In this document: positions 1 through 64,000 of the stretch, piece after piece
Position numbering within the stretch: position 1 is the first letter of the stretch
How the letters are laid out: each line of letters opens with the position of its first letter
IMG/VR virus record: IMGVR_UViG_3300045971_000577
Location: 186,001-250,000 of that record
Reading direction: 5' to 3' (one strand)
Length of the DNA: 64,000 nucleotides
Translations under genes and position numbers: made by a program
Notes under the pieces: generated by a model
What the model was told of the DNA's origin: nothing
Database searches by the model: none
Seen by the model: only the letters and a program-made list of their open reading frames with translations

Positions 1-192
1 TACACGCAACATCGTACGGAACTCGATCGGGCTGTAAGGCTCTAAAGAAGATTTTATTGTCCACACCTTTATGACATTTTATTGGGTTTTTGGACATGGG
101 TCCCGTATCCTTACAAGGACAAAAAGAATCACCAACGACTGTCAACTGTCTGACATGGTCGTACATATATACCTTATTTAGGTTTATATCCA

Positions 193-873
193 TTATTTGG
201 CTACCTTTTTGCAGTTATCAAAATGCCATCTTTGCATGGCGCCTTTTCCACCCGATTTATCACAATACGGGCATGTATTTATTATCTTCTTGCTACCCAA
301 TAAATGAGATGGCCGGCCCTTTAGCGAATTTGAGCTTCCTTTCTTGGGGCCTGGTTTTCCCTTCTCCTTTATCGGTTTTTCTTTCTTCATTCCTTTGTTC
401 CACGCGTCTTTACCGAACATGGGATTTTTATCTCCCTGTTTTGACTTGGAAATATTATCTCTATGAGTTTCACTTTTAGATATACCCTTACCAAAACCAG
501 CAAGCGTGTTGGATATCTTCTCTCTTGTTTCTGCAGTAACCACATAATTATCATTAGATCTACGGGTGACAGCCTGTTTCTTTCTTGACTCTGCCGATAC
601 TATACGTCCGGCACTTCCTTCGCCACCATCAGTCATATTTCGAAGGATGCCAGTGCCATTATCTTTCCGACCGTACCAGCGGATCATTCTGCGTTCAATA
701 GCAAACGCACCGAGTTCGGTAAGCTTTGTTTCAAGAAAGATTATTCTATTACGATCTTGCGGTACAGCTATACTATGATTTTTAGAGAATGCTCGGCTAT
801 CCTTCCCCTTACCTATGTGATAGGGTGAGAAATCCGCACGAAGATAAGCATAAACATAAAATTCTGTGTTCAT
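193..873 (-). CDS. GIY-YIG-like homing endonuclease with NUMOD3-type repeats
   Basis: N-terminal [15 protein letters not shown] and 'NMTDGGEG' motif; C-terminal 'ETREKIS' repeats; paralogue of 7376-7960. Confidence 0.8.
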
Positions 874-880
874 AATCTAT

Positions 881-914
881 TATTTATCACCCGCAGCGTG
901 TGTATCGATAAATA
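881..914. promoter_or_regulatory. Back-to-back late-promoter-like GATAAATA boxes (881-888 minus, 907-914 plus)
   Basis: GATAAATA lies a few nt upstream of each of the divergent ATGs at 873 and 920; resembles the T4 late promoter TATAAATA. Confidence 0.6.
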
Positions 915-919
915 TCATT

Positions 920-1291
920 ATGATAAAATTAGACGAAATTCAATCAAAGTTCCCCTTCCTTAGCGGGTTAAAGTGCCTTACTCACGAGTATATTGGCATC
1001 ATTCAGAACTCTGACGATAAAATTATAAGTTTCTACGATTATGAATCGATTAGGACGCCAGAAGAAAAGAAGCTCTTCTTAGAGTATGGCGAAATTTGGT
1101 GGTGGGAGAGTAATAGACTTCTGCCTATCAACATCTTTATGCAGGGCCAAATGGTCCCGTTTAGGTATTGTCTCAAGACAATGGTCAATAAAGATGTAGA
1201 GATTATGTTTGGTTCGGTAACAAGCCTAAACAACATAATGAAGAAGCGTATTAAGAAACGACAGATTCAGCTAGTAAGACGGCAGGACTAG
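920..1291 (+). CDS. Conserved hypothetical phage protein
   Basis: ORF; probable start MIKLDEIQ at 920, just after GATAAATA. Confidence 0.7.
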   Translation: MIKLDEIQSKFPFLSGLKCLTHEYIGIIQNSDDKIISFYDYESIRTPEEKKLFLEYGEIWWWESNRLLPINIFMQGQMVPFRYCLKTMVNKDVEIMFGSVTSLNNIMKKRIKKRQIQLVRRQD

Positions 1292-1460
1292 ATTCTTCAA
1301 ATTCAATACTGGCGTATTCAAATTGTGCGCCCATAAGACGAAAGATAACCAAGTCTGATTCGTCTACAGTTACATTTTCGCAGCCATTTGAATGATAGAG
1401 TTTGCGAACTCTATCAAAATCACATATTATGAAATTCTCTTTCACACATTTATAAGTCAT
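1251..1460 (-). CDS. Hypothetical protein
   Basis: ORF coupled (ATGA overlap) to the upstream polymerase-like gene. Confidence 0.55.
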   Translation of the reverse strand: MTYKCVKENFIICDFDRVRKLYHSNGCENVTVDESDLVIFRLMGAQFEYASIEFEESSPAVLLAESVVS

Positions 1461-2050
1461 TCTTGTGACATTTTCTCAACAAGTAGATTTAGGTGGACAA
1501 TAATGGCCAGAGAGTAGGATATAGAATGGCTTCTTTTGAAAAAGTAAGCATCATCGCCCTCGACCTTTACCCACACATCTTTGCGAATTCTATCCCAGTC
1601 ATGCCGCTGTAGGTATGCTTTTGCTGGGCGCATAATCGCCAAAATCATAGCTAAATCCTCGACCGACTTAGGCTTGTATCGCTGTAGTAGGTCGCTATGC
1701 CCTTTGAGGTGGAATAACTGGTCAGTTATCTCTTCGTATTCAAAGAAATCCCAAGGTGGTTCTTTATTTAGAAGGTCAAGTAGATGCTGCTCGCTCCTAA
1801 CACCTTCATACATGTTTACATTCAAGAAGTCAATCTTAAAATATCCATAATCCTTGGCAATACGGTGATCAATCGTAGAAATGTTTGTTACAGGATCGCG
1901 TGGAATATTCTGAAAATAGATAGCCGTATTATGCTTATCATATTTGTTATCAGCACGGTCAATGCGGCCAACAACATGCTCCAATCCTTGCAAGATTTTA
2001 TCTCTATTGTAGACGTCAAGATCAACGTCGGTGATTACCTTTTTAGACAT
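1457..2050 (-). CDS. Miniature DNA polymerase III alpha (DnaE)-like catalytic core
   Basis: TDVDLD (PDIDxD-like), GYFKIDFLN, LAMILAIMRP and FKRSHSISY match C-family polymerase motifs; only 197 aa. Confidence 0.7.
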   Translation of the reverse strand: MSKKVITDVDLDVYNRDKILQGLEHVVGRIDRADNKYDKHNTAIYFQNIPRDPVTNISTIDHRIAKDYGYFKIDFLNVNMYEGVRSEQHLLDLLNKEPPWDFFEYEEITDQLFHLKGHSDLLQRYKPKSVEDLAMILAIMRPAKAYLQRHDWDRIRKDVWVKVEGDDAYFFKRSHSISYSLAIIVHLNLLVEKMSQE

Positions 2051-2270
2051 CGTTTTCTTCTTTTTGTATCTTCTGTTCTACCAAAGTTTTGTATCGCGGG
2101 ATTCCAAATGTCAACGAAAATAGCATTGCTGCATCTTCGTTTTCGAAAGTTATTATGTGCCTATGCCAGTCCCATGAGAATTCATTATATAGGCTGTTAT
2201 TTCTGAGCCAATCATTTATTAGCTCCATTGGCACATTATCGGGAATTTTAAATGATACTGGTATAATCAT
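2043..2270 (-). CDS. Hypothetical protein
   Basis: ORF; '...FENEDAAMLFSLTF' tail shared with other small ORFs. Confidence 0.6.
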   Translation of the reverse strand: MIIPVSFKIPDNVPMELINDWLRNNSLYNEFSWDWHRHIITFENEDAAMLFSLTFGIPRYKTLVEQKIQKEENDV

Positions 2271-2334
2271 GCCGGCTACGGAATATAAGGTGCGTGGAAT
2301 ACGCCGATATCGTATATGATCTTCCCACGAAATC

Positions 2335-2553
2335 CTACTTTATACTGTGTTTTATCTCTTTTTGAAAAGCGAGCTTGAAGGCGATATAATCTTCTTCGTT
2401 TCGAAACTCATATGTTGTACTAGGTGCTCCACGACCATTGAACATGCCGCCAAGACCTGTGATTGCATGCATTACAGCACCATTGGTAGCAATCCAATGC
2501 ATAAGCTCGGTGTAAGTAATACGCCATTCGAGAATGTCAATAATCATCGTCAA
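2335..2553 (-). CDS. Hypothetical protein
   Basis: ORF; '...FRNEEDYIAFKLAF' tail. Confidence 0.6.
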   Translation of the reverse strand: MTMIIDILEWRITYTELMHWIATNGAVMHAITGLGGMFNGRGAPSTTYEFRNEEDYIAFKLAFQKEIKHSIK

Positions 2554-2728
2554 CCTTTATAGTGCGTCTCTCTGACTTATCAAATGTCAGCTTGAACATT
2601 AGAAAATCTTTAGAAGGGATGCTGAATTTTGTAATAGAAACTCTTCTTACAGGCACATTATTATTATGACACCAAAACATAAGCGATTGGTGCGAGATGT
2701 CCCAATACAATAGGTCAATAAGAGTCAT
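2537..2728 (-). CDS. Hypothetical protein
   Basis: ORF; '...KDFLMFKLTF' tail. Confidence 0.55.
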   Translation of the reverse strand: MTLIDLLYWDISHQSLMFWCHNNNVPVRRVSITKFSIPSKDFLMFKLTFDKSERRTIKVDDDY

Positions 2729-2933
2729 CTTCTTCTATTTCGTTTAGCATCTTCTGCCAATTTGAGTGATTACGTTCGAGGCATACTTTATTATCGCAAA
2801 GAGCGACACTTGTATCTCTAAACCAGTGTGTGGCAGGATTCGTACGACACATATCACACTTACCCTCTGGGCCACTCCATCCCTTCGTGATAGTTCCTGC
2901 TGTTCTGCCCTTTGTTCTATGAGTTTTGGTCAT
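2715..2933 (-). CDS. Small Cys-rich (Zn-binding-like) protein
   Basis: CxxC...C...C pattern; overlaps neighbouring genes. Confidence 0.5.
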   Translation of the reverse strand: MTKTHRTKGRTAGTITKGWSGPEGKCDMCRTNPATHWFRDTSVALCDNKVCLERNHSNWQKMLNEIEEDDSY

Positions 2934-3628
2934 AGTCCTGCCTGCTCCAAAATATTTCTTATATATTCTACATCATCCGGATTCTTCTTGAACTTTTTCA
3001 TCCAATATCCGGGATCGATGATAGTGCCTATCATCTTAGCATGGTCTTCATTGAATCGGTCCATTAGATCCCCGCCGTTCGCTGAAAGATATAACACCCA
3101 TGGGCTAATCTTACCTGTTCTTATAAAATGCGCGGCTTCGTTTGCTGATATAGTGTTAAAGAAATGGTTAAATGGCGAACCATTCTTTTCAGCCCACGCA
3201 ATTATTTCTACAATGCTACGATCGGTAGCACTGACCGCTGGTTCTTTCTTGACTAGGTCTTCGACGTATAGTTCGTATACGGAATCTTTTGTCCAGTCTT
3301 TTAGTTTGACGCCATTCTTGATAACGAATTCAATATATTGATCGATATGCACTGGCTTGAGCAGTGCAAGATGATTTCCAAACTTTACAAAGTCAATGTA
3401 ATACTGACTATTGATAAATTCGTCTAAGGTCTTTGGTTTCTTAGCGTTGGTAGAGATTGTATAAAATTTCTGGAATGTCAGAAATCCAATCCGTGGGCCT
3501 GCCGCATTTGCATCATTATGGCGCTGTTTCTTCACGCACATATGCGAGGTAAGAGTTTTTTCTTGGTGAAACTGTTTACCACAAAACTTGCATTGATGAT
3601 CTTGGAGCATTTTTTTCTTGGCTAACAA
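2930..3628 (-). CDS. Hypothetical protein with N-terminal C2H2 zinc finger
   Basis: CKFCGKQFHQEKTLTSHMC motif. Confidence 0.75.
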   Translation of the reverse strand: MLAKKKMLQDHQCKFCGKQFHQEKTLTSHMCVKKQRHNDANAAGPRIGFLTFQKFYTISTNAKKPKTLDEFINSQYYIDFVKFGNHLALLKPVHIDQYIEFVIKNGVKLKDWTKDSVYELYVEDLVKKEPAVSATDRSIVEIIAWAEKNGSPFNHFFNTISANEAAHFIRTGKISPWVLYLSANGGDLMDRFNEDHAKMIGTIIDPGYWMKKFKKNPDDVEYIRNILEQAGL

Positions 3629-3630
3629 TG

Positions 3631-4224
3631 TTAGGACCCTTTGAATATTTCCTTTATAGTTTTATCATCGTACCCATTGTCAATGAAAAACTGCTTCAGG
3701 TCATCCTGTGTATTTATTTGTATCAAAAGTTCAAGATCAGAATCCTTAAGTAAAGGAAAGAACGTCAATAATGCTTCCTCTAACCTGTTTTTTACAGCAC
3801 CCTTCGGCGGCTTCATAAACTTACGTTGTGGACTCTTTCCTGTTCCACACAATGCAAGCAACATCCACTGCAACTCTTTGTGCCCCTCGATGCCCAACGT
3901 CTTCTTCTGTACAAGACACGAGAAGTTATTATTGACGAAATCGTTGATGGAGAGCAAGTAATGCGGTTGTTCGCGATCAGATACAGCAGAAGTCATCCAG
4001 CGCATCAATAGCCAGGGCTCGATGCTTACCTTTTCTTCGGAAGTCATCTTACTGAAATAAAACTTATCTCTGCGATCTAAGGCTGGAAGAACTTGCCTGA
4101 ATAGATCAAGCTTATACGTCTTTGCCTTTGTATCTTCTTCGACCGCGTCAATATCAGGATTTAGATCGTGAAAACCTGCTAGCCAGTCGCCAACTTCATT
4201 ACTCAAAGAGTGCTCCAATATCAA
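3631..4224 (-). CDS. Putative clamp-loader small subunit-like (gp62-like) protein
   Basis: PWLLMRWMTS...HKELQWMLL resembles gp62-like proteins; replication context. Confidence 0.4.
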   Translation of the reverse strand: MILEHSLSNEVGDWLAGFHDLNPDIDAVEEDTKAKTYKLDLFRQVLPALDRRDKFYFSKMTSEEKVSIEPWLLMRWMTSAVSDREQPHYLLSINDFVNNNFSCLVQKKTLGIEGHKELQWMLLALCGTGKSPQRKFMKPPKGAVKNRLEEALLTFFPLLKDSDLELLIQINTQDDLKQFFIDNGYDDKTIKEIFKGS

Positions 4225-4702
4225 TAATGTCGGGAAGCTTGTTCACTTCCTTGACAAACAATACACAATTAGGGAACGGCTTATCTTCAACAGGAACCAC
4301 AAGAATATTGCCATTCTTCAGCTTCGGGAAATACCACTTCACTTCAGCGTACACATTTGTGATATTGATTTGTTGTGGTCTCGGAACCATATGACGCAAC
4401 GGATTGAATACCATTGTGTGAAATCCGCGATCATTCAAACTTGTTAGCGGCATCACTTCCAAATCGCTGTAGTCTTCGTCGCATACAAGGATGGACCAAT
4501 CTAGCGGCATTTGTACTTTCCATTCACCAATCTCAAGAACTACCGCTGGTGCATAAAAGCTTTCTAGGAAGATGAGCGGAATAAAGAAATAGTCAGGATT
4601 CTTTGGATCAGAATAATCTAAGACGCAATATCTAATGTCTTCGATTTCATTAGGTATCTTATCTAAATCATATGATTCGTTTGCGTTAGTTAAAATTTTG
4701 AT
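4199..4702 (-). CDS. Conserved hypothetical protein, probably ATC-initiated
   Basis: Frame stays open 64 codons upstream of ATG 4510, to ATC at 4702; GAGGTG Shine-Dalgarno (SD) 5 nt upstream; in-frame TGA further up. Confidence 0.6.
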   Translation of the reverse strand: MKILTNANESYDLDKIPNEIEDIRYCVLDYSDPKNPDYFFIPLIFLESFYAPAVVLEIGEWKVQMPLDWSILVCDEDYSDLEVMPLTSLNDRGFHTMVFNPLRHMVPRPQQINITNVYAEVKWYFPKLKNGNILVVPVEDKPFPNCVLFVKEVNKLPDIIDIGALFE

Positions 4703-4731
4703 TTTAGCACCTCAAAAAGGTAAATAGTTAT

Positions 4732-5562
4732 ATGACAATATTTATAAACAACAAATATACTAAATGGTATAATAACATTATCTCTACTGCTAAGTCAAGA
4801 ATTTCAACCGGATATGTAGAGGTACATCATATAATACCGAAGGCAGTGGGTGGTCTAAATTGTGATTCTAACCTGGTCAGACTAACTGCCAGAGAACATT
4901 TTATATGCCATTTATTATTGCCAAAGATGCTCGATAATCCATACAAGTCAAAAATGAGATTTGCATTATGGATGTTAACTAACGGTAAAAATTCATTTCA
5001 GCAAAGATATAAATGTAATTCAAAAATTTACGAAATTGTAAAGAAGGAATATGCAATAGCATCTTCGGAGTTACATAAAAATAAAATATTATCGCAGGAA
5101 ACCAAAGATAAAATTTCTAAGGCACACAAGGGTAAGAAATTATCAGAAGAACATAAAGAAAAAATAAATCCAAAAGGTAGAATTTTATCGCAAGAAACTA
5201 AAGATAAAATTTCAAATAGCAATAAAGGTAAAATCGGTATTATGACCGGTAAAACACATTCGCAAGAAACTAAAGATAAAATTTCAAATAGCAATAAAGG
5301 TAAGATAAGAGCTAAATTATCCGAAGAAAGAAAACTACAAATCTCTAAACAATTTTCCGGAACTACACAATCTGAAGAACACAAAACAAAGAGATTATCT
5401 TCAAGGCAATCAAACGGATATTATAAAAATGAGGCTGAGACAAAAGCAAAAATGTCAACAGCAGCAAAGAATCGACTAAAATACACATGTCATTGTGGGA
5501 AAGAATGCACTGCCGCTAATTATAAAAGATGGCACGGAGAAAAGTGTAAACTACCTAGTTAG
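4732..5562 (+). CDS. HNH homing endonuclease with NUMOD3 repeats
   Basis: EVHHIIPK..GG.N..SNLVRLTAREHFICHLLL; SQETKDKIS repeats; AT-rich; antisense to neighbours. Confidence 0.85.
   Translation: MTIFINNKYTKWYNNIISTAKSRISTGYVEVHHIIPKAVGGLNCDSNLVRLTAREHFICHLLLPKMLDNPYKSKMRFALWMLTNGKNSFQQRYKCNSKIYEIVKKEYAIASSELHKNKILSQETKDKISKAHKGKKLSEEHKEKINPKGRILSQETKDKISNSNKGKIGIMTGKTHSQETKDKISNSNKGKIRAKLSEERKLQISKQFSGTTQSEEHKTKRLSSRQSNGYYKNEAETKAKMSTAAKNRLKYTCHCGKECTAANYKRWHGEKCKLPS
5190..5303 (+). repeat. Internal ~42-bp direct repeats encoding NUMOD3 units
   Basis: gcaagaaactaaagataaaatttcaaatagcaataaaggtaa occurs twice, 72 bp apart. Confidence 0.8.
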
Positions 5563-5937
5563 TCCAATTTTCTTTCGGTGTTCTTGCCACCCTTTTTCCA
5601 TTTCTTCATTACTCTTTCGCATAACATATTGCCCAATGGGAATCATCTGCGGTTCTACCTTACAACGAATCAAAAAATCACACAACATATTTTCAAATCC
5701 AAGATGCTTGAAAGATAGTGATGTAATAGATAGTGCAGTATCTGAATTATCTTCATATGTAATTCTTGTATACTGTCTCCCTACAGTAATTTTCGATTCC
5801 TTACCCGGCGCAATAGCTTCTGCACGTTCCATTTCGAAGTAATATGGTTCAAACTTCAATACCAAACTATTTGCTTGAGCAAATATCTGAAGTAGTGGAA
5901 GATATCCCCACGATATTTGCGTATTAACAACGGTCAT
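5551..5937 (-). CDS. Hypothetical protein
   Basis: ORF coupled to the helicase stop (TAATG). Confidence 0.55.
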   Translation of the reverse strand: MTVVNTQISWGYLPLLQIFAQANSLVLKFEPYYFEMERAEAIAPGKESKITVGRQYTRITYEDNSDTALSITSLSFKHLGFENMLCDFLIRCKVEPQMIPIGQYVMRKSNEEMEKGWQEHRKKIGLTR

Positions 5938-7400
5938 TAGTAATTCACTTTCGTAATACTGTATGGATATTGTGCTTCTGCATAGAACTTCTTTCTCTTT
6001 GTAAGATGTCGCTTGGAGAATTTACAATTCGAACACACGTCATACACGTTCACAAAATCCTTATCTGGCGCAACTCTAATACCTCTACCAATACTCTGAA
6101 TGACACGCACAAAACTCTTGCCTGCTTCAAACAATACTAGATTATAGATACGAACGATATTGATACCAGTTGATGCTACACCATATGTAGCAATAATGAT
6201 TTTGCCGTCTACTTCCTGAACTTCTTTATACTCGGCCTTTCTATCTTTCGACTTCATCTTACCGGAAACGAAGATCGCGTCTGGTATAAGCGATTGTAAC
6301 TTTTCGCCAGTCTCAATGCGATCTACCAAAATGAGTGTGCTGCCGGATTCCGCCATGGCCCCAATCTGCTTCGCTAAGAACTTCAATCTAATTTGATTCG
6401 TTGTCAACCACTTTAATTCTGATTGATAGTTATCAAATGCAGCTTCACCTAAATCGTTTAGTTGCCACACATTCACATGTAATTGTGCAAGAATGCCCTT
6501 GTCTTGCAATTCTTTTGTGTTGATTTTTCCAAGCAACGGTCCGATACATGCAATAACTGCTGTCTTTTCGAGATCTTCTTCGGGCATTGTTCCTGTAAGG
6601 CCCCATCGAATTGGAGCATTAGCCAAATAGCTCGATAATAGCTTTCTCAATACATCGGCTTTCGCCTTGTGTACTTCGTCCACAATGACGCACACCACGT
6701 CGTCGAAGAAAACGTTTATATCTATTTCTAACTCTTCCTCTTTCGAACGCTTTGAAAGGCTTTCCAAACTTTGCCATGTGCAGATAGTATGTTTACGTTG
6801 ATAGTCTTTTCTGTCACCGAAGAATACACCTACATCTAGTCCAAGATTGATATAATCTTCTTCGGTTTGTGTAACTAGGTCTTTAGTTGGAACAATAACA
6901 ATAGTGCGTCCATACGGCTGAACTTTATGGCTAAGAATAGCCGTTATCAGCGTTTTTCCAGATCCCGTAGGAGCAATATTGATACCATTTAGATTCTCGA
7001 GGTACGAATTGATTACATCGAGTTGGTGATCCTTGATAACGATCGGTTGACCGGCAAGTGGATGACCTACTGGCCAACCAATATGCGAATAGCTATCTTC
7101 TTTTACTTTCTCAAATTCAAACGAATGTTCGAATCGATTATCGTCGATTTCAATTTCGTACCCTTGCGCCTGCACAATGGGTAGCATCTTATCGAGTAGG
7201 TTGATATAGCTGCGACCACCGATGTCTGCAAAGCTCATCATACCATTCCAGCGTCCCAACTTGTAACTTGGAGAGTATCTGGCTGCAGGGATAAAGAACT
7301 CCAACGATTCTACTAACTTACGCCGTGTTACCACATCGAGATCGTGAAAGCGAATATTCACTTCGTCTAATATTTCTAATCTTGCTTTTTGCATTGCCAT
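5937..7400 (-). CDS. uvsW: SF2 DNA helicase, UvsW-like
   Basis: [18 protein letters not shown] and QSIGRGIR motifs; next to UvsY/UvsX. Confidence 0.9.
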
Positions 7401-7960
7401 CTCTTTATTGCTGCTTGTCTTATTCGTTCACATTGTTCGGGAGTGCGGGGACCTAATTTCTTACCACTATTCCAGGAAGGTTTTCCTGTAGGTCCAGTTT
7501 TTACTCCGCTATTCCACGACGGCTCGCCGGTTTTTATTCCACTATTCCAAGCCTTCTTTCCGCTATTGGCCTTACTTACCGCCTCTTTTTCTTTATCGGT
7601 TCTTTTTCTACCATACATTCCGTTCTTCTCGCCCTTACGAAGTTCAGAGTTTTGTTTCTTCCATTCATTGGGCGCTTTCCAGCCGGAGGCACCTTCGCCA
7701 CCATCTGTACGATTTTCAAGTATACCTGTTCCTAAATCTTTTCTACCCCACCATGCTATCATTCTGCGCTCAATAGCAAATGCACCTAATTCAGTCAGAT
7801 TATTTTCCAATATGATATTAAGAGATCTATCTTTAGGCCGCTTTGTTCCATAATGTGTTTCCCATGCTCTGAACGCGGAGCCTTTGCCTATGTAATAAGG
7901 TGTTCCTGCCTTTGCTGTGGCAGAATCCTTATAACGAAGATAGGCGTAGACGTAGAACAT
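7376..7960 (-). CDS. GIY-YIG-like homing endonuclease
   Basis: [15 protein letters not shown] and NRTDGGEG; paralogue of 193-873; overlaps the uvsW start. Confidence 0.8.
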
Positions 7961-8262
7961 TATTTCAATTCATCTGCTAGATTTGCTAATAAATCAATTG
8001 CCTGACTTAATGCTGCTGGCTCTGTATGGCAGGCATCGCCCAAATGAGGATTACGTGGTTGTAATATTTCATCGATTTTATCTTTCGAAATTTCTTTTTC
8101 AATACCATATATTCCTAAATTATGAACAAAGTACACATAGGTCTTTGCTTCGACATCGAATACCAATGTCACCGGAAAAGATATATTCTTTATAATCAAA
8201 TTCATATTTTGCCTGCCCACGTTATGTTTATTATCGGCGATAGTTAGTGTTGCTGTTGACAT
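7960..8262 (-). CDS. Hypothetical protein
   Basis: Coupled ORF. Confidence 0.5.
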
Positions 8263-8453
8263 TACTGGCTACGAGACTCTTCGTCGAGTTTCCTCCATTT
8301 GGACAACGAGTTCAACGAATCTTTTAAAGATCCTGCAAGTTCAGCAGCCGCGTCGAGATCTCGTGATGTTATTGGTGACCTATTCAAAATCGATTCTATA
8401 GATTTGAATATCTCCAATGAACTACCGTAATCGGTTATATTTTTCAAAGACAT
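8262..8453 (-). CDS. Hypothetical protein
   Basis: Coupled ORF. Confidence 0.5.
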   Translation of the reverse strand: MSLKNITDYGSSLEIFKSIESILNRSPITSRDLDAAAELAGSLKDSLNSLSKWRKLDEESRSQ

Positions 8454-8454
8454 A

Positions 8455-8652
8455 TTATTTCCTTTTTAGAAGTTCTACCTCTTTTGCTATACTATCAATA
8501 ACTCGAAACAGTTCCTTGAAGTATGCTGTTAGTTCCTCTCGTTCCTTAGGTGGCAATGTTGCCATATCGGGTATTCTCTGAAGAACTGGTGTTAGTCTCA
8601 ATAGTTCCATTTTATCTCCTTTATATAGATGCATCGTCCAATCCGGCTGCAC
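8455..8652 (-). CDS. Hypothetical protein
   Basis: ORF; true start may be ATG near 8610 after GGAG. Confidence 0.45.
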   Translation of the reverse strand: MQPDWTMHLYKGDKMELLRLTPVLQRIPDMATLPPKEREELTAYFKELFRVIDSIAKEVELLKRK

Positions 8653-9082
8653 GCAATTTTATGATATGTCCAGTCATAAAGTTTTTCGCTTCTTGAGCCT
8701 TGGATATAGCTAAAAACTTATTTCTAAGTAAAGCCACTTCGTTGATAAGAAGTGTAGAATCCACGATTGTAGAAACACCGTCAACATATTTTTCCGCATC
8801 ACGCGAACTTAATGCCTTATTGTATGCTTCTAGAAATCGTTTGAATTCTATCGACCTATCTTTTCTTAGTTGTATATTTAGGTACTCGAGTATTGCTTCG
8901 ATCTCCTGTAGTTGTGCATATCTATGCTCAACCAAGCCGGGAAGTTCAGCCGCATGCCTTTCTAACGATTTCCCTTTTAGCGATAACTCTAAACGAGCTG
9001 TTTCCAGCTCTTGTTCGAAGTAGTCAATAAATGCGGGTACGTTAGAAAGATCATTTGTTACTTTGTAATACCAGTTACTCAT
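8621..9082 (-). CDS. uvsY: Recombination mediator UvsY-like
   Basis: Helical protein with YLEAYNKALSSRDAEKYVDG-like motif; between UvsX and UvsW. Confidence 0.7.
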   Translation of the reverse strand: MSNWYYKVTNDLSNVPAFIDYFEQELETARLELSLKGKSLERHAAELPGLVEHRYAQLQEIEAILEYLNIQLRKDRSIEFKRFLEAYNKALSSRDAEKYVDGVSTIVDSTLLINEVALLRNKFLAISKAQEAKNFMTGHIIKLRAAGLDDASI

Positions 9083-9218
9083 TCTCTTCTTTCGTGTCGG
9101 ATATACTTATAAGAGGGATATATGGACAATAGAAAAAGCCGACATCGAGCGGGGACGGAGGATATTTCAACCTCCTTACTATTTCCTCGGCTTCGGCGTC
9201 GGTGTTATCTTCGTTCAC
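9075..9218 (-). CDS. 47-aa mini protein with gp23 capsid-like GFFYCPYIPL motif
   Basis: Hand-translated GTG ORF MNEDNTDAEAEEIVRRLKYPPSPLDVGFFYCPYIPL...; overlaps both neighbours. Confidence 0.6.
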   Translation of the reverse strand: MNEDNTDAEAEEIVRRLKYPPSPLDVGFFYCPYIPLISISDTKEENE

Positions 9219-9523
9219 AAATTATGCACTCTTTTCACTGCTAGTTCCATTGCCTGTACCAGAAGTACAGCACGCTGGGTTCTCGACATCAATACTCTCT
9301 TTATCGCCATCGCACGAGGAGGGACACCTAGGTCTTCTGCCAGGGCCTTATGTACCAAGGTCAGATTTGCAGGTTCAGTTATCCAAGTTACGTAGTCGGC
9401 ACCCACAGTCGCATCTCTCATATTATCTCTGAACTGCTGGACTTGCGTCATGACTAACTGAACATCCTTGCTTTTGATAGTTTCGAGTAAGGTCTTCCCA
9501 AACTCAGCGCCAGACTGGCTCAT
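9215..9523 (-). CDS. Hypothetical protein
   Basis: Start MSQSGAEF at 9523 with GGAGG SD. Confidence 0.65.
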   Translation of the reverse strand: MSQSGAEFGKTLLETIKSKDVQLVMTQVQQFRDNMRDATVGADYVTWITEPANLTLVHKALAEDLGVPPRAMAIKRVLMSRTQRAVLLVQAMELAVKRVHNL

Positions 9524-9755
9524 CATCACCCTCCATATCGTCGTCATCTTCGTCCAATGGTTCGGCCAGGTGGCTTCTTGCTGCTGCGCGAAGTTCCTTG
9601 TCCAAATCTTCGTCCAGTAAGTCATCTTCGACGAGACCGAACTCGTCGAAAACAACCACAAGAATATCTGCCACTTCTAATCTCTCTTTTGGAGCAATGT
9701 GGGACTTAACTCTAGCCCATAGTTCCAATAAGAGTTCGTGATTGCTGTTTATCAT
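9504..9755 (-). CDS. Conserved acidic hypothetical protein
   Basis: ORF coupled to the RecA stop. Confidence 0.7.
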   Translation of the reverse strand: MINSNHELLLELWARVKSHIAPKERLEVADILVVVFDEFGLVEDDLLDEDLDKELRAAARSHLAEPLDEDDDDMEGDDEPVWR

Positions 9756-10840
9756 TATGCCTCCTCTGCCTTCTTTGTTTCATCGACTGGATCTGCAATG
9801 ACAACCTTGAAGTCATCATCTGTAAATTCGTCCATGATTACTCGCATCTTTGCTTCGTCATTCCATTCCTTGCGGAAATACTTCATGACTTCGCCTGTTA
9901 CCTTACTTGTGTAGGAATAACGATTTCCTTCCTTGACAAGTACACCGGACTTTTCGAACAAGTCAAACAAGCCAGAAACAGGATTCATACCAGTTTCCCA
10001 CGGAATGTCAATCTTGATTGTTTCGAAAGGCTTTGCGTAACGTGTTTTGACTACTTTGCAGGTTGCTTTGATACCGGTTACTTCAGTTACCTTGTTTCCG
10101 TCTTCGTCTTCCTTCAGTTTGTACTTCTTCATTGCAACAACGATACTCGATGCAAAGATGAAGCCACTACCGCCGGAAATCTTGTCGTCTGGGTCAAACA
10201 TATCCTGACTTGCATATGTATGGTTTGTTACAGCCATACCAATGTTCAAATCACCGAACATATTCACGCAATTCGATACAAGCGACTTGAGTTGCTTTGC
10301 CTTACGGCCCATATCGCCCTTCATGTCGCCAGCACTAAACTGGTTGATGTCGGTAGGAGTCAAAAGCATACCCAACGAGTCTACAATAAACAAAATCTTC
10401 GGACGTTGATCCTTTGGAAGATCTAGATAGTTTTCCTTGTATTCCTTGACAAAATCGTGAATAATCTTTGCCACTTCATCGATCATTGATGCACCAATGC
10501 GAAGCATCTTATCTTCGGATGTATCAACACCGAGATTCTTCAGCCAGCTTTCGTCAAGCGCATTTTCTGTGTCGATCATTACGACAAAGATACCCTGCTC
10601 TTGTGCAGCCTTTGCGATGTTACCGGAAACGATATAAGACTTGCCAGCGCCGGATTCGCCTGCAAATACTGTAACCTTACCCATTGGAATACCTTTGAAA
10701 AAGTCTCCACTGATAAGATAGTTCAATCCATAGGATCCTGTACTGATCCAAATATCAGGATCGTTAAATCCTGTCGAAATGCCTGTGATATTCTTAGTCA
10801 ATCCCTTTCTAAAACGGGATATATCAAATGCTTTTGCCAT
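9755..10840 (-). CDS. uvsX: RecA/UvsX recombinase
   Basis: GESGAGKS Walker A; IVDSLGML; NHTY; GGSGFIFASS. Confidence 0.93.
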   Translation of the reverse strand: MAKAFDISRFRKGLTKNITGISTGFNDPDIWISTGSYGLNYLISGDFFKGIPMGKVTVFAGESGAGKSYIVSGNIAKAAQEQGIFVVMIDTENALDESWLKNLGVDTSEDKMLRIGASMIDEVAKIIHDFVKEYKENYLDLPKDQRPKILFIVDSLGMLLTPTDINQFSAGDMKGDMGRKAKQLKSLVSNCVNMFGDLNIGMAVTNHTYASQDMFDPDDKISGGSGFIFASSIVVAMKKYKLKEDEDGNKVTEVTGIKATCKVVKTRYAKPFETIKIDIPWETGMNPVSGLFDLFEKSGVLVKEGNRYSYTSKVTGEVMKYFRKEWNDEAKMRVIMDEFTDDDFKVVIADPVDETKKAEEA

Positions 10841-11351
10841 TATTATTCCTTTTCATATAATCTAATATTTTCTCAAGTTCGTCGATAGACATATTAGATT
10901 TGAGTTTATTTGCTCGCCAGCTAATTATGAATACGTTTCCCGGCACATAACCTAATTCCGGTACAAGTTTGTCAATACTTGCCTTGCAGGGATCTCGTGT
11001 CTGCTTACCATCTTCACCTGTACTGCAAGCATAATTTAGTTTCACACCGAGCACTGGGCAAAATTCAGGTTTATGTAATTCTTCAAATGTAATAGAAAAC
11101 GGTATTCCATTTTTTATAGCAGATTGCCGTCTATGATGAAATTGTCTGAAGAATGTATTCTCGGGATTTCGATAATTATTTCTATCCGTAATCTGATGAA
11201 TTTCCTTAGCACACTGAATGCAGGTCTTTGTCGAAACTCTACGCTCGGCAATATGTCCATGCTTGCAGGGTTTACCCGTAAAGTATGTGGATTTACCCAA
11301 TAGTATTGCTTCTTCTCGGGCCGCATTCAGGCGATAAGGTCGTTTTATCAT
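10824..11351 (-). CDS. HNH-type homing endonuclease
   Basis: CKHGH..CIQC, CPVLG, SIDK..PELGYVPGNVFIISWRANKLK; likely start MIKRPY at 11351. Confidence 0.75.
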   Translation of the reverse strand: MIKRPYRLNAAREEAILLGKSTYFTGKPCKHGHIAERRVSTKTCIQCAKEIHQITDRNNYRNPENTFFRQFHHRRQSAIKNGIPFSITFEELHKPEFCPVLGVKLNYACSTGEDGKQTRDPCKASIDKLVPELGYVPGNVFIISWRANKLKSNMSIDELEKILDYMKRNNNGKSI

Positions 11352-11357
11352 AAACGT

Positions 11358-11377
11358 AAATGGGGATTTCTCCCCAT
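11358..11377 (-). terminator. Hairpin ATGGGGA-GAAA-TCCCCAT after gp32
   Basis: Perfect stem with GAAA tetraloop right after the stop. Confidence 0.5.
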
Positions 11378-11382
11378 TTATC

Positions 11383-12444
11383 TCATTTATTACGATTTCT
11401 GAGCATCGCAAGGATTTCTTGCGGTGTCTTACCGGCAGCTGGGGCTGCGGCTGTCGCTTCTTCCTTGACAACTGTCTTAGGAGCATCTGGTTCGAAAGGA
11501 GGATCTTCCGACTCAACTTCCTTTGTTAGCACTGGGGCAGCCTTCACAGGTGCTGGTGCTGGTGCTGCTGGACGCGGACTGGTTACCGAGGCGCGCTGAA
11601 CACGTTGACGTTCGCCACCATCTGCATCATCCTTAGAACCACTGTCGAAGCCGAATGGCTTGTAATGTTGGCTCCACAGCGATGGGTCATACAGTTCACC
11701 ATCCAACGATGCCTGGAACATATCGAAGATAATCGATAGTTGCTCAGGTGTAGGACGCTTTGGAAGATATGTAGACAAGTCTACCAAACCGTACTGGTCA
11801 ACAGCGGCTTGCATTTCTTCTGTGAGACTGGATTCCTTGCGTGCCCACTTCGATGTGCCGTAATCAGCAAAACCACCCTTGCTTGTCTTGTTGACAATAA
11901 AGTCGGTACCGTTGATGTAATCAACCGGGCTGTTTTCCATATCAGGATCCAACAATGCAGCCTTGATGATTGCAAAGATTTGTGGTCCGATAATGAACTT
12001 ACGGATTGGGTTTTCTGGCTTCTCAACTTCATTCAAGCCGTCTTGCTTCACGAAACCCTGCATGTAATAGGTACGCTTGCACCAATACTTACGGGCTGTG
12101 TCTTCAAGAGACTTATCCTTCCACCATGGACGTACTTCGTTCAAGATTGGGCAGGTCTTCGGACCGTCCCACATTTCGATACAAGGCACTTGTACTTCTA
12201 CAGGCTTGTTTTCGTCTTGACCCTTGATGCCAGGGAATGCTAGCTTGATGATTTGACGTTCAGCCCAGAAGAATGAATTATCTGGATTTGCGTCTGGCGC
12301 GAAACGGAGGATTGATGATGTACCTTCGGCGATGTTCCAATGTGCATAAGTTGCTTTATCGCCACCACTGAAATTGCCTCCACCGCCCTTACGGGATTCG
12401 ATGGCTTGTAGCTTTCTACGGATTTCTTCTAATGTTTTGCTCAT
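11383..12444 (-). CDS. Single-stranded DNA-binding protein, gp32-like
   Basis: LRFAPD..NSFFW, VPCIEMW..CPIL, GTDF..KTSKGGFADYGTSKW; low-complexity C-terminal tail. Confidence 0.88.
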   Translation of the reverse strand: MSKTLEEIRRKLQAIESRKGGGGNFSGGDKATYAHWNIAEGTSSILRFAPDANPDNSFFWAERQIIKLAFPGIKGQDENKPVEVQVPCIEMWDGPKTCPILNEVRPWWKDKSLEDTARKYWCKRTYYMQGFVKQDGLNEVEKPENPIRKFIIGPQIFAIIKAALLDPDMENSPVDYINGTDFIVNKTSKGGFADYGTSKWARKESSLTEEMQAAVDQYGLVDLSTYLPKRPTPEQLSIIFDMFQASLDGELYDPSLWSQHYKPFGFDSGSKDDADGGERQRVQRASVTSPRPAAPAPAPVKAAPVLTKEVESEDPPFEPDAPKTVVKEEATAAAPAAGKTPQEILAMLRNRNK

Positions 12445-12555
12445 GATTTTATTTCCTGCTTTAGTTTATATTGAACGCTATTATTCGAGCTGCGATCTAC
12501 TTGGGTCACGTTAGGCCCTTTCGCATCTTACCTGCTAAGGTCTTCGTATGCAGCT

Positions 12556-12584
12556 AGTGTACGAAAACCTTGTGTGTTTGTCAA
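12556..12584 (-). promoter_or_regulatory. Sigma70-type promoter upstream of gp32
   Basis: TTGACA-17-TACACT. Confidence 0.75.
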
Positions 12585-12591
12585 GAACTTC

Positions 12592-14265
12592 TTAGTAGAA
12601 GTTCAATATATATTTATCAAAAAATACTGACAAGTCAGTGGACTCTTTGATTTCTTTCTTAGCTACAGGTGCCTTTTCAACAATCTGTAGATTTTCAAGA
12701 ACTTGTGTAATAACTGCTTTTTCGAAATCGTTTACAATGCCTTCCTTGCAAAGCTTTGTACCAACCTTGTTGACAAATCCTGCAAGCTCTTCATTTTCAA
12801 CAATTCTTAGAGCAAGTTCATTCAATTTGAATCCTAAACGAGCATTTTCGCTTGCAAACTCAAACATCGGTGTAGTATTTATAGCCTCTCTGCGAATCAT
12901 GACAGGAATCGCGGCAGCCTCTTCAATACGCTTATGGAAGGTATCCTTCTCTTGAACCATTTGCTTGATGATAGGAAGCACGCCTTCGAACTTCTCGTCG
13001 AAGCGACGAATAGTGAATAGATCCTTTAGACCGGAAGTGTCATCTTCTGAAAGAGCTTCACGTTCAAATGTTTCAAGACGAGCCTTTACGGTCTCGTATG
13101 TCTTCGAGCCAGTTAGCTTACGGAGTTCGGTACGAATGGTCTCGATGTTCTCTTTCACTGTGTCCACAATGCTGGAGCTATCTTCGTTGATTAGTCTGTT
13201 TGTAGTTACATAGCGATTAAAAGATTGTAGCTTTAGAAGATTGCCAGTACTTTCAGCAATGTAAGCACCTACCTTGTCGCCCATTATACCGCCGTGTGCC
13301 ATATGTTGTGCCATTGCACGAGCACCCGGAAGATAGGTATGTGGGAAGCGGAAGCGTTCGCCGTTGCACTCAAGGAAAATCGCCGAAATTTGGCGAGAAC
13401 GCGCACCTCTAACATTCTCGTCTACAGGAGTCTTGTGACGGACAAGAAGACGAACGTTTTCCAAGGTTTGTTGCGAAGTACGAGCAGAACCGAACATCTT
13501 ACTAAAGCTTTCCATAATAGCCTCGTCAACTGCTGCACAATAGAATGGAGAACCATCTGCTGCATCTGTTTGTCCGTTTGTTGCGATCTTTCCATCCGTA
13601 ACTAGCTTGTTCAGTGCCTTTTGAACATCACCAAGGTGTGTTCCTTTGATATTCTTTACAAGACCGGATGCTGTAAACGTTCCACCTGTCTTTGTAATCA
13701 AGTGGACAATCTGCCCCATCAAATGACTATTCACTGCTGTATTTTCCATCACTGCACCTACCACTCTACATTGAGATTTATCTAAATTATGAAGTATTCC
13801 CTTATTGTCTTTAACAATGACACTGTTACCTATGAGTTTAGTAACTTCGCCCGAAATAATTCCAAATCGACCCGAGGAACATACTACGGATGTGCCTACT
13901 GATATATTTTCACTATTTTCCATCACCGCACCTTGCTGATTCTTTGCTTGATATGCGAAATGTTTTGGTTCGATTGCCTTACCAAAGACCTTTATCTTTG
14001 AGTTCATCATAAACTCGTCTGCCAATCTGCGGATATTCTTCTGCAGAGTCAACACGGTATTATCGACGGATGCACCCTTGCTGAACTCTACATTGTTACC
14101 TTCTTCGTCGATTGTTACCATTAGATTCGGATTAGCGACAAAGAAACGACGGCCTGCTTCGGGATCGGTCGTTTCTGCACCCTCGGCATCGAAAATCTTT
14201 ATCTGCAAACCATTACCTTTCAGCAATGAAAAGATTTTCCCAGCGAGTCCGTTTTTTTCTTCCAT
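12592..14265 (-). CDS. Conserved late protein with inserted KOW-like and winged-helix-like modules
   Basis: Follows the terminase and a GATAAATA box (14284-14291); modules bounded by GAVME repeats. Confidence 0.7.
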   Translation of the reverse strand: MEEKNGLAGKIFSLLKGNGLQIKIFDAEGAETTDPEAGRRFFVANPNLMVTIDEEGNNVEFSKGASVDNTVLTLQKNIRRLADEFMMNSKIKVFGKAIEPKHFAYQAKNQQGAVMENSENISVGTSVVCSSGRFGIISGEVTKLIGNSVIVKDNKGILHNLDKSQCRVVGAVMENTAVNSHLMGQIVHLITKTGGTFTASGLVKNIKGTHLGDVQKALNKLVTDGKIATNGQTDAADGSPFYCAAVDEAIMESFSKMFGSARTSQQTLENVRLLVRHKTPVDENVRGARSRQISAIFLECNGERFRFPHTYLPGARAMAQHMAHGGIMGDKVGAYIAESTGNLLKLQSFNRYVTTNRLINEDSSSIVDTVKENIETIRTELRKLTGSKTYETVKARLETFEREALSEDDTSGLKDLFTIRRFDEKFEGVLPIIKQMVQEKDTFHKRIEEAAAIPVMIRREAINTTPMFEFASENARLGFKLNELALRIVENEELAGFVNKVGTKLCKEGIVNDFEKAVITQVLENLQIVEKAPVAKKEIKESTDLSVFFDKYILNFY

Positions 14266-14301
14266 GATTAACTTCCTTTAGCTTATTTATCTTTATACGG
14301 G

Positions 14302-15876
14302 TCAGATGAACACAGGCATCGGTGCGTCGTATTGTGAATGTTCCCTATCAGCAATGTTGCTGTTGATAGCATTCTGAGATTTATCATCCCACGTAGATAT
14401 AAAGTCTGTCATTCGAACTGCAAGAATCATGGCCATAATCAAGTCGTCTGTTTGACCAATACGAGCTTCGAATGTATTCGCTCTGGATACGAAAACTTTC
14501 AACTCCGACAATAGACCTTTAGAGTTGATTTTCATTCTACCAGATTCAATCAAGAACTTCAATTTAGCGCATGCTTCGAGCTTGGATTTATTTGTTGTAA
14601 CGAATCCTGCTCTACGGCCGGTCTTACCTTGTAGTCTATTCTTAGGATCATGCAACATTGTGCCGGGAAAGTTTTCTTCGCCTGTGTCTCGAATAACAAC
14701 AAGAGCAGCTTCGCCAAGTGAATTACTTTCTACAGACCAGTAAATTTCAGGCTTACCTGCGTTGTGTAATTCTTCAAGAATGGTACGCATAGTGCGAACC
14801 TGATCTTCAATCACTGTTCTGTTACTACTCCATTCTGCAACCTGCACAAGTGTAGGAAGCTCTAATACCTGAATAGCTGCATTGTCGCCGCCCGTCCCCA
14901 TAGACGGGTCAAGAGAAACGACATATGTAAGATCAGGGTGAATAGGCGCATACCAGCGAACCTGTCCAGTCTTACGTATAGGTTGCCTTGATTCCAGCTG
15001 TGAGAGTTTGACAGCATTGATAAGTGTTTCCTCGAATGTAATGAACTGACATTCATGTTCGCGTAGGAAACGGTCTTCACCTAGTGCAGCACGTTCCGAA
15101 TCTGCCCAATCCTGGTTACGATCAGGATGCGATGACCATGTGGAAATATATGGTCTGAAACCGTTTTGTCCTATCTCTGTTTCGTTTCCGTTAGCATCAA
15201 CCAGCTTATTTGCACCAAACCATATATCAGCGAATTGATCTTCGTCAGTATTAGGGGTCGAAGTGATAATACACTTACCACCAGTGGATAGTGTAGGAGA
15301 TAGGGAAGTCCAAAACTCTTTAGCGATATTAGGTTCAACGAATGCAAATTCGTCAAGGTAAACTAACGACAAGGATAATCCACGACCTGTGTTTTCTGTT
15401 GTTGTTGTCGCTACGATACGTGACCCATTATCAAAGTCAACAGAGCGTTTATTGTAAGATTTCACACCTGCACGGATATGGTCAGGCACCGACTCATACG
15501 CATAACGCACTCTATGCATGATTTCCTGTGCGCCATCGTATTTGTTCGATGCAACCAGAATAGTTGCATCATTCACAAACATTGCATACCAAAGAAGGTA
15601 TCCTGCCGCAACTGTGGTTTTACCCATCTGACGGCTTACCATGTTTACCGACTTTCTGTAACTGTGATAAGTGTGTATTAGATCAATCTGAAAATCATAT
15701 AGCTGTAGCTTTTCTCTACCACGCATCGGGTGCTGAATGTACATAAAGTTAGTAATGAAATATTCCGGTCCAGTATCCGGATCCATACATTTGCGTAGTT
15801 CATCGATTTGTTCCTTTGTATAGGAAACCTTCGTATACGCACGTTTTACGAGTTTATCGTCTTGATAGATAGCCAT
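14302..15876 (-). CDS. Terminase large subunit (gp17-like)
   Basis: SRQMGKTT, YLDEFAF, ITSTPN, SLDPSMG, TDDLIMA. Confidence 0.95.
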   Translation of the reverse strand: MAIYQDDKLVKRAYTKVSYTKEQIDELRKCMDPDTGPEYFITNFMYIQHPMRGREKLQLYDFQIDLIHTYHSYRKSVNMVSRQMGKTTVAAGYLLWYAMFVNDATILVASNKYDGAQEIMHRVRYAYESVPDHIRAGVKSYNKRSVDFDNGSRIVATTTTENTGRGLSLSLVYLDEFAFVEPNIAKEFWTSLSPTLSTGGKCIITSTPNTDEDQFADIWFGANKLVDANGNETEIGQNGFRPYISTWSSHPDRNQDWADSERAALGEDRFLREHECQFITFEETLINAVKLSQLESRQPIRKTGQVRWYAPIHPDLTYVVSLDPSMGTGGDNAAIQVLELPTLVQVAEWSSNRTVIEDQVRTMRTILEELHNAGKPEIYWSVESNSLGEAALVVIRDTGEENFPGTMLHDPKNRLQGKTGRRAGFVTTNKSKLEACAKLKFLIESGRMKINSKGLLSELKVFVSRANTFEARIGQTDDLIMAMILAVRMTDFISTWDDKSQNAINSNIADREHSQYDAPMPVFI

Positions 15877-16352
15877 TAGTCCCAGTCCCTCTCAGGTTCA
15901 TCAAAGTCTTGCTCTGGCGGTTCTAGATTCTCTACCGCTTTTATGAATAACTTATTTATGTCGGCTGTATAGAAAGTCGGATTCAAAAGTTGTTTCAAAA
16001 CATGTGGATCCACATGTTGCTGTAGTACATAAAATTCAACTTCATCATTATCAACAACATATGATCCGTTCGGAGTGAATGTTACTGAAGTTACAGTAAT
16101 ATCACCAAAAGTAGCAGTTGTATAGGATGTGTAGGTTGGCTGATCTGTACCGTGATTCCAACCAGTCGGTTCTTCATCAGTTTCCCAACCAATTTCGGCA
16201 GTAGCAGTTACGTCGATCGAATAACCGATATCCATCGACTGACCGTTTTTAGATTGAACTTTTGCAGACATGCTGAGAGTTCCATCAAAATCAACGGATC
16301 TGCTATCAGCATATGCATTATCGTGATAATCCTGTAGTTGGACATCTGCCAC
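15876..16352 (-). CDS. Hypothetical protein; possible frameshift extension of 16363-17514
   Basis: GTG ORF; its frame is open upstream through the A10 run (KKLTESAL). Confidence 0.6.
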   Translation of the reverse strand: MADVQLQDYHDNAYADSRSVDFDGTLSMSAKVQSKNGQSMDIGYSIDVTATAEIGWETDEEPTGWNHGTDQPTYTSYTTATFGDITVTSVTFTPNGSYVVDNDEVEFYVLQQHVDPHVLKQLLNPTFYTADINKLFIKAVENLEPPEQDFDEPERDWD

Positions 16353-16362
16353 AAGGGCAGAT

Positions 16363-17514
16363 TCAGTTAACTTTTTTTTTTGGATCAGTGGATTCTTTCA
16401 AGAAGTCTCTGTAACCTAAGACAAGTTCCTTATGTACTTCTGCTACTTGCATTTTCTTTTGTTCGGGATTATCGCCTTGTCGTGCTCCAGATGGACCGAC
16501 TGCGGTGACAACTGGACTATCTGCACCATCTGGGAAGAAATCTTCGCCCTGTGCAACTTCAATATCGCTATATCCATTGTTTAGATCTTCTTCCATACCC
16601 TTATCAAACTTACGAGAATATGACGAACCTTGGACTCCGTTGCCTTCACCCTTAAGGATCATATCATATAGAAGCTTTACAACTGCCATTGTGTTTCTAG
16701 AACCCTCGAGTTGACGGATAAGATACTGTTTCTTAACGTCGGATGTGTTTGTTCCATTGATGATTTCTGCTGCGCGAGCTTTTGCTGTATCATGCGGCAT
16801 GCGTGCCATAGCATTAACTTCGGCAGGGTTGATCATGTCTGGTTTGGCTTCAAACATTCTGTCATCTTCATCACCCATGTCATCATCGGCGCCCATATCA
16901 CCCATACTATCTGGATTACCCATCTCGCCTTGGCGCATTGTATAGTCAGTGTAATCTTCGGCACCTATATTATCGTCGCCACCTTGACCAGTAACTACTT
17001 CGAGTTGTTTATCAAACACACGTTCAAAATCTGGATTATCTCCATAACCCGTCTGGCCTGCTACCATAGACATTAACTCTTCTCTGCTTGTGGCTGTGGG
17101 ATACATGTCACGGATAACACTGCCGATAAAATGGTCATCGTAGTCTGTCATTGTTTCCATTACGTCATCTTCGTCGATTTCGGCAGGGATTGCTATATCT
17201 TCCCTAACATCTTTCTTAGCGGCAATCTTTGATGTTGCCTTGGCTACATTTCCTGCACCTTTTTCGGCACGCTTGGTTAGCCAATCTGCTTCATCATCCC
17301 ATGCGGCGGCCTTTTTTGTATCACCGTGCTTCCTCTTGTCGGTGGCCATATCCTTAGCACCCTGAGCGTCACGCTGATCAGCATGCACATCTTTGCCACG
17401 TTCCTTAGAATATGACTTCAGCGTGTTTTTGCTAAGTTCGGTTAGAACAGGATTGATGCCAGGCACTGCCACAACACCCTCCATCAAGGAAATAAGTTCT
17501 CTCATACTTTTCAT
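16363..17514 (-). CDS. Acidic head-core/internal-protein-like modular protein
   Basis: MKSMRELISLMEG start; several xxE-bounded cassettes; ends at the A10G run. Confidence 0.65.
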   Translation of the reverse strand: MKSMRELISLMEGVVAVPGINPVLTELSKNTLKSYSKERGKDVHADQRDAQGAKDMATDKRKHGDTKKAAAWDDEADWLTKRAEKGAGNVAKATSKIAAKKDVREDIAIPAEIDEDDVMETMTDYDDHFIGSVIRDMYPTATSREELMSMVAGQTGYGDNPDFERVFDKQLEVVTGQGGDDNIGAEDYTDYTMRQGEMGNPDSMGDMGADDDMGDEDDRMFEAKPDMINPAEVNAMARMPHDTAKARAAEIINGTNTSDVKKQYLIRQLEGSRNTMAVVKLLYDMILKGEGNGVQGSSYSRKFDKGMEEDLNNGYSDIEVAQGEDFFPDGADSPVVTAVGPSGARQGDNPEQKKMQVAEVHKELVLGYRDFLKESTDPKKKVN

Positions 17515-18173
17515 AGCTTACCTACCTTCATTGGACTGGTTTTCTTTACGCGGCCGAAGAAACCAACATCGGCTGTTTTTAGATTTTTAGGATTATTGAA
17601 TCCGTCATACCCCTTAGGTAGGGTAGAATGATCAGTCGATGCATTAGGACTCAATGGGTTATTTACGGTAACAATTGGTCTTTCTTTACGGACTTGTTCA
17701 AGTTCCTTCAAGAATCCCGTTGTATATGCTTCTCCGTAAGGAACGGCTTCTCCGCCCTCGTAATCACTCCCGAGTTGTGTCTTGTACTTTGCTTTGAACT
17801 CTGGAGAATTTCTGTCTAGATACAAATCTGTTTCAATTTGTCTTGGGTCATTTTCAGAGTATACAGCTAGTTGACCTGGAGAAATTCCAAGATTGTTGCA
17901 TACATATGTTCTTAGGAAATCAAGCGAACCCGGATATCCAAGAACTAGATCGCAAATGAATACAGGTGTATTCTTAACATTTGGAAAATCAAGCGGACTT
18001 TCCTGAATAGGTGTTTTTCTAAATGACGATGCTGACTTTAGGTCATACTTCTTTAACGAAGTTTCCAAACTATCAACCATCGCATCTGTCATTTCGTTCA
18101 CAGCAAACTTCAAGACATACTTATATGCTGTCTTTGTTTCTGCAACGTATGATGTAAAAGATTTCTCTGCCAT
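17511..18173 (-). CDS. Conserved structural-region hypothetical protein
   Basis: Long ORF in the late cluster. Confidence 0.75.
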   Translation of the reverse strand: MAEKSFTSYVAETKTAYKYVLKFAVNEMTDAMVDSLETSLKKYDLKSASSFRKTPIQESPLDFPNVKNTPVFICDLVLGYPGSLDFLRTYVCNNLGISPGQLAVYSENDPRQIETDLYLDRNSPEFKAKYKTQLGSDYEGGEAVPYGEAYTTGFLKELEQVRKERPIVTVNNPLSPNASTDHSTLPKGYDGFNNPKNLKTADVGFFGRVKKTSPMKVGKL

Positions 18174-18193
18174 ATCTGACTCCAGTGTTAATG

Positions 18194-18697
18194 CTATTTA
18201 TCAGACTTTTCTGATTTACTGGACACAATATACTTGAGGAGTTCGTTGCGATCGAACTCGCCACCGCCTGCCATTTTTCTATCGCCGTTACCTTGATCAA
18301 TGTCAATTTGTTCTGAACGAACTTTCTTCAACTGCAAATCAATCATCTTTAACTTTCTTTCGGCCTTAGCATTCTTCGCGTCAAGTGCAGTCTTTAGCAT
18401 CTGTCCTGCCACTTCATAAATCTTGCCTGCATGCATATCCGGTACATTACCACCTAGCGCAATAAGATCGTCAAACGTGCGAACTGCCTTGGCTGCGATT
18501 TCATCCATTTCGGAATCATGTGAATCTAATCCCACAACGGTAGGTAGTGCAAAATCCACCTTTTCAGCAGTTGTAAGGGATGATAATATTCCTGTTGCTT
18601 CTAGCATAAGATCATCTCTGGATTTCATTGGTACAATTTCCTCTACTTCTGTTACAGAAGGAGGAAGATTGAAGAAATCTTCCATCGGCTTAGTCAT
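18194..18697 (-). CDS. Conserved coiled-coil hypothetical protein
   Basis: ORF upstream of the head/terminase cluster; small-terminase role possible but unproven. Confidence 0.7.
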   Translation of the reverse strand: MTKPMEDFFNLPPSVTEVEEIVPMKSRDDLMLEATGILSSLTTAEKVDFALPTVVGLDSHDSEMDEIAAKAVRTFDDLIALGGNVPDMHAGKIYEVAGQMLKTALDAKNAKAERKLKMIDLQLKKVRSEQIDIDQGNGDRKMAGGGEFDRNELLKYIVSSKSEKSDK

Positions 18698-18945
18698 TAT
18701 GCTTTCCTTTTATTTCTGTGATAGCTGACCAATTTAGAAAAAGAATCTATGATATCGGAAAATCCGGAATCGTTAATGTTATATTTACTCATAATTGTCG
18801 AAGATATTTCTAAGAGAGAATTAAATTCATTATCTGTCAGCATAACATTATTATCTATTACCGAATTTACCATAGATATAAATTCATTTCGCTCGTGTTC
18901 GAGATATCTGGTCGTAATACTAATTGTTATTTCGATTAGTCTCAT
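18697..18945 (-). CDS. Hypothetical protein (MRLIEI leader)
   Basis: AT-rich ORF. Confidence 0.55.
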   Translation of the reverse strand: MRLIEITISITTRYLEHERNEFISMVNSVIDNNVMLTDNEFNSLLEISSTIMSKYNINDSGFSDIIDSFSKLVSYHRNKRKA

Positions 18946-19078
18946 GCCTCTCTATTGCACCTTTTAGTATTTTGTTCATTTCTTTAAGACATTCGAGCTG
19001 GCCTTCTATTTTTTCCTGATGGGTTAATTCGGCTGATTCTTCAACTTTTTCTTGCGACTTATCATTTTTTTCAATCAT
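18920..19078 (-). CDS. 52-aa hypothetical protein
   Basis: Hand-translated MIEKNDKSQEKVEESAEL...; overlaps both neighbours. Confidence 0.5.
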   Translation of the reverse strand: MIEKNDKSQEKVEESAELTHQEKIEGQLECLKEMNKILKGAIERHETNRNNN

Positions 19079-19752
19079 AACATCAATCCTAATGTTTTCA
19101 AATATATAATTTTTTCTTGTTTTTCTTCATCTGTTGATAATCTTAAAAATGTCCATCCTTTATATGATTCTTTCTTTCCTTTACATAAATCTGACACATA
19201 TTCGAGTATCAAATTATATTTTTTACATTCGTGCAGTAAAGGGCCAAACTGTATCTCTTCTCCTGTGGGGGATTTTAGCCATGCATAAATTGTCCTACTT
19301 GTAGTTTTCATCACACCTGTCTGAGACAGAGAGCATTGCAATTTAGATTCCTCTTTATGAGCCTTACCCGACATTCCCGAAGATGTCTTACGTCCTAATA
19401 ATGATTTCCTTCGTTTATCATTAGATTCCTTGGTTTGTATAATCCCTGTTCTTGCTTCTATATTTTTTCGTTTAATCCATCCAAACATTTTATTATTTCT
19501 AATATTGTTTTTTGACATGCACAATGCACTCAGCGCATATACCAACTTCCGTTCAGTTGGGTATATTTTTACTAATAGTTGATGTGCTACAAAATGCTCT
19601 TCGGGTGTTAATTCTACCAAATTTATTTTAGAATTATTACCACCCAAACATTTAGGTATAATATGATGTTTTTCCTTATAACCTATTATCTGTCTATTTT
19701 TTGCCCTATTGATTAAATTATCGTAGTGTTGCTTATAATTCATCTCCATCAA
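19075..19752 (-). CDS. HNH homing endonuclease (NUMOD3-type)
   Basis: EKHHIIPKCLGG.N...NLVELTPEEHFVAHQLL. Confidence 0.85.
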   Translation of the reverse strand: MMEMNYKQHYDNLINRAKNRQIIGYKEKHHIIPKCLGGNNSKINLVELTPEEHFVAHQLLVKIYPTERKLVYALSALCMSKNNIRNNKMFGWIKRKNIEARTGIIQTKESNDKRRKSLLGRKTSSGMSGKAHKEESKLQCSLSQTGVMKTTSRTIYAWLKSPTGEEIQFGPLLHECKKYNLILEYVSDLCKGKKESYKGWTFLRLSTDEEKQEKIIYLKTLGLML

Positions 19753-19772
19753 CCCTAAAAGTCATATAGTAT

Positions 19773-20210
19773 TTATCCTTTACGCTTTGGATTATTGAAT
19801 ATATTCGATTCATTCATTACGCGAAATTGCATTCCGTGGTGTTTTGCAAATGCTTGAGCAGCATTCCACTTGAATGTGTTCAATGCTACTGCCGCCTTTG
19901 CTCGTGGACTTTTAGCTTCTTCCAGGAAAGTTTCTTTAGCTGGTTTGACTTCGATGATTTCTGTATGCTGTTTACCATCGGCGTCAAAGTATGTAACCAC
20001 AAAGTCCGGTATATACACGGTATATTTACCGGTAAACGGATTCTGGTACGGGATTTTCAGGGATTCGCTTGCCCAATGTACAATATTTGGATTTGTATCA
20101 AACATAACCATTACTTTCTGTTCCCAAGAGGAACGAAAGATTATAGGATATGTACCGGCATATTTGTCGGGATTTAGAGGTTTATACTGACCTTGGACAT
20201 AAGATTTCAT
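19773..20210 (-). CDS. Head completion nuclease (gp4-like, TnsA fold)
   Basis: FRSSWE, WASE..IPY, YIPDF, IEVKP. Confidence 0.88.
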   Translation of the reverse strand: MKSYVQGQYKPLNPDKYAGTYPIIFRSSWEQKVMVMFDTNPNIVHWASESLKIPYQNPFTGKYTVYIPDFVVTYFDADGKQHTEIIEVKPAKETFLEEAKSPRAKAAVALNTFKWNAAQAFAKHHGMQFRVMNESNIFNNPKRKG

Positions 20211-20684
20211 TTATGATCTTATTTCTCTAGCCTGTAGGCTGAATTTGTTGCTGGATGCGGTTACTATCCCTATTTGATTTCCTGGATCACGAAATACATT
20301 GAACGCCCTGTAAGCATCCTGAGTAAATAATATTTTACCATCAGTGGATACCTGCTCTAACAATGATTGTGTAGAAATACCTAATGTCGATGCTATATCG
20401 ATGCTAAGTCCGGCCATCGTATCTGCATACATAGATCCTGCACCGCGTGATAAAAAATAACATTTAGTGGAATCATAGGATGACGCACTATAACTTCCGA
20501 CTACACCTTCGCCTACTGCCGACTGGGATATATTTCCCGGATCAGGGAATACAGTTGTCCCAGTCGAATACTTATATGTATTTACGGGCCCGGTCCCGGA
20601 CGATTTTACAGTTCGTTGTGTGCCCAAATAAGTGAGCATCTGCGAACTAAATCGACCTATTGACGAAATATTCGAGTTAGCCAC
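20211..20684 (-). CDS. Hypothetical structural protein
   Basis: ORF in the tail cluster. Confidence 0.65.
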   Translation of the reverse strand: MANSNISSIGRFSSQMLTYLGTQRTVKSSGTGPVNTYKYSTGTTVFPDPGNISQSAVGEGVVGSYSASSYDSTKCYFLSRGAGSMYADTMAGLSIDIASTLGISTQSLLEQVSTDGKILFTQDAYRAFNVFRDPGNQIGIVTASSNKFSLQAREIRS

Positions 20685-21936
20685 TTGTGCCTCCCGATCT
20701 GTTTACATCAGTGTATTTTGTAGATGACTTTGCGGCAGAAGAGCCAAATGGTCTAGCCTGAACTACCGGTGCGGCGGGCGCATGATACGGTGTAGGAGAA
20801 ATATTTGCCATTCCATCTAAAACACTGGCACTAACCTTTCGTACACCTTTCGAAATGGCTGCGCCGGTAGCTGAAGTTATTGTTGACTGAACATTTTTAC
20901 CTATTCTTTGTAAAATAGGGTTGTCAGACTGAAGTAGAGGATTATTAGATTCAAGAAAATCATCTAATACTGAGTTAAAAGCTAGTGCAGGAAGTTCAAG
21001 AAACTCAGCATGGGAAAATGGTTCCAAACTAGAGTCGTTATTTTCTTCGCTGCCGCCGAGTTTCATATTCTGTATTGTATAGTACGCATATTCGTATTCG
21101 ATTGAAAACGTAAGCTCAAGAGTCTTATCGTCAGCCGCATAGTTCAATATGTCGTGAGTGAATGCCGCGATGCGTGGATTCACTAATGTTACTTGATTGA
21201 ACCTACCACCGTGAACCTGAAATATATCAATAGTCTGTATTAGATTCCTAATATTGCCGACTGCAGGTAAGTTGAATCCAAAGTTATGGTTGTCAAGTGT
21301 GTCGGATATTATATTGTTTATCAATGATTTACTGCCAGACGTATTTGTAGGCAGATCCTTACCAGTGGTGGATTTACCCTGAAATAGATTCTTGACTGAC
21401 GCTGGTAAACTTGCAATACTCGGATTCAACGAAGGCGTAAGGCTCTTTACAAGAGACTCGACTGAAAATGTTTTATTACCTTGTTGCGTTCGTTTTGGAT
21501 CATTTGCACCAGGTTCGGAACCATCCATGAAATAGTATCTGTAATACATATCCCAAAACTTCAGGGTCTTTCCATCTGCTACATCATGCAGAACCATTTT
21601 TACAGGTTCAAATCCAATCTTTGTCTGACTAAGTCTTTTTCTGTTATATTGATTGAGTGGAGTAGTTTCGATCTTCATCGATGGCATTTCTACTGATTTT
21701 ACAAGAGGAGCCACTTGAGCAAAATCAACACCATTGAAGTATTTAGATATAAACTCTTTTGCCGTACCGACATTATTCAGGTTGAATGCGACATAATACT
21801 CAAACGGAAATCTTGGTTGATTTCTGTAAAGACTACGTGCTTCTTGACTGAAGGTGTAAGAAGCACCGCGCGGGCTTTTCTCGTAATAGAAGCCCGCGCC
21901 CGTAAGCTCAGTAAATAGACCTGAAAAACTAGGCAT
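20677..21936 (-). CDS. Baseplate/tail-tube initiator-like protein (gp48/gp54-like)
   Basis: LVKSVEMPSMKI...PVKMVLHD tube-fold pattern; follows the tail tube gene. Confidence 0.6.
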   Translation of the reverse strand: MPSFSGLFTELTGAGFYYEKSPRGASYTFSQEARSLYRNQPRFPFEYYVAFNLNNVGTAKEFISKYFNGVDFAQVAPLVKSVEMPSMKIETTPLNQYNRKRLSQTKIGFEPVKMVLHDVADGKTLKFWDMYYRYYFMDGSEPGANDPKRTQQGNKTFSVESLVKSLTPSLNPSIASLPASVKNLFQGKSTTGKDLPTNTSGSKSLINNIISDTLDNHNFGFNLPAVGNIRNLIQTIDIFQVHGGRFNQVTLVNPRIAAFTHDILNYAADDKTLELTFSIEYEYAYYTIQNMKLGGSEENNDSSLEPFSHAEFLELPALAFNSVLDDFLESNNPLLQSDNPILQRIGKNVQSTITSATGAAISKGVRKVSASVLDGMANISPTPYHAPAAPVVQARPFGSSAAKSSTKYTDVNRSGGTSG

Positions 21937-21960
21937 TAAGCCACCTCCAAAAATTCAGGA

Positions 21961-22578
21961 TTAACCGAATGTAGTACCACCAGTTGGGCTGGCGATATTT
22001 GGATATGGGTCTCCACCAATTGTTGTTCCGTTGTTTGTATTTGGACCGGATACGTTTGTTGCGTTATCGAAGCTGATCGACAATGTTACTTCCTGTGGGT
22101 CACCACTTGAGTAGTCACCCTCACCATATGTAACGTTTTCAATCCAGCAGCCATCAAGGACCCACGACTCCAGTTGTTCGTTATTTGTACCGTCAAGCGA
22201 ATGAATTTCCATTGCGAACTTATAGTTGATACCAGCTACCGCGCTTGTCTGCTCGTAGTGGTTCATCTGTTTCTGTACTTGTGCGCCAACCGACGAAATT
22301 ACTGAGTTAGTAATATCATCGCGAAGCTTGATTTCAATTGCATCAAAAGCGGTACGTTTACCTTGAATCAATGCTACCGAGTTGTATGAATGAAGTTCAA
22401 CACGACCGAAGGCAATCTTCGGTCGTGTGCAGGTCATTACGTTCGCTGTCATTTCGCGAAGGCCATTGTTTTCACCGAAGTTTTGCCAAACTACTCTGAA
22501 GCGATACTTTTGCTTAGGATGCAGAATACCCAGTTTGTTTCCATCTAGTGGAACACCGAATTTCGCCAAATTTGCCAT
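21961..22578 (-). CDS. Tail tube protein (gp19-like)
   Basis: KYRFRV, TRPKI, LRDD, LSISFDNA; near the sheath gene. Confidence 0.85.
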   Translation of the reverse strand: MANLAKFGVPLDGNKLGILHPKQKYRFRVVWQNFGENNGLREMTANVMTCTRPKIAFGRVELHSYNSVALIQGKRTAFDAIEIKLRDDITNSVISSVGAQVQKQMNHYEQTSAVAGINYKFAMEIHSLDGTNNEQLESWVLDGCWIENVTYGEGDYSSGDPQEVTLSISFDNATNVSGPNTNNGTTIGGDPYPNIASPTGGTTFG

Positions 22579-22614
22579 CTCTATTTCTCCTGCTATAAAA
22601 GCTAATACTATTTA

Positions 22615-23250
22615 TCAAATGTCGGATAATTTTATTCGAGGGGTTATTCCCGCAAAGGAAGTGATTGCATACTTCTCTCCGATATCTATCGAGCATTCAT
22701 AGGGTAAGACACAGTAGCCCTTATCGCCCCATTTAGGTCCGAATGAATTTGCCAGTATCCAACCATTGTCTGTACTGCCTACTATCAGCGCGGCGTGGCC
22801 ATACATCAACCGGTTATCTGTGCCATTTATTGGTCTATATTCGCTCGGATTGTGTATAAACAACTCGCCCACACTCAGTCCTATAATTACATGTACATCT
22901 CTTTGCAAATAGTTATCAATATCTTCAACTTTTTCGTATGACTGCAATCTATGCTGGATACCGTCAAATACGGCTTCGCTGGACGGCTCGACATTTATCC
23001 TGCTCCTGTCAAAAGGCCACAGTTGATCGGAACATGCACCGTATTTCTCTAGGGCCAAAAACACATTCTTAAGCTGGCATTTTTCTAAGTGTAAAGATCC
23101 CTGTATTTTTCGTGCCATGTAATACACATAAAGATGCGAGAAGATATGTCGTTTTCCTGCTCTGTTAGCAAGAAGCTCTATAGCGTGCAGGCATGCGATC
23201 GGTGCGCAACAATCGACATTATCTTGACGTTTTAGCAAGAGTTCCATCAA
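22615..23250 (-). CDS. Papain-like (C1) cysteine peptidase
   Basis: Q..C (QDNVDCC), GHAALIVG and ILANSFGPKWGDKGY give an intact Cys-His-Asn triad. Confidence 0.85.
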   Translation of the reverse strand: MMELLLKRQDNVDCCAPIACLHAIELLANRAGKRHIFSHLYVYYMARKIQGSLHLEKCQLKNVFLALEKYGACSDQLWPFDRSRINVEPSSEAVFDGIQHRLQSYEKVEDIDNYLQRDVHVIIGLSVGELFIHNPSEYRPINGTDNRLMYGHAALIVGSTDNGWILANSFGPKWGDKGYCVLPYECSIDIGEKYAITSFAGITPRIKLSDI

Positions 23251-23265
23251 TTATTTAGTCAAAAA

Positions 23266-23287
23266 GATACCGCCCGGAGGCGGTATC
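23266..23287 (-). terminator. Terminator hairpin after the sheath gene
   Basis: GATACCGCC-CGGA-GGCGGTATC with adjacent T-run on the minus strand. Confidence 0.7.
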
Positions 23288-23302
23288 GAGAGTGACTAAC
23301 TC

Positions 23303-25849
23303 TTAGGTTAGGCTTGAACCAGTGTTCTTGATTCTGATTGGAATGTAGATGTATTCGATTGCCTTGACTGGTTGAATAGCAATATCAATCCAAAGTTCGT
23401 TTCTATCGATACGAGCTGGTGTGTTGTTCGACAAATCGCAAACAACCAAGAAGTCGTACAATCCGCGCAATGTGATTAGTTCTGATAGGAATCTATCGAA
23501 CGCATCCTTAACTGCGTTACGGGTTGTTGTATCGTTAGGTTCGAATAGAAACGGTGTCGACAACTGATTTAGCTGGTAGCGCAAGTAGTTTTCTAGACGA
23601 ACTACGTTGATACGGTCTGTGGCGCTAGAGTAGTTCTGACGTGTCTTTTGCCCGAAGATAACAATACCACCCTGCGGCATTATACGGATTGGATTAATAC
23701 CGTTTTGATACAGGATATCTCTCTGCCCTTCATTCAACTTGACTGCTACAAACTGCCCTTCGGCATTTACATAACCTACTGCACCTGCGTTGTTTACTAC
23801 GCCGCGTTGTAGACCGGCCGGAGCAAACCAAGGGTACGCAACCTGATCGTTGTAGGCAATGGTGCGGAGTGCCATATGCGATGGTGGCACAACTACATCA
23901 GTTCCATCAACATTTGTACTCAATCCACTTGGATACCATGCTGCAAAATACTTGCTTGCAGATACTAACCCATCTGGACCATTACCCAATGCTAGTGAGG
24001 AGTTGGCTGCCCAACTTTGCAGAGCAGTGCCGGTGGCAGCCAATGTAAACGGTGTGTCGCCGACAACAAATGCAGTGTTTCTGCGATCGTCGTTTAGTAC
24101 AAGCATTTCGTCAATTGCTTCAACATACCCCGGTGCAGTGATAAGGTTGAAATACAAATCTTCTGCACGAATATCTTCGTTAGAAGTAATAACTGCTTGG
24201 ATTGCACGAACAATACAAATATTCTGTGCTGCTGCGCCCATGTATGGACGACCTTCAGCATCGTTGCCCGAATCGCTAACCCAACGTCCCGTAGAACCGT
24301 CGTATGTGGATGCTGTTACGTTTTCAAACACATATGGTGATACCCAAACCTTGATGTTGTTTGTCGAATAACGAGTATTCCACAACATAAATCCCTTTGG
24401 ATATAGATCTGAATCAGGTGCATCAGCATCGAGATCAGGTGCTGTGCCGCCACCGTTGTTTTCGCCGCTATATGCGCCGGTGTGATACAGTGGATTTGGA
24501 CGTGCATCACGGAAGATGATACCGTGTGGTGTTGTTTGGTCTATGTTGCTAACAAGAACCCATGCAGATCCACTCCAGTAGTAAATTACTGGATATTCAG
24601 ATTGATCAGTGTCAATCCATACGTCATTTGCAGCTAATGTAGGAGCAGGAACGTTATCGCGTGGATCACCGGATTGTGTATACAATGTTGGCGAACCTGG
24701 TGTAACTGTCATTGTGCTAAATCCAGGCAAGTTGATATTCTGCCAGTGACCGGCACCGTCTGCAACCAAAATGTCGATTGTTGACAAACCATTTCCGTCG
24801 AGTCCGACTTCAGCGTTAAACCATAGTTGGCCGGTTACCGGACCTGCGGTTGGAACTGCGCCGGCACCTACCACTACAGTTAGCGGAGCCCACACACCTG
24901 CGGTATTTAGATTGATTCTAAATGAGTTAGCAGAAGCAGAAAGTCCTGTAATAACAGGCTCGATATAGATCTGGCCTAGAGAGCCTGCAGCATTCGAGCT
25001 GTAATATGTATCGGCAGCAGTGTTATCAACCAGGATAGGAGCCTCAACTTGAACAAACTTAGCAAGAGTTGCATCCATTCTGCGTAGAACAAGATTTGCA
25101 CCTTGTGCTGCGGATGTTGTCTTGATCCAGAACTTCTGTGTTGTCGCAATATTGGTAAGGTCCGGCCATACAGATTGAATTGTAACTGTCTGGCCAACTG
25201 TGCCGATTTGTACCCAAAGGCCTCCGGCTTTTATCCAGTAAGATAGGTTGCCTAATGCAGTCTGGAATACTACTGCATAATCGCCGTTGACACCGTCACC
25301 AACAGTCGGCTGGTTCGATACACCTGTTGCGAAGTTATATACAAAACCAACAGTTACCGGTACCCAAACTTCATTCGGAAATGTTCCAGACCGAACAAAT
25401 AAACCATAAGCAGATCCGTTTGGAAGTGCAGATTCATCAAACCAGTATGTTCCTACTGCTGCAGGACTAGTCGGCTGAATCGGGGTGGATTCGAGTTGCT
25501 TTGTATCAATATCAGCACGAATAAATCTACCTAGGTTAGAAATACCAAGATACGAGTAACCGGCCAATAGGCCGTATTCGTTTAGTGGGTAACCATTTAG
25601 AGATGTTCCGCTGACTTCGTAGAAAATAGGGTCGCCGAAAGTCTGTACAAGATCTCTCTGCGAAGTGATAGAATAAACCTTACCTGCATTTGCTTTGGTT
25701 GTTCCAGACGCTACAGCAAGACCAGATGGATCCAGTTTGTCTTGCTGAGTTGCAATAAAGATTAGAGGTACTGTACCCGGGCCGGCGCTGACGTTAATTG
25801 ATTGATCAATAACAGAAATACTTGTGCCAGGTGAAACTAATGTAGCCAT
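23303..25849 (-). CDS. Contractile tail sheath protein (gp18-like)
   Basis: MATLVSPG start; WFAPAG..RG, INPI, IFGQKT, DRINVVRL, IQPVKAIEYIYIP. Confidence 0.95.
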   Translation of the reverse strand: MATLVSPGTSISVIDQSINVSAGPGTVPLIFIATQQDKLDPSGLAVASGTTKANAGKVYSITSQRDLVQTFGDPIFYEVSGTSLNGYPLNEYGLLAGYSYLGISNLGRFIRADIDTKQLESTPIQPTSPAAVGTYWFDESALPNGSAYGLFVRSGTFPNEVWVPVTVGFVYNFATGVSNQPTVGDGVNGDYAVVFQTALGNLSYWIKAGGLWVQIGTVGQTVTIQSVWPDLTNIATTQKFWIKTTSAAQGANLVLRRMDATLAKFVQVEAPILVDNTAADTYYSSNAAGSLGQIYIEPVITGLSASANSFRINLNTAGVWAPLTVVVGAGAVPTAGPVTGQLWFNAEVGLDGNGLSTIDILVADGAGHWQNINLPGFSTMTVTPGSPTLYTQSGDPRDNVPAPTLAANDVWIDTDQSEYPVIYYWSGSAWVLVSNIDQTTPHGIIFRDARPNPLYHTGAYSGENNGGGTAPDLDADAPDSDLYPKGFMLWNTRYSTNNIKVWVSPYVFENVTASTYDGSTGRWVSDSGNDAEGRPYMGAAAQNICIVRAIQAVITSNEDIRAEDLYFNLITAPGYVEAIDEMLVLNDDRRNTAFVVGDTPFTLAATGTALQSWAANSSLALGNGPDGLVSASKYFAAWYPSGLSTNVDGTDVVVPPSHMALRTIAYNDQVAYPWFAPAGLQRGVVNNAGAVGYVNAEGQFVAVKLNEGQRDILYQNGINPIRIMPQGGIVIFGQKTRQNYSSATDRINVVRLENYLRYQLNQLSTPFLFEPNDTTTRNAVKDAFDRFLSELITLRGLYDFLVVCDLSNNTPARIDRNELWIDIAIQPVKAIEYIYIPIRIKNTGSSLT

Positions 25850-25963
25850 TGTGATGTAACTCCTATGAAGAATATGCTTCTTGTTATGAGTATTTATCAA
25901 TAAAGGCCTGTAACAGGTGCAAAAGAAACTCGGATATATATCCTGTTTATTCTACATCGGGTG

Positions 25964-26461
25964 TTATACTGGCCAATAACCCTGGAAGAGTACTCTTAGG
26001 TTTAAAATTCTGTACATTTGCCCGGTAGTTATAGTATTATCTGAAATTTCAAGATCAGAACCAGACCCGCTGACGCCCACGGTGCCAATTGCTTGCTGAT
26101 AAATTGTTCCTGCATCATTTCGTACATTCCAGATAAACCATGTTGCGGTACCAGTACCTGTTGCTGCAAGATATCCTGTAGAAATTACAACAGGATTTAC
26201 ATTTGACTGAACAATAAATGAACCGGATTCTACGGAATAATCAATCAATACATCTGTTATCGGAATTGTCACCAATGTAGGGGAAACGGGCATTGTTCCC
26301 TTCATGATAGTAATATAGCCGTGTGCATACGCGGGCAACGAAGATCCACTAGGTAGTAATCCGCACTGAGCAATGCTGGTTACCGAAAAACTACTGTTGT
26401 AATTTATTATTTCGGCAATATATGTGGTTAGCAAGCCCTGGCTTAATTCTAATGATGACAT
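25964..26461 (-). CDS. Putative virion protein; paralogue of the C-terminal domain of 26496-28004
   Basis: Shared QCGLLPSGS..AHGYITIM.G.MP and TIYQQAIGTVG motifs. Confidence 0.75.
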   Translation of the reverse strand: MSSLELSQGLLTTYIAEIINYNSSFSVTSIAQCGLLPSGSSLPAYAHGYITIMKGTMPVSPTLVTIPITDVLIDYSVESGSFIVQSNVNPVVISTGYLAATGTGTATWFIWNVRNDAGTIYQQAIGTVGVSGSGSDLEISDNTITTGQMYRILNLRVLFQGYWPV

Positions 26462-26495
26462 AATAGTTCCTTGTTTAGTCAGTTCTCAATAATAT

Positions 26496-28004
26496 TTACA
26501 GTTCAAATAAACTCGGGAAAGATAATCTGATATTCAATATTCTGTAGTAATTTCCCGATACAATATCTGTATCATTTATTTTGAGATCTGCAGTCGAATT
26601 AGACAATCCCACAGTACCTATTGCCTGCTGATATATTGTACCGGTATTGTTTCTTACACTCCATACAAACCAAGTAGCTGCACCGGTGGCAGTTGCAGGA
26701 ATGTACATAGTAGAAATTACAACTGGATTTTTATTTGCCTGCACATCGAATACTCCCGATTCTACCGAAAATTCTGCTAATACATCAACAGACGGAATAG
26801 AAATAAGATCTGGAGTCGCTGGCATTACGCCCTGCATGATGGTAATATAGCCGTGTGCATCGGTTGGTGCATCAGACCCCGAGGGTAGTAATCCACATTG
26901 AGAAATATTTGCTACAGAATGTGTGGCATTAAAATTTAAGATATCGACAAATAATTGATCTAATAATCCGTTGCTGAACTCAACAACATTGGTTGACTCA
27001 ACGAATAGGGACATTGATTTAGAATTTATCGATGTGTTGTTGGCTGCTGTTAGTGTAACCATAAAGTCGCCAGGAAGTGCATATGTATGCGTCGGTGACT
27101 CAAGCACAGACATATTTCCATCACCAAAACTCCACTGATAGCTCGTAGCATCAGTTGACAAATTTGTAAAGGTTACCAAACTATTCGCAGATATTGTTGC
27201 TGGCAAATATGCAAAATCTGATACAGCTACGGGCACACCTGTAACCACCACATCCGCTGTATATGCAATTATTGGAGAGGTGCCTCCGGTAAAATATGCA
27301 GTAACATACGGGTGAAATGTACCAGGTAATAGATAATCATGAGTAGGAACAAATGAAGCACTGGTTGTCCCGTCACCAAATGTCCAGAGTAGTGCATCTA
27401 AAAATCCAGTTTGAGATACTCTGTCAAATGTTACCGAGAGTGGCGCGTCACCTGTTGTTGGCGTTGCCGATACAGCAATAGCATTCGGTGCGGCTACGAC
27501 GACAGAGTGCGTTATACTTGTGGGAGTTGTTCCCGATTCCCAGGTGTTTGTTAGTTGAACAATAAATGTGCCACCCGTAACAAATGTGTATATGGGATTT
27601 TGTATATTACTTGTTCCACCATCACCAAAATCCCACTCCCAGGTCAGTGGCGAACCGGCACTTATCCCGGAGAAAGTAACCAATAATGGTGCTATTCCGC
27701 TCGAAGGTGTATATGTGAAGGCCGAGCTGTTAGCAGGTGCTGTTACTGTAATATTTGGATCATAGGTACCCGAATATAATGCTCCACTGACAAACTGTCC
27801 ACTGTACGATATTGTGTAGGTTCCACTTGTGTTGTATGAGTGTGTAGCTGGAGTGCCGGTAGTTGTGCCAGAACCGTCGCCCCAATCCCACATAACATCT
27901 AAAATAGCGCCGAATACGGCGGTCATTGTTGCATCCACAATGAGTGGACTACCACCTGTCGTGGGAGTTACTGATGGGATTGCTATTGGCGAGGAAGCTG
28001 GCAT
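26496..28004 (-). CDS. Multi-PKD-domain virion protein
   Basis: Four WDWGDG/WDFGDG/WTFGDG/WSFGDG PKD repeats. Confidence 0.88.
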   Translation of the reverse strand: MPASSPIAIPSVTPTTGGSPLIVDATMTAVFGAILDVMWDWGDGSGTTTGTPATHSYNTSGTYTISYSGQFVSGALYSGTYDPNITVTAPANSSAFTYTPSSGIAPLLVTFSGISAGSPLTWEWDFGDGGTSNIQNPIYTFVTGGTFIVQLTNTWESGTTPTSITHSVVVAAPNAIAVSATPTTGDAPLSVTFDRVSQTGFLDALLWTFGDGTTSASFVPTHDYLLPGTFHPYVTAYFTGGTSPIIAYTADVVVTGVPVAVSDFAYLPATISANSLVTFTNLSTDATSYQWSFGDGNMSVLESPTHTYALPGDFMVTLTAANNTSINSKSMSLFVESTNVVEFSNGLLDQLFVDILNFNATHSVANISQCGLLPSGSDAPTDAHGYITIMQGVMPATPDLISIPSVDVLAEFSVESGVFDVQANKNPVVISTMYIPATATGAATWFVWSVRNNTGTIYQQAIGTVGLSNSTADLKINDTDIVSGNYYRILNIRLSFPSLFEL

Positions 28005-28012
28005 GTGATTTC

Positions 28013-28393
28013 CTAAATATATTCATTACTTATGATTATGTATTCTTTTGTATAATCTATAGTAATTTCGTCTGTTTCTAATCCGTTTATGTCTCTGATA
28101 GCAATAATAAACACATCACCATTCTTTTTTATACACATGCACGCACTGGGATTATTGCTATGATTTGTCCATACCCCAAATTGTGTTCGTTTACCTGCTA
28201 TTGTCACGATCCCTATGACTTCTCCTGCAGAGATATTTACTGTAGCATGAATTCCTTTTCCGTGTATTTTAGATTCCTTCAAGATACAGTTTGTCAGTTC
28301 TATTTCTATCTGATCATCTATGCGATGGCTACGGGCTAAAAGATCCTGTTCGGTCACCCTGCAATATGCCAGTACTCTATCAAACTCCCTCAT
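28013..28393 (-). CDS. SET-domain protein (putative lysine methyltransferase)
   Basis: SKIHGKGIHA, TNHSNNP and EITIDY are SET signature motifs. Confidence 0.75.
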   Translation of the reverse strand: MREFDRVLAYCRVTEQDLLARSHRIDDQIEIELTNCILKESKIHGKGIHATVNISAGEVIGIVTIAGKRTQFGVWTNHSNNPSACMCIKKNGDVFIIAIRDINGLETDEITIDYTKEYIIISNEYI

Positions 28394-28394
28394 A

Positions 28395-28895
28395 TCATGA
28401 AGCAGTTATACTCGAATCTAGTAATGCCGTATTCGTTCCCAAAACCACAGATAGATTCGCCATTCGAATAATTCCTGACCCCGAGCCCAGTGATACATTA
28501 CCGACAATAAAATTAGAATTAGGCAATACAAGACCTTGTAGCGTTATTGGTGTAATATCTGTTGTCCAAATAATTCCCCAAGCCGCCGTTCCATTATTGT
28601 ATGCAACAACATCAGCTGGAGAATTTGCCATAGTTAGCATAACTCCGCTTCCCGGAATATCATATAACGGTTGGTTGTACTGCACACCTTGCCAATGAGC
28701 CAAATATGCCGTATTATACCCTGTCCAATTCGACGATATTGTTGCTGCCGCCGGCAGCACACCCGAAAAAATAGTTACAGAAACAGTTGCTGTACCATTA
28801 CCGATCTGAGTATTTCCACCGCTTCCTGCCATGGCATTTAGCAATCCTCTACCTATCATTAGGTTTCGTATATTCGAGTTAAAAAGTATTGTCAT
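28395..28895 (-). CDS. Putative virion protein
   Basis: Gly/Ser/Thr-rich; distant resemblance to 25964-26461. Confidence 0.65.
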   Translation of the reverse strand: MTILFNSNIRNLMIGRGLLNAMAGSGGNTQIGNGTATVSVTIFSGVLPAAATISSNWTGYNTAYLAHWQGVQYNQPLYDIPGSGVMLTMANSPADVVAYNNGTAAWGIIWTTDITPITLQGLVLPNSNFIVGNVSLGSGSGIIRMANLSVVLGTNTALLDSSITAS

Positions 28896-28907
28896 GATAT
28901 TCCTATA

Positions 28908-30557
28908 TTAGTTTGTGTTCAATGATATTAGTGGATATCCATTGCCGATTGCTGTGTACGAATACCCTATCTGCATACCATTCTTGAAAATAAATACTAT
29001 ATTGGCAAAGCCAGCATATGTTATTCCAATCACGTCACCGATAGAAAATGTACTGCTAGGTGATATAACTGTGGAACCAATTCCAAAAACTCGGCCATCG
29101 TCGATATAGAATACACTGCCGGTGGAAGCATTACCGAAATTTATATTAGGATCAAAATGGTTCGACGGTTGATCTACAAACATGCCAACTGCCAGGAGTG
29201 CCGAATGTTTATGGATTCCCGACTCCCAATAAAACTCCCAATATGCGTACGGGCTTGCCGCGTATGGTGCAGGTACTGTACCCAATACTGCAGATATTCC
29301 AGAATTAGCAAATGTCACTGTGGTGGCTGACGGGAAGGTTGCCAATGAATTTATATTGGACTGATCATAAACCCCTGTAACTGGACCGGAATTTACCGGG
29401 CCCGATGTGGAAACTGTTTCCATTGCTGCATCATATGCCGCAGAATATTGTATATCGGCATTCTCCGATCTAAATATTATAGTAGGAGTTGTCGATGGCA
29501 AAGCTGGTACACGAGTAATAGTTGTCTGCACCTGGGCAGATATAGACGGAGACGATACAATGTAATAGTCGCCGGCTGACGCCGTAGGACCTACAACAAT
29601 GTGAAAATAATATTGATAAGAATATCCGCTCGAATCAGGGAATGTCGAAAAATCAGAATATACTATCCATATTTTATCATCGGTTTTCATAGGTATATAA
29701 AAATTCAACACATTCTCTGTCGATGGTGGAACTCCACTAAACGACCTAGTCTGATATATAGGCAAAGGTTTTATCTGATATTGTGCATTTGCTGAATTTC
29801 CGGCGCCAACATAAAATGTACCATCGCCGGAATTTATTCCGCTGCCTGTTAGAACAATATTACTTGCCGTTCCACCGGAGGCCGGTGTAGTCTGATCAAT
29901 ACCGTCGGACACGCTGAACGGAGGTATGTCCGACAAATGACCTATAATGCCTATATCGCCGCCGAATCCATTACTTGCAGCAAAAGTACCATATCGTGTA
30001 TATTGATTAGATGCGAGTGCAAGTGTTACTGGAAATGGTGTTACATCGTCTGTAGAAAATACATTATTACCGAAACCTAGTGAAGTAGGTTCTGTTGTTA
30101 CATCGTTTGTAGAAAATACATTATTACCGAAACCTAGTGAAGTAGGTTCTGTTGTTTGATCTCCGATAAAATCTGTCGGGGGAATAACAACAATAAAGTC
30201 CATCTTTGTTACACTTCCGGATCCGGATGCATTCGTAGCAATCAATTTTACAGAATAAGTCCCGGGAGTTGTATACTGATATGTAGGATTCTGCAATGTA
30301 CTATCTATAGTACCGTCGTTATCGAAATCCCATTGCCACGATGTCGGACTTTCTGTCGAATAATCAGTGAATGCTACTGTTAGTGTATCGTATCCTGTCT
30401 GAGGTGTTGCAGTAAAATCGGCAACAGGTGCAGGAGTTGGTGTAGGTGCAACTATTACAGGACCCACTGACGGTGTCTGCGCCACCGTCAGTGGCGCAGT
30501 TCCACTATCTACCGTGATAATAACTATCGGTGCTTTGAATTGGCTATCGTCCGACAA
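28908..30557 (-). CDS. PKD-domain protein with SPRY-like C-terminus (fibre/adhesin-like)
   Basis: WQWDFDNDG..QNPTYQYTTPG PKD; YAYWEF..GDVIGI..IFKNG SPRY-like. Confidence 0.75.
   Translation of the reverse strand: MSDDSQFKAPIVIITVDSGTAPLTVAQTPSVGPVIVAPTPTPAPVADFTATPQTGYDTLTVAFTDYSTESPTSWQWDFDNDGTIDSTLQNPTYQYTTPGTYSVKLIATNASGSGSVTKMDFIVVIPPTDFIGDQTTEPTSLGFGNNVFSTNDVTTEPTSLGFGNNVFSTDDVTPFPVTLALASNQYTRYGTFAASNGFGGDIGIIGHLSDIPPFSVSDGIDQTTPASGGTASNIVLTGSGINSGDGTFYVGAGNSANAQYQIKPLPIYQTRSFSGVPPSTENVLNFYIPMKTDDKIWIVYSDFSTFPDSSGYSYQYYFHIVVGPTASAGDYYIVSSPSISAQVQTTITRVPALPSTTPTIIFRSENADIQYSAAYDAAMETVSTSGPVNSGPVTGVYDQSNINSLATFPSATTVTFANSGISAVLGTVPAPYAASPYAYWEFYWESGIHKHSALLAVGMFVDQPSNHFDPNINFGNASTGSVFYIDDGRVFGIGSTVISPSSTFSIGDVIGITYAGFANIVFIFKNGMQIGYSYTAIGNGYPLISLNTN
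30040..30153. repeat. 57-bp in-frame tandem duplication
   Basis: Two copies with 1 mismatch, encoding TTEPTSLGFGNNVFST(N/D)DV. Confidence 0.92.
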
Positions 30558-31185
30558 AGTGTAATAACTCCGAGATTTGAGATTGAAGGCTGTCTAAAGT
30601 ATCATTGTTATTTATCTCAAAATCTACTTTCGCACCTACCCAGGCCCACTCACTAAAGTGTGCGCTAGAATAAGTCTTTGTCATTGCATCTCTGGCTAGA
30701 GAATTTCCCTTGTTTGCAAGAATAGCTGTTTCATACCATACGGGTAAGGCACCGCGATTGATCTTTACAAGGATACCGCCTTGGTTCTTTATAAATTCAA
30801 TTTCGTTAGGGAAGCGAACATCGCTGATTACTACGCTCTGATCCGGATTCTTTCTAATACGATTTTCTACAGTATTGAACCATAGGTCTTGATTGAAGTG
30901 ATTTCTGAGTACGTCTGTACCCATAATCTGCAATGCGTATCGTGGGCTGAAGTTGGCAATACCTAATTTTGCAGACCACCATGGATCAACAATCTCGCGC
31001 CACTCTCTTGATTCTTTTGTGTCGCCTTCGAGCAAATGTCTAGGCCAACCGAAAATTGCTGCACATGCATCCTTCAAACTTGATGCTAAACTATCTTGTC
31101 TGAAGTTGTGTTCTTCTACCAGTCTTGAAGCTACTGTACCTTTACCGCTATTGATAAACCCAATAAGTCCGACTATCTTACTCAT
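30544..31185 (-). CDS. Deoxynucleoside monophosphate kinase (gp1-like)
   Basis: GLIGFINSGKGT, PRYALQIMGTD, ISDVRFPNE. Confidence 0.92.
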   Translation of the reverse strand: MSKIVGLIGFINSGKGTVASRLVEEHNFRQDSLASSLKDACAAIFGWPRHLLEGDTKESREWREIVDPWWSAKLGIANFSPRYALQIMGTDVLRNHFNQDLWFNTVENRIRKNPDQSVVISDVRFPNEIEFIKNQGGILVKINRGALPVWYETAILANKGNSLARDAMTKTYSSAHFSEWAWVGAKVDFEINNNDTLDSLQSQISELLHFVGR

Positions 31186-31254
31186 ACGAAACCCCTAAGC
31201 TATGTTGTCTACTGCTAGTTATGCAGAGACCGCTTAGGGGTTCGCGGTTTTTTG

Positions 31255-31548
31255 TTACGGGATTTGTTTCTTAATAATTTCCAAATTCTTCAAATATTTT
31301 CTTACTTTTAATCGTATATCGTTAATATCTCGATCAGGAAAAAATTTAATATTCAGAAATGTATTGATTCTAAGTTCGAGATCATTTATGTTATTCAATA
31401 TCGGTCTATGCCTTGCGGATCCCACATTTTTCTCTTTCATAAAACTGTGTGTTTCAATCACAAAATTATATTCAATGTCAAACTCTATATCTAAATTACT
31501 TAATTGTAGAATTAACAAATTTTGAGATTTTATTTCGTGTAATCTCAT
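31255..31548 (-). CDS. Hypothetical protein (MRLHEI leader)
   Basis: AT-rich ORF. Confidence 0.55.
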   Translation of the reverse strand: MRLHEIKSQNLLILQLSNLDIEFDIEYNFVIETHSFMKEKNVGSARHRPILNNINDLELRINTFLNIKFFPDRDINDIRLKVRKYLKNLEIIKKQIP

Positions 31549-31706
31549 TCTCCGAATTTCTCTTTAAGATCGGACAGAATTTTTTTCAGAGATTCCTGGT
31601 TTTTTTTTGATCCGTTAATTAACTCTTTCAATATAGCAAGCTGTTCTTCCTCACTAGGGTGAATTACAGGAGGATTCGTTAATTCGTTTATTTTCTTATT
31701 TTTCAT
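31545..31706 (-). CDS. 53-aa hypothetical protein
   Basis: Hand-translated MKNKKINELTNPP...KEKFGE; ATGA overlap with the next gene. Confidence 0.5.
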   Translation of the reverse strand: MKNKKINELTNPPVIHPSEEEQLAILKELINGSKKNQESLKKILSDLKEKFGE

Positions 31707-31746
31707 TAATTTATCGCTATCCTATTACAAATAGGTTTATTATAGG

Positions 31747-32499
31747 TTAGCCGATAATGAATCCATATCCATCGCCGGCAGTCACCATGTCAAGCAACTG
31801 TTTCTCCAACTTTTCTATCTCGACTTGTGCTTCTTGTTTCATAGTAGCACCGTTTAATGTAACATTTCCAGAGGGTCCTGGGAAACCTCCTGGAAACTTA
31901 TCTCTTGCCTCGCCCAACATGTATTTCGAATATGCTGTGGCATACGATCTCAACCAAGGACCTGTATATGGATCATTGATAAGATCATCTTCAGATTTTC
32001 TCGCAAAAACACGAACTGCAACTTCTTCGTCCGCAGTTGGTCGACGAATGATTGTCAACTTATGCGAATTTACGTCCCAGTTAAAGTTGTATTGACTTGC
32101 AAAAACACGTTCAGTTGTTTCAAGAAACTGATTGTAAAAATCCCAGGTAGCCAAGCCACCTGATCTGTTTGGCTGTAACAAATAAATATTGTAGAATGCA
32201 GCATCGACAGGGTCAAAATTAACACCACCGTTGGTATATGCACCGACACCACGACGGTATAGACGTCTTACCTCTTGCACTTCCTCAGGGAGTGTATATT
32301 CAACTATATCTCTTGTAATGTGTAGAAAAATATCTTTCTCGAGCAAAGCTCCATCAGATTGCTGACGCAATTTTTGAATACCGATAGTGATTGCCTGCGA
32401 TAGGTGTTCGACGTCAAGTTCAATATCGACCATTTGCCCACCGAGCCCAAGCTCGATTTGCTTCATGAGTAACGTTCTAGCAGTAACTTGTGCGGACAT
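31747..32499 (-). CDS. Neck protein (gp13-like)
   Basis: IELGLGG.MVDIEL, LGEARDKF..FPGP.G.VTLNG. Confidence 0.75.
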   Translation of the reverse strand: MSAQVTARTLLMKQIELGLGGQMVDIELDVEHLSQAITIGIQKLRQQSDGALLEKDIFLHITRDIVEYTLPEEVQEVRRLYRRGVGAYTNGGVNFDPVDAAFYNIYLLQPNRSGGLATWDFYNQFLETTERVFASQYNFNWDVNSHKLTIIRRPTADEEVAVRVFARKSEDDLINDPYTGPWLRSYATAYSKYMLGEARDKFPGGFPGPSGNVTLNGATMKQEAQVEIEKLEKQLLDMVTAGDGYGFIIG

Positions 32500-32532
32500 A
32501 GTGTATCAACTCCAGTGATACACTATTTATGA

Positions 32533-33009
32533 CTAGCCAGGTGGTTTGTAGGTACCGTTTATAAGTGATTTTCTTACGGTGCCGTTGCCGGCCAACTTAT
32601 TCATCTGCTCGATCCATTTAGTCGCGGTATCCAAATATATCGTTCTGGTCTCGTCATCTAAGAAATCATCTTCGGGAGTCTTAGGATAGATATACTTTTG
32701 ATATTTTTTCACAGACGCATCTAGTTCCAAATACTTCTGTTCGATGGTAGATAATGGCTTGGCTTCTGCCCTTGCTGCATCAGCAGCCTTCTTTTGCTGA
32801 TAATAGTCTTTATAGAGCCGAGAATAATCTTCTTTTGCCTTTCTTAATGCAGGACTTGAATCCCATACCTGCTGAAACGGATGACGACTTACTTCTGTGC
32901 CGTCTGGTTGATGAACAGTATACACCTTATTATCTATATCCAGTTCCCAATAAGGCTCACCGGGTTTATAATTCGGATTCTTGGATTCGATAAGGTTAGC
33001 AAGTTTCAC
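32533..33009 (-). CDS. Hypothetical late protein
   Basis: GTG start just after GATAAATA (33015-33022). Confidence 0.6.
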   Translation of the reverse strand: MKLANLIESKNPNYKPGEPYWELDIDNKVYTVHQPDGTEVSRHPFQQVWDSSPALRKAKEDYSRLYKDYYQQKKAADAARAEAKPLSTIEQKYLELDASVKKYQKYIYPKTPEDDFLDDETRTIYLDTATKWIEQMNKLAGNGTVRKSLINGTYKPPG

Positions 33010-33020
33010 GACTGTATTTA

Positions 33021-33491
33021 TCAATATTCTTCTGCTTCGTTCTTCCTATCAGCAAGCATCATAACTTTAGCATCATCCAACGCATTATGAATATCAAAAT
33101 CATTGTCCAGTATAATGTCTTCCTTGACAGGATCACAAATACTAATTCTAATGGGATATTCGAGCAAGTTGGCAGGCCATACTCCGGCATTGAGCAATGC
33201 TTTTAGATATGGCATATCCCATCCGGGGTTGTCACTAACAATGACACACTGTTCTTCCCTATCTTCAATCCAGTTGCCTAGTGCTAATGCACATTCGCTG
33301 AATGTCATTTTATGCGTATTCTTCAAAAACGGAATAACGTATAACTTGACAAAGGATGAACATTGTTCAAATTTGTAGGTATCCGTAAGTTCAGCGTAAA
33401 AGGAATCGCCGTTCTCATCCACCAAGGCAATACTGATTAGTTTTGCTTCTGGATGTGACTCCGTAAACTCCGTGTCAAGATAGAGTCTCAT
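33021..33491 (-). CDS. DEDD 3'-5' exonuclease (RNase AS/DUF5051-like)
   Basis: LYLDTEFT, ISIALV, WDMPYL, HNALDDA. Confidence 0.8.
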   Translation of the reverse strand: MRLYLDTEFTESHPEAKLISIALVDENGDSFYAELTDTYKFEQCSSFVKLYVIPFLKNTHKMTFSECALALGNWIEDREEQCVIVSDNPGWDMPYLKALLNAGVWPANLLEYPIRISICDPVKEDIILDNDFDIHNALDDAKVMMLADRKNEAEEY

Positions 33492-33678
33492 CTTTACCTT
33501 CTAATTGTTCCATCGACCATCCGTACGGGCGTAGACCACGATTTACCCAATCCCTGACGTCCTGGATAGTTACCGTGCCTTCTGCTATCATTGCTTCGTC
33601 ATAAAGATAGTCATATATGTATCTAGCCTCCATCCGCGTCAGCCCACGTAACCGATTGAATGTGTCTTCTTCTGTCAT
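33475..33678 (-). CDS. Hypothetical protein
   Basis: Coupled ORF starting MTEEDTFNRLR. Confidence 0.55.
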   Translation of the reverse strand: MTEEDTFNRLRGLTRMEARYIYDYLYDEAMIAEGTVTIQDVRDWVNRGLRPYGWSMEQLEGKDETLS

Positions 33679-34841
33679 GCTAAAATCTTCAAAATAACGA
33701 TGTCCTCATTCATGCGACCATTTGCTTTTATCTCGACAGCTTTGATGCCATCCATGAACGTTCTTAGCTGTACTTTGCCCGCCTTCTTGAACTCTGCAAG
33801 TTGCTCAACAGGCTTACGCAGGTTCTTAGACACGGATTTAGCCTCATTATAGCCAATTAGCGAGGCCCCCTTGACACTTAGCGGACCTTGCACGTCATCG
33901 GCAACGAATCTGGATATTTTGCGGGTTTTTGTGTTGAACGACCAGACTTCCTTAGCACCAAGTATTTGAGTAGGATTCAGACTCACAATACCCAAGGTAG
34001 AATCTTCCTTTTTGTACTTGAGTTTAGAAACAATCTTCTCTGTGGAGACTGGTTTCTTCTTGCGTGGGGCGCGAACTACCTTGGCTACTTCTTGCACCAT
34101 ATCGCAGGCAGAATAGAGATTGGTTAGTATAGAAAGTAGCTTTTTCATATCAACCTTGCTAAAGTTTGAATATGCTTCATTCAGATCTTTATCCTTACAT
34201 TCTACCACTCTCTCGTACTCGGCAATCCTTCTTTCGAAGATAAATCGCATATGTGGCATGTGGGCAGACTTTAGCTCATATGTTTTGAACAGATTTACGA
34301 AATCCTGCACGGTCTTTGGATTAGATTTTCGATCCATAACAAAGTCATCTAACCACCCCTCCACTTCCCCTGCAACCTCGTGTGCCTTTTCACGGAGACG
34401 GTCCTGAATTGTGATAACAACCTTATTAGTGTCGACAACAATGCTATCGCCTTTCTCTTTCGATTGGAGATATTCTTGTTGCTTTTTTTCCGCTGCAATC
34501 TTCGCTTCTTCTTCACAAATCATCTTCTCCGTTGCAGGCAGTAATCCATTCATAACGTCGTCGGGAATATCGGCATTATTATTTAGGATATACATATACT
34601 TACCAATAATGGCAAATCTATTTTCATGAATATCTTTTGCTCTGTCAAATAACGGACTCTCAATCTTCTTGAGATATTTCATTGTTTCTTTTCTTAATTC
34701 AAGTGCCGTAAGCTCATAATGAGCATACATCAATGCACCACGATAGCACGCGGAGAAATGTTTATTTGTTTTTACGGTGTTCGGAAAGTGCGGCTTGGGC
34801 CAACTAACGAATACACCTGATGTTCTTTTCTTACCAGCCAT
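33675..34841 (-). CDS. Conserved hypothetical phage protein
   Basis: 388-aa ORF. Confidence 0.8.
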   Translation of the reverse strand: MAGKKRTSGVFVSWPKPHFPNTVKTNKHFSACYRGALMYAHYELTALELRKETMKYLKKIESPLFDRAKDIHENRFAIIGKYMYILNNNADIPDDVMNGLLPATEKMICEEEAKIAAEKKQQEYLQSKEKGDSIVVDTNKVVITIQDRLREKAHEVAGEVEGWLDDFVMDRKSNPKTVQDFVNLFKTYELKSAHMPHMRFIFERRIAEYERVVECKDKDLNEAYSNFSKVDMKKLLSILTNLYSACDMVQEVAKVVRAPRKKKPVSTEKIVSKLKYKKEDSTLGIVSLNPTQILGAKEVWSFNTKTRKISRFVADDVQGPLSVKGASLIGYNEAKSVSKNLRKPVEQLAEFKKAGKVQLRTFMDGIKAVEIKANGRMNEDIVILKILA

Positions 34842-34941
34842 TGTAATATCCTCTTGGTACTTTAGCTATTTTAGCTTCGTACAAATAGAAAACGCAACTA
34901 ATCGTGGTTTAGTTGCGTCTTTTGGATATTTTGGGAAAGTT

Positions 34942-35136
34942 TTATTCTTCTTCGTCGAGCTTGCTTTTGTGCTTTTCGCCACGGGGCTGAGGATTACCCT
35001 TAGACGGTTTTCCACCCTTTTTATCAGCCTTGTGTTTGCCAGAACCGGTAGTTTGGGCATTCTTGGCTACGAAATTACGTGGTTGTGTAGCAGGCACCTT
35101 TGCTGGTTTTGCTTCAAAAAGTTCAAACAATCTCAT
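34942..35136 (-). CDS. Small basic late protein (MRLFELFEAK leader)
   Basis: GGAG SD; Lys-rich. Confidence 0.6.
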   Translation of the reverse strand: MRLFELFEAKPAKVPATQPRNFVAKNAQTTGSGKHKADKKGGKPSKGNPQPRGEKHKSKLDEEE

Positions 35137-35396
35137 GGCTGCTCCAAATAAAGATGTGTGAGAGTGGTAGCGAATCACTCTCACACGACGCCTGCCCTGG
35201 TGGGTTCCGTCAACAACGGTCCTAATGGTAGTTGTTATTCTTATTTATCAAAGAGCCTTCTGAAAATATCCTTTCAGGTTTGCGTTGAACACAGACACTT
35301 CGTAAAGCTAAAGTGCGTGCAAAGCCAAAAGATATTCCATAGGATTTGTCGATTTGGCAATCTTAGCCAAATACCAACTTCTCAATATTCCAGCAG

Positions 35397-35774
35397 TCAT
35401 GTTGATTTTTTCCTAAATGCTAAGTAGTTATCCATTAATGAGTGAATATTCTTTGTTCCCTCTGGATTCTTGCTGTGGACAGTATAACTGAAATCGTCAG
35501 GTATCAATCCGGTATCCAGATCATAATCGACCAACCATTTTGCAAAGTCCATGCCGGTTTTGCCGTCAGAATAATCTCCAGCGTAGTGCATCAAACCCAA
35601 ATCATGGTCAAAACTGATCACATTTGGTACGCCGTTCGATTTGACCCACTCGCAGGCTTCTGCAAAGGAACGAACAATCTGCCAGTCTGCACCCCAAAAC
35701 CCGCAGCCACCAATAAGGATCCAGGTTACGTCCTTTGGCACTCGTTCGTCGTCAAGGAATAGATATTTTTTCAT
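35397..35774 (-). CDS. Cyclic-phosphate-processing receiver-like domain protein
   Basis: LFLDDER.P, ISFDHDLG, KTGMDFAKWL, VHSKNP. Confidence 0.8.
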   Translation of the reverse strand: MKKYLFLDDERVPKDVTWILIGGCGFWGADWQIVRSFAEACEWVKSNGVPNVISFDHDLGLMHYAGDYSDGKTGMDFAKWLVDYDLDTGLIPDDFSYTVHSKNPEGTKNIHSLMDNYLAFRKKST

Positions 35775-35791
35775 AATGTATTGTAACAAGT

Positions 35792-35825
35792 AAAAATGGC
35801 AGTGGCAAGTCTCCCTACCACTGCC
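35792..35825 (-). terminator. Intrinsic terminator
   Basis: GGCAGTGG/CCACTGCC stem plus T5. Confidence 0.75.
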
Positions 35826-35828
35826 AAA

Positions 35829-36018
35829 TGTGTGTATCTAGGCACCCCACCTAAATTCCCCGTCCTGTGTTTCGGATCCTCCGCGGTTACATTCCCTCTG
35901 TAGAAGAAAGTGCCGCTCCGCCCTATATAGAAGCATGGATGCAGTCGACTGCATTTTATCCAGAGACTCTATGTTCAAACCACAGGTTCGCTAATCCGGC
36001 CCTACAAAGCCACACACA
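35829..36018 (-). ncRNA. Unidentified ~190-nt structured RNA candidate
   Basis: No credible ORF; ends pair (TGTGTGT/ACACACA); internal CCTGTG/CACAGG and ATGCAG/CTGCAT stems; followed by a terminator. Confidence 0.5.
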
Positions 36019-36025
36019 AACAACC

Positions 36026-36418
36026 TTATTTTATAACTTTCATTGTATAGTAAGCTTCGCATTGTAGCTTTGCAAGCGCAACCACCTTTTCCTCGTACGA
36101 AATTTCGTCCGCTCCAGGTTTCTTACCGTAAATCTTTGAAGCTATTCTATCGAAGTTATGCACCAAATCGTACAGGTTGTTCTGCACAATCTTAGCATAG
36201 GACTTACTCTGCTTCTTTACATAATCCTCGATGCACGCACTAACTTTCTCTTCTCTATCTACTATATCGATTAGTTTACCTGTTGGTATGATATATTGTT
36301 CTTCAAATATCTTATGAACTTCAAGAGGAGTGATTACTTCCGGTGGAAGCGGTTCAACACCCTTTGAAAAGACATTTGTTGCAACAAATAGTAGGAGAAA
36401 TATTAGTGTTCGCATCAC
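36026..36418 (-). CDS. Secreted/membrane hypothetical protein
   Basis: Signal-peptide-like N-terminus. Confidence 0.65.
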   Translation of the reverse strand: MMRTLIFLLLFVATNVFSKGVEPLPPEVITPLEVHKIFEEQYIIPTGKLIDIVDREEKVSACIEDYVKKQSKSYAKIVQNNLYDLVHNFDRIASKIYGKKPGADEISYEEKVVALAKLQCEAYYTMKVIK

Positions 36419-36422
36419 TTAA

Positions 36423-36444
36423 GAGAAGGCCTTTCGGCCTATCC
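36423..36444 (-). terminator. Hairpin after rIIB
   Basis: AGGCC-TTTC-GGCCT. Confidence 0.55.
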
Positions 36445-36445
36445 C

Positions 36446-37507
36446 TTAGACTTCTTCGTCAGTACCAGCCTTAACGATCTTCAGCTGGGCCTTCTTCTGG
36501 CGAATGTTCTTCTCGACTTGGGCTTCCGCTTCTTCATACGTCATGTTCTCGTATTCAACCCAATCAGAGTCACGAACACGAACCAGGTCGTACAACTGTT
36601 CGTCGGAATCAAGCGGCAGGTCGCCGAAACCATCATCGTCAAACAGTTCTTCAGGCGGTTCGTCAGCATCTTCATGCACAACATCTGCACCAGTAGCGAA
36701 CGGCCAGACAGCTTGCGGAGCCAGAACGTCACGTACCACGCGGGCTGCCTGGGCAGCATCCACATTACCAGCAACCACTTCGGCAAACGCCTGAGCGGCA
36801 TCGCCTTGAACTTCAGCAACCACTTCGTACTTCATGCAACGACCCTTGGCACCGTTGTAGTCAGTAGGAATGCTAACCACGTCAGCCGGGCTGATCTTCA
36901 GGATCATGACAGGCTGATCGCGACCACCGAAGTGACCCAGATAGCTTTCGCTGCAGAAGTGCAGACCGGTGGAGCAATGCGAATCAGGATCATCGTCAAC
37001 CAAGTTGCGATCCATCTCGACCACAGCACCGACATGGTTGCTGATAGAACCGGAGTGAATGTCCAGGTAGTCATTGCGAACACGCTTGAATGCCAAGAAA
37101 TAGCCGTCTTGCGTGATAGGCAGGTTGTTCTTTTCCAGGAAGCCGTAGACCTGGTCCACAGAACGCTTGGACGGGTTCTGCATCAGGTTTTCCATGAAGC
37201 GTGCCATCGAATCGACAGGCATACCGTCTTGGAACATTTCCAGCATACGTGCGGTCAGCGCGTTGTGGAACGGTTGACCCTTCCAGAGGATCTTGTTGCC
37301 GTCCAGGCTGATATTACCCTTGCCGAAGTTGATAAGTACCTTCTTGGGCGAAACGAGATCACGGAGTGAATCCCATTCCCTGTTCTTCAAGGCGTCCACG
37401 ATCTTGCCGTAGGCAATGTGGGTGTCCTTCGAGATTGTGTGGCTCTTGCCATCGATTACCAGGATGATGTTCTTACCCTGGATCAGATACGGAATCGCTT
37501 GTGTCAT
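36446..37507 (-). CDS. rIIB: rIIB-like protein
   Basis: GYFLAFKRV, VEMDRNLVDD, CSTGLHFCS, KISPADVVSIP, KGRCMKYEV. Confidence 0.9.
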   Translation of the reverse strand: MTQAIPYLIQGKNIILVIDGKSHTISKDTHIAYGKIVDALKNREWDSLRDLVSPKKVLINFGKGNISLDGNKILWKGQPFHNALTARMLEMFQDGMPVDSMARFMENLMQNPSKRSVDQVYGFLEKNNLPITQDGYFLAFKRVRNDYLDIHSGSISNHVGAVVEMDRNLVDDDPDSHCSTGLHFCSESYLGHFGGRDQPVMILKISPADVVSIPTDYNGAKGRCMKYEVVAEVQGDAAQAFAEVVAGNVDAAQAARVVRDVLAPQAVWPFATGADVVHEDADEPPEELFDDDGFGDLPLDSDEQLYDLVRVRDSDWVEYENMTYEEAEAQVEKNIRQKKAQLKIVKAGTDEEV

Positions 37508-37516
37508 GTTTTACCT

Positions 37517-39628
37517 TTACTGTTTGTCAATGAGTTTGATGTACTCTGCTACTTCTTTTTCATCCGCCTGATGCAAGTGCTTCAGAAGAGGATACTTTGC
37601 ATACAAAGCTGCCTTTGTATCGTTGATTTCTTTCTTGATTTTGTCTACCGTTACAGCCTTACCATACTGGCCGCACAATGTAACAAGTTGCGAAACATTA
37701 CCATTGGCACGCTTTACGCTACCATATTTAGCCATGTATTTGGCATAATCCGAGGTCGAATCGACCATCTTTGCAACATTTGCATTAGTATAAATGCGAG
37801 TGGTGTAATGGTCAAGCATTTCCGATGCAACCAGACCGATGATTTGCCTATCACCGACCTTGGCGGTTTCTTCGCGAATCTTTTCTTCGATCCACACCCA
37901 GTTATCCAGTTCAGCAATTTCGGCAGCACGGCTCTTTCGCACACCGTAGATTTCTACGTTGGCTAGCGATGAAATACCGCACTCGTCCATCAACGCCTTC
38001 AGATTATGGATGGGAAATGCGATACCTTCCTTATCTACTGGATCGTAGTTATTCAAAAGGACGTAGTAATACGTCACATTCTCGTCAATCTCGAAATCTG
38101 CAGGGTGGAATGTGTATGATGCAGAATACCCGCGGCGTGCGCACGCCTTTGGCCCCATCTTCATAATGCCTTGAGTGGACGTAGGCTTGGCCTTTTCGCG
38201 CTTTGTCAGCGTGCTGGCGTCAACAATGGTTGGCGGAGTGAACAGCTCGAGCATCAGTGCATCGAATGCTGCGCGTCTATCTTCCACAGTGGCGCCGTTA
38301 TGCGATACGCAAAACACGGTTGCCGTTGCATTGGTGCTGTTGTAATGGTATCGTGCTCGTGCAACGCAACCCGTTTTCAGATCGTTGAATACAAACACCA
38401 CATCCGTGTCTACCGCAATTTCGGTGTACTTGACATAACCACCGCCTGCAACATAATCGCTGCCTTCGCCGGTCTTGTAGGAACTACCGTGACGTGAAGC
38501 AAATGCCTTGATGTCGAATCCACGAGCCGCCAGGTCAGTTTCCTTGAACTTGAATGACTTTCTGCCATAATACGCCAGTGGATCATACAGTGGAAATTTC
38601 GTATCTGCAACATATTTCGCCACAGCAGCCTTGTACAGGTTTTCGTGTGCGCGTTGTTGCAAATACGCTGCGCGAAGCCAAAGATTCTCAATCTCATCTG
38701 CCTTGGTAGCAAGATGGATTGCAAGATTAGCATTCAATTCTTCCAGCTTCTTCTTGATGCTCTTCAGTGTCATCGGAACATAGCTCAGTTCTTCGCGTGA
38801 TGCTGCAAAATCCAGCTCACCAATACCAAACTCCAACGCAAGACCGCATTCGAGCAGATTAGAAAGTTGGCCGAAGTGTTTCTGCGGCTCGGGAATCTTG
38901 CCCAGCGGATAGGCAATGTTGCCCATGATTGCGACAGAGTGATAATTGTGTTCACGGGCATGTACGCCGGGAACAATGTCACGTTCCTTGAACACTTCCG
39001 GCTGTACCGTAAAGTGATCCACACCAATGATTGTGGGCTGCAACTTGAACCACTGGAATACTTCCTGCGATTCGTGCCTGAAGCTGTTGTAATCGTAGCG
39101 GTCGGTAACGCTGAACTTAACTTCGACGCCGTTTCCTTCGTCGGTAAGTTCTTCGCTCATTTCTGCAATGGACGGGACACCAACCTCGTTGATGAACGCA
39201 CTATAAATGCGGCGCGTGCCGTTCTTTATAGCGGTAACGGTAAAGTTTTCCGTGTAGCTGAATGGACTCTTCGAACCAAGTCCAAGTGCGCCAATGAACT
39301 CGTTGGAGTCAGTCTTGGTGGATTCGAAATAGGTGGTGTAAATATTGACAACCTGACTGCCATCAAGTCCGAGACCAAAGTCACGAACGGCAAACCAGGG
39401 TTCGAATTGTGTAGGAAGGTGTACTTCGAAAGGAATATCTGCCTTGCCGGCGCCGACGTGGCTGTCAACGGCGTTGCAGGAAAGTTCCCGGATAATGGCG
39501 CGGATCTTGTTTGAGTACAAGCCGTCCGAAAGAATTTTGAATGCTTTGGCGGAGTTGCGGATTCTGAATTCACCAGTAGTGCCCACGTTAGATAGGACTA
39601 CTTCATTGACTGCGACGTCTAGCTTCAT
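37517..39628 (-). CDS. rIIA: rIIA-like protein (GHKL ATPase fold)
   Basis: LYSNKIRAIIRELSCNAVDSH, RDFGLGL, GALGLGSKSPF; directly upstream of rIIB. Confidence 0.92.
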   Translation of the reverse strand: MKLDVAVNEVVLSNVGTTGEFRIRNSAKAFKILSDGLYSNKIRAIIRELSCNAVDSHVGAGKADIPFEVHLPTQFEPWFAVRDFGLGLDGSQVVNIYTTYFESTKTDSNEFIGALGLGSKSPFSYTENFTVTAIKNGTRRIYSAFINEVGVPSIAEMSEELTDEGNGVEVKFSVTDRYDYNSFRHESQEVFQWFKLQPTIIGVDHFTVQPEVFKERDIVPGVHAREHNYHSVAIMGNIAYPLGKIPEPQKHFGQLSNLLECGLALEFGIGELDFAASREELSYVPMTLKSIKKKLEELNANLAIHLATKADEIENLWLRAAYLQQRAHENLYKAAVAKYVADTKFPLYDPLAYYGRKSFKFKETDLAARGFDIKAFASRHGSSYKTGEGSDYVAGGGYVKYTEIAVDTDVVFVFNDLKTGCVARARYHYNSTNATATVFCVSHNGATVEDRRAAFDALMLELFTPPTIVDASTLTKREKAKPTSTQGIMKMGPKACARRGYSASYTFHPADFEIDENVTYYYVLLNNYDPVDKEGIAFPIHNLKALMDECGISSLANVEIYGVRKSRAAEIAELDNWVWIEEKIREETAKVGDRQIIGLVASEMLDHYTTRIYTNANVAKMVDSTSDYAKYMAKYGSVKRANGNVSQLVTLCGQYGKAVTVDKIKKEINDTKAALYAKYPLLKHLHQADEKEVAEYIKLIDKQ

Positions 39629-39664
39629 GTGTTGTTGTCTTTCTGTTGTAAGTAACGATCACTT

Positions 39665-39693
39665 ATTATGCAATACGCACCATTTGCCGTCAA
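39665..39693 (-). promoter_or_regulatory. Sigma70-type promoter for rIIA/rIIB
   Basis: TTGACG-17-CATAAT. Confidence 0.7.
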
Positions 39694-39781
39694 GTGGATA
39701 AATATGAGTTATATAAGGAATAGTTCCTTGTATGAATAATGTAGATCCTCGAAAGAGAGTAACTATTCTAAGGAGTATATC

Positions 39782-40165
39782 ATGGGAAAACCCATTCAAA
39801 AGAAGAATTTTGGTCCACTCGGCACAGCAGGTAGCCAAATCCGTGTAGCAGGTGCAAAATGGGCCGATGGCACAACTGCAACAGGTATGTATATTGTAAA
39901 GCAAACAGGCTCAAATGCCTATGTTGTCAGCAACGGTACAACAAAGACAGAAATTCTGTTCATGGTAAATGCTGACAACGTCGGTGATTTGCTTCCAGGT
40001 GAGTGCTATATTACAGCAACACCATTCGGCGGTCTAGCACTTCCATGCAAAAAGATTGCACAATATCGTGTTGACATTTTTGCTGCAGACGGTACAGTCG
40101 ATAGCTACAGCTGGTCGAATGTTCCTGCATCTGCACCAGGTCAAGCCGATCTCAACAGAGCATAA
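39782..40165 (+). CDS. Putative late virion protein
   Basis: GATAAATA (39697-39704), AGGAG SD, terminator at ~40181-40208. Confidence 0.75.
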   Translation: MGKPIQKKNFGPLGTAGSQIRVAGAKWADGTTATGMYIVKQTGSNAYVVSNGTTKTEILFMVNADNVGDLLPGECYITATPFGGLALPCKKIAQYRVDIFAADGTVDSYSWSNVPASAPGQADLNRA

Positions 40166-40287
40166 GAAGTTTTGCTCAGCAAAAAGCCGCTCTTGGAGCG
40201 GCTTTTTCATGTATGGCGTCTCTAAGAAGAATCCAACTTCTATCTTGACCTTAGGAGTGTCTTATTCTATGCATTGAACTATAGAGA

Positions 40288-40512
40288 CTATCTTTCTGCT
40301 TTTTCAAGTCTATCGTAGTAATCAGGAAACTCGTTCAAATGATCTAATGCAATTTCTTTAGCAAGGTTGAGATTACCTGTATGTTCTTGTTCAACCTTGA
40401 TACCCTTACGAAGCTGATTTGCGAGATCGTTATACGGAACTCCGTGCTTCTTTAGCACTTCCTGGAAGGAAGGGGTTTTCTTACCCATCATGTCGAATTC
40501 GTATAATCTCAT
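40288..40512 (-). CDS. DUF5661-like small protein (MRLYEF leader)
   Basis: GIKVEQEHT....AKEIALDHL.EFPDYYDRL. Confidence 0.75.
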   Translation of the reverse strand: MRLYEFDMMGKKTPSFQEVLKKHGVPYNDLANQLRKGIKVEQEHTGNLNLAKEIALDHLNEFPDYYDRLEKAER

Positions 40513-40520
40513 TTTGTCCC

Positions 40521-40610
40521 TGGAGGATGATTAAAGAATCGAACTTTCCCCGGCTCATCACCGAGGGGCAAACTTTCGAAATTTGTTAGCGCCCAGCGCA
40601 CCTATCATCC
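40521..40610 (-). tRNA. tRNA-Ser(CGA), atypical class II
   Basis: GGATGAT/ATCATCC acceptor, U73, CCA; loop TT-CGA-AA; long variable arm; 5-bp D stem; 4-bp T stem. Confidence 0.75.
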
Positions 40611-40620
40611 AAAATACTAT

Positions 40621-40785
40621 TTATCGACGTTCATCGTAATCGTGATCTCGGTCGTATAGGCTCTCCCTGTCCCACCTCTGTTTCTTCTCATCTAACACTG
40701 GTTCATTCTTCCTGAACTTGCGTAACCGATGCGAATCATCATTATCGTCATCATACTCGAAATCATCATACGAGCGTCTTTCCAT
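40621..40785 (-). CDS. 54-aa highly charged protein
   Basis: Hand-translated MERRSYDDFEYDDD...DERR. Confidence 0.5.
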   Translation of the reverse strand: MERRSYDDFEYDDDNDDSHRLRKFRKNEPVLDEKKQRWDRESLYDRDHDYDERR

Positions 40786-40789
40786 GATA

Positions 40790-41017
40790 TTATCCTAGTC
40801 TTTGTTTCAATCCGGAAAATCCACCGGGTAAATATTCATTATCAAGAAAAATCTGCGGTATTGATTTTACCTTTCCGCCGATTCGTTGTTCCATTTGTTC
40901 TAGATTATTTTCTGTGTCAATGTCGATGTATTCGTATTGTATTGCCTTACTTTCGCAAAGAGCAATAGCATTTTTACAAAATCCGCACCAAGGTGCACCA
41001 TATATATCTACTTTCAT
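40790..41017 (-). CDS. Glutaredoxin
   Basis: CGFC active site, SIPQIF, GGF. Confidence 0.9.
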   Translation of the reverse strand: MKVDIYGAPWCGFCKNAIALCESKAIQYEYIDIDTENNLEQMEQRIGGKVKSIPQIFLDNEYLPGGFSGLKQRLG

Positions 41018-41093
41018 AATAGTCTCCTGATTGAACTATTACTTATTATAACTACTACTGCAAATAAAAATATACAGAATCATCGATCTGCTG

Positions 41094-41306
41094 TCAATCA
41101 ATCACGCTCATAAACTCCAGCTTGCCGTCGGGATATTCAAAAAATCCTATAGTGGTTACACCGTGCCTATCGAACGGAACTTCCTTTGGAAGCTCGGTAA
41201 TTTTTACCACGAGCACATTCTTTCGATATGTTTCTGTGATCTTGATAATATCGCCCTTGATGCCGTTGAAGGAGAATCTACTACCTTCCCTGAAAAATGA
41301 TGCCAT
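41094..41306 (-). CDS. Hypothetical protein
   Basis: ORF after tRNA-Arg. Confidence 0.6.
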   Translation of the reverse strand: MASFFREGSRFSFNGIKGDIIKITETYRKNVLVVKITELPKEVPFDRHGVTTIGFFEYPDGKLEFMSVID

Positions 41307-41325
41307 ACTTGCCTTTTGTTATTAT

Positions 41326-41400
41326 TGGTGCCCCTGCCAGGAGTTAAACCTGGACCGCATTCTTCGGAGGAATGCATGATATTCATTTCACCACAGGGAC
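41326..41400 (-). tRNA. tRNA-Arg(CCG)
   Basis: Cloverleaf, loop CT-CCG-AA, CCA; atypical T-loop TTTAACT. Confidence 0.85.
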
Positions 41401-41402
41401 AG

Positions 41403-41476
41403 TGGTGCTGGTTGACCGGATTGAACGGTCGTCCCCACGTTACGAGGGTGGGATATTGCCACTATACTAAACCAGC
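41403..41476 (-). tRNA. tRNA-Thr(CGT)
   Basis: Cloverleaf, loop CT-CGT-AA, CCA; C-C mismatch at 31:39. Confidence 0.85.
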
Positions 41477-41479
41477 GTT

Positions 41480-41728
41480 TTAGTCTCCCTTTGCGAAGAC
41501 TATCGTATCGAGATCGATTACATCTTTATTTACCGATTCTCTCATTCGTTCGATTGACTTTAGGAGCTCCTCAATTGTTTCACCGGATGGCCCCACCGAA
41601 TTTTCGGTTGTCGCATTGATTTCGCCCTTACTGTTGTAATAAACCTCGTGTATTGCAAGGTTTACTTCCTCATCTTGTGTTCCTTTGCTGTAAGTGGTCT
41701 TACAGACACGATAGTTCCAATGAGACAT
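41480..41728 (-). CDS. Hypothetical protein
   Basis: MSHWNYRV...IHEVYY ORF. Confidence 0.7.
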   Translation of the reverse strand: MSHWNYRVCKTTYSKGTQDEEVNLAIHEVYYNSKGEINATTENSVGPSGETIEELLKSIERMRESVNKDVIDLDTIVFAKGD

Positions 41729-41729
41729 A

Positions 41730-42203
41730 TCAATACCTTATTTTAGATTCATCGTATTCAAAACAGTAAACTAATCCGTTACCATATTGATTGTTGTATG
41801 TTGTCGTTCCGCACATGTCGGAATCTTTGTAGAAATACATTCTATCGTTATGCATGAATATCAGCATAAGGAAATCAAGCTTCAGTATCTGCACTGCCTT
41901 CTGATAATCTGTAAACTTCTTATCAACTGTGAAGCATTGTTTGCCACAAGCTGGGTAAATTGCAGACTTTACCTTTACGTCCACCCCGTAATTGCCCTTG
42001 CTTGTATTCTTGTTGTATACCGCAAAATCTGGCAAAACTACACGGCCTTCCGTACCCTTTAGGCGCGGGCCGTGACCTTTGCCGTGTACCTGATAACGCA
42101 TGTCCTGAACGTAGCTATTATGTCTTTCAAGATATGGAAGTACAATATCTTCACCTGCGGTACCTATGGCAAGTTTTTCTTCAAAGTCATCGTCTGATTT
42201 CAT
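41730..42203 (-). CDS. Hypothetical, PD-(D/E)xK-like nuclease
   Basis: LPDF...VDVK motif. Confidence 0.45.
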   Translation of the reverse strand: MKSDDDFEEKLAIGTAGEDIVLPYLERHNSYVQDMRYQVHGKGHGPRLKGTEGRVVLPDFAVYNKNTSKGNYGVDVKVKSAIYPACGKQCFTVDKKFTDYQKAVQILKLDFLMLIFMHNDRMYFYKDSDMCGTTTYNNQYGNGLVYCFEYDESKIRY

Positions 42204-42663
42204 CTCTCACCTGCATAAGAACTTCGCCGAGCCAATTTGTGCCATTCCATAGAGCAGGGTTTGTTGCACGTGGGTCATCTACTGACATCCCAATGCCCCA
42301 AATCTTATCTGTAGGGCTTGCTTCTACAATAATGGTGTCTTCTGTGTCGAGTAATGTTGTCAGGCAGTATGTATCTTGCATGAACTTTGATACAAGTCCT
42401 TCAACCATAATGGGTTTGCATTTAGCATCCCACACGCTCTTCACAAATCCGCGAACTTCTCTTCCAAGAAACTTCTGATTACGTGGATGACCTTGCTGCA
42501 TAATCATATCAGCAACATCGTAATCCGTGAACATCATTGCTTTCATCCGCATCATATACTGTTCAGAACAGTTATACTCATGTCCATTGTGAACAAATGG
42601 ACACATATACCAGTTAGAAAACGGATGGGACGAACTATAAAAGAAAGTAAACTCGGCAGTCAT
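42187..42663 (-). CDS. NADAR (YbiA-like) protein
   Basis: PFSNWY, SEQYMM..KA, KFLGREV, VEASPTDKIWGIG, NWLGEVLMQVR. Confidence 0.9.
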   Translation of the reverse strand: MTAEFTFFYSSSHPFSNWYMCPFVHNGHEYNCSEQYMMRMKAMMFTDYDVADMIMQQGHPRNQKFLGREVRGFVKSVWDAKCKPIMVEGLVSKFMQDTYCLTTLLDTEDTIIVEASPTDKIWGIGMSVDDPRATNPALWNGTNWLGEVLMQVRDEIRR

Positions 42664-42683
42664 TGGTTGCTTTCGAAGTGTGT

Positions 42684-42757
42684 TGGTACCCCCGGAAAGA
42701 TTCGAACTTTCGCGATGCAAGTTTAGAAGACTCGCCGCCTAATCCATAGGCGGGGGT
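42684..42757 (-). tRNA. tRNA-Arg(TCT)
   Basis: ACCCCCG/CGGGGGT acceptor, loop CT-TCT-AA, TTCGAAT, CCA. Confidence 0.8.
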
Positions 42758-42763
42758 GATGTT

Positions 42764-42838
42764 TGGTAGGACGTAAAGGAGTTGAACCTTTCACCTCAAT
42801 CTTGTCACGATTGCAATCTACCGCTGATATAACGTCCC
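42764..42838 (-). tRNA. tRNA-Val(GAC)
   Basis: Cloverleaf, loop GT-GAC-AA (unusual G32), CCA. Confidence 0.85.
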
Positions 42839-42840
42839 AA

Positions 42841-43071
42841 TTATTTTACTGGTGTAATTTGATGATTTGCTTTTATTCTGTCGTGAAAGTATTTACCCTT
42901 TGATGGAGTTTTATTCCATTGGTCAAATACTGCACGAGTAATTCCTAAGATAGAATAGGCTTTTCCGTTGGATAAACGCATCGTCAACTTCTTGTTTGGA
43001 CGATTATATATCAATTCGCTTATCCAGGTCGAAGTTACCTTCTTCTCTGTTAGAAACTCATCTGCTCTCAT
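42841..43071 (-). CDS. KTSC domain protein (MRADEF leader)
   Basis: VTSTWI...YN...SKGKYFHDRIK. Confidence 0.8.
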   Translation of the reverse strand: MRADEFLTEKKVTSTWISELIYNRPNKKLTMRLSNGKAYSILGITRAVFDQWNKTPSKGKYFHDRIKANHQITPVK

Positions 43072-43119
43072 TCTTTACACTCGCAAGTATATTATTTATC
43101 TCTGCGATTGTCAAGTGGT

Positions 43120-43524
43120 TTACTCGATGGTGCGTCTAATCCATCCTGGCAAGAAGCTCTTACCGGCAGCCGGTTGATCTTCTATCACTGGTTCTACCGT
43201 AACTTCGGGAACAATGTTAGGTGCAATATCTACGATAGTTTCAGGAACAGGTGGTGCAGGAACAACTGCCGATACAATCGTCGGCATATCTTCGGGTTTC
43301 ACAAAGGCCAACATTCCTGCGGCTGCTTCCATAATCTCTAGCGGAGTAGGATATGGTGGAAATGGCGGGTGCGGCAATATTCTGTGTTCGTTGACCCAGG
43401 CAATGTGCCTATCGATCAACCAAGTGTTATGTTCGGTGGCGCGTCTATACTTATATTCTTCGTTTAGCATTTCGCTTGCCAGCTTCAAAACTTCGAATCT
43501 GTGATTTACATTATCGGGTGTCAT
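43120..43524 (-). CDS. Pro-rich hypothetical protein
   Basis: Start MTPDNV coupled by TAATG; RFEVLKLASEML motif. Confidence 0.65.
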   Translation of the reverse strand: MTPDNVNHRFEVLKLASEMLNEEYKYRRATEHNTWLIDRHIAWVNEHRILPHPPFPPYPTPLEIMEAAAGMLAFVKPEDMPTIVSAVVPAPPVPETIVDIAPNIVPEVTVEPVIEDQPAAGKSFLPGWIRRTIE

Positions 43525-43718
43525 TATATTCTTCCAAGTGCGGCTATTGCAGCCATAGGTAGTGGCATCGACGCCGACATTATAACCTGCAATAGTATTG
43601 CATTCTGAAAGCAATACGAATGATGGTGTGGTCGTGCTATAGATAGATAAAGTTGATATCTAGTATCGGAACAATACTGTCTATGTCTATGAATATGCCC
43701 GTGTTCAAATCTATACAT
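43524..43718 (-). CDS. His/Arg-rich small protein
   Basis: GGAG SD; coupled to the next gene. Confidence 0.5.
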   Translation of the reverse strand: MYRFEHGHIHRHRQYCSDTRYQLYLSIARPHHHSYCFQNAILLQVIMSASMPLPMAAIAALGRI

Positions 43719-43790
43719 ACGTTCTCCAAAAAAAGGAAAGGCCCTTTAGTGACCTTTCCTTGCCTTACACATCAACGGACCTACTTAGTA

Positions 43791-44384
43791 TTATGTTGGG
43801 TAGGTTGCAGTCACTGGAGGACCGTATGTAACGGTTCCCTCACAATGTCCACGGTGACCATGATTGCGGTCATGGAATTTCGATGCCAATAGTTCTTGGC
43901 GAAGTTCATCCACTGTGGTTGAGTTCATCAATGCGCGAGTTTGATTTCCATCAGCAACGATTTGCTGACCAATCAATGCCTGACCAAGTGCTGCTGCGGC
44001 TGCTGTCTTTGCACCTTCAAGGGCTGTCGCTGCCTGGCCTGTTAGGGCTGCTGAATTGATAGCTGCTAGGGTGTTTGCAAACTGCATGTCTGTACCAGCC
44101 TTTAGGGCTGCTAGTGCTGTTGCATTTGCAAAGGATTGTGCTTGCGATGCGATGAAGTATGCTGTGTCTTGAGCAACAACACGGTCAGCTTCAGAACCTG
44201 TACGGTCTGAATTTGCCCATCCTGCTGTCTTAACTGCATCAACAACTGATCCAGCTTCTGATGCGTTTTCACGACGAATGTTTGCGCCGATCTGTTCTGC
44301 TTCTCTACGAATGTCAGCTTGTCCCATCAATAGTTGACTTACGTCAAGTTGACCGGTTACTGTACCTGTTACGATATCTGCCAT
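43791..44384 (-). CDS. Ala-rich hypothetical protein
   Basis: AAGGAAAA SD; biased codon usage; DGNQTRALMN motif. Confidence 0.8.
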   Translation of the reverse strand: MADIVTGTVTGQLDVSQLLMGQADIRREAEQIGANIRRENASEAGSVVDAVKTAGWANSDRTGSEADRVVAQDTAYFIASQAQSFANATALAALKAGTDMQFANTLAAINSAALTGQAATALEGAKTAAAAALGQALIGQQIVADGNQTRALMNSTTVDELRQELLASKFHDRNHGHRGHCEGTVTYGPPVTATYPT

Positions 44385-44500
44385 ATTATGGTTTTCCTTA
44401 TAAGTAGCTACGGAAGAACCTATTTCTTTTTGTAGCTACTATTACTTACAGTGATATGAGGCTAAAGAAACCACGCGCTAGTATATGATACACTCCAGTA

Positions 44501-45172
44501 TTATGCTTTTAGGGATGAACTTGCTGCTAATGCAAGTTGGGTACGGTTTCTAACACCATACTCTTTCAAGATTGCACTCATGTGAATCTTTACTGTACTT
44601 TCGGATATCTTCAGGGCACTTGCTATCTTCTTGTTTGACAATCCACGATTGCATACAAGCGATAATACTTGATTTTGACGAGTGGTAAGGTGTATACCTG
44701 CAGCGCGGGTTGGCTTTATTTCAATCACAGAACTACCTGCTACATCACGTGGCCAGTGGCTGTGTCCTTGTAGAAGTCTTCTTAGAGCCACCACTGCTGG
44801 CTCATATCCGTATCTAGATACTGCGGGGACTACACCCATTAGTTCGGTACCTTGCATTGCTTTGATAAATGTATGATTGCATGGTTCTGATAAGACTACC
44901 GCCATATGCATTTTTGTAGAGAACGAAATACATCTATGCATTGTAGAAATCATGCCAACTATTTCATTTATGGTTATTTCTTTATCGCATAATGCACCTG
45001 CATCTACCAAAATTAGTAACGGTGTCATATCGAGAAGAGAAATCATGCCAATCCTAGTTATGAGTAATGCCCACGAAGTGCATACCTCAATTGTAGATCC
45101 TATGTCATTTTCGAGACGAAGTATTAGAGACTGATCGATAATCGATGGATCTGCGTGAAAATATACTATCAT
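44501..45172 (-). CDS. LuxR/NarL-type transcription regulator with degenerate receiver domain
   Basis: LTTRQNQVL...GLSNKKIA..LKISESTVKIHMSAIL..YGVRNRTQL. Confidence 0.85.
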   Translation of the reverse strand: MIVYFHADPSIIDQSLILRLENDIGSTIEVCTSWALLITRIGMISLLDMTPLLILVDAGALCDKEITINEIVGMISTMHRCISFSTKMHMAVVLSEPCNHTFIKAMQGTELMGVVPAVSRYGYEPAVVALRRLLQGHSHWPRDVAGSSVIEIKPTRAAGIHLTTRQNQVLSLVCNRGLSNKKIASALKISESTVKIHMSAILKEYGVRNRTQLALAASSSLKA

Positions 45173-45304
45173 TTTTACCCTCCGGGTACTATACTATTAC
45201 TTACTTGATATACGAACGTCATAATAGCCATTATAGTGGTAGTAATACTTCATGTGTACGGTATCGCACACTCTGTGGGCTACCGTACATAAGGAACGGC
45301 CAAT

Positions 45305-45331
45305 AAAAAAGGGCCCTTCGGGGCCCTTTTT
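45305..45331. terminator. Bidirectional terminator
   Basis: A6-GGGCCC-TTCG-GGCCC-T5. Confidence 0.8.
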
Positions 45332-45346
45332 GTACTGAAATCTGTA

Positions 45347-45823
45347 TCATTCTTTATGCGTTATGTATTCGACAAACCTATATCTATGATTATCATCACT
45401 TGATGATGTCTCACTACTTATCCTCCACAGTGCGGAATCGATGTTCGGAAAGAACGTGTCTGCTTCGCACTCGATATCAACGTGAGTTATTACCAGCTTA
45501 TCAGCGAATTCGATAGTTTGTGCATAAACAGATGCACCACCTATAACCACAATCTCGGGATAGCAGTGTTCAATGGATAATGCGTCCTTGACGCTTTTTG
45601 CACGAATTGCTGCGCCGTGCAGATCTTGAGTGGAAATTACTATACACTTTCGTCCAGGCAGTGGCTTACGCCCAATGCTCGTGAAAGTATTATGACCCAT
45701 GATAACAACCTTTCCCAGGGTGTATTTTTTGAAGTGCTTTAGATCCTCTGGAATATGCCACAGAAGTTTATTTCCTAAGCCGATCTCGTTATTTCGGCCT
45801 ATTGCTGCAATCAGTGTTATCAT
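45347..45823 (-). CDS. folA: Dihydrofolate reductase
   Basis: IG.GNKLLWHIPEDLKHFK, IMGHNT, PLPGR, IGGASVY, DTFFP. Confidence 0.95.
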   Translation of the reverse strand: MITLIAAIGRNNEIGLGNKLLWHIPEDLKHFKKYTLGKVVIMGHNTFTSIGRKPLPGRKCIVISTQDLHGAAIRAKSVKDALSIEHCYPEIVVIGGASVYAQTIEFADKLVITHVDIECEADTFFPNIDSALWRISSETSSSDDNHRYRFVEYITHKE

Positions 45824-46110
45824 TTTGGTGGATGGAGAATATCTTCGCAGGCTGATCTAAGCTGTGTTAGTGGAGCCTTTAGTTCTTTAAGCTTCTCTGA
45901 AGCCATTGTAGTTATTATTGCTGCCGATTCCATCGGACCATGTGTGTTGCGTATAGCATCACATTCCATCTGCAATAATCTGAGACCATTTCTATTCTCG
46001 ATTGGTGCTTTTAGAATTTGTTGTTCTAGAAGGTCTTTACGACGACGCTCGAACTCAACCGGGTCGGTTTCGTAAAGTTTAGCCCATTCATCAAAAGAAA
46101 AATCGTCCAT
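45820..46110 (-). CDS. DUF3135-like protein
   Basis: FSFDEWAKLYETDPVEFE. Confidence 0.7.
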   Translation of the reverse strand: MDDFSFDEWAKLYETDPVEFERRRKDLLEQQILKAPIENRNGLRLLQMECDAIRNTHGPMESAAIITTMASEKLKELKAPLTQLRSACEDILHPPK

Positions 46111-46120
46111 TCAAATCTTA

Positions 46121-46212
46121 TGGTAGGAGCGTAGGGAATCGGACCCTATCGAGAACACCTATCTAGTGCTAAGAGGCTTATAAGACCTCCCTGACTGCCA
46201 AGTCTCGCTCCC
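46121..46212 (-). tRNA. Class-II-type tRNA with UAU anticodon (Ile-like)
   Basis: GGGAGCG/CGCTCCT acceptor, A73, CCA; loop CT-TAT-AA; 24-nt variable region; T-loop TCCGATT. Confidence 0.7.
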
Positions 46213-46218
46213 AAATTC

Positions 46219-46341
46219 TTATTTCTTTGCTTTGAATGCTGCCCATTTTGCTTCAACAAAAGACTGAAATGCTTTTGCCCAAAATGGTTGTGGGAAATTC
46301 CAACCTACAAATGCACCAAGTGCGATCCATACTAATGTCAT
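46219..46341 (-). CDS. 40-aa membrane protein
   Basis: Hand-translated MTLVWIALGAFVGWNFPQPFWAK...; AGGAG SD. Confidence 0.6.
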   Translation of the reverse strand: MTLVWIALGAFVGWNFPQPFWAKAFQSFVEAKWAAFKAKK

Positions 46342-46369
46342 GTCAGTTACTCCTGTGAGTAACTATTTA

Positions 46370-46642
46370 TCATTTAGTTGCTTTGGCCTTACCTATTTCT
46401 ATTTGGAACTCAAGTCTGTCTCTCTTCAGAAACTCGTTGTATTCGTCGCCAGTGATCTGTCTAAATCTGCCTTCTTCCGACCATTCGTCATAAGGGCGAT
46501 GCCAGGTCTTGTATTCGAAGGGATAGACATGATGATATACAACCCACTTGGTGTTATCTACTGTGCTTTCTGAAATATCAAGCACATGATATAAACCACC
46601 ATAACGGTGTTGGTAGTATACGCCTACTTTTGGAGTTGCCAT
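46370..46642 (-). CDS. DUF1653 domain protein
   Basis: YYQHRYGGLY.V...VVY...WHRPYDEW. Confidence 0.75.
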   Translation of the reverse strand: MATPKVGVYYQHRYGGLYHVLDISESTVDNTKWVVYHHVYPFEYKTWHRPYDEWSEEGRFRQITGDEYNEFLKRDRLEFQIEIGKAKATK

Positions 46643-46649
46643 TTTTGTT

Positions 46650-46723
46650 TGGAGCGGGATAGGAGAATCGAACTCCTTTGACTAGCTTGGAAGGCTAGGA
46701 CACAACCAATATGCCAATCCCGC
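46650..46723 (-). tRNA. tRNA-Gly(TCC)
   Basis: GCGGGAT/ATCCCGC, loop CT-TCC-AA, U73, CCA. Confidence 0.92.
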
Positions 46724-46847
46724 ATTTGTTAGATATGTGACCCCATGATCTAAATCCGCACTTCCCATAAGCCGGAGACCAGAGGGGGCATCTACCCCTC
46801 ACGCAGATACTATTTTATACTTGGTGGCGTATCTGCGGAGTAAATTC

Positions 46848-47084
46848 TTACGCTGTTATTCGATTTGCCTGTGCAGTGCGAATTTCTTCTGCTTGCTTCA
46901 TCAAGAAGCGACCAAGCTGCTCGAGTTGAACCGGAGTCATATAGACTTCGTTGGTACCACGAACATTTTCAGGAACGATATGACGCTCAATGTTCATGTA
47001 AACCAGTTCCGAATATTGATCGCTTTCGCGAACAGAAACATCCGTAACCAACATACCTGCCTGTTCAATTCTGTAAACTGCCAT
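46848..47084 (-). CDS. Hypothetical protein
   Basis: AAGGAAG SD before MAVYRIEQ. Confidence 0.6.
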   Translation of the reverse strand: MAVYRIEQAGMLVTDVSVRESDQYSELVYMNIERHIVPENVRGTNEVYMTPVQLEQLGRFLMKQAEEIRTAQANRITA

Positions 47085-47098
47085 GTTACTTCCTTTGT

Positions 47099-47515
47099 TC
47101 AAAAACTCTTGCCTTCGGCATATCTTTCTCTACGTGAATGGCGACCGTTACCTTTATTTCTGCCTTTATAAGTTGGTGTATAACTATGGCAGTTTGGACA
47201 AAGTAACTCCACATTGTCTTCGTGATCGTTTGCGCTATTCCCGTCTTTATGTTCTAACTCGAGATTTATGGGTTTGCCCATCCATTCTGTATTCTTGCAA
47301 TGGTTACATGTACCATTCTGTTTTTCAAATAAATATCTCTTCAACCAGGGTGCCGAGCCTGTGCCACTTTTTGCATTGTGTGTAATCTTCCATTCTGCAA
47401 TCTTTAGATTGTACTGAAAGTCTACCTGACACCTAGTGGAACAATATTTATTTTTCTTTCTATGCTTATCGTATTTACATTCCTGTAAACAAGATAAACA
47501 TTTGTATGTAGTCAT
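47099..47515 (-). CDS. HNH endonuclease (Zn-ribbon type)
   Basis: KYCSTRC; LELEHKDGN..N...NVELLCPNCH. Confidence 0.88.
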   Translation of the reverse strand: MTTYKCLSCLQECKYDKHRKKNKYCSTRCQVDFQYNLKIAEWKITHNAKSGTGSAPWLKRYLFEKQNGTCNHCKNTEWMGKPINLELEHKDGNSANDHEDNVELLCPNCHSYTPTYKGRNKGNGRHSRRERYAEGKSF

Positions 47516-47519
47516 TTGT

Positions 47520-47593
47520 TGGTGCCCCCACACAGAATCGAACTGCGAATTGATGATTACAAGTCAACTGTTATGCCATTTAACTATGAGGGC
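47520..47593 (-). tRNA. tRNA-Thr(TGT)
   Basis: Cloverleaf, loop CT-TGT-AA, CCA. Confidence 0.9.
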
Positions 47594-47659
47594 GAATTTA
47601 TTATGCTGTGTATTTATGATCTTAGTATAGCATGCCTTCAAACTTTGATCAACCGCGCC

Positions 47660-48487
47660 TTAGTTGATTGCACAAACTTCAGCCTTTGCAGCCTTAGCAC
47701 TCTTTGTGGCAGAGGGCCAGATCTTGTCGGCGTATTTGACGGATTTTGGCACGGGAAATACGATACCAGTCTCTTTTTGCACTTGAGCAAGGCTAGATAA
47801 GAACTTGGTCAAACTACCAGATGCAGCTTCGTGGTTAAATCTGAATACCATTGCTTCGTTTGTTTGCGTGTCGATGATAATCTTGTAGAAGCCGTTAGGC
47901 ACAGTTACCAAGTTTGCACCCATTGTCTTATCTTGCTTCTGGTTATAAATCGGCCCAGCATAGATAAGCAAGGTGTGCGAACGGTTGATTGCCCAAGCAC
48001 GAGTTTGGTCTTCGAGCTTTTTCCAAATGCCACGGTTGAATTGCGGCAGTTGTGGAGTCATGTTGCTTAGGATAAAGCTTTCTCTTGCTGCTTCTGGATT
48101 CCAGCTCATATCTGCACTGTTGGCAATGTGGCCTGTATCGTATCCGGACTTGGCATAATCCTTTAGTTCGGCACGCTTATCAGCTGGCAACGAACGGTCG
48201 GACTTGAACACAGACATTCTCTTTTCGCAGCCAGTTGCATTTTCCGGCTTCAATGTGTAAGACACCCACTGCGGAATCTTTGCCTTGTTATCGTGCTCGA
48301 GCAGATATGCTTTACGACAGATAACGGCTGTGTCATGTTTCTTGACAACAGGCTGACCATACGGAATTTGGGCAACACATTGTTCGATTGGAAGTGGCGG
48401 ATCCTGTGACTGGGCTGCTGCCGACACAGAGAATGCGAATAGAATTGAATATGCGATTTGTTTGATCATAAAAATGCCTATGTGCAA
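47660..48487 (-). CDS. Secreted DNA/RNA non-specific endonuclease (NucA/EndoG family)
   Basis: Signal peptide; GYDTGHIA, ESFILSNMTPQLPQFNRGIW. Confidence 0.9.
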   Translation of the reverse strand: MHIGIFMIKQIAYSILFAFSVSAAAQSQDPPLPIEQCVAQIPYGQPVVKKHDTAVICRKAYLLEHDNKAKIPQWVSYTLKPENATGCEKRMSVFKSDRSLPADKRAELKDYAKSGYDTGHIANSADMSWNPEAARESFILSNMTPQLPQFNRGIWKKLEDQTRAWAINRSHTLLIYAGPIYNQKQDKTMGANLVTVPNGFYKIIIDTQTNEAMVFRFNHEAASGSLTKFLSSLAQVQKETGIVFPVPKSVKYADKIWPSATKSAKAAKAEVCAIN

Positions 48488-48533
48488 GTAATGTACTTAC
48501 TTATCACACAGGCGTCAAGTGGCTAAAAATGTC

Positions 48534-48608
48534 TGGAGCGGGATATCGGTCTCGAACCGATGGCCTAAACTTTGGCAAAGTTTCGCTCTACCCCTGAGCT
48601 AATCCCGC
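48534..48608 (-). tRNA. tRNA-Gly(GCC)
   Basis: Cloverleaf, loop TT-GCC-AA, CCA. Confidence 0.92.
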
Positions 48609-48622
48609 AGTGTTCTATTTAT

Positions 48623-49018
48623 CTAGTATAGCGGCAAACCTAATGATTTGCGACCTCTACCTTTGTTAGCTGCACCTAAAAACTCTGTCTGATAATGGCA
48701 GTTTGGGCATAGTAGTCTTAGATTTGTTGGATGATCATTACTCGAATCACCATTTGTGTGATCTACGTGCAATGTGAGTGGCTTACCTAACCATTCTGTA
48801 ACACCACATTCAGGTATTTCACATTTGTATCCACGAACTTCAGCAATATAAGTTCTTGCTGTAGGACGATCTATTCGTGTGAGCTTTCCAGCCCAAAAAT
48901 CTTCTCGATGTTGTTTAGCTTTCGATTGTGAAGCACATTTCACACTACAATACTTGTTGTTACTTTGATAACTCCATTTACATTCTTTATTACAAAATCC
49001 ACAGGTATATGTTTTCAT
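48623..49018 (-). CDS. HNH endonuclease (Zn-ribbon type)
   Basis: KYCSVKC; LHVDHTNGD..N...NLRLLCPNCH. Confidence 0.88.
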   Translation of the reverse strand: MKTYTCGFCNKECKWSYQSNNKYCSVKCASQSKAKQHREDFWAGKLTRIDRPTARTYIAEVRGYKCEIPECGVTEWLGKPLTLHVDHTNGDSSNDHPTNLRLLCPNCHYQTEFLGAANKGRGRKSLGLPLY

Positions 49019-49068
49019 GGTAGAGTTCCCCTTATGGTATTTATCACTCTACCTTGCAAAAAGTCATA

Positions 49069-49092
49069 GATAAAGGGCCGAAGCCCCTTATC
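49069..49092 (-). terminator. Hairpin after the Ro60-like gene
   Basis: Plus-strand AAGGG-CCGAAG-CCCCTT inverted repeat just past the stop. Confidence 0.6.
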
Positions 49093-49105
49093 GTCTTACG
49101 ACCTC

Positions 49106-50527
49106 TTAGAAGTCGTACTTTTGAACCATGACGGTTTCAAGCATGATGCTGATTGGAGTCATTTCCTTACCACCCAGCACGCTCTTCACAATGCTTGGCG
49201 AGAAGCCAGATACCAACGCAGCACCGACCTTGTTGTAGGTCACAGGGCTGTTTCCGGCGCGACCGTTCAAGTTCCAGAACACAACTTGCGGGACCTTGTA
49301 GCCAGCCGCAGCGTATTCCTTCTCAATGAACTCCATCGCAGAAACGCTAACCGCAGCGCCACCGCCATAACGGCCACCAGTTGTGCCTGCTGTTACACAA
49401 GCATCAAACTCCATGTCCGAAAGGATAAGCACCTTGGTAGGCATTTCCTTCTGATCAACCTTACCCTTCACGGCCGCACCAAGAATCAGCTTGAATACTG
49501 CTGCAAGGTCGGTGTTCATTGCCCAATCCGAACGGTTCATCGCGTCGTAACGCTGACCCAAGTCACCTGTCAACTTAACCATCGATGGCGAGCCACTGAA
49601 GGTTACAAAGGTGTCCTTGAATACACCGCCCATACGCTCGGAAACGTACAAACCCAACGACACTGCAACATCCAGAGCAGTTACGCTACCAGACACTTCA
49701 GAACTCATCGAACCCGATACGTCAACGACCGGCATGATGTTCTCGTCCGAACCTTCCAAGTAGTTAGGCAGAGCCTTCCACTGTTCGATCGAAACGGTAC
49801 GATCACCGGACTTCAACGAACGGATAACGTCGTATGGGTACGACACGCTCGCGTTGATCTTGGTTTCACCAGCCACCAGTGCAGCCTTGTAAGCACCGTA
49901 TCCCGAAGGATCGTGCTTCAAGAATGCCTTCTGGTAACGACCAGCAGCAACCGAAGGAACGTGAGGGTATGTGATACCTGTCCACTCCTGCGCACACATC
50001 TTCTGCTCGACAGTGTTGGACAAGCCAACTACGAGCTTACGATATTCCTTGGGAGTTAGACGCAAGTAGGAGCGAATCTTGTTCGCTTCCGCGCCCTGAC
50101 GAGGCATCCACTTTGCGCACAAACCGTCCTTCACGTCGTTCAACGCAAAAGCGATCATACGCAGAGCTTCACGCTCCAATGTGGTACCAAAAGTCAGCAA
50201 AACGTCGTCCCAGCGACCCAGTTCCGGAACCTTCACCAACAGGCGCGAAGCCAATACGGGTTCAGTCTTCAGAACATAGGAGAACAACTTACGGAATGTT
50301 TCACGCTCACCAGCACCACCACGTGCATCACGTGCCCACTGAAGGACGCGGATTGCGACTTCGCTGTCTTCTGCCAAGGCAGCAGCGAAAGTAGAAGTGA
50401 TGTCCTTACCACGGCTTGCGCCAGCAAGGAAGAAGAGGTCCACGTTCTTGTTCAACGAGGATGCGTTTGTAACTGCGCCGTTAGTTGTGGTTGCGCTCGA
50501 GTTTACTGCTTCAAATAGTGTTGTCAT
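49106..50527 (-). CDS. DUF2828-type TROVE-like + vWA protein (Ro60-like)
   Basis: TTNGA, WARD.RGGAGER, GRWDD, AKWMPR; vWA MIDAS VVDVSGSM; VLILSDMEFD, VVFWNL, VSGFSP; start MTTLF at 50527. Confidence 0.85.
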   Translation of the reverse strand: MTTLFEAVNSSATTTNGAVTNASSLNKNVDLFFLAGASRGKDITSTFAAALAEDSEVAIRVLQWARDARGGAGERETFRKLFSYVLKTEPVLASRLLVKVPELGRWDDVLLTFGTTLEREALRMIAFALNDVKDGLCAKWMPRQGAEANKIRSYLRLTPKEYRKLVVGLSNTVEQKMCAQEWTGITYPHVPSVAAGRYQKAFLKHDPSGYGAYKAALVAGETKINASVSYPYDVIRSLKSGDRTVSIEQWKALPNYLEGSDENIMPVVDVSGSMSSEVSGSVTALDVAVSLGLYVSERMGGVFKDTFVTFSGSPSMVKLTGDLGQRYDAMNRSDWAMNTDLAAVFKLILGAAVKGKVDQKEMPTKVLILSDMEFDACVTAGTTGGRYGGGAAVSVSAMEFIEKEYAAAGYKVPQVVFWNLNGRAGNSPVTYNKVGAALVSGFSPSIVKSVLGGKEMTPISIMLETVMVQKYDF

Positions 50528-50544
50528 AGTGTTTTCCTTTATCA

Positions 50545-50656
50545 GAATCATTTTTTATACTGTTGCCTATACCAATTCGGCTACCTTGCTGTTACCAACA
50601 AGGGTGGGACTCGAACCCACAACTCACAGTTGCTTAGTTAATTGCGGAACTGATTC
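50545..50656 (-). ncRNA. Y-RNA-like unit A (YrlA-like circularly permuted tRNA domain)
   Basis: GAATCA/TGATTC closing stem + CCGCAA; T-arm GTGGG-TTCGAGT-CCCAC; loop-closed 7-bp acceptor; then D-arm. Confidence 0.75.
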
Positions 50657-50670
50657 ATTAGAATGAAATC

Positions 50671-50779
50671 AAGATTATTGTTTTACGTTGACCTGTGTGC
50701 TGCCGTTACACTAAGCTACTCCGGAGTCGAACCGGTCCCCTGGTTTGGATTGTAAGTTTTTGGTTGCTGTAATAATCTT
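50671..50779 (-). ncRNA. Y-RNA-like unit B (permuted tRNA-like, reduced acceptor)
   Basis: AAGATTATT/AATAATCTT stem + ACAGCAA; CCGG-TTCGACT-CCGG T-arm precedes the GTG..CAC D-arm. Confidence 0.7.
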
Positions 50780-50793
50780 TTAGAAATAAATCA

Positions 50794-50899
50794 GATTCGG
50801 CGTGGCGAGTTTTTGCTTTCCCCTCCAGAAAGGTTCTTAGTTAATACCCTTTCGGGTGGTTGCTAATATGCTATATTTTAGTTGTTGCTGAAACGAATC
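50794..50899 (-). ncRNA. Y-RNA-like unit C (no tRNA domain)
   Basis: GATTCG/CGAATC stem + TTTCAGCAA; internal ACCC-GAAA-GGGT hairpin. Confidence 0.6.
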
Positions 50900-50928
50900 G
50901 TTAGTAATGTTGTTGCAAGTCTCGTAGT

Positions 50929-51312
50929 TTACAAGTTCTTTAGCGACATGTCAATGACTTCGGTTGTAAAGTGCGAAGTAGGACTACCTACACCCGGATC
51001 AACTAAAATATCGACACCGATCATAATATTTTTACTGTCTTCGTCCGATTGGAGATCAAACATTAGATAATATCCACCCGTGCCAGTAAATGAAAGCCAT
51101 GCATCTGGCATTCTGACTTTTGTATTACGTTCCTTAATGATGGTGTTTGCATTTGCACATGCATATCGTACCATATCGGTATGAATCAAATACAATACAT
51201 CATGCACCGATATCGGTGCAGACGGCCATTTCCTGACTGCCGGGTTATTATCCCAAATATAGGAGGCTGCTGCATGAAGTGATACAAGATTGTAGCAGAG
51301 TTCAATTTTCAT
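50929..51312 (-). CDS. Hypothetical protein within the RNA array
   Basis: Start MKIELC at 51312. Confidence 0.6.
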   Translation of the reverse strand: MKIELCYNLVSLHAAASYIWDNNPAVRKWPSAPISVHDVLYLIHTDMVRYACANANTIIKERNTKVRMPDAWLSFTGTGGYYLMFDLQSDEDSKNIMIGVDILVDPGVGSPTSHFTTEVIDMSLKNL

Positions 51313-51335
51313 TATGATGTGGTTTAGATAAGACA

Positions 51336-51556
51336 GCGTGGTGTAAGGGACCTGTAGAGTCAATATCTTACCGTAGCTCGATATGTTATATACATGCTAT
51401 CGGGCCTTACCCCGAGATCGAACCTTTTACATCGTCCGAGGATGTTTGTTAGTTCTTATACAGGGTTCATTGCCTAATCATACAAAAAGGCTCCGCCTGT
51501 GTCGAGTGCTAACTACAATACCGCCTTGCAGCGATGATTATTTGCTGTATCCACGC
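51336..51556 (-). ncRNA. Y-RNA-like unit D (~220 nt)
   Basis: GCGTGG/CCACGC stem + ATACAGCAA; internal ACATC/GATGT hairpin and GGTTCGA. Confidence 0.55.
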
Positions 51557-51578
51557 CTTAAAATATACTACAAGCTGT

Positions 51579-51607
51579 ATTATGCAGTAGTTCTATTTAC
51601 CTGTCAA
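51579..51607 (-). promoter_or_regulatory. Sigma70-type promoter heading the Y-RNA/Ro60-like operon
   Basis: TTGACA-17-CATAAT about 22 nt upstream of unit D. Confidence 0.7.
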
Positions 51608-51624
51608 CCTGCGGCTTGCCGGTT

Positions 51625-52416
51625 TTATAGGTCAGAATTAGTAGATTTTTGGTAGGCAAGCTCTTTATTGATAAAATCAACTGCTCTTTTCATCAATCGC
51701 TTATAATCTCGTGAACGTTCTTTTTCCGGAAAGAGGTCAGATATCTTATGAAGAGCCAGTGCTCTCCTCAATGTAGTCATTGCATGTGTTTGCATCGAAT
51801 CAGCAGGCATATCTTTCATCGCAGCCCTCTCAATTGCAAGTGTAACCGAATGAAGGACTTGGGCGAACCGTGCGTTGATTTCTGCAGGTTCGGCACGATA
51901 CGCTAAATTACCCATATACGGATCATCTATGCGGTGTTGTTTCTTTCTCGGAGTTCTGTATGTGTCCGAACTACTTGCCTTTCCACTGGATTTCAAATCA
52001 TCCAGTGCGTGCCTAAGCTCGTGTACGATGGTCGATTTGATTGTGTTCGATGTTATAAAATCTGCATTTAGATAAATTGCCGGAACAGTATTATCCCATA
52101 ATCCGAGTGTATGTCTAATATTCTCTGGATCATCGTCGACATAGTTCTTTCCTGCCTGTTCGGCTGCTGCCTTTCTCGACGCCTTGATTTTTGCACGCAA
52201 GGCATCGCCCTGCAGCAGGACTATGGAAATATCTTCTATTCCCTCAAGCGGCGTGGTGCAGAAGTCGTCTATCTTACCCACGTCTAATGGTTCGGCGTTA
52301 TCTGGATCGATATAATCAGCATACTTCTGTATGTGCTTATAAACGGCGGAAGACAGGGAAATAATCGCCCTGTCTTCTTCTGTAGTTTCGATAATGAATA
52401 GTTCTAGTAGCTTCAT
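51625..52416 (-). CDS. HExxH metallopeptidase-like late protein (MKLLELF leader)
   Basis: IVHELRHALD; AEINARFAQ; GATAAATA at 52435-52442. Confidence 0.65.
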   Translation of the reverse strand: MKLLELFIIETTEEDRAIISLSSAVYKHIQKYADYIDPDNAEPLDVGKIDDFCTTPLEGIEDISIVLLQGDALRAKIKASRKAAAEQAGKNYVDDDPENIRHTLGLWDNTVPAIYLNADFITSNTIKSTIVHELRHALDDLKSSGKASSSDTYRTPRKKQHRIDDPYMGNLAYRAEPAEINARFAQVLHSVTLAIERAAMKDMPADSMQTHAMTTLRRALALHKISDLFPEKERSRDYKRLMKRAVDFINKELAYQKSTNSDL

Positions 52417-52447
52417 AGCGTATCCTGGATACGCTATTTATCTTATT

Positions 52448-52810
52448 TCACGGTACCGCATGACCTCTCAAGATATCGAACTCAGACGGTCTGAGACCAG
52501 CCGCGATCATAATGTCCATACGCTCTTGGTCGGTTTTGGTTTTCCATTCCATAATGTTGTCAATGCCACCATATGCTTTACGTGGTACGTGATGCATAAA
52601 CCATTTTGATATATCACGGAAAGATGCAACAGTCAACGCCGGATGGGCGCGGCAGGATGCATTCATGAAGTTGTTGCACAACACCGCCATTCCGAAACTA
52701 CCGGGATCAATGCCATAGGCAAGGTAATTCCAGAATGATTCTTTCATTTCTTCGGGCACATTTGGAAAATGCTCAAATGTGGCGTCGAACTGTGGGTGCA
52801 TTGTTCTCAT
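52448..52810 (-). CDS. Hypothetical protein
   Basis: AGGA SD; ORF. Confidence 0.7.
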   Translation of the reverse strand: MRTMHPQFDATFEHFPNVPEEMKESFWNYLAYGIDPGSFGMAVLCNNFMNASCRAHPALTVASFRDISKWFMHHVPRKAYGGIDNIMEWKTKTDQERMDIMIAAGLRPSEFDILRGHAVP

Positions 52811-52861
52811 ATTATTCCTGTATAAACTGGCCTATAAGCTATTATAATGATAAATAAAATT

Positions 52862-53680
52862 ATGTCAATACCCTACACATATCTAATCGGCTGGTCAGAC
52901 CATAATCTATGGTACTATGGAGTACGATATGCAAAGACATGCAATCCAAATGATTTATGGGTAACATATTTTACCAGTTCTAAGAAAGTAAGAGAATATA
53001 GAGAACAGTTCGGAGAACCAAATATAAGGCAAATAAGAAAAGTATTTTCAACTACAAAATCTGCCAAAGTGTGGGAAGATAAGGTATTAGCAAGATTGAA
53101 AGTTTGTAATAATCCAAAATGGATAAACCAATCAAATAACTACTCATTTGCATCAGTCGATAAATCGTGGAACGATGGATTAACAAAAAACACCGATAAC
53201 AGATTACAGAATATATCAAATAAAATTTCTGCTAAACGAAAAGAAAAATACTGGAAATCCGGTGATTACATTCGATCAACCGATCAAGTCATTAAAAATC
53301 GTATGTTTCAAATAACAAGAAATAATCCAAATTTTATATTTGAAACATACGATCTATTTGCCGAATATTGTAATAAAGAATATGTGTCAGGTAAGTCTAT
53401 AACAGATATATCAAAATCGGTAAATGTCGGTATGGTTACAGTAAAACTTGCCATTGAACATCAGACCGGTGATATGCCGATAATCGATCAATCATGGTCA
53501 AAACTTAAGAAGAACAACCCGGAATTACCATTCGACGATTATAAAGATTTATGCGACTATCTATACTCGGAAATATTAATAAAAGGTCGAAAAAGATTTC
53601 ATCTTCGGAAAGAACTTAATATTTCCGAAGATGCTATAAGAAGAGCTATTCGTGTCTCAGAAGCCACTCGTTGTTTATGA
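52862..53680 (+). CDS. GIY-YIG (Seg-like) homing endonuclease
   Basis: PYTYLIGW..HNLWYYGVRY...YFTSSK; AT-rich; overlaps the ligase 3' end convergently. Confidence 0.8.
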   Translation: MSIPYTYLIGWSDHNLWYYGVRYAKTCNPNDLWVTYFTSSKKVREYREQFGEPNIRQIRKVFSTTKSAKVWEDKVLARLKVCNNPKWINQSNNYSFASVDKSWNDGLTKNTDNRLQNISNKISAKRKEKYWKSGDYIRSTDQVIKNRMFQITRNNPNFIFETYDLFAEYCNKEYVSGKSITDISKSVNVGMVTVKLAIEHQTGDMPIIDQSWSKLKKNNPELPFDDYKDLCDYLYSEILIKGRKRFHLRKELNISEDAIRRAIRVSEATRCL

Positions 53681-54722
53681 CCTTAAATGAAAATTTACCG
53701 TCTATTCTCTTAAAGACCAATCCTTCTCTAATCAGCGAGTTGATAGATGGTCCTTTAGCATAGTTCAATAATCCATCGACACCGTAAATTCTTAAATCTT
53801 CTAAAGATTCAGACATAGCAATAACCGGTACATGTTCGACCATATTTTTATCGAGGCCTAATTCGTGTAATCTGTATACTACTTCATGCCGCTGATGCGG
53901 AGCAAGATAACATGCATTATCAATATCATAAATGTCAAATATGTGCAATTTATGCGATGTAAAGCCCTCTTTGTTACCCTGTATACCGGGCCCTTGCAAC
54001 TCGCCCTGTACAGCGAAATTTTCGCCTAATTCCCGCAAAGCGTCACGCAAGCCTGAGTCAATAAACATGAGCACAAGGCTATTAAACGCATTGCTGTCAT
54101 CAGTTTTCAGTTCCCAGTTTCTGCCGCACACGCCTTCAAAGCCGCTACGGAAGAAACCAGTAAACGAAGTACCATCCACTTTCATGGTAATCTCGTAACG
54201 AGAATCTTCATTCTCGACGAAAATATCATGCACAATGTTTTGGCAACGTTCCTGATCTGTCCTCTGAATGAAGCTAGGGAAGTTTCCACGAATCTGCCCA
54301 GCAAGTTCTGTAGGAACAGGAGGTTCGTATTTCTGCACACCAAGCAGGTCAGTTACATCATCACCCTCGTGAAGAGGACAAGCATGTTCGGCATTGAAGA
54401 ATGTATAGGACCATTCTGTTGCAAGTGTGTCCGAAATAGGAATCAGCAAGCCCTGCGAAACTTGGCCACGCAGTTTTACTGTTTTCAGTCTGAAACCTTC
54501 TTGCTCACCCATTCTCTTGAATGAGCTTTTACGCAGGAATTCAAACTCTTCACGGATAGGCAAGAAACTGTCAATTTCAAAGTAGACGCAAAGATCGCCT
54601 ACAGCGAATTCACCTTTCTTGACAACAACTTTCCAGCCGTCAACAGTTGCTACCTCGATAGCGTCTGCTTCAGGAATAGGGTTCAGTTCTAGAATTTTTC
54701 TGATTGTTGCTAGGTGTCTCAT
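53646..54722 (-). CDS. RNA ligase (DRB0094/Rnl2-like family)
   Basis: LATIRKI..LNPIPEADAIE, VYFEIDSFLP, KLRGQVSQGL, TMKVDGTS (KxDG), QGELQGPGIQGN, REGLVFK, SFKVINN. Confidence 0.9.
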   Translation of the reverse strand: MRHLATIRKILELNPIPEADAIEVATVDGWKVVVKKGEFAVGDLCVYFEIDSFLPIREEFEFLRKSSFKRMGEQEGFRLKTVKLRGQVSQGLLIPISDTLATEWSYTFFNAEHACPLHEGDDVTDLLGVQKYEPPVPTELAGQIRGNFPSFIQRTDQERCQNIVHDIFVENEDSRYEITMKVDGTSFTGFFRSGFEGVCGRNWELKTDDSNAFNSLVLMFIDSGLRDALRELGENFAVQGELQGPGIQGNKEGFTSHKLHIFDIYDIDNACYLAPHQRHEVVYRLHELGLDKNMVEHVPVIAMSESLEDLRIYGVDGLLNYAKGPSINSLIREGLVFKRIDGKFSFKVINNEWLLRHE

Positions 54723-54735
54723 TACGTGACTCATT

Positions 54736-55188
54736 TTAGTATCCTCTCTCTGCTCGTTGTCCCGGTGTCATATTACACCACTCTTCGTGTTCTGGATTTT
54801 TCGGATGATGTTTAGTAGGTGTCTTTACAATTTCAGAAAACGCCAATCTAAACATCATCGCACTCTGTTCATTTTCAAAGTGAAATCTTAACCAGCTATT
54901 GCCTACTTCGTAGCTGTGATCCCAATCTTTGATTGTTTTGTGCCAATACCATCTATAATCATTCTTCAGTATATCAAATATCACAGTTTCCTGAAGATTG
55001 AGTTCAATCCATTTACGGACTCGAATTCTTATTTTATTATTAATATTGTCGCTGTGTATCGCCACACAATAAGGAAAATTCGAACTAGGCCATTCGTACA
55101 TATATCGACGACCTTCGTGGGAATAATATGCATCCTCGAAAAACCAAGGTGCATCATCGATGTCGTTTTTATAAAGTAGTCGGCCCAT
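54736..55188 (-). CDS. Hypothetical protein
   Basis: ORF; '...FENEQSAMMFRLAF' tail. Confidence 0.7.
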   Translation of the reverse strand: MGRLLYKNDIDDAPWFFEDAYYSHEGRRYMYEWPSSNFPYCVAIHSDNINNKIRIRVRKWIELNLQETVIFDILKNDYRWYWHKTIKDWDHSYEVGNSWLRFHFENEQSAMMFRLAFSEIVKTPTKHHPKNPEHEEWCNMTPGQRAERGY

Positions 55189-55193
55189 AGCGT

Positions 55194-55223
55194 AGTATAA
55201 AAGACGACACCGCCCTGTGTCAA
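55194..55223 (-). promoter_or_regulatory. Sigma70-type promoter overlapped by an inverted repeat
   Basis: TTGACA-18-TATACT; GACACCGCC...GGCGGTGTC flanks the -35 box. Confidence 0.65.
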
Positions 55224-55475
55224 GGCGGTGTCGGTTTAAGCAGGATGATCGTAAATGGTTATTTTATTGTCTGGTCGATATACTGAATTTACCCCGACCA
55301 TATCACTAATCGCTAGTGCTCGATTCTACTCTTGTGTCTGCTGTAGACCGCGTATCGGCTTCTGCCGTATATCTATTCCGTCGGTGTGCGATATTTCTAC
55401 CGCATGTGCCTTACGAGCCACCTTCTATAGCTTTGAGCGTATTATTGGATTGCTGTAATCATCCTAAAAATGTAT

Positions 55476-56408
55476 TTACTTCTTCTTAGCAGGTGCAGGT
55501 GCAGCAACCTGCATGGTCGGCAGTTCGTACCACGGCAACACACCGCGATCCGATTCCTCAACCGATTGCCAGTTCGGAGAACCTTCGTCCTTCAGTTGCG
55601 GCAGAGCCTTGTAGAAGCATGCGCGAAGGTGAGCTTGTGCCTTTACCTTGGCTTCAGTGCTGTACTTGCGTGTCATCAGCGTGGCCAGAGGAGCCAGTGT
55701 CTTCACCGGACCAGAAGTCATGCCCTTGTAGCTGATGTTGGCCGGGCGATAGACCGTCGAAACACGGGCAGCGATCGCATCGCCGATCGGCACAATCTTG
55801 TACTGTGCAGGATTCAGTTTCTCGATGTTGGGCAGTGGTGCTGCGCCGACGAAAACTGCGGCAGCAATCTCACCACTGTTCAACGCAGCGATAACCTGGT
55901 CACCCTTGTCGAACGGAATAACCTCGAATCCACCCTGGCCCTGGCCTTGTAGGATTCGAGCAGTGAACACGCCCCCGCCGGCAGCACCAACCTTGTAGCC
56001 GGCCGTATCCTGCAAACTATTGAAGTTCACAGTCATGACATAGTTCTTCTTGGTTTTGGATTCACGCAGCATCAGCACGTGGATCGGTTCTGGATAAAGC
56101 GCAACCAGCGTCTGGAAACGTGCATAGCTGGGATCGGCCATCGAGTTCGCAAGGAACACGTCGGAGTGCATGAATGCAGCCTGAGCCTTGTTATTCACAA
56201 GTGAATCCAAGTTACCGGGGGCGCCACCAGTCACACCGTGTGCAGGCTGGACGGTGAAGTTGTCATCCGAACAGGCGCCGATGATTTCACCGAGCATCTT
56301 GGCATAGGTTCCACTGGAACTATCTGCGGCAACAACAATCTTGCTATCTTGTGCCATGCTAACCGCGGAAATCGCAGCCAGGGCAATGGCAGTAAGGAAT
56401 TTCTTCAT
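55476..56408 (-). CDS. TAXI-family TRAP-like periplasmic solute-binding protein
   Basis: Signal peptide; SGTY, GG..GNL..L....A.AAFMHSDV, LYPEPIHVL, GAAGGG. Confidence 0.75.
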   Translation of the reverse strand: MKKFLTAIALAAISAVSMAQDSKIVVAADSSSGTYAKMLGEIIGACSDDNFTVQPAHGVTGGAPGNLDSLVNNKAQAAFMHSDVFLANSMADPSYARFQTLVALYPEPIHVLMLRESKTKKNYVMTVNFNSLQDTAGYKVGAAGGGVFTARILQGQGQGGFEVIPFDKGDQVIAALNSGEIAAAVFVGAAPLPNIEKLNPAQYKIVPIGDAIAARVSTVYRPANISYKGMTSGPVKTLAPLATLMTRKYSTEAKVKAQAHLRACFYKALPQLKDEGSPNWQSVEESDRGVLPWYELPTMQVAAPAPAKKK

Positions 56409-56434
56409 ATGTTTCTTTCTATGTGTAAAGTTGA

Positions 56435-56563
56435 TTAGGGAATCGAAAGACCGGATGAACTATTTGAACTCGGAGCAGAATGCGGATGTTCGTCGCCGAA
56501 CAACACAAACAATGCCCCCAAGACCACGGCAAGTAAAAGCATCCCGATGATGCGTGATTTCAT
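56435..56563 (-). CDS. 42-aa single-TM membrane protein
   Basis: Hand-translated MKSRIIGMLLLAVVLGALFVLFG...; coupled to the upstream stop. Confidence 0.6.
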   Translation of the reverse strand: MKSRIIGMLLLAVVLGALFVLFGDEHPHSAPSSNSSSGLSIP

Positions 56564-57379
56564 TTAGCGACTCACTTTCTGTGTTTGGCGAACTTGTGCC
56601 ATGTCAATGACAACAGGTTCGCTGTGACCTAATTGTGCAACAGACGTGGTCGGCTTGTCAGCCTCATCCACGTCGAGTGCGGCAGCAACTTCAAGTTGAG
56701 CGAACGCCATATTCATGGATTCGAATACTGCGTCACACGCGGTGTCAGCCTTCAGCTTCTCGAATGCATCACCAGTATCCATGCCAGCAGCACGATTTGC
56801 TTCGATTGCGTCCTTGGACATTTCGTAGTACGCCTTCATTTCTTCAAGCTTGTTGTCGCCATCTTCGAGCGATTGCTGTGCTTCGGCCAAAGCCTTCTTC
56901 TTGCGTTCGACCAAATCAGTCATGCGTGCAAGTTGGGCCTCGAATTCAGGAGCGCGGGCCGGATACTTCTTCTTGAAGTTATCGACCTTTGTAGAAAAAT
57001 TCGATCGAGCAGTGATTGCCTGCGTCACAGATGCCTTGAATTCTTGGAATGCGCCCTTCTTTGCAATCAGCAACGCTGTGAGCGTTTCGATTGGATTTTC
57101 TGCGGCGGCGCCCGTGACTGCCTTGATGTGTGCAACCTTCTCTGCATCGATAAGACGATACTTCCAGTTTGCAATCTTCAGGGAGAATACAGGTGCAAGA
57201 GCTACGATCGTAGCACCCACAGCGGCTGCCACTGCCAATCCTACCACGCCACCGATTGCAATGAATACGAACGGTGCTGCCACAAGGCCTGCAACGCCCA
57301 TACTCACAGCAGTGAGTGCAGTCTTCATCTTGTCGCGTTTGGCGACTACCTCTGCTTGATTTACCACTTGATTTTCCAC
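56564..57379 (-). CDS. Membrane-anchored coiled-coil protein (PspA-like architecture)
   Basis: Two N-terminal hydrophobic helices, then a long coiled coil. Confidence 0.7.
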   Translation of the reverse strand: MENQVVNQAEVVAKRDKMKTALTAVSMGVAGLVAAPFVFIAIGGVVGLAVAAAVGATIVALAPVFSLKIANWKYRLIDAEKVAHIKAVTGAAAENPIETLTALLIAKKGAFQEFKASVTQAITARSNFSTKVDNFKKKYPARAPEFEAQLARMTDLVERKKKALAEAQQSLEDGDNKLEEMKAYYEMSKDAIEANRAAGMDTGDAFEKLKADTACDAVFESMNMAFAQLEVAAALDVDEADKPTTSVAQLGHSEPVVIDMAQVRQTQKVSR

Positions 57380-57409
57380 GTTGTGTCCTTTCTGTGTAAA
57401 CACGTATGC

Positions 57410-57438
57410 ACTATATATTAGCTTGCGTGCATGTGCAA
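57410..57438 (-). promoter_or_regulatory. Sigma70-type promoter with spacer palindrome
   Basis: TTGCAC-17-TATAGT; GCTTGC-N8-GCAAGC. Confidence 0.6.
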
Positions 57439-57445
57439 GCGATTT

Positions 57446-57530
57446 TGGTACCCCAACCCGGACTCGAACCGGGATGCTCTTCAGCGGGGGATTTTGAGTC
57501 CCCTGTGTCTACCTATTCCACCATCAGGGC
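57446..57530 (-). tRNA. tRNA-Leu(CAA)
   Basis: Class II cloverleaf, loop CT-CAA-AA, CCA. Confidence 0.93.
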
Positions 57531-57881
57531 TTTCTTTGCGTTTTTATTACCAGCACGACCTTGCTTGGTTCGGGCAACTTCCTCACCGTACTTTTCTACG
57601 GACTTTTCCCAACAGGTTTTGAAATTTCCTGTTGCTTTCATGTCTTCGATATTTTCCTTCCGTGTACCCCAATACAAGTGTTGAGGATTTGAGCAACCAC
57701 CGTTGTGGCAGGCATGACACAAATCTACCATTCTATACGGAATATTCGTATCGAGATAATGTGCCAATAGACCTTTGAACATTGTACTATTACCACCACG
57801 TTCCATACACGGTGATTCTAAGTCAAGATGTTTCTGCCTCTCCTCTTTCGAGCGGGTAATATATTCTTCCATCAACACCAT
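57513..57881 (-). CDS. HNH-like endonuclease
   Basis: DLCHACHNGGCSNPQHLYWGTRKENIED; stop lies inside tRNA-Leu. Confidence 0.75.
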   Translation of the reverse strand: MVLMEEYITRSKEERQKHLDLESPCMERGGNSTMFKGLLAHYLDTNIPYRMVDLCHACHNGGCSNPQHLYWGTRKENIEDMKATGNFKTCWEKSVEKYGEEVARTKQGRAGNKNAKKALMVE

Positions 57882-57882
57882 A

Positions 57883-58120
57883 TTATTTCTTTGGTTGTTT
57901 ATCCAACCAGAATTTGTACGTCTTTCTAATTTCCTTGTTTGCCACATAGATAAGCAACGCAAATGGTGGCGAACCTAGCACAACAAGAAACAACACACCG
58001 ATCATCCATGAGTTAAGGAATGCGACGACTGTGGCAAGTCCAAAAACTATGAGGTAGATTACCAATGCTAACGCATTTTCACCCTGACCTAACCACCACG
58101 AAACAAACTCAATAAACTTC
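57883..58120 (-). CDS. Membrane protein
   Basis: Two TM helices. Confidence 0.6.
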
Positions 58121-58129
58121 ATGTTCTCT

Positions 58130-58537
58130 TCAGAATAGAGGCAAATCACCGGTAATCTTATCAATCAGCTCAGGACTGTCCGGACCAATGCCAACAGCAG
58201 TAAGTGTAGGCACTCCGTCAAATTCTGTCAAGCCGGCGTCGCGTATAAGTGATACTGCAAGGCCGGCCTTTCGTGCAGCATCATACACTGCAATCAATTC
58301 TACATCATCATTCACATAAACCGTGACTTTCTTGAATCTTCCGGTGATCCAAGATGCGACAAAAGGATTACCTAAAGGAATCACAAACTCATTCTTTATC
58401 GAATCAAATCGACCAATACCGAGAATCGCTCCCATACTAGCGTGCGCCGCTTGGGCACAATATTTCCCGGTACGCATGTTGCGCGCCTTAGGAAACTTCT
58501 TCATCACTAATACTTGTTTCGATTCCATTACATCCAC
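58130..58537 (-). CDS. Peptidyl-tRNA hydrolase 2 (Pth2-like)
   Basis: KQVLVM, GKYCAQAAHA, KKVTV, IRDAGLTEF...TAVGIGP. Confidence 0.92.
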   Translation of the reverse strand: MDVMESKQVLVMKKFPKARNMRTGKYCAQAAHASMGAILGIGRFDSIKNEFVIPLGNPFVASWITGRFKKVTVYVNDDVELIAVYDAARKAGLAVSLIRDAGLTEFDGVPTLTAVGIGPDSPELIDKITGDLPLF

Positions 58538-58779
58538 TTTATTCTAAATGCCAGATAGTCTTCTTCTGTTTCAAACTCGATATAATCAATTTCTTGATCA
58601 TAATCATCTTCGGGAACCATTACTGCATTGTAAGCGGCCAATCCATCGGCTAATGCTTTGTTGCGAATGTCTGTATCGTGACTTAGTCCAGATATGCCCT
58701 TACACACGGTAATGACAAAGTTTCGCCACCATCTGGGACAGCTGTCGAAACTTTGCCAATCGGTGAAGTCAATCTTCAC
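58528..58779 (-). CDS. Hypothetical protein
   Basis: '...FETEEDYLAFRIKW' tail. Confidence 0.6.
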   Translation of the reverse strand: MKIDFTDWQSFDSCPRWWRNFVITVCKGISGLSHDTDIRNKALADGLAAYNAVMVPEDDYDQEIDYIEFETEEDYLAFRIKWM

Positions 58780-58789
58780 CTTGCTCGCC

Positions 58790-59365
58790 TTACTTCAGGG
58801 CAGACACAGCCGCATCATAGATGCGATGGTATACGCCACGGAAGAACTTGGTCACCAACGACTGGATGAAGTTGATGATGTCACCGGTGATGTTTTCCAC
58901 CATGCTAAACGGCCAGATCAGAATCCAGGCGGTGATGGTAGGCAACATGGCCTTCGGGTGCAGACGTTCAATCGCACGTTCACGATAGCTCTTGTCCAAG
59001 CCCTTGTTTTCTTCAACAACCTTTGCAGCGTGGCGCTTGTATCGCCAGAAGCTCCAGACCAGGCCGATGATCACGTATGCAACTGCACCGATGGCGATTG
59101 TCATAAGCGATACGCTGAAGAAGAAATAGGCTGTCGCAGCAGCAACCAACGCAGTGAATACAGACCAACCACGTGCGCCATTGTGTTCGAACAAGATGCC
59201 CAAAACAAACAGGACGATCAGGGCAGGCCATGAAAGCATGAGACCGGCTGCGAAGCCAGCAACTGCTGCAAAAAAGCCAGGAGATGCAACCGCAGCGGTA
59301 GCGGCACTTGCAGCACTCGACGCGGCAGCGGATGCCGCAAGTGCGATAGATACGGGTTCAGTCAT
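58790..59365 (-). CDS. Multi-pass membrane protein
   Basis: Several hydrophobic segments; promoter TTGACC-17-TATAGT at 59415-59443. Confidence 0.75.
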   Translation of the reverse strand: MTEPVSIALAASAAASSAASAATAAVASPGFFAAVAGFAAGLMLSWPALIVLFVLGILFEHNGARGWSVFTALVAAATAYFFFSVSLMTIAIGAVAYVIIGLVWSFWRYKRHAAKVVEENKGLDKSYRERAIERLHPKAMLPTITAWILIWPFSMVENITGDIINFIQSLVTKFFRGVYHRIYDAAVSALK

Positions 59366-59443
59366 AGTCGTCTTTCTGTGTTAGTAGGAGTAAAAGCACG
59401 CCTACTGCCCACTAACTATATGCTAGCAGGCTGTGTAGGTCAA

Positions 59444-59809
59444 TCAGAATGTGCCTGATTTGTACATTGCGTTTGACACAGTGAAGTTACGCTTCCAGTC
59501 CCACTCGTCAAGAACGAGCTGGTTGAATACGTCTTCTTCGACTTCGATGATTTCTTCCACCGACAGTTCAAGCATGCGAATGGCGCGTGCATAGCTGGTC
59601 TCATATGATTGAGGTGCAGACGGCAATGGCTTGATCTTCTTGAATTCGACCAGGTCAGCTGTCTTAGCAAACGACAGGTTGGCCTTGGCAGTTTGGAGAA
59701 CGAGTGTCTTGTAGTCAGCTACCGCTTCAATAAATTCAGCCATGTGCTTTTCCTTGTTTTCTCGGACGATTGCCAAGAGTTCAAGGCGGTTCATTTTGAT
59801 AGAGTTCAT
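59444..59809 (-). CDS. Conserved hypothetical protein
   Basis: YARAIRMLELSV...FNQLVLDEWDW. Confidence 0.75.
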   Translation of the reverse strand: MNSIKMNRLELLAIVRENKEKHMAEFIEAVADYKTLVLQTAKANLSFAKTADLVEFKKIKPLPSAPQSYETSYARAIRMLELSVEEIIEVEEDVFNQLVLDEWDWKRNFTVSNAMYKSGTF

Positions 59810-59849
59810 TACATTCCTTCGATTGTTTAGCATGATGTTTTATTTAGGT

Positions 59850-59942
59850 TGGAGGACGGGTGGGAAATCGAATCCCCGGCAGCTTCCGCTACTCCACTTA
59901 CTTTCCAAGTAAGGCTTGCATCCCAGGCAAGATACCGCGTCC
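59850..59942 (-). tRNA. tRNA with GGA (Ser) anticodon, 8/4 fold with bulged nucleotide
   Basis: GGACG[C]GGT/ACCCGTCC, GGGA/TCCC T stem, CTTGC/GCAAG D stem, long variable arm, U73, CCA. Confidence 0.75.
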
Positions 59943-59950
59943 AAAATTGA

Positions 59951-59979
59951 AGTATACACGAACGTGTATACAATGTCAA
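59951..59979 (-). promoter_or_regulatory. Sigma70 promoter with perfect palindrome, upstream of the 8/4 tRNA
   Basis: TTGACA-17-TATACT; GTATACACG-AA-CGTGTATAC. Confidence 0.75.
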
Positions 59980-60557
59980 TGATTTCTAACTGGCGACGAA
60001 ACGTCATCCGCAATATCACGGATAATCATTTCGATTAGTGCGCGGTTATCTTCAGTAGGTTGCTTACTAAGCAATACGCTCACATATCCGTTGAATTCGA
60101 CCCCAGACACAGGAACTGCGACAGAGCAAACCGATACCACATTAGGGCTAGGTGCAAATGTAAATCCATTTGTTTTATTGTAGGGGTCGCAATTAAATTC
60201 GTGATTGATCAAACGAACCAGTCTCTGGTTTAGCATATCGTCATCTCTAACGAACAATGACCTTTTATCGTTTATTATTCTTGTTGAAAAATAATCATCA
60301 TATAATCTTTTCACATCAGGATCAGTAATATACATATAAGATAACTGCCTTGTGTTGGTCTGTATATCGGCATGTATAACAATAATACCAACGAAATCTG
60401 GTATTTTTTTAGAATCCCTGTGTATATGTTCTATCGTGTTAACGTTAGTAAGAATAATAGATGGTTTTTCCACATATTTTGATATACCATACCCCACGAC
60501 ACCTAATAGACATAGTGCCATTAGCGATTCAATCACGTATTTTATAGTATTTTTCAT
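59976..60557 (-). CDS. T4 holin T-like TM + periplasmic GAF-like protein (paralogue 2)
   Basis: One TM segment; NHEFNC..VCSVAVP...NGYVSV. Confidence 0.45.
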   Translation of the reverse strand: MKNTIKYVIESLMALCLLGVVGYGISKYVEKPSIILTNVNTIEHIHRDSKKIPDFVGIIVIHADIQTNTRQLSYMYITDPDVKRLYDDYFSTRIINDKRSLFVRDDDMLNQRLVRLINHEFNCDPYNKTNGFTFAPSPNVVSVCSVAVPVSGVEFNGYVSVLLSKQPTEDNRALIEMIIRDIADDVSSPVRNH

Positions 60558-60558
60558 G

Positions 60559-60807
60559 CTACCCCAATAACGCTGCTACTAATATGTATTCCTCTACCAT
60601 TTTTATATCTATGTTGATTTTTACCAAAAGTGCATCTGTGGCAGAATATCTACCACGTCGGGCTGATATTTCAGCCCTCGACAAGTCCCTAATCGAAGAT
60701 GATATATTCTCAATCATCTTCGTTATATCTCTGCTGTGTACTAATCCTCTAGCCCGGTGCCTGAGTGTGTTTTCTAATTTGTTCCATTCTAAAGAGTTGC
60801 CGATCAC
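60559..60807 (-). CDS. Hypothetical protein
   Basis: Coupled ORF. Confidence 0.65.
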   Translation of the reverse strand: MIGNSLEWNKLENTLRHRARGLVHSRDITKMIENISSSIRDLSRAEISARRGRYSATDALLVKINIDIKMVEEYILVAALLG

Positions 60808-61460
60808 CTAAGTTCCTTCTCAAAGACAATAGTTGAAAGATGTTTTACTAAAACACGTAGTTGATCTACTTCGTCTACCGTCGGAGTACGCTTTAGAAAA
60901 ACGTGAACTGATCCAATAAACTTACCATAATACGGCGGAATTCCACTGGAACATACATGCACCGCATACTTAGCAGCCTCCGGCATCTCTGTCGCGAGGC
61001 CGGTAGATGTATATGAGTTACATACAAACTCACCATTTATCAAATCAACTATGAGTCGATTTTGAGCTATACTCTGTGTGAATACAGGCAACTCCATATC
61101 TTGTAATGAGTATTTTGCAAATATTTCTTTCATGTCTTTATCATATGCTTCTAGGAATACGATATACTTTGAATTCTTCCGAAAGTTCACGACATTAACC
61201 GAAACCCCGGCCACTATGTCGGACTTAGATGCACTCGCATTGATTTCCTTTATCGTGCTCGGGGATAGTTGCCTGAAGGCAGGCGGGTGTGAATCAAGTT
61301 TATCTTTTTTCACATAATCGAATATTTGATCACGTGCGCTAAAAGCACTCCATGCAACTGATATGATTAAAATAAGTGCGATTAGCTGAGTTAGTTTTAT
61401 CCAACTAAGCTTTGCTAGAAACTGCTGCAGAATACCTACATTTTCACCGAAATCACTCAT
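60804..61460 (-). CDS. T4 holin T-like TM + periplasmic GAF-like protein (paralogue 1)
   Basis: GATAAATA at 61498-61505; one TM segment; NGEFVC..VCSSGIPP..GKFIGSV. Confidence 0.5.
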   Translation of the reverse strand: MSDFGENVGILQQFLAKLSWIKLTQLIALILIISVAWSAFSARDQIFDYVKKDKLDSHPPAFRQLSPSTIKEINASASKSDIVAGVSVNVVNFRKNSKYIVFLEAYDKDMKEIFAKYSLQDMELPVFTQSIAQNRLIVDLINGEFVCNSYTSTGLATEMPEAAKYAVHVCSSGIPPYYGKFIGSVHVFLKRTPTVDEVDQLRVLVKHLSTIVFEKELR

Positions 61461-61563
61461 ATGTTCCTTTGCTATGCATATAGCCTGTGCAAGCAAATAT
61501 TTATCAGTGAAACTACTAAAGTAGTAGTAGGGTTATATTAAATCCTTGTCAATGGAAGGGATT

Positions 61564-61650
61564 TGGTGCGGCTGAGAGGACTCGAACCTCCACTCCCTTA
61601 CGGGAACAAGCACCTCAAGCTTGCGCGTCTACCAATTCCGCCACAGCCGC
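61564..61650 (-). tRNA. tRNA-Leu(GAG)
   Basis: Class II cloverleaf, CCA. Confidence 0.93.
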
Positions 61651-61706
61651 AGAGGTTCGAGCAGTTATACGCATGCTCAGGCCATAAGGCCTTTCGGCCT
61701 ATTGAT

Positions 61707-61784
61707 TGGTTGCGAGCGGTAGGATTCGAACCTACGATCTCCAGCTTATGAGACTGGCGGGATACCGGACTTCCCCACGCCGCG
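61707..61784 (-). tRNA. tRNA-Met(CAT), initiator-like
   Basis: C1:A72 mismatch, loop CT-CAT-AA, extra U in the acceptor 3' strand. Confidence 0.85.
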
Positions 61785-61949
61785 ATTGTCTTGGATATAT
61801 TTCGTATATATCAACGGGATAGATGTCTCGTATATCAACGGCTTATTCACAGCTTCAAGATCTTGATCAGATTACATGACATTATCCAAGGTTAAAAAGT
61901 AATGGTAGAATGTATACCAACAGTGCTGTTAACACTATCATAATAAAAC

Positions 61950-62023
61950 TGGTTGCGGAGCCTCGGAATCGAACCGGCCCTCAAGGTTATGAGCCTCGCG
62001 TGCTGCCATCACACTCGCCCGCC
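61950..62023 (-). tRNA. tRNA(CAT), initiator-like, imperfect T stem
   Basis: G1:A72 mismatch, loop CT-CAT-AA, CCA. Confidence 0.65.
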
Positions 62024-62232
62024 AAAATCTTTGCACTCAATACCCGGGTTAGTACCGAAGTGACTTCTAACAATACAACTGTGCCTTTCTGTAGCTTACT
62101 AAACTCTATGCCTTCTGTGCGAGGATATAGATTGTAAACATTTCCATTCTGTACTTTTGCAAGTGCGATGTTTCCGTTTGGATGAACATCCACAACTTTA
62201 CCTTCTACAAAGAATGGTATTTCACGTGCCAT
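62011..62232 (-). CDS. Small OB-fold-like hypothetical protein
   Basis: MAREIPFFVEGKVVDV... after GATAAATA; the ORF (to 61987) runs into the tRNA, so its 3' end is uncertain. Confidence 0.4.
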
Positions 62233-62247
62233 CCTTTATTTATCTTA

Positions 62248-62323
62248 TGGTGCCCTTTGTCAGAATTGAACTGACCTTTCATCTATACCAAAGATGCGTG
62301 TTCGCCAATGTCACTAAAAGGGC
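62248..62323 (-). tRNA. tRNA-Thr(GGT)
   Basis: Cloverleaf, loop TT-GGT-AT, CCA. Confidence 0.88.
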
Positions 62324-62532
62324 TAAAGAGAATAGACATATAGAATTATTTTTATAATTCTATAATAAGGTCCAGGGGATATATCATTATTTATAATATA
62401 ATTGCCTGCGACATATTCTATGAAAAATGTCGGTAAAAATAGTTAACAATTAAAAACTATTAAAGGTTTGCTGTCAATATAGTAATAGACACGGCGCTTT
62501 CGCCATAACAAACATACCAACAAAAACGGTAC

Positions 62533-62748
62533 TTAGTCCGGTGCTACAGCGCCTCTTGGTTTGCCCTTGGCGGAACTGTCGTGGTCTTTCGACTTCAGTG
62601 CTGCACGGCGCGCCGATTCTTCACACAACTGAGCATCAATCATCCCGCGCAGCCATGCACCTCGTTCGTGTGCATCCTTGAATTTGGTCAAGGTCAGCAT
62701 GGTTTTAAGTTGCGGCTTCATACGGAAATTCTTATCAGGTGTCATCAT
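62533..62748 (-). CDS. Hypothetical protein
   Basis: Coupled ORF. Confidence 0.65.
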   Translation of the reverse strand: MMTPDKNFRMKPQLKTMLTLTKFKDAHERGAWLRGMIDAQLCEESARRAALKSKDHDSSAKGKPRGAVAPD

Positions 62749-63101
62749 TGTGATTCTTTCTTTTCTGCTTGAATGCGTTGATTTATATGTTTTCTAACCG
62801 AACCTACTTGCTCTGTCAATGCACGGGTTTTCTTCTCCGATGCATCTTGCCTCTTATTGAGTGCAACTATAGCATTGTTTACCGCGTTTAGTCTACCGGT
62901 ATTATTTTCTGAAACGTTGACTGATCTTACAACATTTTCTTTGTAGTGAACTGTAATGGTTTCTGCCACAACGTCCCACACTACATCGTTTACCTTGAAG
63001 TATTCGTCGTCAAACATTAAAGAATCGCCAACACGTGGAATGTGGTTAGCAGTTCCTGCATTGTATATATTACCGTAATCGTCTTCGTATATTAGTTTCA
63101 T
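62745..63101 (-). CDS. Hypothetical protein
   Basis: ORF after tRNA-Asn. Confidence 0.7.
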   Translation of the reverse strand: MKLIYEDDYGNIYNAGTANHIPRVGDSLMFDDEYFKVNDVVWDVVAETITVHYKENVVRSVNVSENNTGRLNAVNNAIVALNKRQDASEKKTRALTEQVGSVRKHINQRIQAEKKESQ

Positions 63102-63108
63102 TTTATAT

Positions 63109-63183
63109 TGGCTCCCCAGGATGGGATCGAACCACCGACCACTCGATTAACAGTCGAGGGCTCTGCCGCTGAGCTACTAGGGA
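63109..63183 (-). tRNA. tRNA-Asn(GTT)
   Basis: TCCCTAG/CTGGGGA, loop CT-GTT-AA, G73, CCA. Confidence 0.93.
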
Positions 63184-63190
63184 ATATTCT

Positions 63191-63589
63191 TTATCTATTT
63201 ATGCTTCTACTGCCTCGACCATTTCCTTTATTCTTAGCAGTAAATGTATCAGTCTGGCTATGGCAGTTTGGACAAAGTAATCTAACATTATCCGGTTTAT
63301 CATTACTTGCATCTCCGTCGATGTGGTCTAACTGTAACATCAATGGTTTCCCATTATGCTCGCCTTTATTCCCACAATCAACGCAAATATTTCCGTAAAG
63401 ATATTTCAATACCCGTTTCAGGGTTGGTCTCTCTTTTATTTCACCCTTAAGAAATCTCGGTATAGTTACTTCTTTTAGTTTATATTCCGACTGGCATTCT
63501 CTACTACAATATTTGTTAGGATTGGTAGTGGTGGTAGAATGCAAGATAGGACGAGAGTTACCGCAGTTTATACAAACTATACATTTCAT
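63191..63589 (-). CDS. HNH endonuclease (Zn-ribbon type)
   Basis: KYCSREC; LQLDHIDGD..N...NVRLLCPNCH. Confidence 0.88.
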   Translation of the reverse strand: MKCIVCINCGNSRPILHSTTTTNPNKYCSRECQSEYKLKEVTIPRFLKGEIKERPTLKRVLKYLYGNICVDCGNKGEHNGKPLMLQLDHIDGDASNDKPDNVRLLCPNCHSQTDTFTAKNKGNGRGSRSINR

Positions 63590-63594
63590 GTTAT

Positions 63595-63668
63595 TGGTGG
63601 ACCTGGGGAGAATCGAACTCCCATAAATAGCTTGCAAAGCTACCGTAATCCCATTATACTACAGGCCC
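63595..63668 (-). tRNA. tRNA-Ala(TGC)
   Basis: G3:U70 pair, loop TT-TGC-AA, CCA. Confidence 0.92.
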
Positions 63669-63718
63669 AATATTCTTACTGTTCTCACAGTGTACTTATT
63701 TATCTCTCGTAAGTCAAG

Positions 63719-63916
63719 TCACAATATCTCTTCGGTTTTGAGATTGAAGTGTTCCATTTTGGACAGTGCAATCCAATGATGTGCTTCTTCCCAGTTGGAC
63801 ATATCCACTGCACTACGAACACTCATCTTATTGGGGATTTCCCAATAACCAAACTTCTCAGTAATCTCAAGTTCTTTAAATGGCACACGTTTCAAATCGA
63901 TGTAGCGAAGTTTCAT
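63719..63916 (-). CDS. Hypothetical protein
   Basis: ORF with GGGGAG SD. Confidence 0.5.
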   Translation of the reverse strand: MKLRYIDLKRVPFKELEITEKFGYWEIPNKMSVRSAVDMSNWEEAHHWIALSKMEHFNLKTEEIL

Positions 63917-64000
63917 TGAAGAATCATCTCCCCAAACACAACCACCGAGGAATCCAAAGTTACAATACTGTGTCCCTTTGCAACCTACAGAAAGTCCTTC

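Follow-up and report, generated by a model that had tools for sequence, protein, structure and literature searches.

Does the GC-rich non-coding block that follows the rII genes of an uncultured 369-kb freshwater phage encode a structured RNA, and if so, of what kind? The block was inspected within a 64,000-nt stretch (the window; positions 186,001 to 250,000 of IMG/VR record IMGVR_UViG_3300045971_000577). A preliminary description, made from the sequence alone, placed at positions 35792–36018 an unidentified structured RNA of about 190 nt with its own terminator, located downstream of rIIB. That observation was confirmed, and the coordinates are right, although the description did not state that the element lies on the minus strand, the strand of all the neighbouring genes. 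The core of the RNA runs from 36018 to 35829 and is followed by an intrinsic terminator at 35826–35792. The G+C content is 0.51, compared with 0.37–0.45 in the flanks. rIIB (36446–37507, minus strand; phrog_609, E 3e-75) lies upstream, but is separated from the RNA by a 130-codon open reading frame, orf130 (36026–36418, minus strand), which codes for a protein with a signal-peptide-like N-terminus and no family match; its stop codon (36028–36026) ends 7 nt before the RNA. The downstream gene (35397–35774, minus strand) codes for a protein with a cRec receiver-like domain (PF20274, E 1.5e-22), and its ATG at 35774 lies 18 nt after the U-run of the terminator.

Searches for a known family gave no relevant match. 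No Rfam model matched the element at the gathering threshold, at E≤10 on positions 35600–36200, or at E≤5 on nine loci with divergent members; the only hits were two chance matches outside the element. ARAGORN found 14 tRNAs elsewhere in the window, but no tRNA or tmRNA at 35792–36018. The preliminary description was right in that the RNA matches no tRNA, tmRNA or RNase P. A distant-mode blastn search of the region against 50,697 GenBank phage records returned no match. The presence of the cRec neighbour, which is linked to RNA repair, prompted the idea of a Y RNA (YrlA), the partner of Ro60/Rsr. However, the TROVE domain (PF05731) was absent from the complete 369-kb genome, while the control genomes gave hits; an RtcB protein is present, but is encoded 140 kb away. 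Neither Rfam 15 nor full-text literature searches revealed a described family to which the element could be assigned.

Eight homologues with 70–79% nucleotide identity were first found downstream of rIIB. A covariance model then scored the window element over the full model (198 bits, E 4e-52), found it to be a single copy in the 369-kb genome, and led to 62 homologues (50 distinct) in IMG/VR and JGI metagenome contigs of related jumbo phages (alignment A4), always just after rIIB or orf130. Synteny with rIIB was seen in all 25 loci analysed. Homologues of orf130 precede the RNA in most loci, while in six the RNA directly follows rIIB. The cRec gene lies within 1.4 kb downstream in the relatives analysed; a search around this gene yielded only one near-identical contig. 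A 21-base signature of the RNA gave no exact hit in 185,579 prokaryote genomes. The pattern GCACTT-N13-17-AATGTAAC proved too loose, and added at least one member (L151). Two models of the RNA (R1 and R2) gave no hit in 73 more distant rIIB loci, in which the longer gaps after rIIB hold a small hydrophobic ORF rather than an RNA. The nearest cultured relatives, Pseudomonas phage PA5oct and Sinorhizobium phage Phosso, had no R2 hit either. In PA5oct, whose capsid protein is 77.7% identical, rIIB is followed by an oligopeptidase gene, and its four published ncRNAs lie elsewhere (PMC7318152).

Although the fold of the single sequence is weak evidence by itself (z = -1.94), the comparison of the homologues is decisive. 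RNAalifold found compensatory changes in 37 of 74 pairs. In alignment A4, 96.8% of cells were paired and 43 of 70 pairs showed compensatory double changes, a result that none of 500 shuffles reached, while slid controls gave 34–45% paired cells. Mutual information recovered the same pairs without reference to the model; beyond the known helices, it showed only a three-column co-change in P7 that looks clade-specific. G·U pairs outnumbered A·C by 366 to 22, and pairing was 96.8% on this strand versus 86.3% on the other, indicating that the structure belongs to the minus-strand transcript and not to the DNA or the opposite strand. Indels of 1 and 2 nt across the family argue against an open reading frame. 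The RNA is more conserved than the neighbouring rIIB gene (70–79% versus 62–73% nucleotide identity).

The covariation-supported fold has seven helices, of which P1 closes two stacked four-way junctions (P1, P2, P3 and P7; and P3, P4, P5 and P6). P1 is formed by UGUGUGU (36018–36012) and ACACACA (35835–35829), the paired ends noted in the preliminary description; six of its seven pairs show compensatory changes and 96% of cells are paired. P2 (36011–35998) is a hairpin in which all four stem pairs covary and are 100% paired. Its loop, UUGUAG (36007–36002), pairs with the loop CUACAG (35903–35898) of P5. This L2-L5 kissing loop is 96% paired; the pair of A4 columns 16 and 131 is GC in 32 and AU in 13 sequences, with a co-insertion in two members (L282 and L264) and at least six switches on the tree. 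L2 is predicted to pair better with its own L5 than with that of other members (-6.3 versus -4.2 kcal/mol). P3, the CCUGUG/CACAGG stem already recognized in the preliminary description (35986–35981 with 35869–35864), encloses P4, P5 and P6 and covaries at columns 39–41 with 164–166, for example UA in 23 and CG in 21 sequences. P4 (35980–35920) is a long irregular arm with an A-rich bulge, ending in the hairpin AUGCAG-UCGA-CUGCAU, also noted previously; 18 of the 21 pairs of its helices have double changes. P5 (35916–35883) has 12 pairs, seven with double changes and 99.5% paired, and contains the invariant internal loop GGCACUU / AAUGUAAC. P6 (35882–35874) is a mini-hairpin (GG-AGGAU-CC; consensus GGnGG..CC) that is only weakly supported, since its two pairs, although 99% paired, show one-sided changes only. 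J3/7 (35863–35857) is a nearly invariant single-stranded ACGGGGA. Its GGGGA is invariant across the IMG/VR members of alignment A3; the metagenome members were found with a pattern requiring these bases, and do not test this independently. P7 (35856–35836) is the hairpin AUUUAGGU-GGGGU-GCCUAGAU with an invariant GGGG loop; it abuts the 3′ strand of P1 with no linker, its eight pairs are 100% paired, two with double changes, and UUAGGUGGGG is invariant in A3. Two alternative pairings proposed in the preliminary description were not supported: in many relatives the GUGCC of GGCAC/GUGCC becomes GAACC while GGCAC stays unchanged, and CGGAU/AUCCG is specific to the window. The kissing loop, as well as the property of the P4 loop described below, had been missed.

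The tetraloop of P4 (L4; UCGA, 35948–35945) was self-complementary in 47 of 47 distinct sequences. It occurs as UCGA, UGCA, GUAC, ACGU, UUAA, UAUA and CCGG, with at least nine palindrome-to-palindrome switches on the tree. The ‘pairs’ 77–80 and 78–79 were 100% Watson–Crick, with 20 double-change cells and no single changes, and L4 ranked second by mutual information. Since adjacent bases cannot pair within one loop, this points to a symmetric homodimer; the duplex dimer is predicted to be 16.5 kcal/mol more stable than two hairpins. The same argument, that covariation of adjacent nucleotides means cross-chain pairing, was confirmed by cryo-EM for L9.3 of OLE and L21a of GOLLD (bioRxiv 10.1101/2024.12.08.627333). 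In principle, the palindromic loop could reflect a DNA-level bias towards perfect palindromes, but the stem below it tolerates G·U pairs. No G·U was seen in the two loop ‘pairs’, although the number of events is small. Further, a 4-nt loop is too tight for a classical kissing complex, and the geometry of the contact (an opened stem or an extended duplex) is therefore inferred.

The terminator is strong: a hairpin of 13 pairs (35826–35797; -23.4 kcal/mol) capped by the GNRA loop GAGA and followed by UUUUU. An equivalent terminator (-14 to -24 kcal/mol, with 4–8 U) was present in 46 of the 47 relatives that could be assessed, GNRA-capped in 32, consistent with a discrete 3′-end. A discrete transcript, its 5′-end and its abundance remain putative, since all sequencing runs containing the stretch are DNA metagenomes. 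No convincing promoter of its own was found. The sequence TTGCAA-17-TACTAT inside orf130, seen by eye, scores only 8 of 12, is below the threshold of the scan, coincides with conserved Leu-Ala and Tyr-Tyr codons, and is absent where the RNA follows rIIB directly, although a weak promoter cannot be ruled out.

The interpretation offered in the preliminary description was thus only partly supported: of its suggestions, a new ncRNA class is the one that the evidence favours. The element is the founding member, in this window, of a previously undescribed family of structured non-coding RNAs of about 190 nt, carried by a clade of uncultured freshwater and wastewater jumbo phages related to PA5oct. 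The analysis establishes that the RNA is encoded on the gene strand, 1–7 nt after (or overlapping) the stop codon of the last gene of the rIIA-rIIB(-orf130) unit, that it ends at its own strong terminator, and that P1, the two junctions and the L2-L5 contact hold a compact core whose nearly invariant parts are the P5 internal loop, J3/7 and the GGGG loop of P7. That two molecules pair through the tip of P4, loop to loop or as an extended duplex, so that the working unit would be a symmetric dimer, is deduced from covariation. The remainder is inference: the RNA would be made by the host RNA polymerase as the 3′-end of the rII transcription unit (rII is early in T4, and relatives of this phage use host RNA polymerase and intrinsic terminators; PMC7318152), perhaps also from a weak promoter inside orf130; it would accumulate as a free, stable RNA protected by P1 and the terminator hairpin; and it would act in trans by presenting its invariant G-rich surface to a conserved protein or RNA partner of host or phage, as yet unidentified. 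A scaffold or decoy in host take-over or counter-defence is a guess. Taken as a whole, this explanation is somewhat more likely than not.

A more far-reaching version, which remains tentative, is that the RNA assembles without protein into a symmetric dimer, a miniature counterpart of the OLE, GOLLD and ROOL RNA-only complexes, is produced with the rII genes, and serves as a decoy or scaffold that captures a host factor, for example a defence sensor or a nuclease, in a locus that also carries rII and a predicted cyclic-nucleotide/cADPR-processing cRec enzyme. It would then be the smallest natural RNA so far whose quaternary structure is written in its covariation, and a new kind of RNA-based host take-over tool. 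What is new is the RNA family; self-pairing structured phage RNAs of unknown function have precedents. Few structured RNA classes are known from jumbo phages, and this one has unusually clean comparative support, its covariation encoding helices, an intramolecular kissing loop and an inferred contact that can form only between two molecules. Its size makes it accessible to crystallography, NMR, cryo-EM and complete mutational scanning, and it could serve as a tractable model for how natural RNAs self-assemble, a question opened by the OLE, ROOL and GOLLD structures. Its fixed place at the end of the rII unit, next to predicted counter-defence genes, provides a starting point for finding its partner, and cultured relatives lacking it, such as PA5oct on Pseudomonas aeruginosa, would be a clean background for adding it.

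Like GOLLD and ROOL, which are encoded by phages or prophages, often near tRNA islands, the element is an elaborately folded, phage-borne RNA of unknown function in a tRNA-rich genome. It shares with OLE and GOLLD a loop that switches between palindromes, and with these ornate RNAs the presence of intramolecular kissing loops. This is a resemblance in how it would work and not membership, since no family model matched. It is also much shorter (about 190 nt versus roughly 600–800 nt or more), lies at the end of the rII unit rather than next to a tRNA, and its single symmetric contact predicts a dimer, not a cage, with a quaternary structure that is inferred here rather than observed. As in bacterial sRNAs derived from 3′-UTRs, it starts just after a stop codon and ends at the terminator of that message, with a U-rich linker, a hairpin and a long U tail making up the 3′-end. 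However, those sRNAs are usually short and act through a linear seed, whereas this RNA is large and globular, its invariant parts are structured, and it has no known target complementarity. The phi29 packaging RNA and the retroviral dimerization initiation site oligomerize through loop-loop pairs that covary between relatives, the latter via a palindromic loop. There is no homology to either; the phi29 RNA uses two different loops to form a ring on the portal of a small podovirus, while the present phage has a T4-type head with a Gp23-like capsid protein.

The alternative that survives best, and remains possible, is a cis-acting control of read-through, in which the folded RNA would decide whether RNA polymerase stops at the adjacent terminator or continues into the downstream genes, either as a ligand-sensing riboswitch or as a processive antitermination element of the nut, put or EAR type, much as nutR lies between cro and tR1 in lambda. 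The layout is constant: the structured RNA, 0–5 nt, the terminator, and then a ribosome binding site and gene. A conserved fold directly followed by a terminator, as seen in 46 of 47 members, is a necessary but not a sufficient feature of a transcription-terminating riboswitch. In about half of the loci, GGAG or the start codon follows the U-run within about 10 nt, leaving no room for a promoter, and that gene must be read through the terminator. The size, the pseudoknot and the invariant junction nucleotides resemble large aptamers, and the downstream genes are linked to NAD or nucleotides: a truncated protein of the UDP-glucose dehydrogenase family, and cRec, predicted to process cyclic phosphates or cADPR (PMC7824862). 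Against this reading, the first downstream gene differs between loci (a dehydrogenase, a 150-aa ORF, cRec or a 47-aa ORF), although the block of dehydrogenase-like, cRec and small ORFs is syntenic. No antiterminator pairing was found. The terminator stems vary freely next to an invariant 3′ part of the RNA and do not covary with L2 or L5 (own versus cross duplex energies of -4.3 versus -4.9 and -3.0 versus -3.3 kcal/mol, with L2-L5 as positive control), and no complementarity to P1 or P7 was seen by eye. The terminators are very strong, no Rfam riboswitch or leader model matched, and the obligatory self-complementarity of L4 would imply that two free molecules meet, for which a nascent cis element has no obvious use. 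A processive antiterminator, however, needs no antiterminator hairpin, and the element does lie inside a transcription unit immediately before a terminator that downstream genes have to pass. Compared with lambda nut, HK022 put and Bacillus EAR, it is much larger, the self-complementary loop has no role in such a mechanism, and no Rfam family matched, which bears on these elements only insofar as they have Rfam models.

A passive 3′-UTR element, which only protects the rII mRNA from 3′-5′ and 5′-end-dependent decay or insulates it from neighbouring transcription, is unlikely. It would fit a start 1–7 nt after the stop codon and a terminator shared with the upstream message, but a terminator hairpin alone would be enough, and passive protection does not explain about 45% invariant nucleotides in loops and junctions, a covarying kissing loop, a loop that must stay palindromic, or conservation above that of the coding neighbour. 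A self-cleaving ribozyme that cuts itself out of the rII transcript at its 5′ edge, leaving a 2′,3′-cyclic phosphate next to a gene predicted to process such ends, is also improbable. The tight packing against the upstream stop codon, the pseudoknotted fold with invariant junction nucleotides and the cRec neighbour would agree with it, but no Rfam ribozyme family matched, the architecture is unlike HDV, hatchet, twister or glmS, and the cRec link is by position only. The resemblance to 6S RNA and the RNA polymerase decoy suggested in the preliminary description were not upheld: the RNA has the length, paired ends and terminator of a 6S RNA, and phages benefit from redirecting RNA polymerase, but RF00013 did not match the window element or the nine divergent loci in the searches described above, the fold is branched rather than a rod with a central open-promoter-like bubble, and nothing speaks for a decoy. 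Finally, although a perfect 16-bp DNA palindrome lies at 35939–35954, a DNA-level element (a protein-binding palindrome, an origin or a recombination site) is very unlikely given the strand asymmetry of the pairing and the fact that the palindrome changes sequence while keeping its symmetry, which is base-pairing logic and not protein recognition.

The window (positions 186001-250000) belongs to a 369,145-bp virus record with direct terminal repeats. All genes around the element lie on the minus strand: rIIA (37517-39628; phrog_612, E 1e-131), rIIB (36446-37507; phrog_609, E 3e-75), orf130 (36026-36418) and, after a gap of 236 nt, a gene coding for a cRec-domain protein (35397-35774; PF20274, E 1.5e-22). 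The product of orf130 has a signal-peptide-like N-terminus (MRTLIFLLLFVATNVFSKG) and a conserved C-terminus (..LQCEAYYTM..), matches no Pfam, PHROG or NCBIfam family, and is present in most, but not all, of the genomes that carry the RNA. Read on the minus strand, the gap contains the RNA core (36018-35829), followed by a 13-bp hairpin (35826-35797) and UUUUU, which a scan for intrinsic terminators reported. The preliminary description, which proposed an approximately 190-nt structured RNA with its own terminator downstream of rIIB, was therefore confirmed as an observation, and it is extended here. Since the fold predicted from the single sequence was only mildly better than that of shuffled sequences (z = -1.94), the case for a structured RNA had to be made by comparison.

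The element does not correspond to a known family. At gathering threshold, Rfam 15 gave only tRNAs for the window; it gave nothing relevant at E<=10 for the region 35600-36200, and nothing at E<=5 for nine loci carrying divergent relatives. ARAGORN detected 14 tRNAs elsewhere in the window but none here. Of these, a 92-nt tRNA-Ile (anticodon tat; 46121-46212, minus strand) was not reported by the Rfam tRNA model, which listed 12 tRNAs in total; it could be a false call or an unusually long tRNA, possibly with an insert. A blastn search against GenBank phages found no match, and full-text searches of the literature found no description of such an RNA.

Loci were retrieved through rIIB, and yielded seven homologues of the RNA with 70-79% nucleotide identity, always located downstream of rIIB. 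A covariance model (R1), together with pattern scans of IMG/VR and JGI metagenomes, raised this number to 62 hits, 50 of them distinct. The contigs are up to 385 kb long and come from freshwater, sediment, soil, pond and wastewater samples. A 21-base signature of the RNA had no exact match in one genome from each of 185,579 prokaryote species, and the element is present as a single copy in its own genome. The 73 more distant rIIB loci gave no hit with either of the two covariance models used. In several of them (loci L021, L025, L031, L032, L041 and L046), the region about 170-270 nt after rIIB appeared, when read by eye, to hold a small hydrophobic ORF below the 60-aa ORF cut-off, with no structured RNA. 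The genome encodes a T4-type Gp23 capsid protein (307642-308814 of the complete record, minus strand) that is 77.7% identical to that of Pseudomonas phage PA5oct (Arenbergviridae), which places this uncultured phage near the Arenbergviridae. PA5oct itself lacks the RNA: its rIIB is followed by an oligopeptidase gene, and its four published ncRNAs lie elsewhere.

RNAalifold analysis of eight sequences predicted 74 base pairs, 37 of them with compensatory changes. In the alignment of 62 sequences, 96.8% of 3,257 cells were standard pairs, and 43 of 70 pairs showed changes on both sides. None of 500 column shuffles reached any of the five measures considered, while sliding the partners by 1-3 columns dropped pairing to 34-45%. 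A mutual-information ranking that ignored the model placed the same pairs on top. G.U pairs outnumbered A.C by 366 to 22, indicating that the fold belongs to the minus-strand transcript. In this fold, helix P1 (7 bp) joins the two ends of the RNA, and is followed without a linker by P2, a hairpin of 4-5 bp. P3 (6 bp) opens into a second junction that carries P4, P5 and P6. P4 is a long arm with an A-rich bulge, P5 contains the invariant internal loop GGCACUU / AAUGUAAC, and P6 is a two-pair hairpin that is only weakly supported. After P3 come the nearly invariant ACGGGGA and then P7 (8 bp, loop GGGGU), which abuts the 3' strand of P1. About 45% of the positions were invariant among the first eight sequences, and the RNA is 5-12 points more conserved than the rIIB coding sequence beside it. 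Indels of 1 and 2 nt rule out a conserved ORF.

Two higher-order contacts are supported by the alignment. The loop of P2 (L2; UUGUAG) is complementary to that of P5 (L5; CUACAG), and the two loops change together: UAUAG was found with CUAUA, UGGUAG with CUACCA, and UUGAUAG with CUAUCAA, a base being inserted in both loops in the last case. Counted as a helix, this contact was 96% paired. One of its pairs was GC in 32 sequences and AU in 13, with at least six switches on a tree built without those columns. The second contact concerns the four-base loop at the tip of P4, which is its own reverse complement in all 47 distinct sequences that cover it, occurring as UCGA, UGCA, GUAC, ACGU, UUAA, UAUA and CCGG. 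Its outer and inner 'pairs' were 100% Watson-Crick, with 20 double-change cells and no one-sided change, and the inner pair ranked second of all column pairs by mutual information. The loop type switched at least nine times on the tree, each time from one palindrome to another. Two adjacent nucleotides cannot pair with each other inside a tetraloop, which suggests that the constraint derives from pairing with a second copy of the RNA. This same argument was used by Kretsch et al., whose cryo-EM analysis confirmed it for OLE L9.3 and GOLLD L21a. An extended duplex at this tip was predicted to be 16.5 kcal/mol more stable than two hairpins. We therefore regard a symmetric dimer as likely, although it is inferred rather than shown; a mutational bias toward perfect DNA palindromes is the alternative, but the G.U pairs present in the stem directly below the loop argue against it.

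Of the 47 relatives that could be assessed, 46 have a hairpin of -14 to -24 kcal/mol followed by 4-8 U, starting 0-5 nt after P1; 32 of these hairpins are capped by GNRA loops. At the 5' side, P1 starts 1-7 nt after the stop codon of orf130, or overlaps it, and in six loci lacking orf130 the same holds for the stop codon of rIIB. No convincing promoter specific for the RNA was found. A weak TTGCAA-17-TACTAT sequence inside orf130 coincides with conserved codons, and is missing where orf130 is missing. The RNA is therefore most simply explained as the 3' end of the rII transcription unit, made by the host polymerase; PA5oct uses the host polymerase, sigma70-like promoters and intrinsic terminators. 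The block located downstream is syntenic but variable, and includes an optional truncated nucleotide-sugar dehydrogenase, an optional 150-aa ORF, cRec, and small ORFs. In many relatives, the gene inserted between the RNA and cRec is a C-terminally truncated member of the UDP-glucose dehydrogenase family (about 285 aa). In about half of the loci, the ribosome-binding site of the next gene follows the U-run directly, and that gene must then be reached by read-through. In the window, a promoter-like site (35780-35808, minus strand; TTGCCA-17-TACAAT, 10 of 12, with TG) overlaps the descending arm of the terminator and ends 6 nt before the cRec start codon at 35774; it would give a nearly leaderless message. 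A similar TTGCTA-17-TAAAAT was seen by eye in L123, one of the related loci.

The sequence features that bear on mechanism point to a free, stable RNA: both ends are sealed in helices, the terminator is strong, the fold is globular with invariant loops and junctions, and one loop appears to be under selection to pair with a second molecule. Only DNA metagenomes were found to contain the stretch, so that expression of the RNA, like its function, is inferred from sequence alone, while the existence of the family, its fold and the covariation between the P2 and P5 loops are supported directly by the comparative analysis. We favour the view that this is a trans-acting, dimeric RNA that would present its invariant G-rich surface to a conserved partner. 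Given the neighbouring genes, a scaffold or decoy role might be envisaged, although this is no more than a guess. These neighbours are rII, which in T4 counters Rex exclusion, and the gene for a stand-alone cRec domain, which is predicted to process 2',3'-cyclic phosphate ends or cADPR (Iyer et al. 2021, PMC7824862).

The main alternative is that the RNA is a cis-acting element that governs read-through of its terminator, either as a riboswitch or in a manner similar to nut, put or EAR. This fits the layout of the locus. However, no alternative pairing was found, since the terminator arms do not covary with L2 or L5, while L2 and L5, used as a control, do covary with each other; nor does this possibility explain the palindromic loop. 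A passive 3'-UTR stabiliser, a self-cleaving ribozyme and a DNA-level element remain as minor possibilities. A Y-RNA-like role is unlikely because the genome has no TROVE protein, although it does encode an RtcB RNA ligase 140 kb away (78235-79362 of the complete record, minus strand; E 9e-125). A 6S RNA, to which the preliminary description had likened the element, is excluded on both model and architecture. The interpretation proposed initially is thus supported only in part: the likeness to 6S RNA is rejected, whereas the suggestion of a new ncRNA class is supported. What is new is an RNA family with unusually rich comparative evidence and a probable quaternary contact.

Two further conserved elements were observed near the RNA. 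Downstream of cRec, the window contains two overlapping small ORFs (34866-35136, minus strand); the one conserved in all relatives (34942-35136) codes for a basic protein of 56-64 aa, starting MRLFELFEAK...PRNFVAKNA..SGAG.H, that has no family match. In addition, some relatives contain a second conserved non-coding element of about 55-70 nt, located between the terminator of the RNA and the dehydrogenase-like gene, which is not present in the window. It was found in the related loci L003 (5660-5760), L004 (5570-5690), L099 (1185-1290), L115 (1330-1440, minus strand) and L270 (770-880, minus strand), and gave no Rfam hit in L099 or L115. This element has an invariant CTAACGCCACGACTTA and AATG..TA.G, and a closing stem that changes on both sides: TTTGTGT/ACACAAA, CTCATGT/ACATGAG and TCTAAGT/ACTTAGA.

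Follow-up and report, generated by a model that had tools for sequence, protein, structure and literature searches.

A phage-borne family of tRNA-Ile(UAU) genes with a conserved variable-region hairpin, putative TilS-independent readers of AUA

Bacteria normally read AUA with a tRNA whose CAU anticodon is modified to lysidine by TilS, and their isoleucine tRNAs are class I. Of all sense codons, AUA gives bacteria the most difficulty; its reading normally needs the essential TilS, and most isoleucyl-tRNA synthetases (IleRS) reject an unmodified UAU anticodon. Bacterial tRNA-Ile(UAU), found in Mycoplasma mobile, a tilS-bypass suppressor of Bacillus subtilis and lactic acid bacteria, decodes AUA without lysidine (PMC3575796, PMC3919564). 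UAU is combined with a long variable arm in the nematode nev-tRNA-Ile(UAU), a eukaryotic class II tRNA with a tRNA-Leu-like body that is charged with leucine in vitro (PMC3333845), and in the (8/4) allo-tRNA(UAU) species of Acidobacteria, Clostridia and Proteobacteria, allo-tRNAs having an 8/4 or 9/3 arrangement of acceptor and T stems and G73 or U73 (PMC5389517).

The gene described here lies in a 64,000-nucleotide stretch (the window, bases 186001-250000) of a complete virus record of 369,145 bp with direct terminal repeats, which came from a pond metagenome. The tRNA and its relatives share the canonical UAU loop and A73 with bacterial tRNA-Ile(UAU) but are phage-borne and carry a conserved hairpin of ~15 nt in the variable region; we know of no bacterial UAU tRNA-Ile with a long variable arm. 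The nematode nev-tRNA is likewise class II with UAU and A73, but it is a nuclear gene with a leucine-type body, whereas the phage family has a class-I-like body, uses AUA as isoleucine and, in this case, sits in a phage genome with a tmRNA. The allo-tRNAs share the long variable arm and UAU, and the window copy, one of three distinct sequences known from a sub-lineage that we call type A (with G003 and G018), further resembles them in its short D hairpin with a tetraloop and its extended anticodon stem. The phage family, in contrast, is 7/5 with A73. An 8/4 fold was rejected for type A, as the eighth pair is mismatched in all three sequences (A8 faces A65 in the window). Full-text literature searches, which stopped short of the literature on chromosomal tRNA-Ile(UAU) of lactobacilli, returned no description of a 7/5 class II tRNA-Ile(UAU) with such an arm.

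A sequence-only reading of the window had described a UAU anticodon, a 24-nt variable arm, a short D stem with a one-nucleotide connector, G1:U72, A73 and a TCCGATT T loop, and this anatomy was confirmed by ARAGORN, the sequence itself and the predicted fold (Table 1). The minimum-free-energy structure is a five-arm cloverleaf, with a z-score of only -1.6. The acceptor stem has 7 bp, the T and anticodon stems have 5 bp each, and the 7-nt anticodon loop contains U33 and the purine A37, all as in a general cloverleaf. The D stem can be drawn with 3 bp (GAC/GUC) or with 4 bp (GACU/AGUC) closing a UGGC loop. A variable region of 24 nt (46149-46172) with its own hairpin separates the anticodon stem from the T stem, as in class II tRNAs and in place of the 4-5 nt class I variable loop of tRNA-Ile. 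The anticodon, however, is not one for leucine, serine or tyrosine, and the D arms of the family, with 4 bp and a 7-nt loop, are of class I style. The general tRNA model of Rfam (RF00005) did not match the window copy even at E<=10.

Table 1. Locations of the tRNA-Ile(UAU) gene, its parts and the other features discussed. Coordinates without a record name are window positions.
Feature	Coordinates	Strand	Remarks
tRNA-Ile(UAU), whole gene, 92 nt	46121-46212	-	ARAGORN tRNA-Ile(tat); covariance model R1, 48 bits; fold
Encoded CCA	46121-46123	-	A73 at 46124
Acceptor stem, 5' strand	46206-46212	-	7 bp with 46125-46131; first pair G1.U72; all 7 pairs covary across the family
Compact D arm, GACUUGGCAGUC	46193-46204	-	preceded by one connector nucleotide (46205); specific to the type A sub-lineage
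Anticodon arm	46171-46191	-	loop CUUAUAA; UAU at 46180-46182; 5-bp stem, extendable by G.U pairs
Variable-arm hairpin	46154-46170	-	stem AGCAC/GUGUU; loop UAGAUAG at 46159-46165
T arm	46132-46148	-	5-bp stem; loop UCCGAUU at 46137-46143, with C at position 55
tRNA-Gly(UCC)	46650-46723	-	conserved upstream neighbour of Ile(UAU) in the island (ARAGORN, synteny)
tRNA-Thr(UGU)	47520-47593	-	conserved member of the island segment shared with Ile(UAU) (ARAGORN, synteny)
DUF3135 ORF, 96 aa	45820-46110	-	starts 10 nt downstream of the tRNA-Ile(UAU) 3' end; context only
HNH endonuclease genes	47099-47533; 48623-49018	-	scattered among the window tRNA genes
DNA/RNA non-specific endonuclease gene	47660-48487		within the tRNA island
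DHFR gene	45347-45823		within the tRNA island
tRNA found by Rfam	40217-40288	-	missed by ARAGORN
Ser(CGA) with U73; Thr(GGU)	40521-40610; 62248-62323	-	ARAGORN calls; absent from Rfam at the gathering score
tRNA with CUA (amber-reading) anticodon	source phage (G000 C1) 255570-255644		outside the window
tmRNA	G000 C1 261189-261528		outside the window
Asn(GUU), 87 nt	G000 C1 273515-273601		outside the window; long variable region
Met(CAU), 86 nt; Cys(GCA), 92 nt; Glu(UUC), 86 nt; Gln(UUG), 89 nt; Trp(CCA), 89 nt	G001 136168-136253; 159304-159395; 171813-171898; 173908-173996; 174004-174092		long variable regions
Leu-anticodon tRNAs (UAA, CAA, UAG), 76 nt	G000 C1 265765-265840; 272414-272489; 273245-273320		no long arm
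ARAGORN calls with four-base anticodons (tttg, ctaa, agtg)	G011 266270-266347; G008 17576-17650; Latilactobacillus phage L225 1415-1492
Aberrant copy at the syntenic site	G001 C1, about 122,590-122,695	-	no ARAGORN call
ROOL RNA (RF03087)	L227 1-242		145 bits; cut by the contig end

The source genome has a GC content of 45% and carries 47 tRNA genes and one tmRNA, with readers of A-ending codons forming the majority of the tRNA set. ARAGORN identified 14 tRNAs in the window, every one on the minus strand. The island around Ile(UAU) resembles the tRNA sets of T4-type phages in holding Thr(UGU), Gly(UCC), Ser(UGA), Arg(UCU) and an AUA reader; T4-type sets read A-ending codons as well, and the tRNAs of T4 are of standard shape. 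The amber-reading CUA tRNA and the tmRNA of the source phage are both also present in G001 and G002, and the tmRNA in G008. A look for expression data brought up the tRNA locus in only two sequencing runs, both of pond-metagenome DNA, and the tRNA-Ile(UAU) sequence in the second pond-metagenome sample was identical.

The terminase of this phage has 112 relatives in IMG/VR, and the larger terminase-related records were searched by BLAST, ARAGORN and R1, a covariance model built from three relatives with the window copy left out of training. R1 recovered the window copy at E 1e-11 in 271 kb. An exact search of IMG/VR with the anticodon arm gave no match, and a synteny search starting from the adjacent DHFR gene reached a contig that stops before the tRNA site. 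Conservation in relatives, which the sequence-only reading had put forward as a check, was found in the form of orthologues in related phages with the same gene order: in G002, G003, G004, G005, G007 and G018, a UAU tRNA of 92-99 nt stands in the arrangement Thr(UGU)-Gly(UCC)-Ile(UAU), and Ser(UGA) is often next. Further afield, a pattern combining the anticodon loop and the arm identified the gene in a separate complete phage of 149 kb, and a second pattern identified it in 26 further IMG/VR contigs (4-210 kb) and in four contigs of metagenome-assembled genomes (MAGs) with dense tRNA arrays, one assigned to Acutalibacteraceae and three to Acidobacteria. BLAST against GenBank phages added the cultured Latilactobacillus phage TMW 1.1393 P1 and Lactobacillus phages Lpa804 and LpeD, whose copies have no tRNA annotation in GenBank. 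Altogether ~40 relatives were gathered from related huge phages, cultured Lactobacillus phages, IMG/VR contigs and MAG tRNA arrays. In several arrays the Ile(UAU) gene adjoins a tRNA-Ile(GAU). The Acutalibacteraceae contig (L227), which also carries the class II Ile(UAU), has a ROOL RNA beside its tRNA array.

Family members with a canonical D arm scored 47-69 bits on the Rfam tRNA model, and only the type A sub-lineage failed it. The odd D arm and T loop that the sequence-only reading had listed are present in the window copy, but they mark a small sub-lineage or that copy alone and do not characterise the family. With C55 in place of U, the T loop UCCGAUU is shared by the window copy and its orthologue in G008 (L146), and the other relatives have UUCGA. 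This G008 orthologue, at the same site of the island, is a plain class I tRNA(UAU) of 74 nt with G1.U72 and A73. Its size, close to that of the tRNA minus its arm, would suit an event that the sequence-only reading had named as a refutation of its view, namely that the extra hairpin is excised after transcription in an intron-like manner to leave an ordinary tRNA of 70-odd nt. Such processing nevertheless appears highly improbable: the host is bacterial, as the phage has a tmRNA, a bulge-helix-bulge motif is absent, a group I intron would have to be far longer than 24 nt, and ordinary variable-loop nucleotides flank the arm.

Aligned members of the family (n = 27) had 97.4% of base-pair cells paired, 20 of the 24 pairs varied on both sides, and the covariation score reached 0.86, compared with 0.21 after shuffling and 0.12-0.17 in controls with slid partners; these figures carry the caveat that the alignment was fitted to the structure of the model. 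Of 42 members, 40 have A73, and every one has an anticodon loop of the form YUUAUAH. The R1 score of the window copy and the shared gene order go beyond chance, and this is a real, conserved phage tRNA gene. Within type A, the three sequences differ from one another by six double compensatory differences and by no helix-breaking change, which indicates that the unusual form in the window is maintained and is not decaying.

These observations also bear on the possibility that the gene yields no decoding tRNA, being either a tRNA-like RNA that serves as decoy or regulator through its GAU-loop hairpin, for example by soaking up a host anticodon nuclease or some other factor directed at tRNA-Ile, or, for type A, a decaying pseudogene. 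The failure of the window copy on the Rfam tRNA model would fit such a role, as would the longer, aberrant copy at the syntenic site in G001, which has an A3.C70 mismatch, an odd D region and a loop UAGAUAA on a wholly different 6-bp stem. Mukai et al., moreover, suspect that most allo-tRNA(UAU) species are unused in translation (PMC5389517). A link between the gene and AUA usage, a check named by the sequence-only reading, was likewise not borne out. With three genomes, AUA made up 25-30% of isoleucine codons in the two with an ARAGORN-called gene and 13% in G001, but the relationship was gone with 11 genomes, where G004, G005 and G007 have the gene and 14-17% AUA and G011 and G012 lack it and have 26-30%. 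On the other side, purifying selection has acted on the four standard helices and, besides them, on the canonical form of the anticodon loop, on A73 and on the CCA, the type A helices have been kept through compensatory change, and the gene sits inside islands of ordinary tRNAs. A role outside decoding is therefore unlikely in our judgement.

The meaning of AUA was examined by pairing proteins of this phage with those of G001 or G002, which gave 321 pairs. AUA codons aligned with isoleucine in 55-56% of cases, valine in 14% and leucine in 10-11%, and since this profile is the same as that of AUU and AUC, AUA means isoleucine in these genomes. In the same pairs, leucine codons aligned with leucine in 65-76% and serine codons with serine in 46-56% of cases. 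AUA accounts for 1.6% of codons in the phage.

Mistranslation was the other outcome that the sequence-only reading had raised. The gene would then encode a missense tRNA, deliberate or tolerated, that is a substrate of LeuRS or SerRS and causes AUA to be read partly as leucine or serine. The class II architecture together with A73 would favour it, as leucine tRNAs also combine a long variable arm with A73. LeuRS and SerRS do not read the anticodon (PMC9976931), and the leucine charging of the nematode nev-tRNA-Ile(UAU) in vitro (PMC3333845) and the allo-tRNAs (PMC5389517) offer precedents. Yet AUA sites behave as isoleucine sites in three genomes, and the codon has the 1.6% share given above. 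The structure of the family also argues against such a substrate, in that the D stem of most members has 4 bp with a 7-nt loop, unlike tRNAs for leucine, serine or tyrosine, the G73 of serine tRNAs is found in no member, and the unpaired nucleotides on both sides of the arm (2-5 and 4-6) are unlike canonical class II arms. A conserved arm loop sequence is nothing that recognition by SerRS or LeuRS would need, and the class I orthologue in G008 points the same way. We regard mistranslation as improbable.

The complete phage genome had no match to PF00133, PF00587 or PF01171, the domain families of IleRS/LeuRS/ValRS, SerRS-type synthetases and TilS, respectively. A dedicated phage-encoded partner of these types was accordingly rejected, and any dedicated phage partner protein is disfavoured by the presence of a family member in a temperate phage of 35 kb with 54 annotated features. 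With no IleRS/LeuRS or SerRS-type match in the phage, host enzymes would have to charge the tRNA. The bacterial isoleucine identity elements are A73, C4-G69, U12-A23, C29-G41, G34 (or modified C34), A35, U36, A37 and A38 (PMC9976931). The tRNA presents A73 and a UAU anticodon (A35, U36) followed by A37, and anticodon and A37 are kept in all members. The minor identity pairs known from E. coli are replaced in the window copy, which has A4-U69, a remodelled D stem and G29-C41 and of this minor set retains only A38. Elsewhere in the family, U12-A23 is present in the majority of canonical members, and C4-G69 and C29-G41 are minority pairs. Charging by the host is not assured, because E. coli-type IleRS charges UAU tRNAs poorly (PMC3575796).

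Weighing this evidence, we consider it probable (roughly two chances in three) that the gene encodes a functional, host-charged, TilS-independent tRNA-Ile for AUA. We favour this reading on account of the nearly invariant A73, the class-I-like body, the class I orthologue in G008, the position next to tRNA-Ile(GAU) in arrays and the isoleucine meaning of AUA. The bypass of TilS through the UAU anticodon, which the sequence-only reading had suggested, gains support here, the complete phage genome being without a TilS-domain match. That the tRNA is expressed, charged with isoleucine and used at AUA is what we infer from sequence comparison, as is whatever part the arm may play. Under this model, the UAU anticodon, of the unmodified type, would read the rare AUA codon without the host lysidine enzyme TilS, and a host IleRS would charge the tRNA. 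The long arm is a conserved, sequence-specific hairpin on a tRNA-Ile body that is otherwise class-I-like, and it may be recognised by a universal host factor, most plausibly IleRS. The small sub-lineage of the window copy has remodelled its D arm and retained all helices through compensatory changes.

The extra-arm motif, common to many phages, was absent from the sequence-only reading. Members form the arm as a hairpin whose stem has 3-6 bp, most often 4. Unpaired nucleotides flank it: 2-5 on the 5' side, where two outliers have six and nine, and 4-6 on the 3' side. Its stem covaries and has at least a dozen sequences, and its loop has the constant form YAGAUWR (UAGAUAG, CAGAUUA, CAGAUAG, CAGAUAA and UAGAUAA). 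The loop, but not the stem, was preset in the search patterns for many members; the loop core AGAU was also found in G001, G002, G003 and G007, which were recovered solely through synteny, BLAST or the model. Counted from the loop, the third pair is C:G in all 27 aligned members, and its neighbouring pairs are freely variable. That the arm is a copy of a dispersed repeat was rejected, the hairpin sequence occurring once per genome, as was the idea that its loop displays AUA to the tRNA's own anticodon, since the common form CAGAUUA has no AUA.

A more specific function may be considered. GAU centres the 7-nt loop of the arm and the invariant C:G lies at the place equivalent to C29-G41, so that both features correspond to isoleucine identity elements, and the hairpin resembles a shortened tRNA-Ile(GAU) anticodon arm without U33. 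The arm could thus mimic that anticodon arm, so that IleRS would read the GAU-like hairpin and the ribosome the UAU arm. The arm stem did not resemble the anticodon stem of the tRNA-Ile(GAU) that the same genome encodes. We hold this idea as speculative and rather doubtful, given the unproven geometry and the post hoc nature of the match. If it were true, the phage would possess an AUA decoder for any host that needs neither TilS nor an adapted IleRS.

Other tRNAs of unusual form were observed in this clade. Asn(GUU), Met(CAU), Cys(GCA), Glu(UUC), Gln(UUG) and Trp(CCA) tRNAs, which normally have a short variable loop, have long variable regions in the source phage or in G001 (Table 1); for Asn, Glu, Gln and Trp the additional segment forms a paired hairpin, and none of the six is like the Ile(UAU) arm. 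Conversely, the leucine-anticodon tRNAs of 76 nt in the source phage stand beside normal Leu tRNAs of 85-87 nt, and the same was seen in the Acidobacteria arrays (L230, L231). Four-base anticodons were called by ARAGORN in G011, G008 and a Latilactobacillus phage.

A widespread, phage-borne family of tRNA(UAU) genes with a constant small hairpin points to a mode of working across hosts, or of protection from hosts, that has not been described. GenBank phage records overlook the gene or leave it without annotation, and the Rfam tRNA model does not recognise its most derived form; AUA readers are therefore undercounted in inventories of phage tRNAs and in arguments from codon usage. Members in cultured Lactobacillus phages make the hypothesis testable at the bench. 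A portable, TilS-independent decoder of AUA, if that is what these genes encode, would be of interest for reassignment of the AUA codon.

What the first reader, a model, noticed from the sequence alone, without database searches (positions are those of the whole stretch)
49106..51607. Phage operon of four stem-closed C(A/C)GCAA non-coding units upstream of a DUF2828/Ro60-like gene: candidate Ro/Y-RNA system
Seen, minus strand in order: promoter TTGACA-17-CATAAT (51607-51579), unit D (51556-51336), a 127-aa ORF, units C (50899-50794), B (50779-50671) and A (50656-50545), then the SD and ATG (50527) of a TROVE-like/vWA protein and a terminator. In every unit the 5' and 3' ends pair (GCGTGG/CCACGC, GATTCG/CGAATC, AAGATTATT/AATAATCTT, GAATCA/TGATTC). 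The 5' strand is followed within 0-3 nt by CAGCAA (CCGCAA in A). The stem sequences differ between units but stay complementary, so structure plus the hexamer is what is conserved. Established: Ro60/Rsr (TROVE+vWA) binds the terminal stem of Y RNAs, whose genes lie next to rsr in bacteria and some phages. Inference: this DUF2828-type protein, whose family has no assigned RNA ligand that I know of, binds a distinct Y-RNA class with a CAGCAA site, and several RNA adaptors of different size and cargo are made from one transcript.
Basis: partly seen in the sequence, partly recalled or inferred. Interest (0 to 1): 0.93.

Follow-up and report, generated by a model that had tools for sequence, protein, structure and literature searches.

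The report
Phage Ro-like protein with CAGCAA-handle RNAs
A jumbo phage encodes a Ro60-like ring protein next to several structured small RNAs that share one conserved handle (a closing stem followed by CAGCAA), and the same handle recurs next to this protein family in phages of very different bacteria, so it looks like an undescribed branch of the Ro/Y-RNA system.

Summary
I found a fifth unit (55466-55241) upstream of an RNA ligase operon.

Related loci define a strict module: AG-N5, a 3-nt linker (NUA or NUU), C(A/C)GCAA, cargo, then N5'-CU-G. In 68 non-redundant viral loci it occurs 103 times on the gene strand, never on the other strand, and 0-2 times in shuffles. The five variable stem pairs covary (41 different stems).

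Starting from the RNA pattern alone, 8 of 16 properly paired hits had the protein gene nearby, against 1 of 66 unpaired chance hits.

The protein (DUF2828 + DUF7788) is a Ro60 homologue:
- Profile comparison with a solved phage Ro60 gives E = 8e-7 over the full length.
- The AlphaFold model (pLDDT 92) has only Ro60 structures as significant PDB matches.

Cargos vary: YrlA-like permuted tRNA mimics (unit A), a T-arm plus D-arm form (B), pseudoknotted RNAs (C, D, E), and bare hairpins that abut the gene's ribosome-binding site. A circularly permuted form sits inside tRNA-like scaffolds in loci from Clostridia-class genome assemblies.

Binding of the protein to the handle is inferred, not shown. 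The Ro/Y-RNA concept is known; this handle, distinct from the known Ro-binding motif GNCGAA, is in no Rfam family and in no paper I found.

The parts
51579..51607 (-). Promoter-like site P1 (TTGACA-17-CATAAT) upstream of unit D
   Evidence: Read; scores 11 of 12 in the scan. A consensus match only; no transcript data.
51335..51557 (-). Unit D: about 223-nt structured RNA. Closing stem GGCGUGG/CCACGCU, linker AUA, CAGCAA at 51547-51542. The conserved 3' core includes a hairpin loop GUAAGG complementary to the CCUUAC that lies just 5' of the closing strand.
   Evidence: D-type units occur in at least 14 related loci. In alignment A4 the closing stem covaries. The proposed pseudoknot has 10 or 11 of 11 sequences in a standard pair at four of its six positions and 9 of 11 at the other two, where the two remaining sequences (L005, L006) form a U-G wobble at one of them. 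No Rfam match.
50929..51312 (-). 127-aa ORF between units D and C; function unknown
   Evidence: No Pfam, PHROG or NCBIfam hit. Conserved at 33-49% identity in 5 other loci, so probably a real gene.
50926..50954 (-). Promoter-like site P2 (TTGACA-17-TAAACT) just upstream of unit C
   Evidence: Scores 10 of 12. Similar TTGACA...TAAACT sequences precede C-type units in relatives.
50792..50899 (-). Unit C: closing stem GAUUCG/CGAAUC, linker UUU, CAGCAA at 50890-50885, a variable hairpin, a conserved hairpin CCUUUCUGGAGGGGAAAG, and a pseudoknot between its loop (GGAG) and CGCC
   Evidence: In alignment A6 (16 sequences) 93% of cells are paired and 12 pairs change on both sides; 0 of 500 shuffles reach these values. 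The pseudoknot shows G-C to A-U swaps.
50670..50779 (-). Unit B: 9-bp closing stem, linker A, CAGCAA at 50769-50764, T-arm (50735-50721) and D-arm (50713-50696), with no acceptor-like hairpin
   Evidence: (the D-arm and T-arm pieces were picked up by the Rfam tRNA model at 17.7 bits). The same unit type is present in L004, L006, L007, L008 and L020.
50543..50656 (-). Unit A: closing stem GAAUCA/UGAUUC, linker GUU, CCGCAA at 50647-50642, and a YrlA-like permuted tRNA mimic (T-arm, acceptor-like hairpin, D-arm) at 50628-50561. Its 3' end lies 16 nt before the ATG, directly before the Shine-Dalgarno site.
   Evidence: Rfam YrlA hit of 27.8 bits, E = 0.0016, below the gathering score of 69. In alignment A7 the T-arm and the acceptor-like hairpin covary. 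ARAGORN finds no tRNA here.
49106..50527 (-). Gene for a 473-aa Ro60-like protein (DUF2828 + DUF7788/vWA; MIDAS motif D269-x-S271-x-S273)
   Evidence: Pfam and PHROG phrog_850 'RNA-binding protein'. Invariant MIDAS residues. hhalign against phiLo Ro60, E = 8e-7. AlphaFold2 pLDDT 91.8 and Foldseek matches to Ro60 only.
49069..49092 (-). Intrinsic-terminator-like hairpin after the gene
55241..55466 (-). Unit E (not in the original finding): 226-nt unit with a canonical module, AGGAUGA-UUA-CAGCAA (55455-50) ... UCAUCCU-G, in a non-coding gap
   Evidence: A conserved, syntenic counterpart lies in L082 5624-5813, with a covarying stem.
55205..55233 (-). Strong terminator-like hairpin (13 bp plus a U tract) right after unit E
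53646..55188 (-). orf150 (55188-54736) and an RNA ligase gene (54734-53646) downstream of unit E; part of the same RNA-repair neighbourhood
   Evidence: Pfam RNA_ligase (PF09414) plus the PHA02142 OB domain, and phrog_968. The ligase lies within 3 kb upstream of the Ro-like gene in 13 related loci and in L082.

Best explanation
This locus most likely encodes a phage Ro/Y-RNA-type ribonucleoprotein system built around a divergent Ro60 homologue.

**Shown**
- The gene product has the Ro60 architecture: an alpha-helical TROVE-like ring plus a vWA domain with an intact MIDAS motif.
- The phage encodes at least five small structured RNAs that share one handle. A 6-9-bp helix formed by the RNA's two ends (consensus AG-N5 / N5'-CU-G) runs through a 3-nt linker (NUA or NUU) into single-stranded C(A/C)GCAA. 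An A-rich stretch lies on the opposite strand.
- Only the handle is common to all units; the interior differs. Unit A carries a YrlA-like permuted tRNA mimic, unit B a tRNA elbow (T-arm plus D-arm), and units C, D and E carry pseudoknotted folds.

**Inferred**
- The Ro-like protein binds the handle, as Ro60 binds the terminal stem and 5'-strand motif of Y RNAs.
- Each RNA then acts as an adaptor or decoy that brings a different cargo to the protein. Candidates are tRNA-binding or RNA-repair enzymes such as the neighbouring RNA ligase, host exonucleases, or host tRNA-cleaving defence nucleases.
- The units are made from one or two polycistronic transcripts (P1, P2) and are separated in the conserved AU-rich spacers of about 14 nt.
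- The last handle ends just before the Shine-Dalgarno site, so the protein probably also represses its own translation when free of RNA partners.
For: **Protein**
- hhalign of the family profile against the solved phiLo Ro60: probability 91.6%, E = 8e-7, 397 columns over the full length.
- AlphaFold2 model: pLDDT 91.8, pTM 0.90.
- The only PDB matches with E <= 0.001 are six Ro60/TROVE structures (TM 0.42-0.61; 0.61 for Xenopus and human Ro60). Bare vWA domains follow at E >= 0.013.

**RNA handle**
- 103 strict modules on the gene strand against 0 on the opposite strand and 0-2 in shuffles.
- 106 of 138 half-motifs are perfectly paired, against about 10 after swapping stems. There are 41 distinct stems and 3-6 pair types per variable position.

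**Association with the gene**
- 46 of 68 viral loci carry a strict module within 3 kb.
- From the RNA side, 8 of 16 paired hits had the gene in the held DNA, against 1 of 66 unpaired hits.
- Phages of unrelated hosts carry it: E. coli phage wV8 has 4 modules among the tRNA genes after gp047; Listeria phage LP-048 has 3 just upstream of its gene; mycobacteriophage MsGreen has 3 just downstream.

**Resemblance to Y RNA**
- YrlA model hits on the tRNA-like cores score 28-42 bits. The T-arm and acceptor-like hairpin covary.

**The handle is a recognition element, not merely the RNA's ends**
- In loci from Clostridia-class genome assemblies the same helix-N3-CAGCAA occurs as a capped hairpin inside tRNA-like scaffolds that have their own acceptor ends. 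There are 104 on the gene strand, 17 on the reverse strand and 5-11 with control hexamers.

**Autoregulation**
- 17 strict modules end 11-26 nt before the ATG; in most the Shine-Dalgarno site starts 1-8 nt after the stem. None lies inside the coding region.

**RNA-repair context**
- RNA ligase nearby in the window and in 13 relatives; RtcB in LP-048; RNA ligase and polynucleotide kinase in mycobacteriophage LeBron (PMC13148394).

**Precedent**
- Phage phiLo Ro60 binds two upstream Y-like RNAs and host PNPase (PMC12135203).
Against: - No binding, expression or processing data exist for these RNAs.
- The highly transcribed regions near the Listeria phage CKA15 homologue probably correspond to a ROOL-like RNA, not to these units.
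- The handle lacks the GNCGAA/CGAA motif that Ro60 contacts, so the binding mode cannot be carried over from known structures.
- 22 of 68 viral loci lack a strict module within 3 kb, although several of them have near-matches.
- 8 of 16 paired modules found from the RNA side had no homologue in the held DNA; three of those stretches were only 1.2-2.3 kb long.
- Conserved flanks (UUAA before the stem, G plus AU-rich sequence after it) would also fit a nuclease processing signal.
- Single-sequence fold z-scores for the window's own units are unremarkable.
Confidence: 0.65

Rival explanations
1. Processing or stability cassette. The paired flanks and the hexamer are signals for a host or phage ribonuclease, or simply protective end-stems, that cut and stabilise individual small RNAs and tRNA-like RNAs from polycistronic transcripts. 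The Ro-like gene is only a neighbour in the tRNA/RNA-repair island and does not bind the handle.
For: - Units are separated by conserved AU-rich spacers of about 14 nt (UGAUUUAUUUCUAA, GAUUUCAUUCUAAU).
- The flanks are conserved: UUAA before the stem, G plus U/A after it.
- Modules lie among genuine tRNA genes in wV8.
- One L032 module encloses a nearly complete tRNA-like sequence.
Against: - A conserved single-stranded hexamer at a fixed 3-nt distance from the helix is not needed for an end-stem.
- The permuted version is a capped hairpin inside tRNA-like scaffolds, far from any RNA end.
- Cargo-free minimal modules form the gene's 5' UTR.
- The link to the gene holds across phages of Proteobacteria, Firmicutes and Actinobacteria, whose RNases differ.
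Confidence: 0.15
2. The handle is bound by another factor, not by the phage Ro-like protein. That factor could be a host RNA chaperone or ribosomal protein, or another phage protein such as the conserved upstream 263-aa product or the RNA ligase. The Ro-like protein would then act on the cargo or on other RNAs.
For: - CAGCAA followed by A/C-rich sequence resembles the A-R-N repeats favoured by Hfq in Gram-negative bacteria (my reading).
- orf263 is conserved directly upstream in 22 loci, and the RNA ligase in 13.
- Ro60 is also known to bind misfolded RNAs through its central hole (PMC4201824).
Against: - The handle is present in phages of mycobacteria, which lack Hfq (my own knowledge), and in phages of Listeria and loci of Clostridia-class genomes.
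- orf263 and this ligase type are confined to the window's own clade, whereas the handle follows the Ro-like gene everywhere it was examined.
Confidence: 0.1
3. Purely cis-acting leader. The units are a regulatory 5' leader (attenuator, riboswitch-like or T-box-like) of the Ro-like gene's mRNA, not independent RNAs.
For: The last module abuts the Shine-Dalgarno site in 17 loci and in the window. In L012, L014 and L021 a promoter is followed only by a minimal module and the gene.
Against: - Up to seven tandem units occur with different cargos (L032).
- Units lie downstream of the gene (MsGreen, the L029-L059 group, wV8).
- Units lie kilobases away and are followed by their own terminator (unit E).
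- The cargos are tRNA-like, as in trans-acting Y RNAs.
Confidence: 0.05
4. Decaying tRNA pseudogenes or a repeat element spread by the homing endonucleases of the tRNA island, with no function of its own.
For: The units lie in a tRNA-rich region with HNH endonuclease genes. Some cargos are tRNA fragments.
Against: Compensatory changes maintain the stems, the pseudoknot and the T-arm. The modules are strictly strand-specific (103 against 0). The handle is conserved across protein homologues that are only 30-50% identical.
Confidence: 0.03

Closest known systems
Bacterial and phage YrlA-type Y RNAs with Ro60/Rsr (Rfam RF02553; Chen et al. 2014, PMC4201824)
   Same: - The RNAs are encoded next to a Ro60-fold protein gene.
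- The two RNA ends pair into a terminal stem, with a conserved motif on or after the 5' strand and an A-rich stretch before the 3' strand.
- The interior is a permuted tRNA mimic: T-arm, acceptor-like hairpin, D-arm.
- Several different RNAs occur per locus.
- RNA-repair genes (RtcB or another RNA ligase) are nearby.
   Different: - The motif is NUA-C(A/C)GCAA after the stem, not GNCGAA(N0-1)G within it.
- Scores against the Rfam model are 28-42 bits, against a gathering score of 69, and come only from the tRNA-like core.
- Many cargos are not tRNA-like at all: C-, D- and E-type pseudoknotted RNAs, and minimal hairpins.
- The protein belongs to Pfam DUF2828/DUF7788, not TROVE.
Thermus phage phiLo Ro60 with Yrl1 and Yrl2 (PMC12135203; PDB 9KOP, 9L5Y)
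   Same: It is a phage-encoded Ro60-fold protein with Y-like RNA genes directly upstream, and the best structural and profile match to the window's protein.
   Different: The phiLo RNAs use a CGAA motif in a bulge. Its upstream region contains no CAGCAA or CCGCAA. Sequence identity is only about 18-22%.
Felixounavirus Bas63 gp130 and Listeria phage CKA15_055 (bioRxiv 10.1101/2024.10.10.617714; PMC12282133)
   Same: They are probably members of the same protein family. wV8 gp047 (same genus as Bas63) and LP-048_059 (a relative of CKA15) are full-length homologues of the window's protein. Both papers noted Ro60 similarity and guessed that nearby RNAs might be Y RNAs. Deleting Bas63 gene 130 made the phage sensitive to the Ppl defence. 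CKA15_055 was detected in virions.
   Different: Neither paper identified the RNA partners. The modules found here lie in unannotated gaps: wV8 L083 4755-5529 and LP-048 L084 2621-2884. I did not confirm the identity of Bas63 gp130 or CKA15_055 with this family at the sequence level.
Metazoan Y RNAs with Ro60
   Same: The design is modular: a terminal stem binds Ro, and a variable loop or module recruits other proteins.
   Different: Metazoan Y RNAs use a bulged helix with GGUCCGA and have no tRNA-like domain. They are transcribed by RNA polymerase III as single genes.

Membership tests
YrlA / bacterial Y RNA (Rfam RF02553) | Reaches the Rfam gathering score (69 bits) | tested here: not met
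   Unit A scores 27.8 bits. The best relatives score 33.7-41.9 bits. Units B, C, D and E give no YrlA hit.
YrlA / bacterial Y RNA (Rfam RF02553) | Ro-binding motif GNCGAA(N0-1)G or CGAA near the 5' end | tested here: not met
   The motif as stated in PMC4201824 and the Rfam consensus acggCgaAUGC are absent. The units have NUA-C(A/C)GCAA instead.
YrlA / bacterial Y RNA (Rfam RF02553) | Terminal stem formed by the 5' and 3' ends | tested here: met
   All five window units have it. It covaries across 41 distinct stems.
YrlA / bacterial Y RNA (Rfam RF02553) | Permuted tRNA-like domain (T-arm, acceptor-like hairpin, D-arm) | tested here: met
   Met for unit A. Partly met for B, which has the T-arm and D-arm only. 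Not met for C, D and E.
YrlA / bacterial Y RNA (Rfam RF02553) | Encoded next to a Ro60 orthologue | tested here: met
   The adjacent protein has the Ro60 fold. The association is statistical in both directions.
YrlA / bacterial Y RNA (Rfam RF02553) | Physically bound by the Ro protein | not testable with these tools
   Needs EMSA, RNA immunoprecipitation or a structure.
Ro60 / TROVE protein family | Ring of alpha-helical (HEAT-like) repeats followed by a vWA domain, seen as a full-length structural match | tested here: met
   Foldseek gives 9KOP at E = 2e-8, and 1YVR and 9NF8 at TM 0.61, over 517-574 alignment columns. These six Ro60 structures are the only matches with E <= 0.001. hhalign is collinear over residues 11-441.
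Ro60 / TROVE protein family | Matches Pfam TROVE (PF05731) | tested here: not met
   There is no TROVE hit in the window protein or in 77 family members at E <= 1. Hits are DUF2828 and DUF7788; vWA_Ro60 is hit weakly in 13 of 77. HMM searches against PDB sequences are marginal (E 0.017-0.3).
Ro60 / TROVE protein family | vWA domain with a MIDAS motif (DxSxS) | tested here: met
   D269, S271 and S273 are invariant in all three family alignments.
tRNA | Recognised as a tRNA gene by ARAGORN or by Rfam RF00005 (at least 29 bits) | tested here: not met
   ARAGORN finds no gene in 50545-51556. The best Rfam tRNA score is 17.7 bits, spanning units B and A.
Other curated phage-associated RNAs (ROOL, GOLLD, tmRNA and the rest of Rfam 15) | Any Rfam match at E <= 10 in the region | tested here: not met
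   Apart from the sub-threshold YrlA hit and a tRNA hit at 17.7 bits, the search returned only two chance-level hits, PYLIS_3 and mir-363.

The most novel reading that the evidence does not exclude
The helix-NUA-CAGCAA handle is the specific RNA ligand signature of the whole DUF2828 branch of the Ro60 superfamily. That branch covers 710 sequenced phage records (including Felixounavirus, P100-like Listeria phages, KVP40-like Vibrio phages and mycobacteriophages) and about 6,000 clusters at 50% identity. With it, a phage could load one Ro-like ring with a panel of interchangeable cargos: permuted tRNA mimics, anticodon-arm mimics, pseudoknots, and handles embedded in otherwise normal tRNA scaffolds. 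These would serve as adaptors or decoys against host defences that target RNA or tRNA. The same protein would also shut off its own translation through the handle in its 5' UTR. The eukaryotic (plant) DUF2828 proteins would then be candidates for having RNA partners that nobody has recognised.
Probability: 0.4. Interest if true: 0.9.

Novelty: new variant of a known kind. Interest (0 to 1): 0.8.

Why it matters
Ro60 and Y RNAs are a classic but still poorly understood RNA-surveillance system, and in phages they have barely been explored. This finding gives a large, widespread protein family a concrete candidate RNA ligand. Databases label that family DUF2828 or 'RNA-binding protein'. One probable member has been reported to counter a bacterial defence system, and another has been reported in virions.

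The handle is about 20 nt and sharply defined, so candidate partner RNAs can be located in a genome by pattern search. It showed unannotated units in well-studied laboratory phages (relatives of Felix O1 and Bas63, and Listeria P100-like phages), which makes genetics and biochemistry possible straight away.

The variety of cargos on one handle offers a natural experiment on how Y-type RNAs work as adaptors or decoys. So does the circularly permuted form, in which the handle sits inside a tRNA-like scaffold. Both bear on how phages protect or exploit the tRNA pool.

Tried and rejected
- **AlphaFold2 without an alignment** gave pLDDT 39 and was unusable.
- **Sequence searches against the PDB.** A single sequence found only spurious designed armadillo-repeat proteins. 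Profiles put Ro60 at or near the top but at marginal E-values of 0.017-0.3. I therefore fetched a real Ro60 (phiLo) for a profile comparison.
- **NCBIfam** gave no hit.
- **Blastn against sequenced phages** found no close relative of the window, only weak hits inside the gene.
- **A relaxed module finder** without the AG/CU-G constraint had too high a background (42-83 hits with control hexamers) and I did not use it as evidence.
- **RNAalifold's pairing** of the GC in CAGCAA with CUCGCC in C-type units was rejected in favour of the loop pseudoknot, which has far better covariation.
- **The Listeria CKA15 RNA-seq as expression evidence.** The highly transcribed region there probably corresponds to a ROOL-like RNA (L084 1427-1978, 90 bits), so I do not count it.
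- **Locating Bas63 itself** in the phage collection failed among the rows listed, so the identity of gp130 with this family rests on genus and gene position only.
- **Literature.** The supplement of Chen et al. 2014 and the 2020 Annual Review were not held. 'DUF2828' appeared only in plant and tardigrade gene lists.

Full report
**1. What is in the window**

- A promoter-like TTGACA-17-CATAAT lies at 51607-51579 and scores 11 of 12 in the scan.
- Four non-coding units are each closed by pairing of their ends: D 51556-51336, C 50899-50794, B 50779-50671, A 50656-50545.
- In each unit C(A/C)GCAA follows the 5' strand after 1-3 nt.
- A 127-aa ORF lies between D and C.
- A 473-aa gene runs from 50527 to 49106, and a terminator hairpin lies at 49092-49069.

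There are two additions.
- A second promoter-like site (50954-50926, TTGACA-17-TAAACT) sits just before unit C. Similar sequences precede C-type units in relatives.
- A fifth unit, E, lies at 55466-55241 in a non-coding gap. It carries a canonical handle and is followed by a 13-bp terminator hairpin. Unit E precedes orf150 and an RNA ligase gene (Pfam RNA_ligase plus the PHA02142 OB domain).

The window comes from a 369-kb IMG/VR phage contig. It carries at least 14 tRNA genes.

**2. Is it more than chance?**

Folding the window's own units one at a time is not convincing: z-scores run from -0.3 to -2.6. The comparative evidence is strong.

I fetched 80 viral loci that encode relatives of the protein. 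Their upstream regions carry the same kinds of unit. From these a strict module emerged:

5'-(UU)AA | AG-N5 | N-U-A/U | C(A/C)GCAA ... cargo ... (A-rich) | N5'-CU | G-3'

- In 68 non-redundant loci (459 kb) this module occurs 103 times on the gene strand and never on the opposite strand. It occurs 0-2 times in composition-preserving shuffles and 0-2 times with control hexamers.
- A test that does not presuppose pairing gave the same answer. Of 138 5' half-motifs, 106 have a perfectly complementary N5 plus CUG within 330 nt. After swapping the N5 sequences among sites the mean is 9.9 and the maximum 21 in 200 trials. There are 41 distinct stems, and every variable position uses 3-6 kinds of base pair.
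- The window's own stems are slightly degenerate copies: G-U or a mismatch at the outermost pair, and one extra pair in B.

**3. Link to the gene, tested in both directions**

- From protein to RNA: 46 of 68 viral loci have at least one strict module within 3 kb on the gene strand, and several others have near-matches.
- From RNA to protein: I scanned the viral collection with the 14-base half-pattern TTAAAG-N6-TACAGCAA. Among the 82 matches analysed, 16 had a proper 3' partner, and 8 of these had a homologue of the protein in the held DNA. Three of the other eight stretches were only 1.2-2.3 kb long. Of the 66 unpaired matches, which are chance hits, only 1 had a homologue.
- In 80 loci from bacterial genome assemblies there are 36 strict modules on the gene strand and 3 on the reverse strand.

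The module also turns up in well-known phages with very different hosts.
- E. coli phage wV8 (Felixounavirus) has four perfect modules in unannotated gaps of the tRNA cluster just after gp047. One of them carries a T-arm, an acceptor-like hairpin and a D-arm.
- Listeria phage LP-048 has three directly upstream of LP048_059, with an RtcB ligase 1.3 kb downstream.
- Mycobacteriophage MsGreen has three just downstream of its 'Ro-like RNA binding protein' gene. Their stems read GGAC...GUCC-AG. The middle unit is YrlA-like (39 bits).

**4. The protein**

Pfam gives DUF2828 (4e-24) and DUF7788 (2e-49), plus a weak VWA_2 hit. PHROGs gives phrog_850 'RNA-binding protein' over the full length.

The family is large.
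- 6,076 clusters at 50% identity match with E <= 0.001.
- 710 phage records carry it.
- Some databases already name members 'Ro-like RNA binding protein'.

Sequence-level links to Ro60 are weak. There is no Pfam TROVE hit. vWA_Ro60 is hit in only 13 of 77 members. Profile searches against PDB sequences are marginal.

Two stronger tests settle the matter.
- hhalign of the family profile against the solved Ro60 of Thermus phage phiLo gives probability 91.6% and E = 8e-7. The alignment has 397 collinear columns and covers residues 11-441.
- An AlphaFold2 model built with a 113-sequence alignment has pLDDT 91.8 and pTM 0.90. Its only PDB matches with E <= 0.001 are six Ro60/TROVE entries: phiLo 9KOP and 9L5Y, Xenopus 1YVR, and human 9NF8 and 9NFA. 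They align over the full length with TM up to 0.61. The next matches are bare vWA domains at E >= 0.013.

The MIDAS residues D269, S271 and S273 are invariant. The protein is therefore a divergent member of the Ro60 fold family.

**5. The cargos**

- **Unit A.** It hits Rfam YrlA through its T-arm, acceptor-like hairpin and D-arm (27.8 bits). In 13 related units the T-arm and acceptor-like hairpin covary.
- **Unit B.** It keeps the T-arm and D-arm, which form the tRNA elbow, and lacks the acceptor-like hairpin.
- **Unit C.** It belongs to a class with a variable hairpin, a nearly invariant hairpin CCUUUCYGGAGGGGAAAG, and a pseudoknot between that loop and CGCC upstream of the closing strand. 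On 16 sequences 93% of cells pair, 12 pairs show changes on both sides, and no shuffle out of 500 reaches these values. The pseudoknot shows G-C to A-U swaps.
- **Unit D.** It belongs to a class of 210-270 nt with a conserved 3' core. That core has two covarying hairpins and a loop GUAAGG complementary to the CCUUAC next to the closing strand. The evidence for this pseudoknot is only suggestive.
- **Unit E.** It has a conserved, syntenic counterpart upstream of the RNA ligase in another jumbo phage.

Other cargo types appear elsewhere.
- Bare hairpins of 32-66 nt.
- A mimic of the tRNA-Lys(UUU) anticodon arm, and a natural-order tRNA-like body, both in L032.
- A circular permutation in loci from Clostridia-class genome assemblies. 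There a capped 7-bp hairpin plus N3 plus CAGCAA is inserted inside tRNA-like scaffolds that have their own acceptor ends. The count is 104 on the gene strand, 17 on the reverse strand, and 5-11 with control hexamers.

The permuted form matters for interpretation. It shows that the conserved element is the helix end plus CAGCAA, wherever the RNA's termini happen to be. That argues for a recognition site and against a mere processing stalk.

**6. Mechanism**

Shown: a Ro60-fold protein gene is associated with a family of structured RNAs that share one handle and differ in cargo.

Inferred:
- The protein binds the handle, as Ro60 binds the terminal stem and 5'-strand motif of Y RNAs.
- The cargos act as adaptors or decoys for tRNA-binding or RNA-repair factors. 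RNA ligase genes recur nearby: in the window and in 13 relatives, RtcB in LP-048, and an RNA ligase plus a polynucleotide kinase in LeBron.
- The units are released from polycistronic transcripts in the conserved AU-rich spacers.
- The protein represses its own translation. Seventeen strict modules end 11-26 nt before the ATG, in most of them the Shine-Dalgarno site starts 1-8 nt after the stem, and no module lies inside the coding region.

I put the probability that the protein binds the handle directly at about 0.65. The rivals are a processing cassette, another binding partner, a purely cis-acting leader, and decaying repeats. Each is weighed separately in the Rival explanations section of this report.

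**7. Comparison with what is known**

Y RNAs next to Ro60 in bacteria and phages are established, as is the tRNA mimicry of YrlA (PMC4201824). So is the binding of phiLo Ro60 to upstream Y-like RNAs and to host PNPase (PMC12135203).

Two papers noted Ro60 similarity for likely members of this family and guessed at nearby Y RNAs, without finding them.
- Bas63 gp130 counters the Ppl defence (bioRxiv 10.1101/2024.10.10.617714).
- CKA15_055 was detected in virions (PMC12282133).

Three things here were not described in Rfam 15 or in the literature I could search.
- The handle itself, NUA-CAGCAA, which differs from GNCGAA and CGAA. The phiLo locus has CGAA and no CAGCAA.
- The non-tRNA cargos.
- The permuted form inside a tRNA scaffold.

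By Rfam's own criterion the units are not YrlA: they score at most 42 bits against a gathering score of 69.

**8. Verdict**

This is a real, widespread and sharply defined RNA motif family tied to a divergent Ro60 branch. I rate it a new variant of a known kind of system, with high interest. Binding and function remain to be shown.

Noticed in passing
L084 1427-1978 (Listeria phage LP-048, about 1 kb upstream of the Ro-like gene): A ROOL RNA match of 90 bits, just under the gathering score of 99.1. The published 'most highly transcribed' small ORFs CKA15_059-061 of the related phage CKA15 probably correspond to this ROOL-like RNA, which that paper did not recognise.
   Followed up: partly
L257 2196-2843; also L245, L244, L233, L268, L235 (genome assemblies of Clostridia, Lachnospiraceae and Treponema): tRNA-like RNAs with normal acceptor ends carry an insertion of 50-70 nt that holds the capped handle hairpin plus CAGCAA. 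Some retain anticodon-like loops (CUGUUAA, CUUUAAA). ARAGORN does not call them tRNAs.
   Followed up: partly
L032 2442-2505 and L048 (viral contigs): A minimal unit whose only cargo is a hairpin AUUUGA-CUUUUAA-UCAAAC, which resembles the anticodon arm of tRNA-Lys(UUU), a classic target of anticodon nucleases. Units in L078 and L080 carry CUUGUAA loops.
   Followed up: no
window 51625-52416 (-), orf263: A 263-aa ORF with no Pfam or PHROG hit lies directly upstream of the operon and is conserved in that position in 22 related loci (34-59% identity). It may belong to the system.
   Followed up: partly
window 46121-46212 (-) and 40217-40288 (-): ARAGORN calls an unusually long (92-nt) tRNA-Ile(tat) that Rfam's tRNA model does not report at its gathering score. 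Conversely, Rfam finds a tRNA at 40217-40288 that ARAGORN misses.
   Followed up: no
window 47660-48487 (-), 48623-49018 (-); L001 6013-6393: A DNA/RNA non-specific endonuclease gene (Endonuclease_NS, 1.5e-45) and two paralogous HNH endonuclease genes are interleaved with tRNA genes just downstream of the Ro-like gene.
   Followed up: no
window 55194-55233 (-): The terminator hairpin after unit E contains, in its loop and descending arm, a TTGACA-18-TATACT promoter-like site for the downstream orf150 and RNA ligase genes. Terminator and promoter overlap.
   Followed up: no
L029-L059 group (viral contigs, about 50% protein identity): In this clade there is no module upstream of the gene. A 53-60-nt minimal module (AGGAAGG...CCUUCCU-G) lies 150-300 nt downstream of the stop codon instead.
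   Followed up: partly
Literature (PMC12282133; PMC13148394): The Listeria phage protein CKA15_055 was detected in purified virions (20 peptides, 57% coverage). The mycobacteriophage LeBron Ro-like protein gp53 was moderately toxic when overexpressed in M. smegmatis.
   Followed up: no
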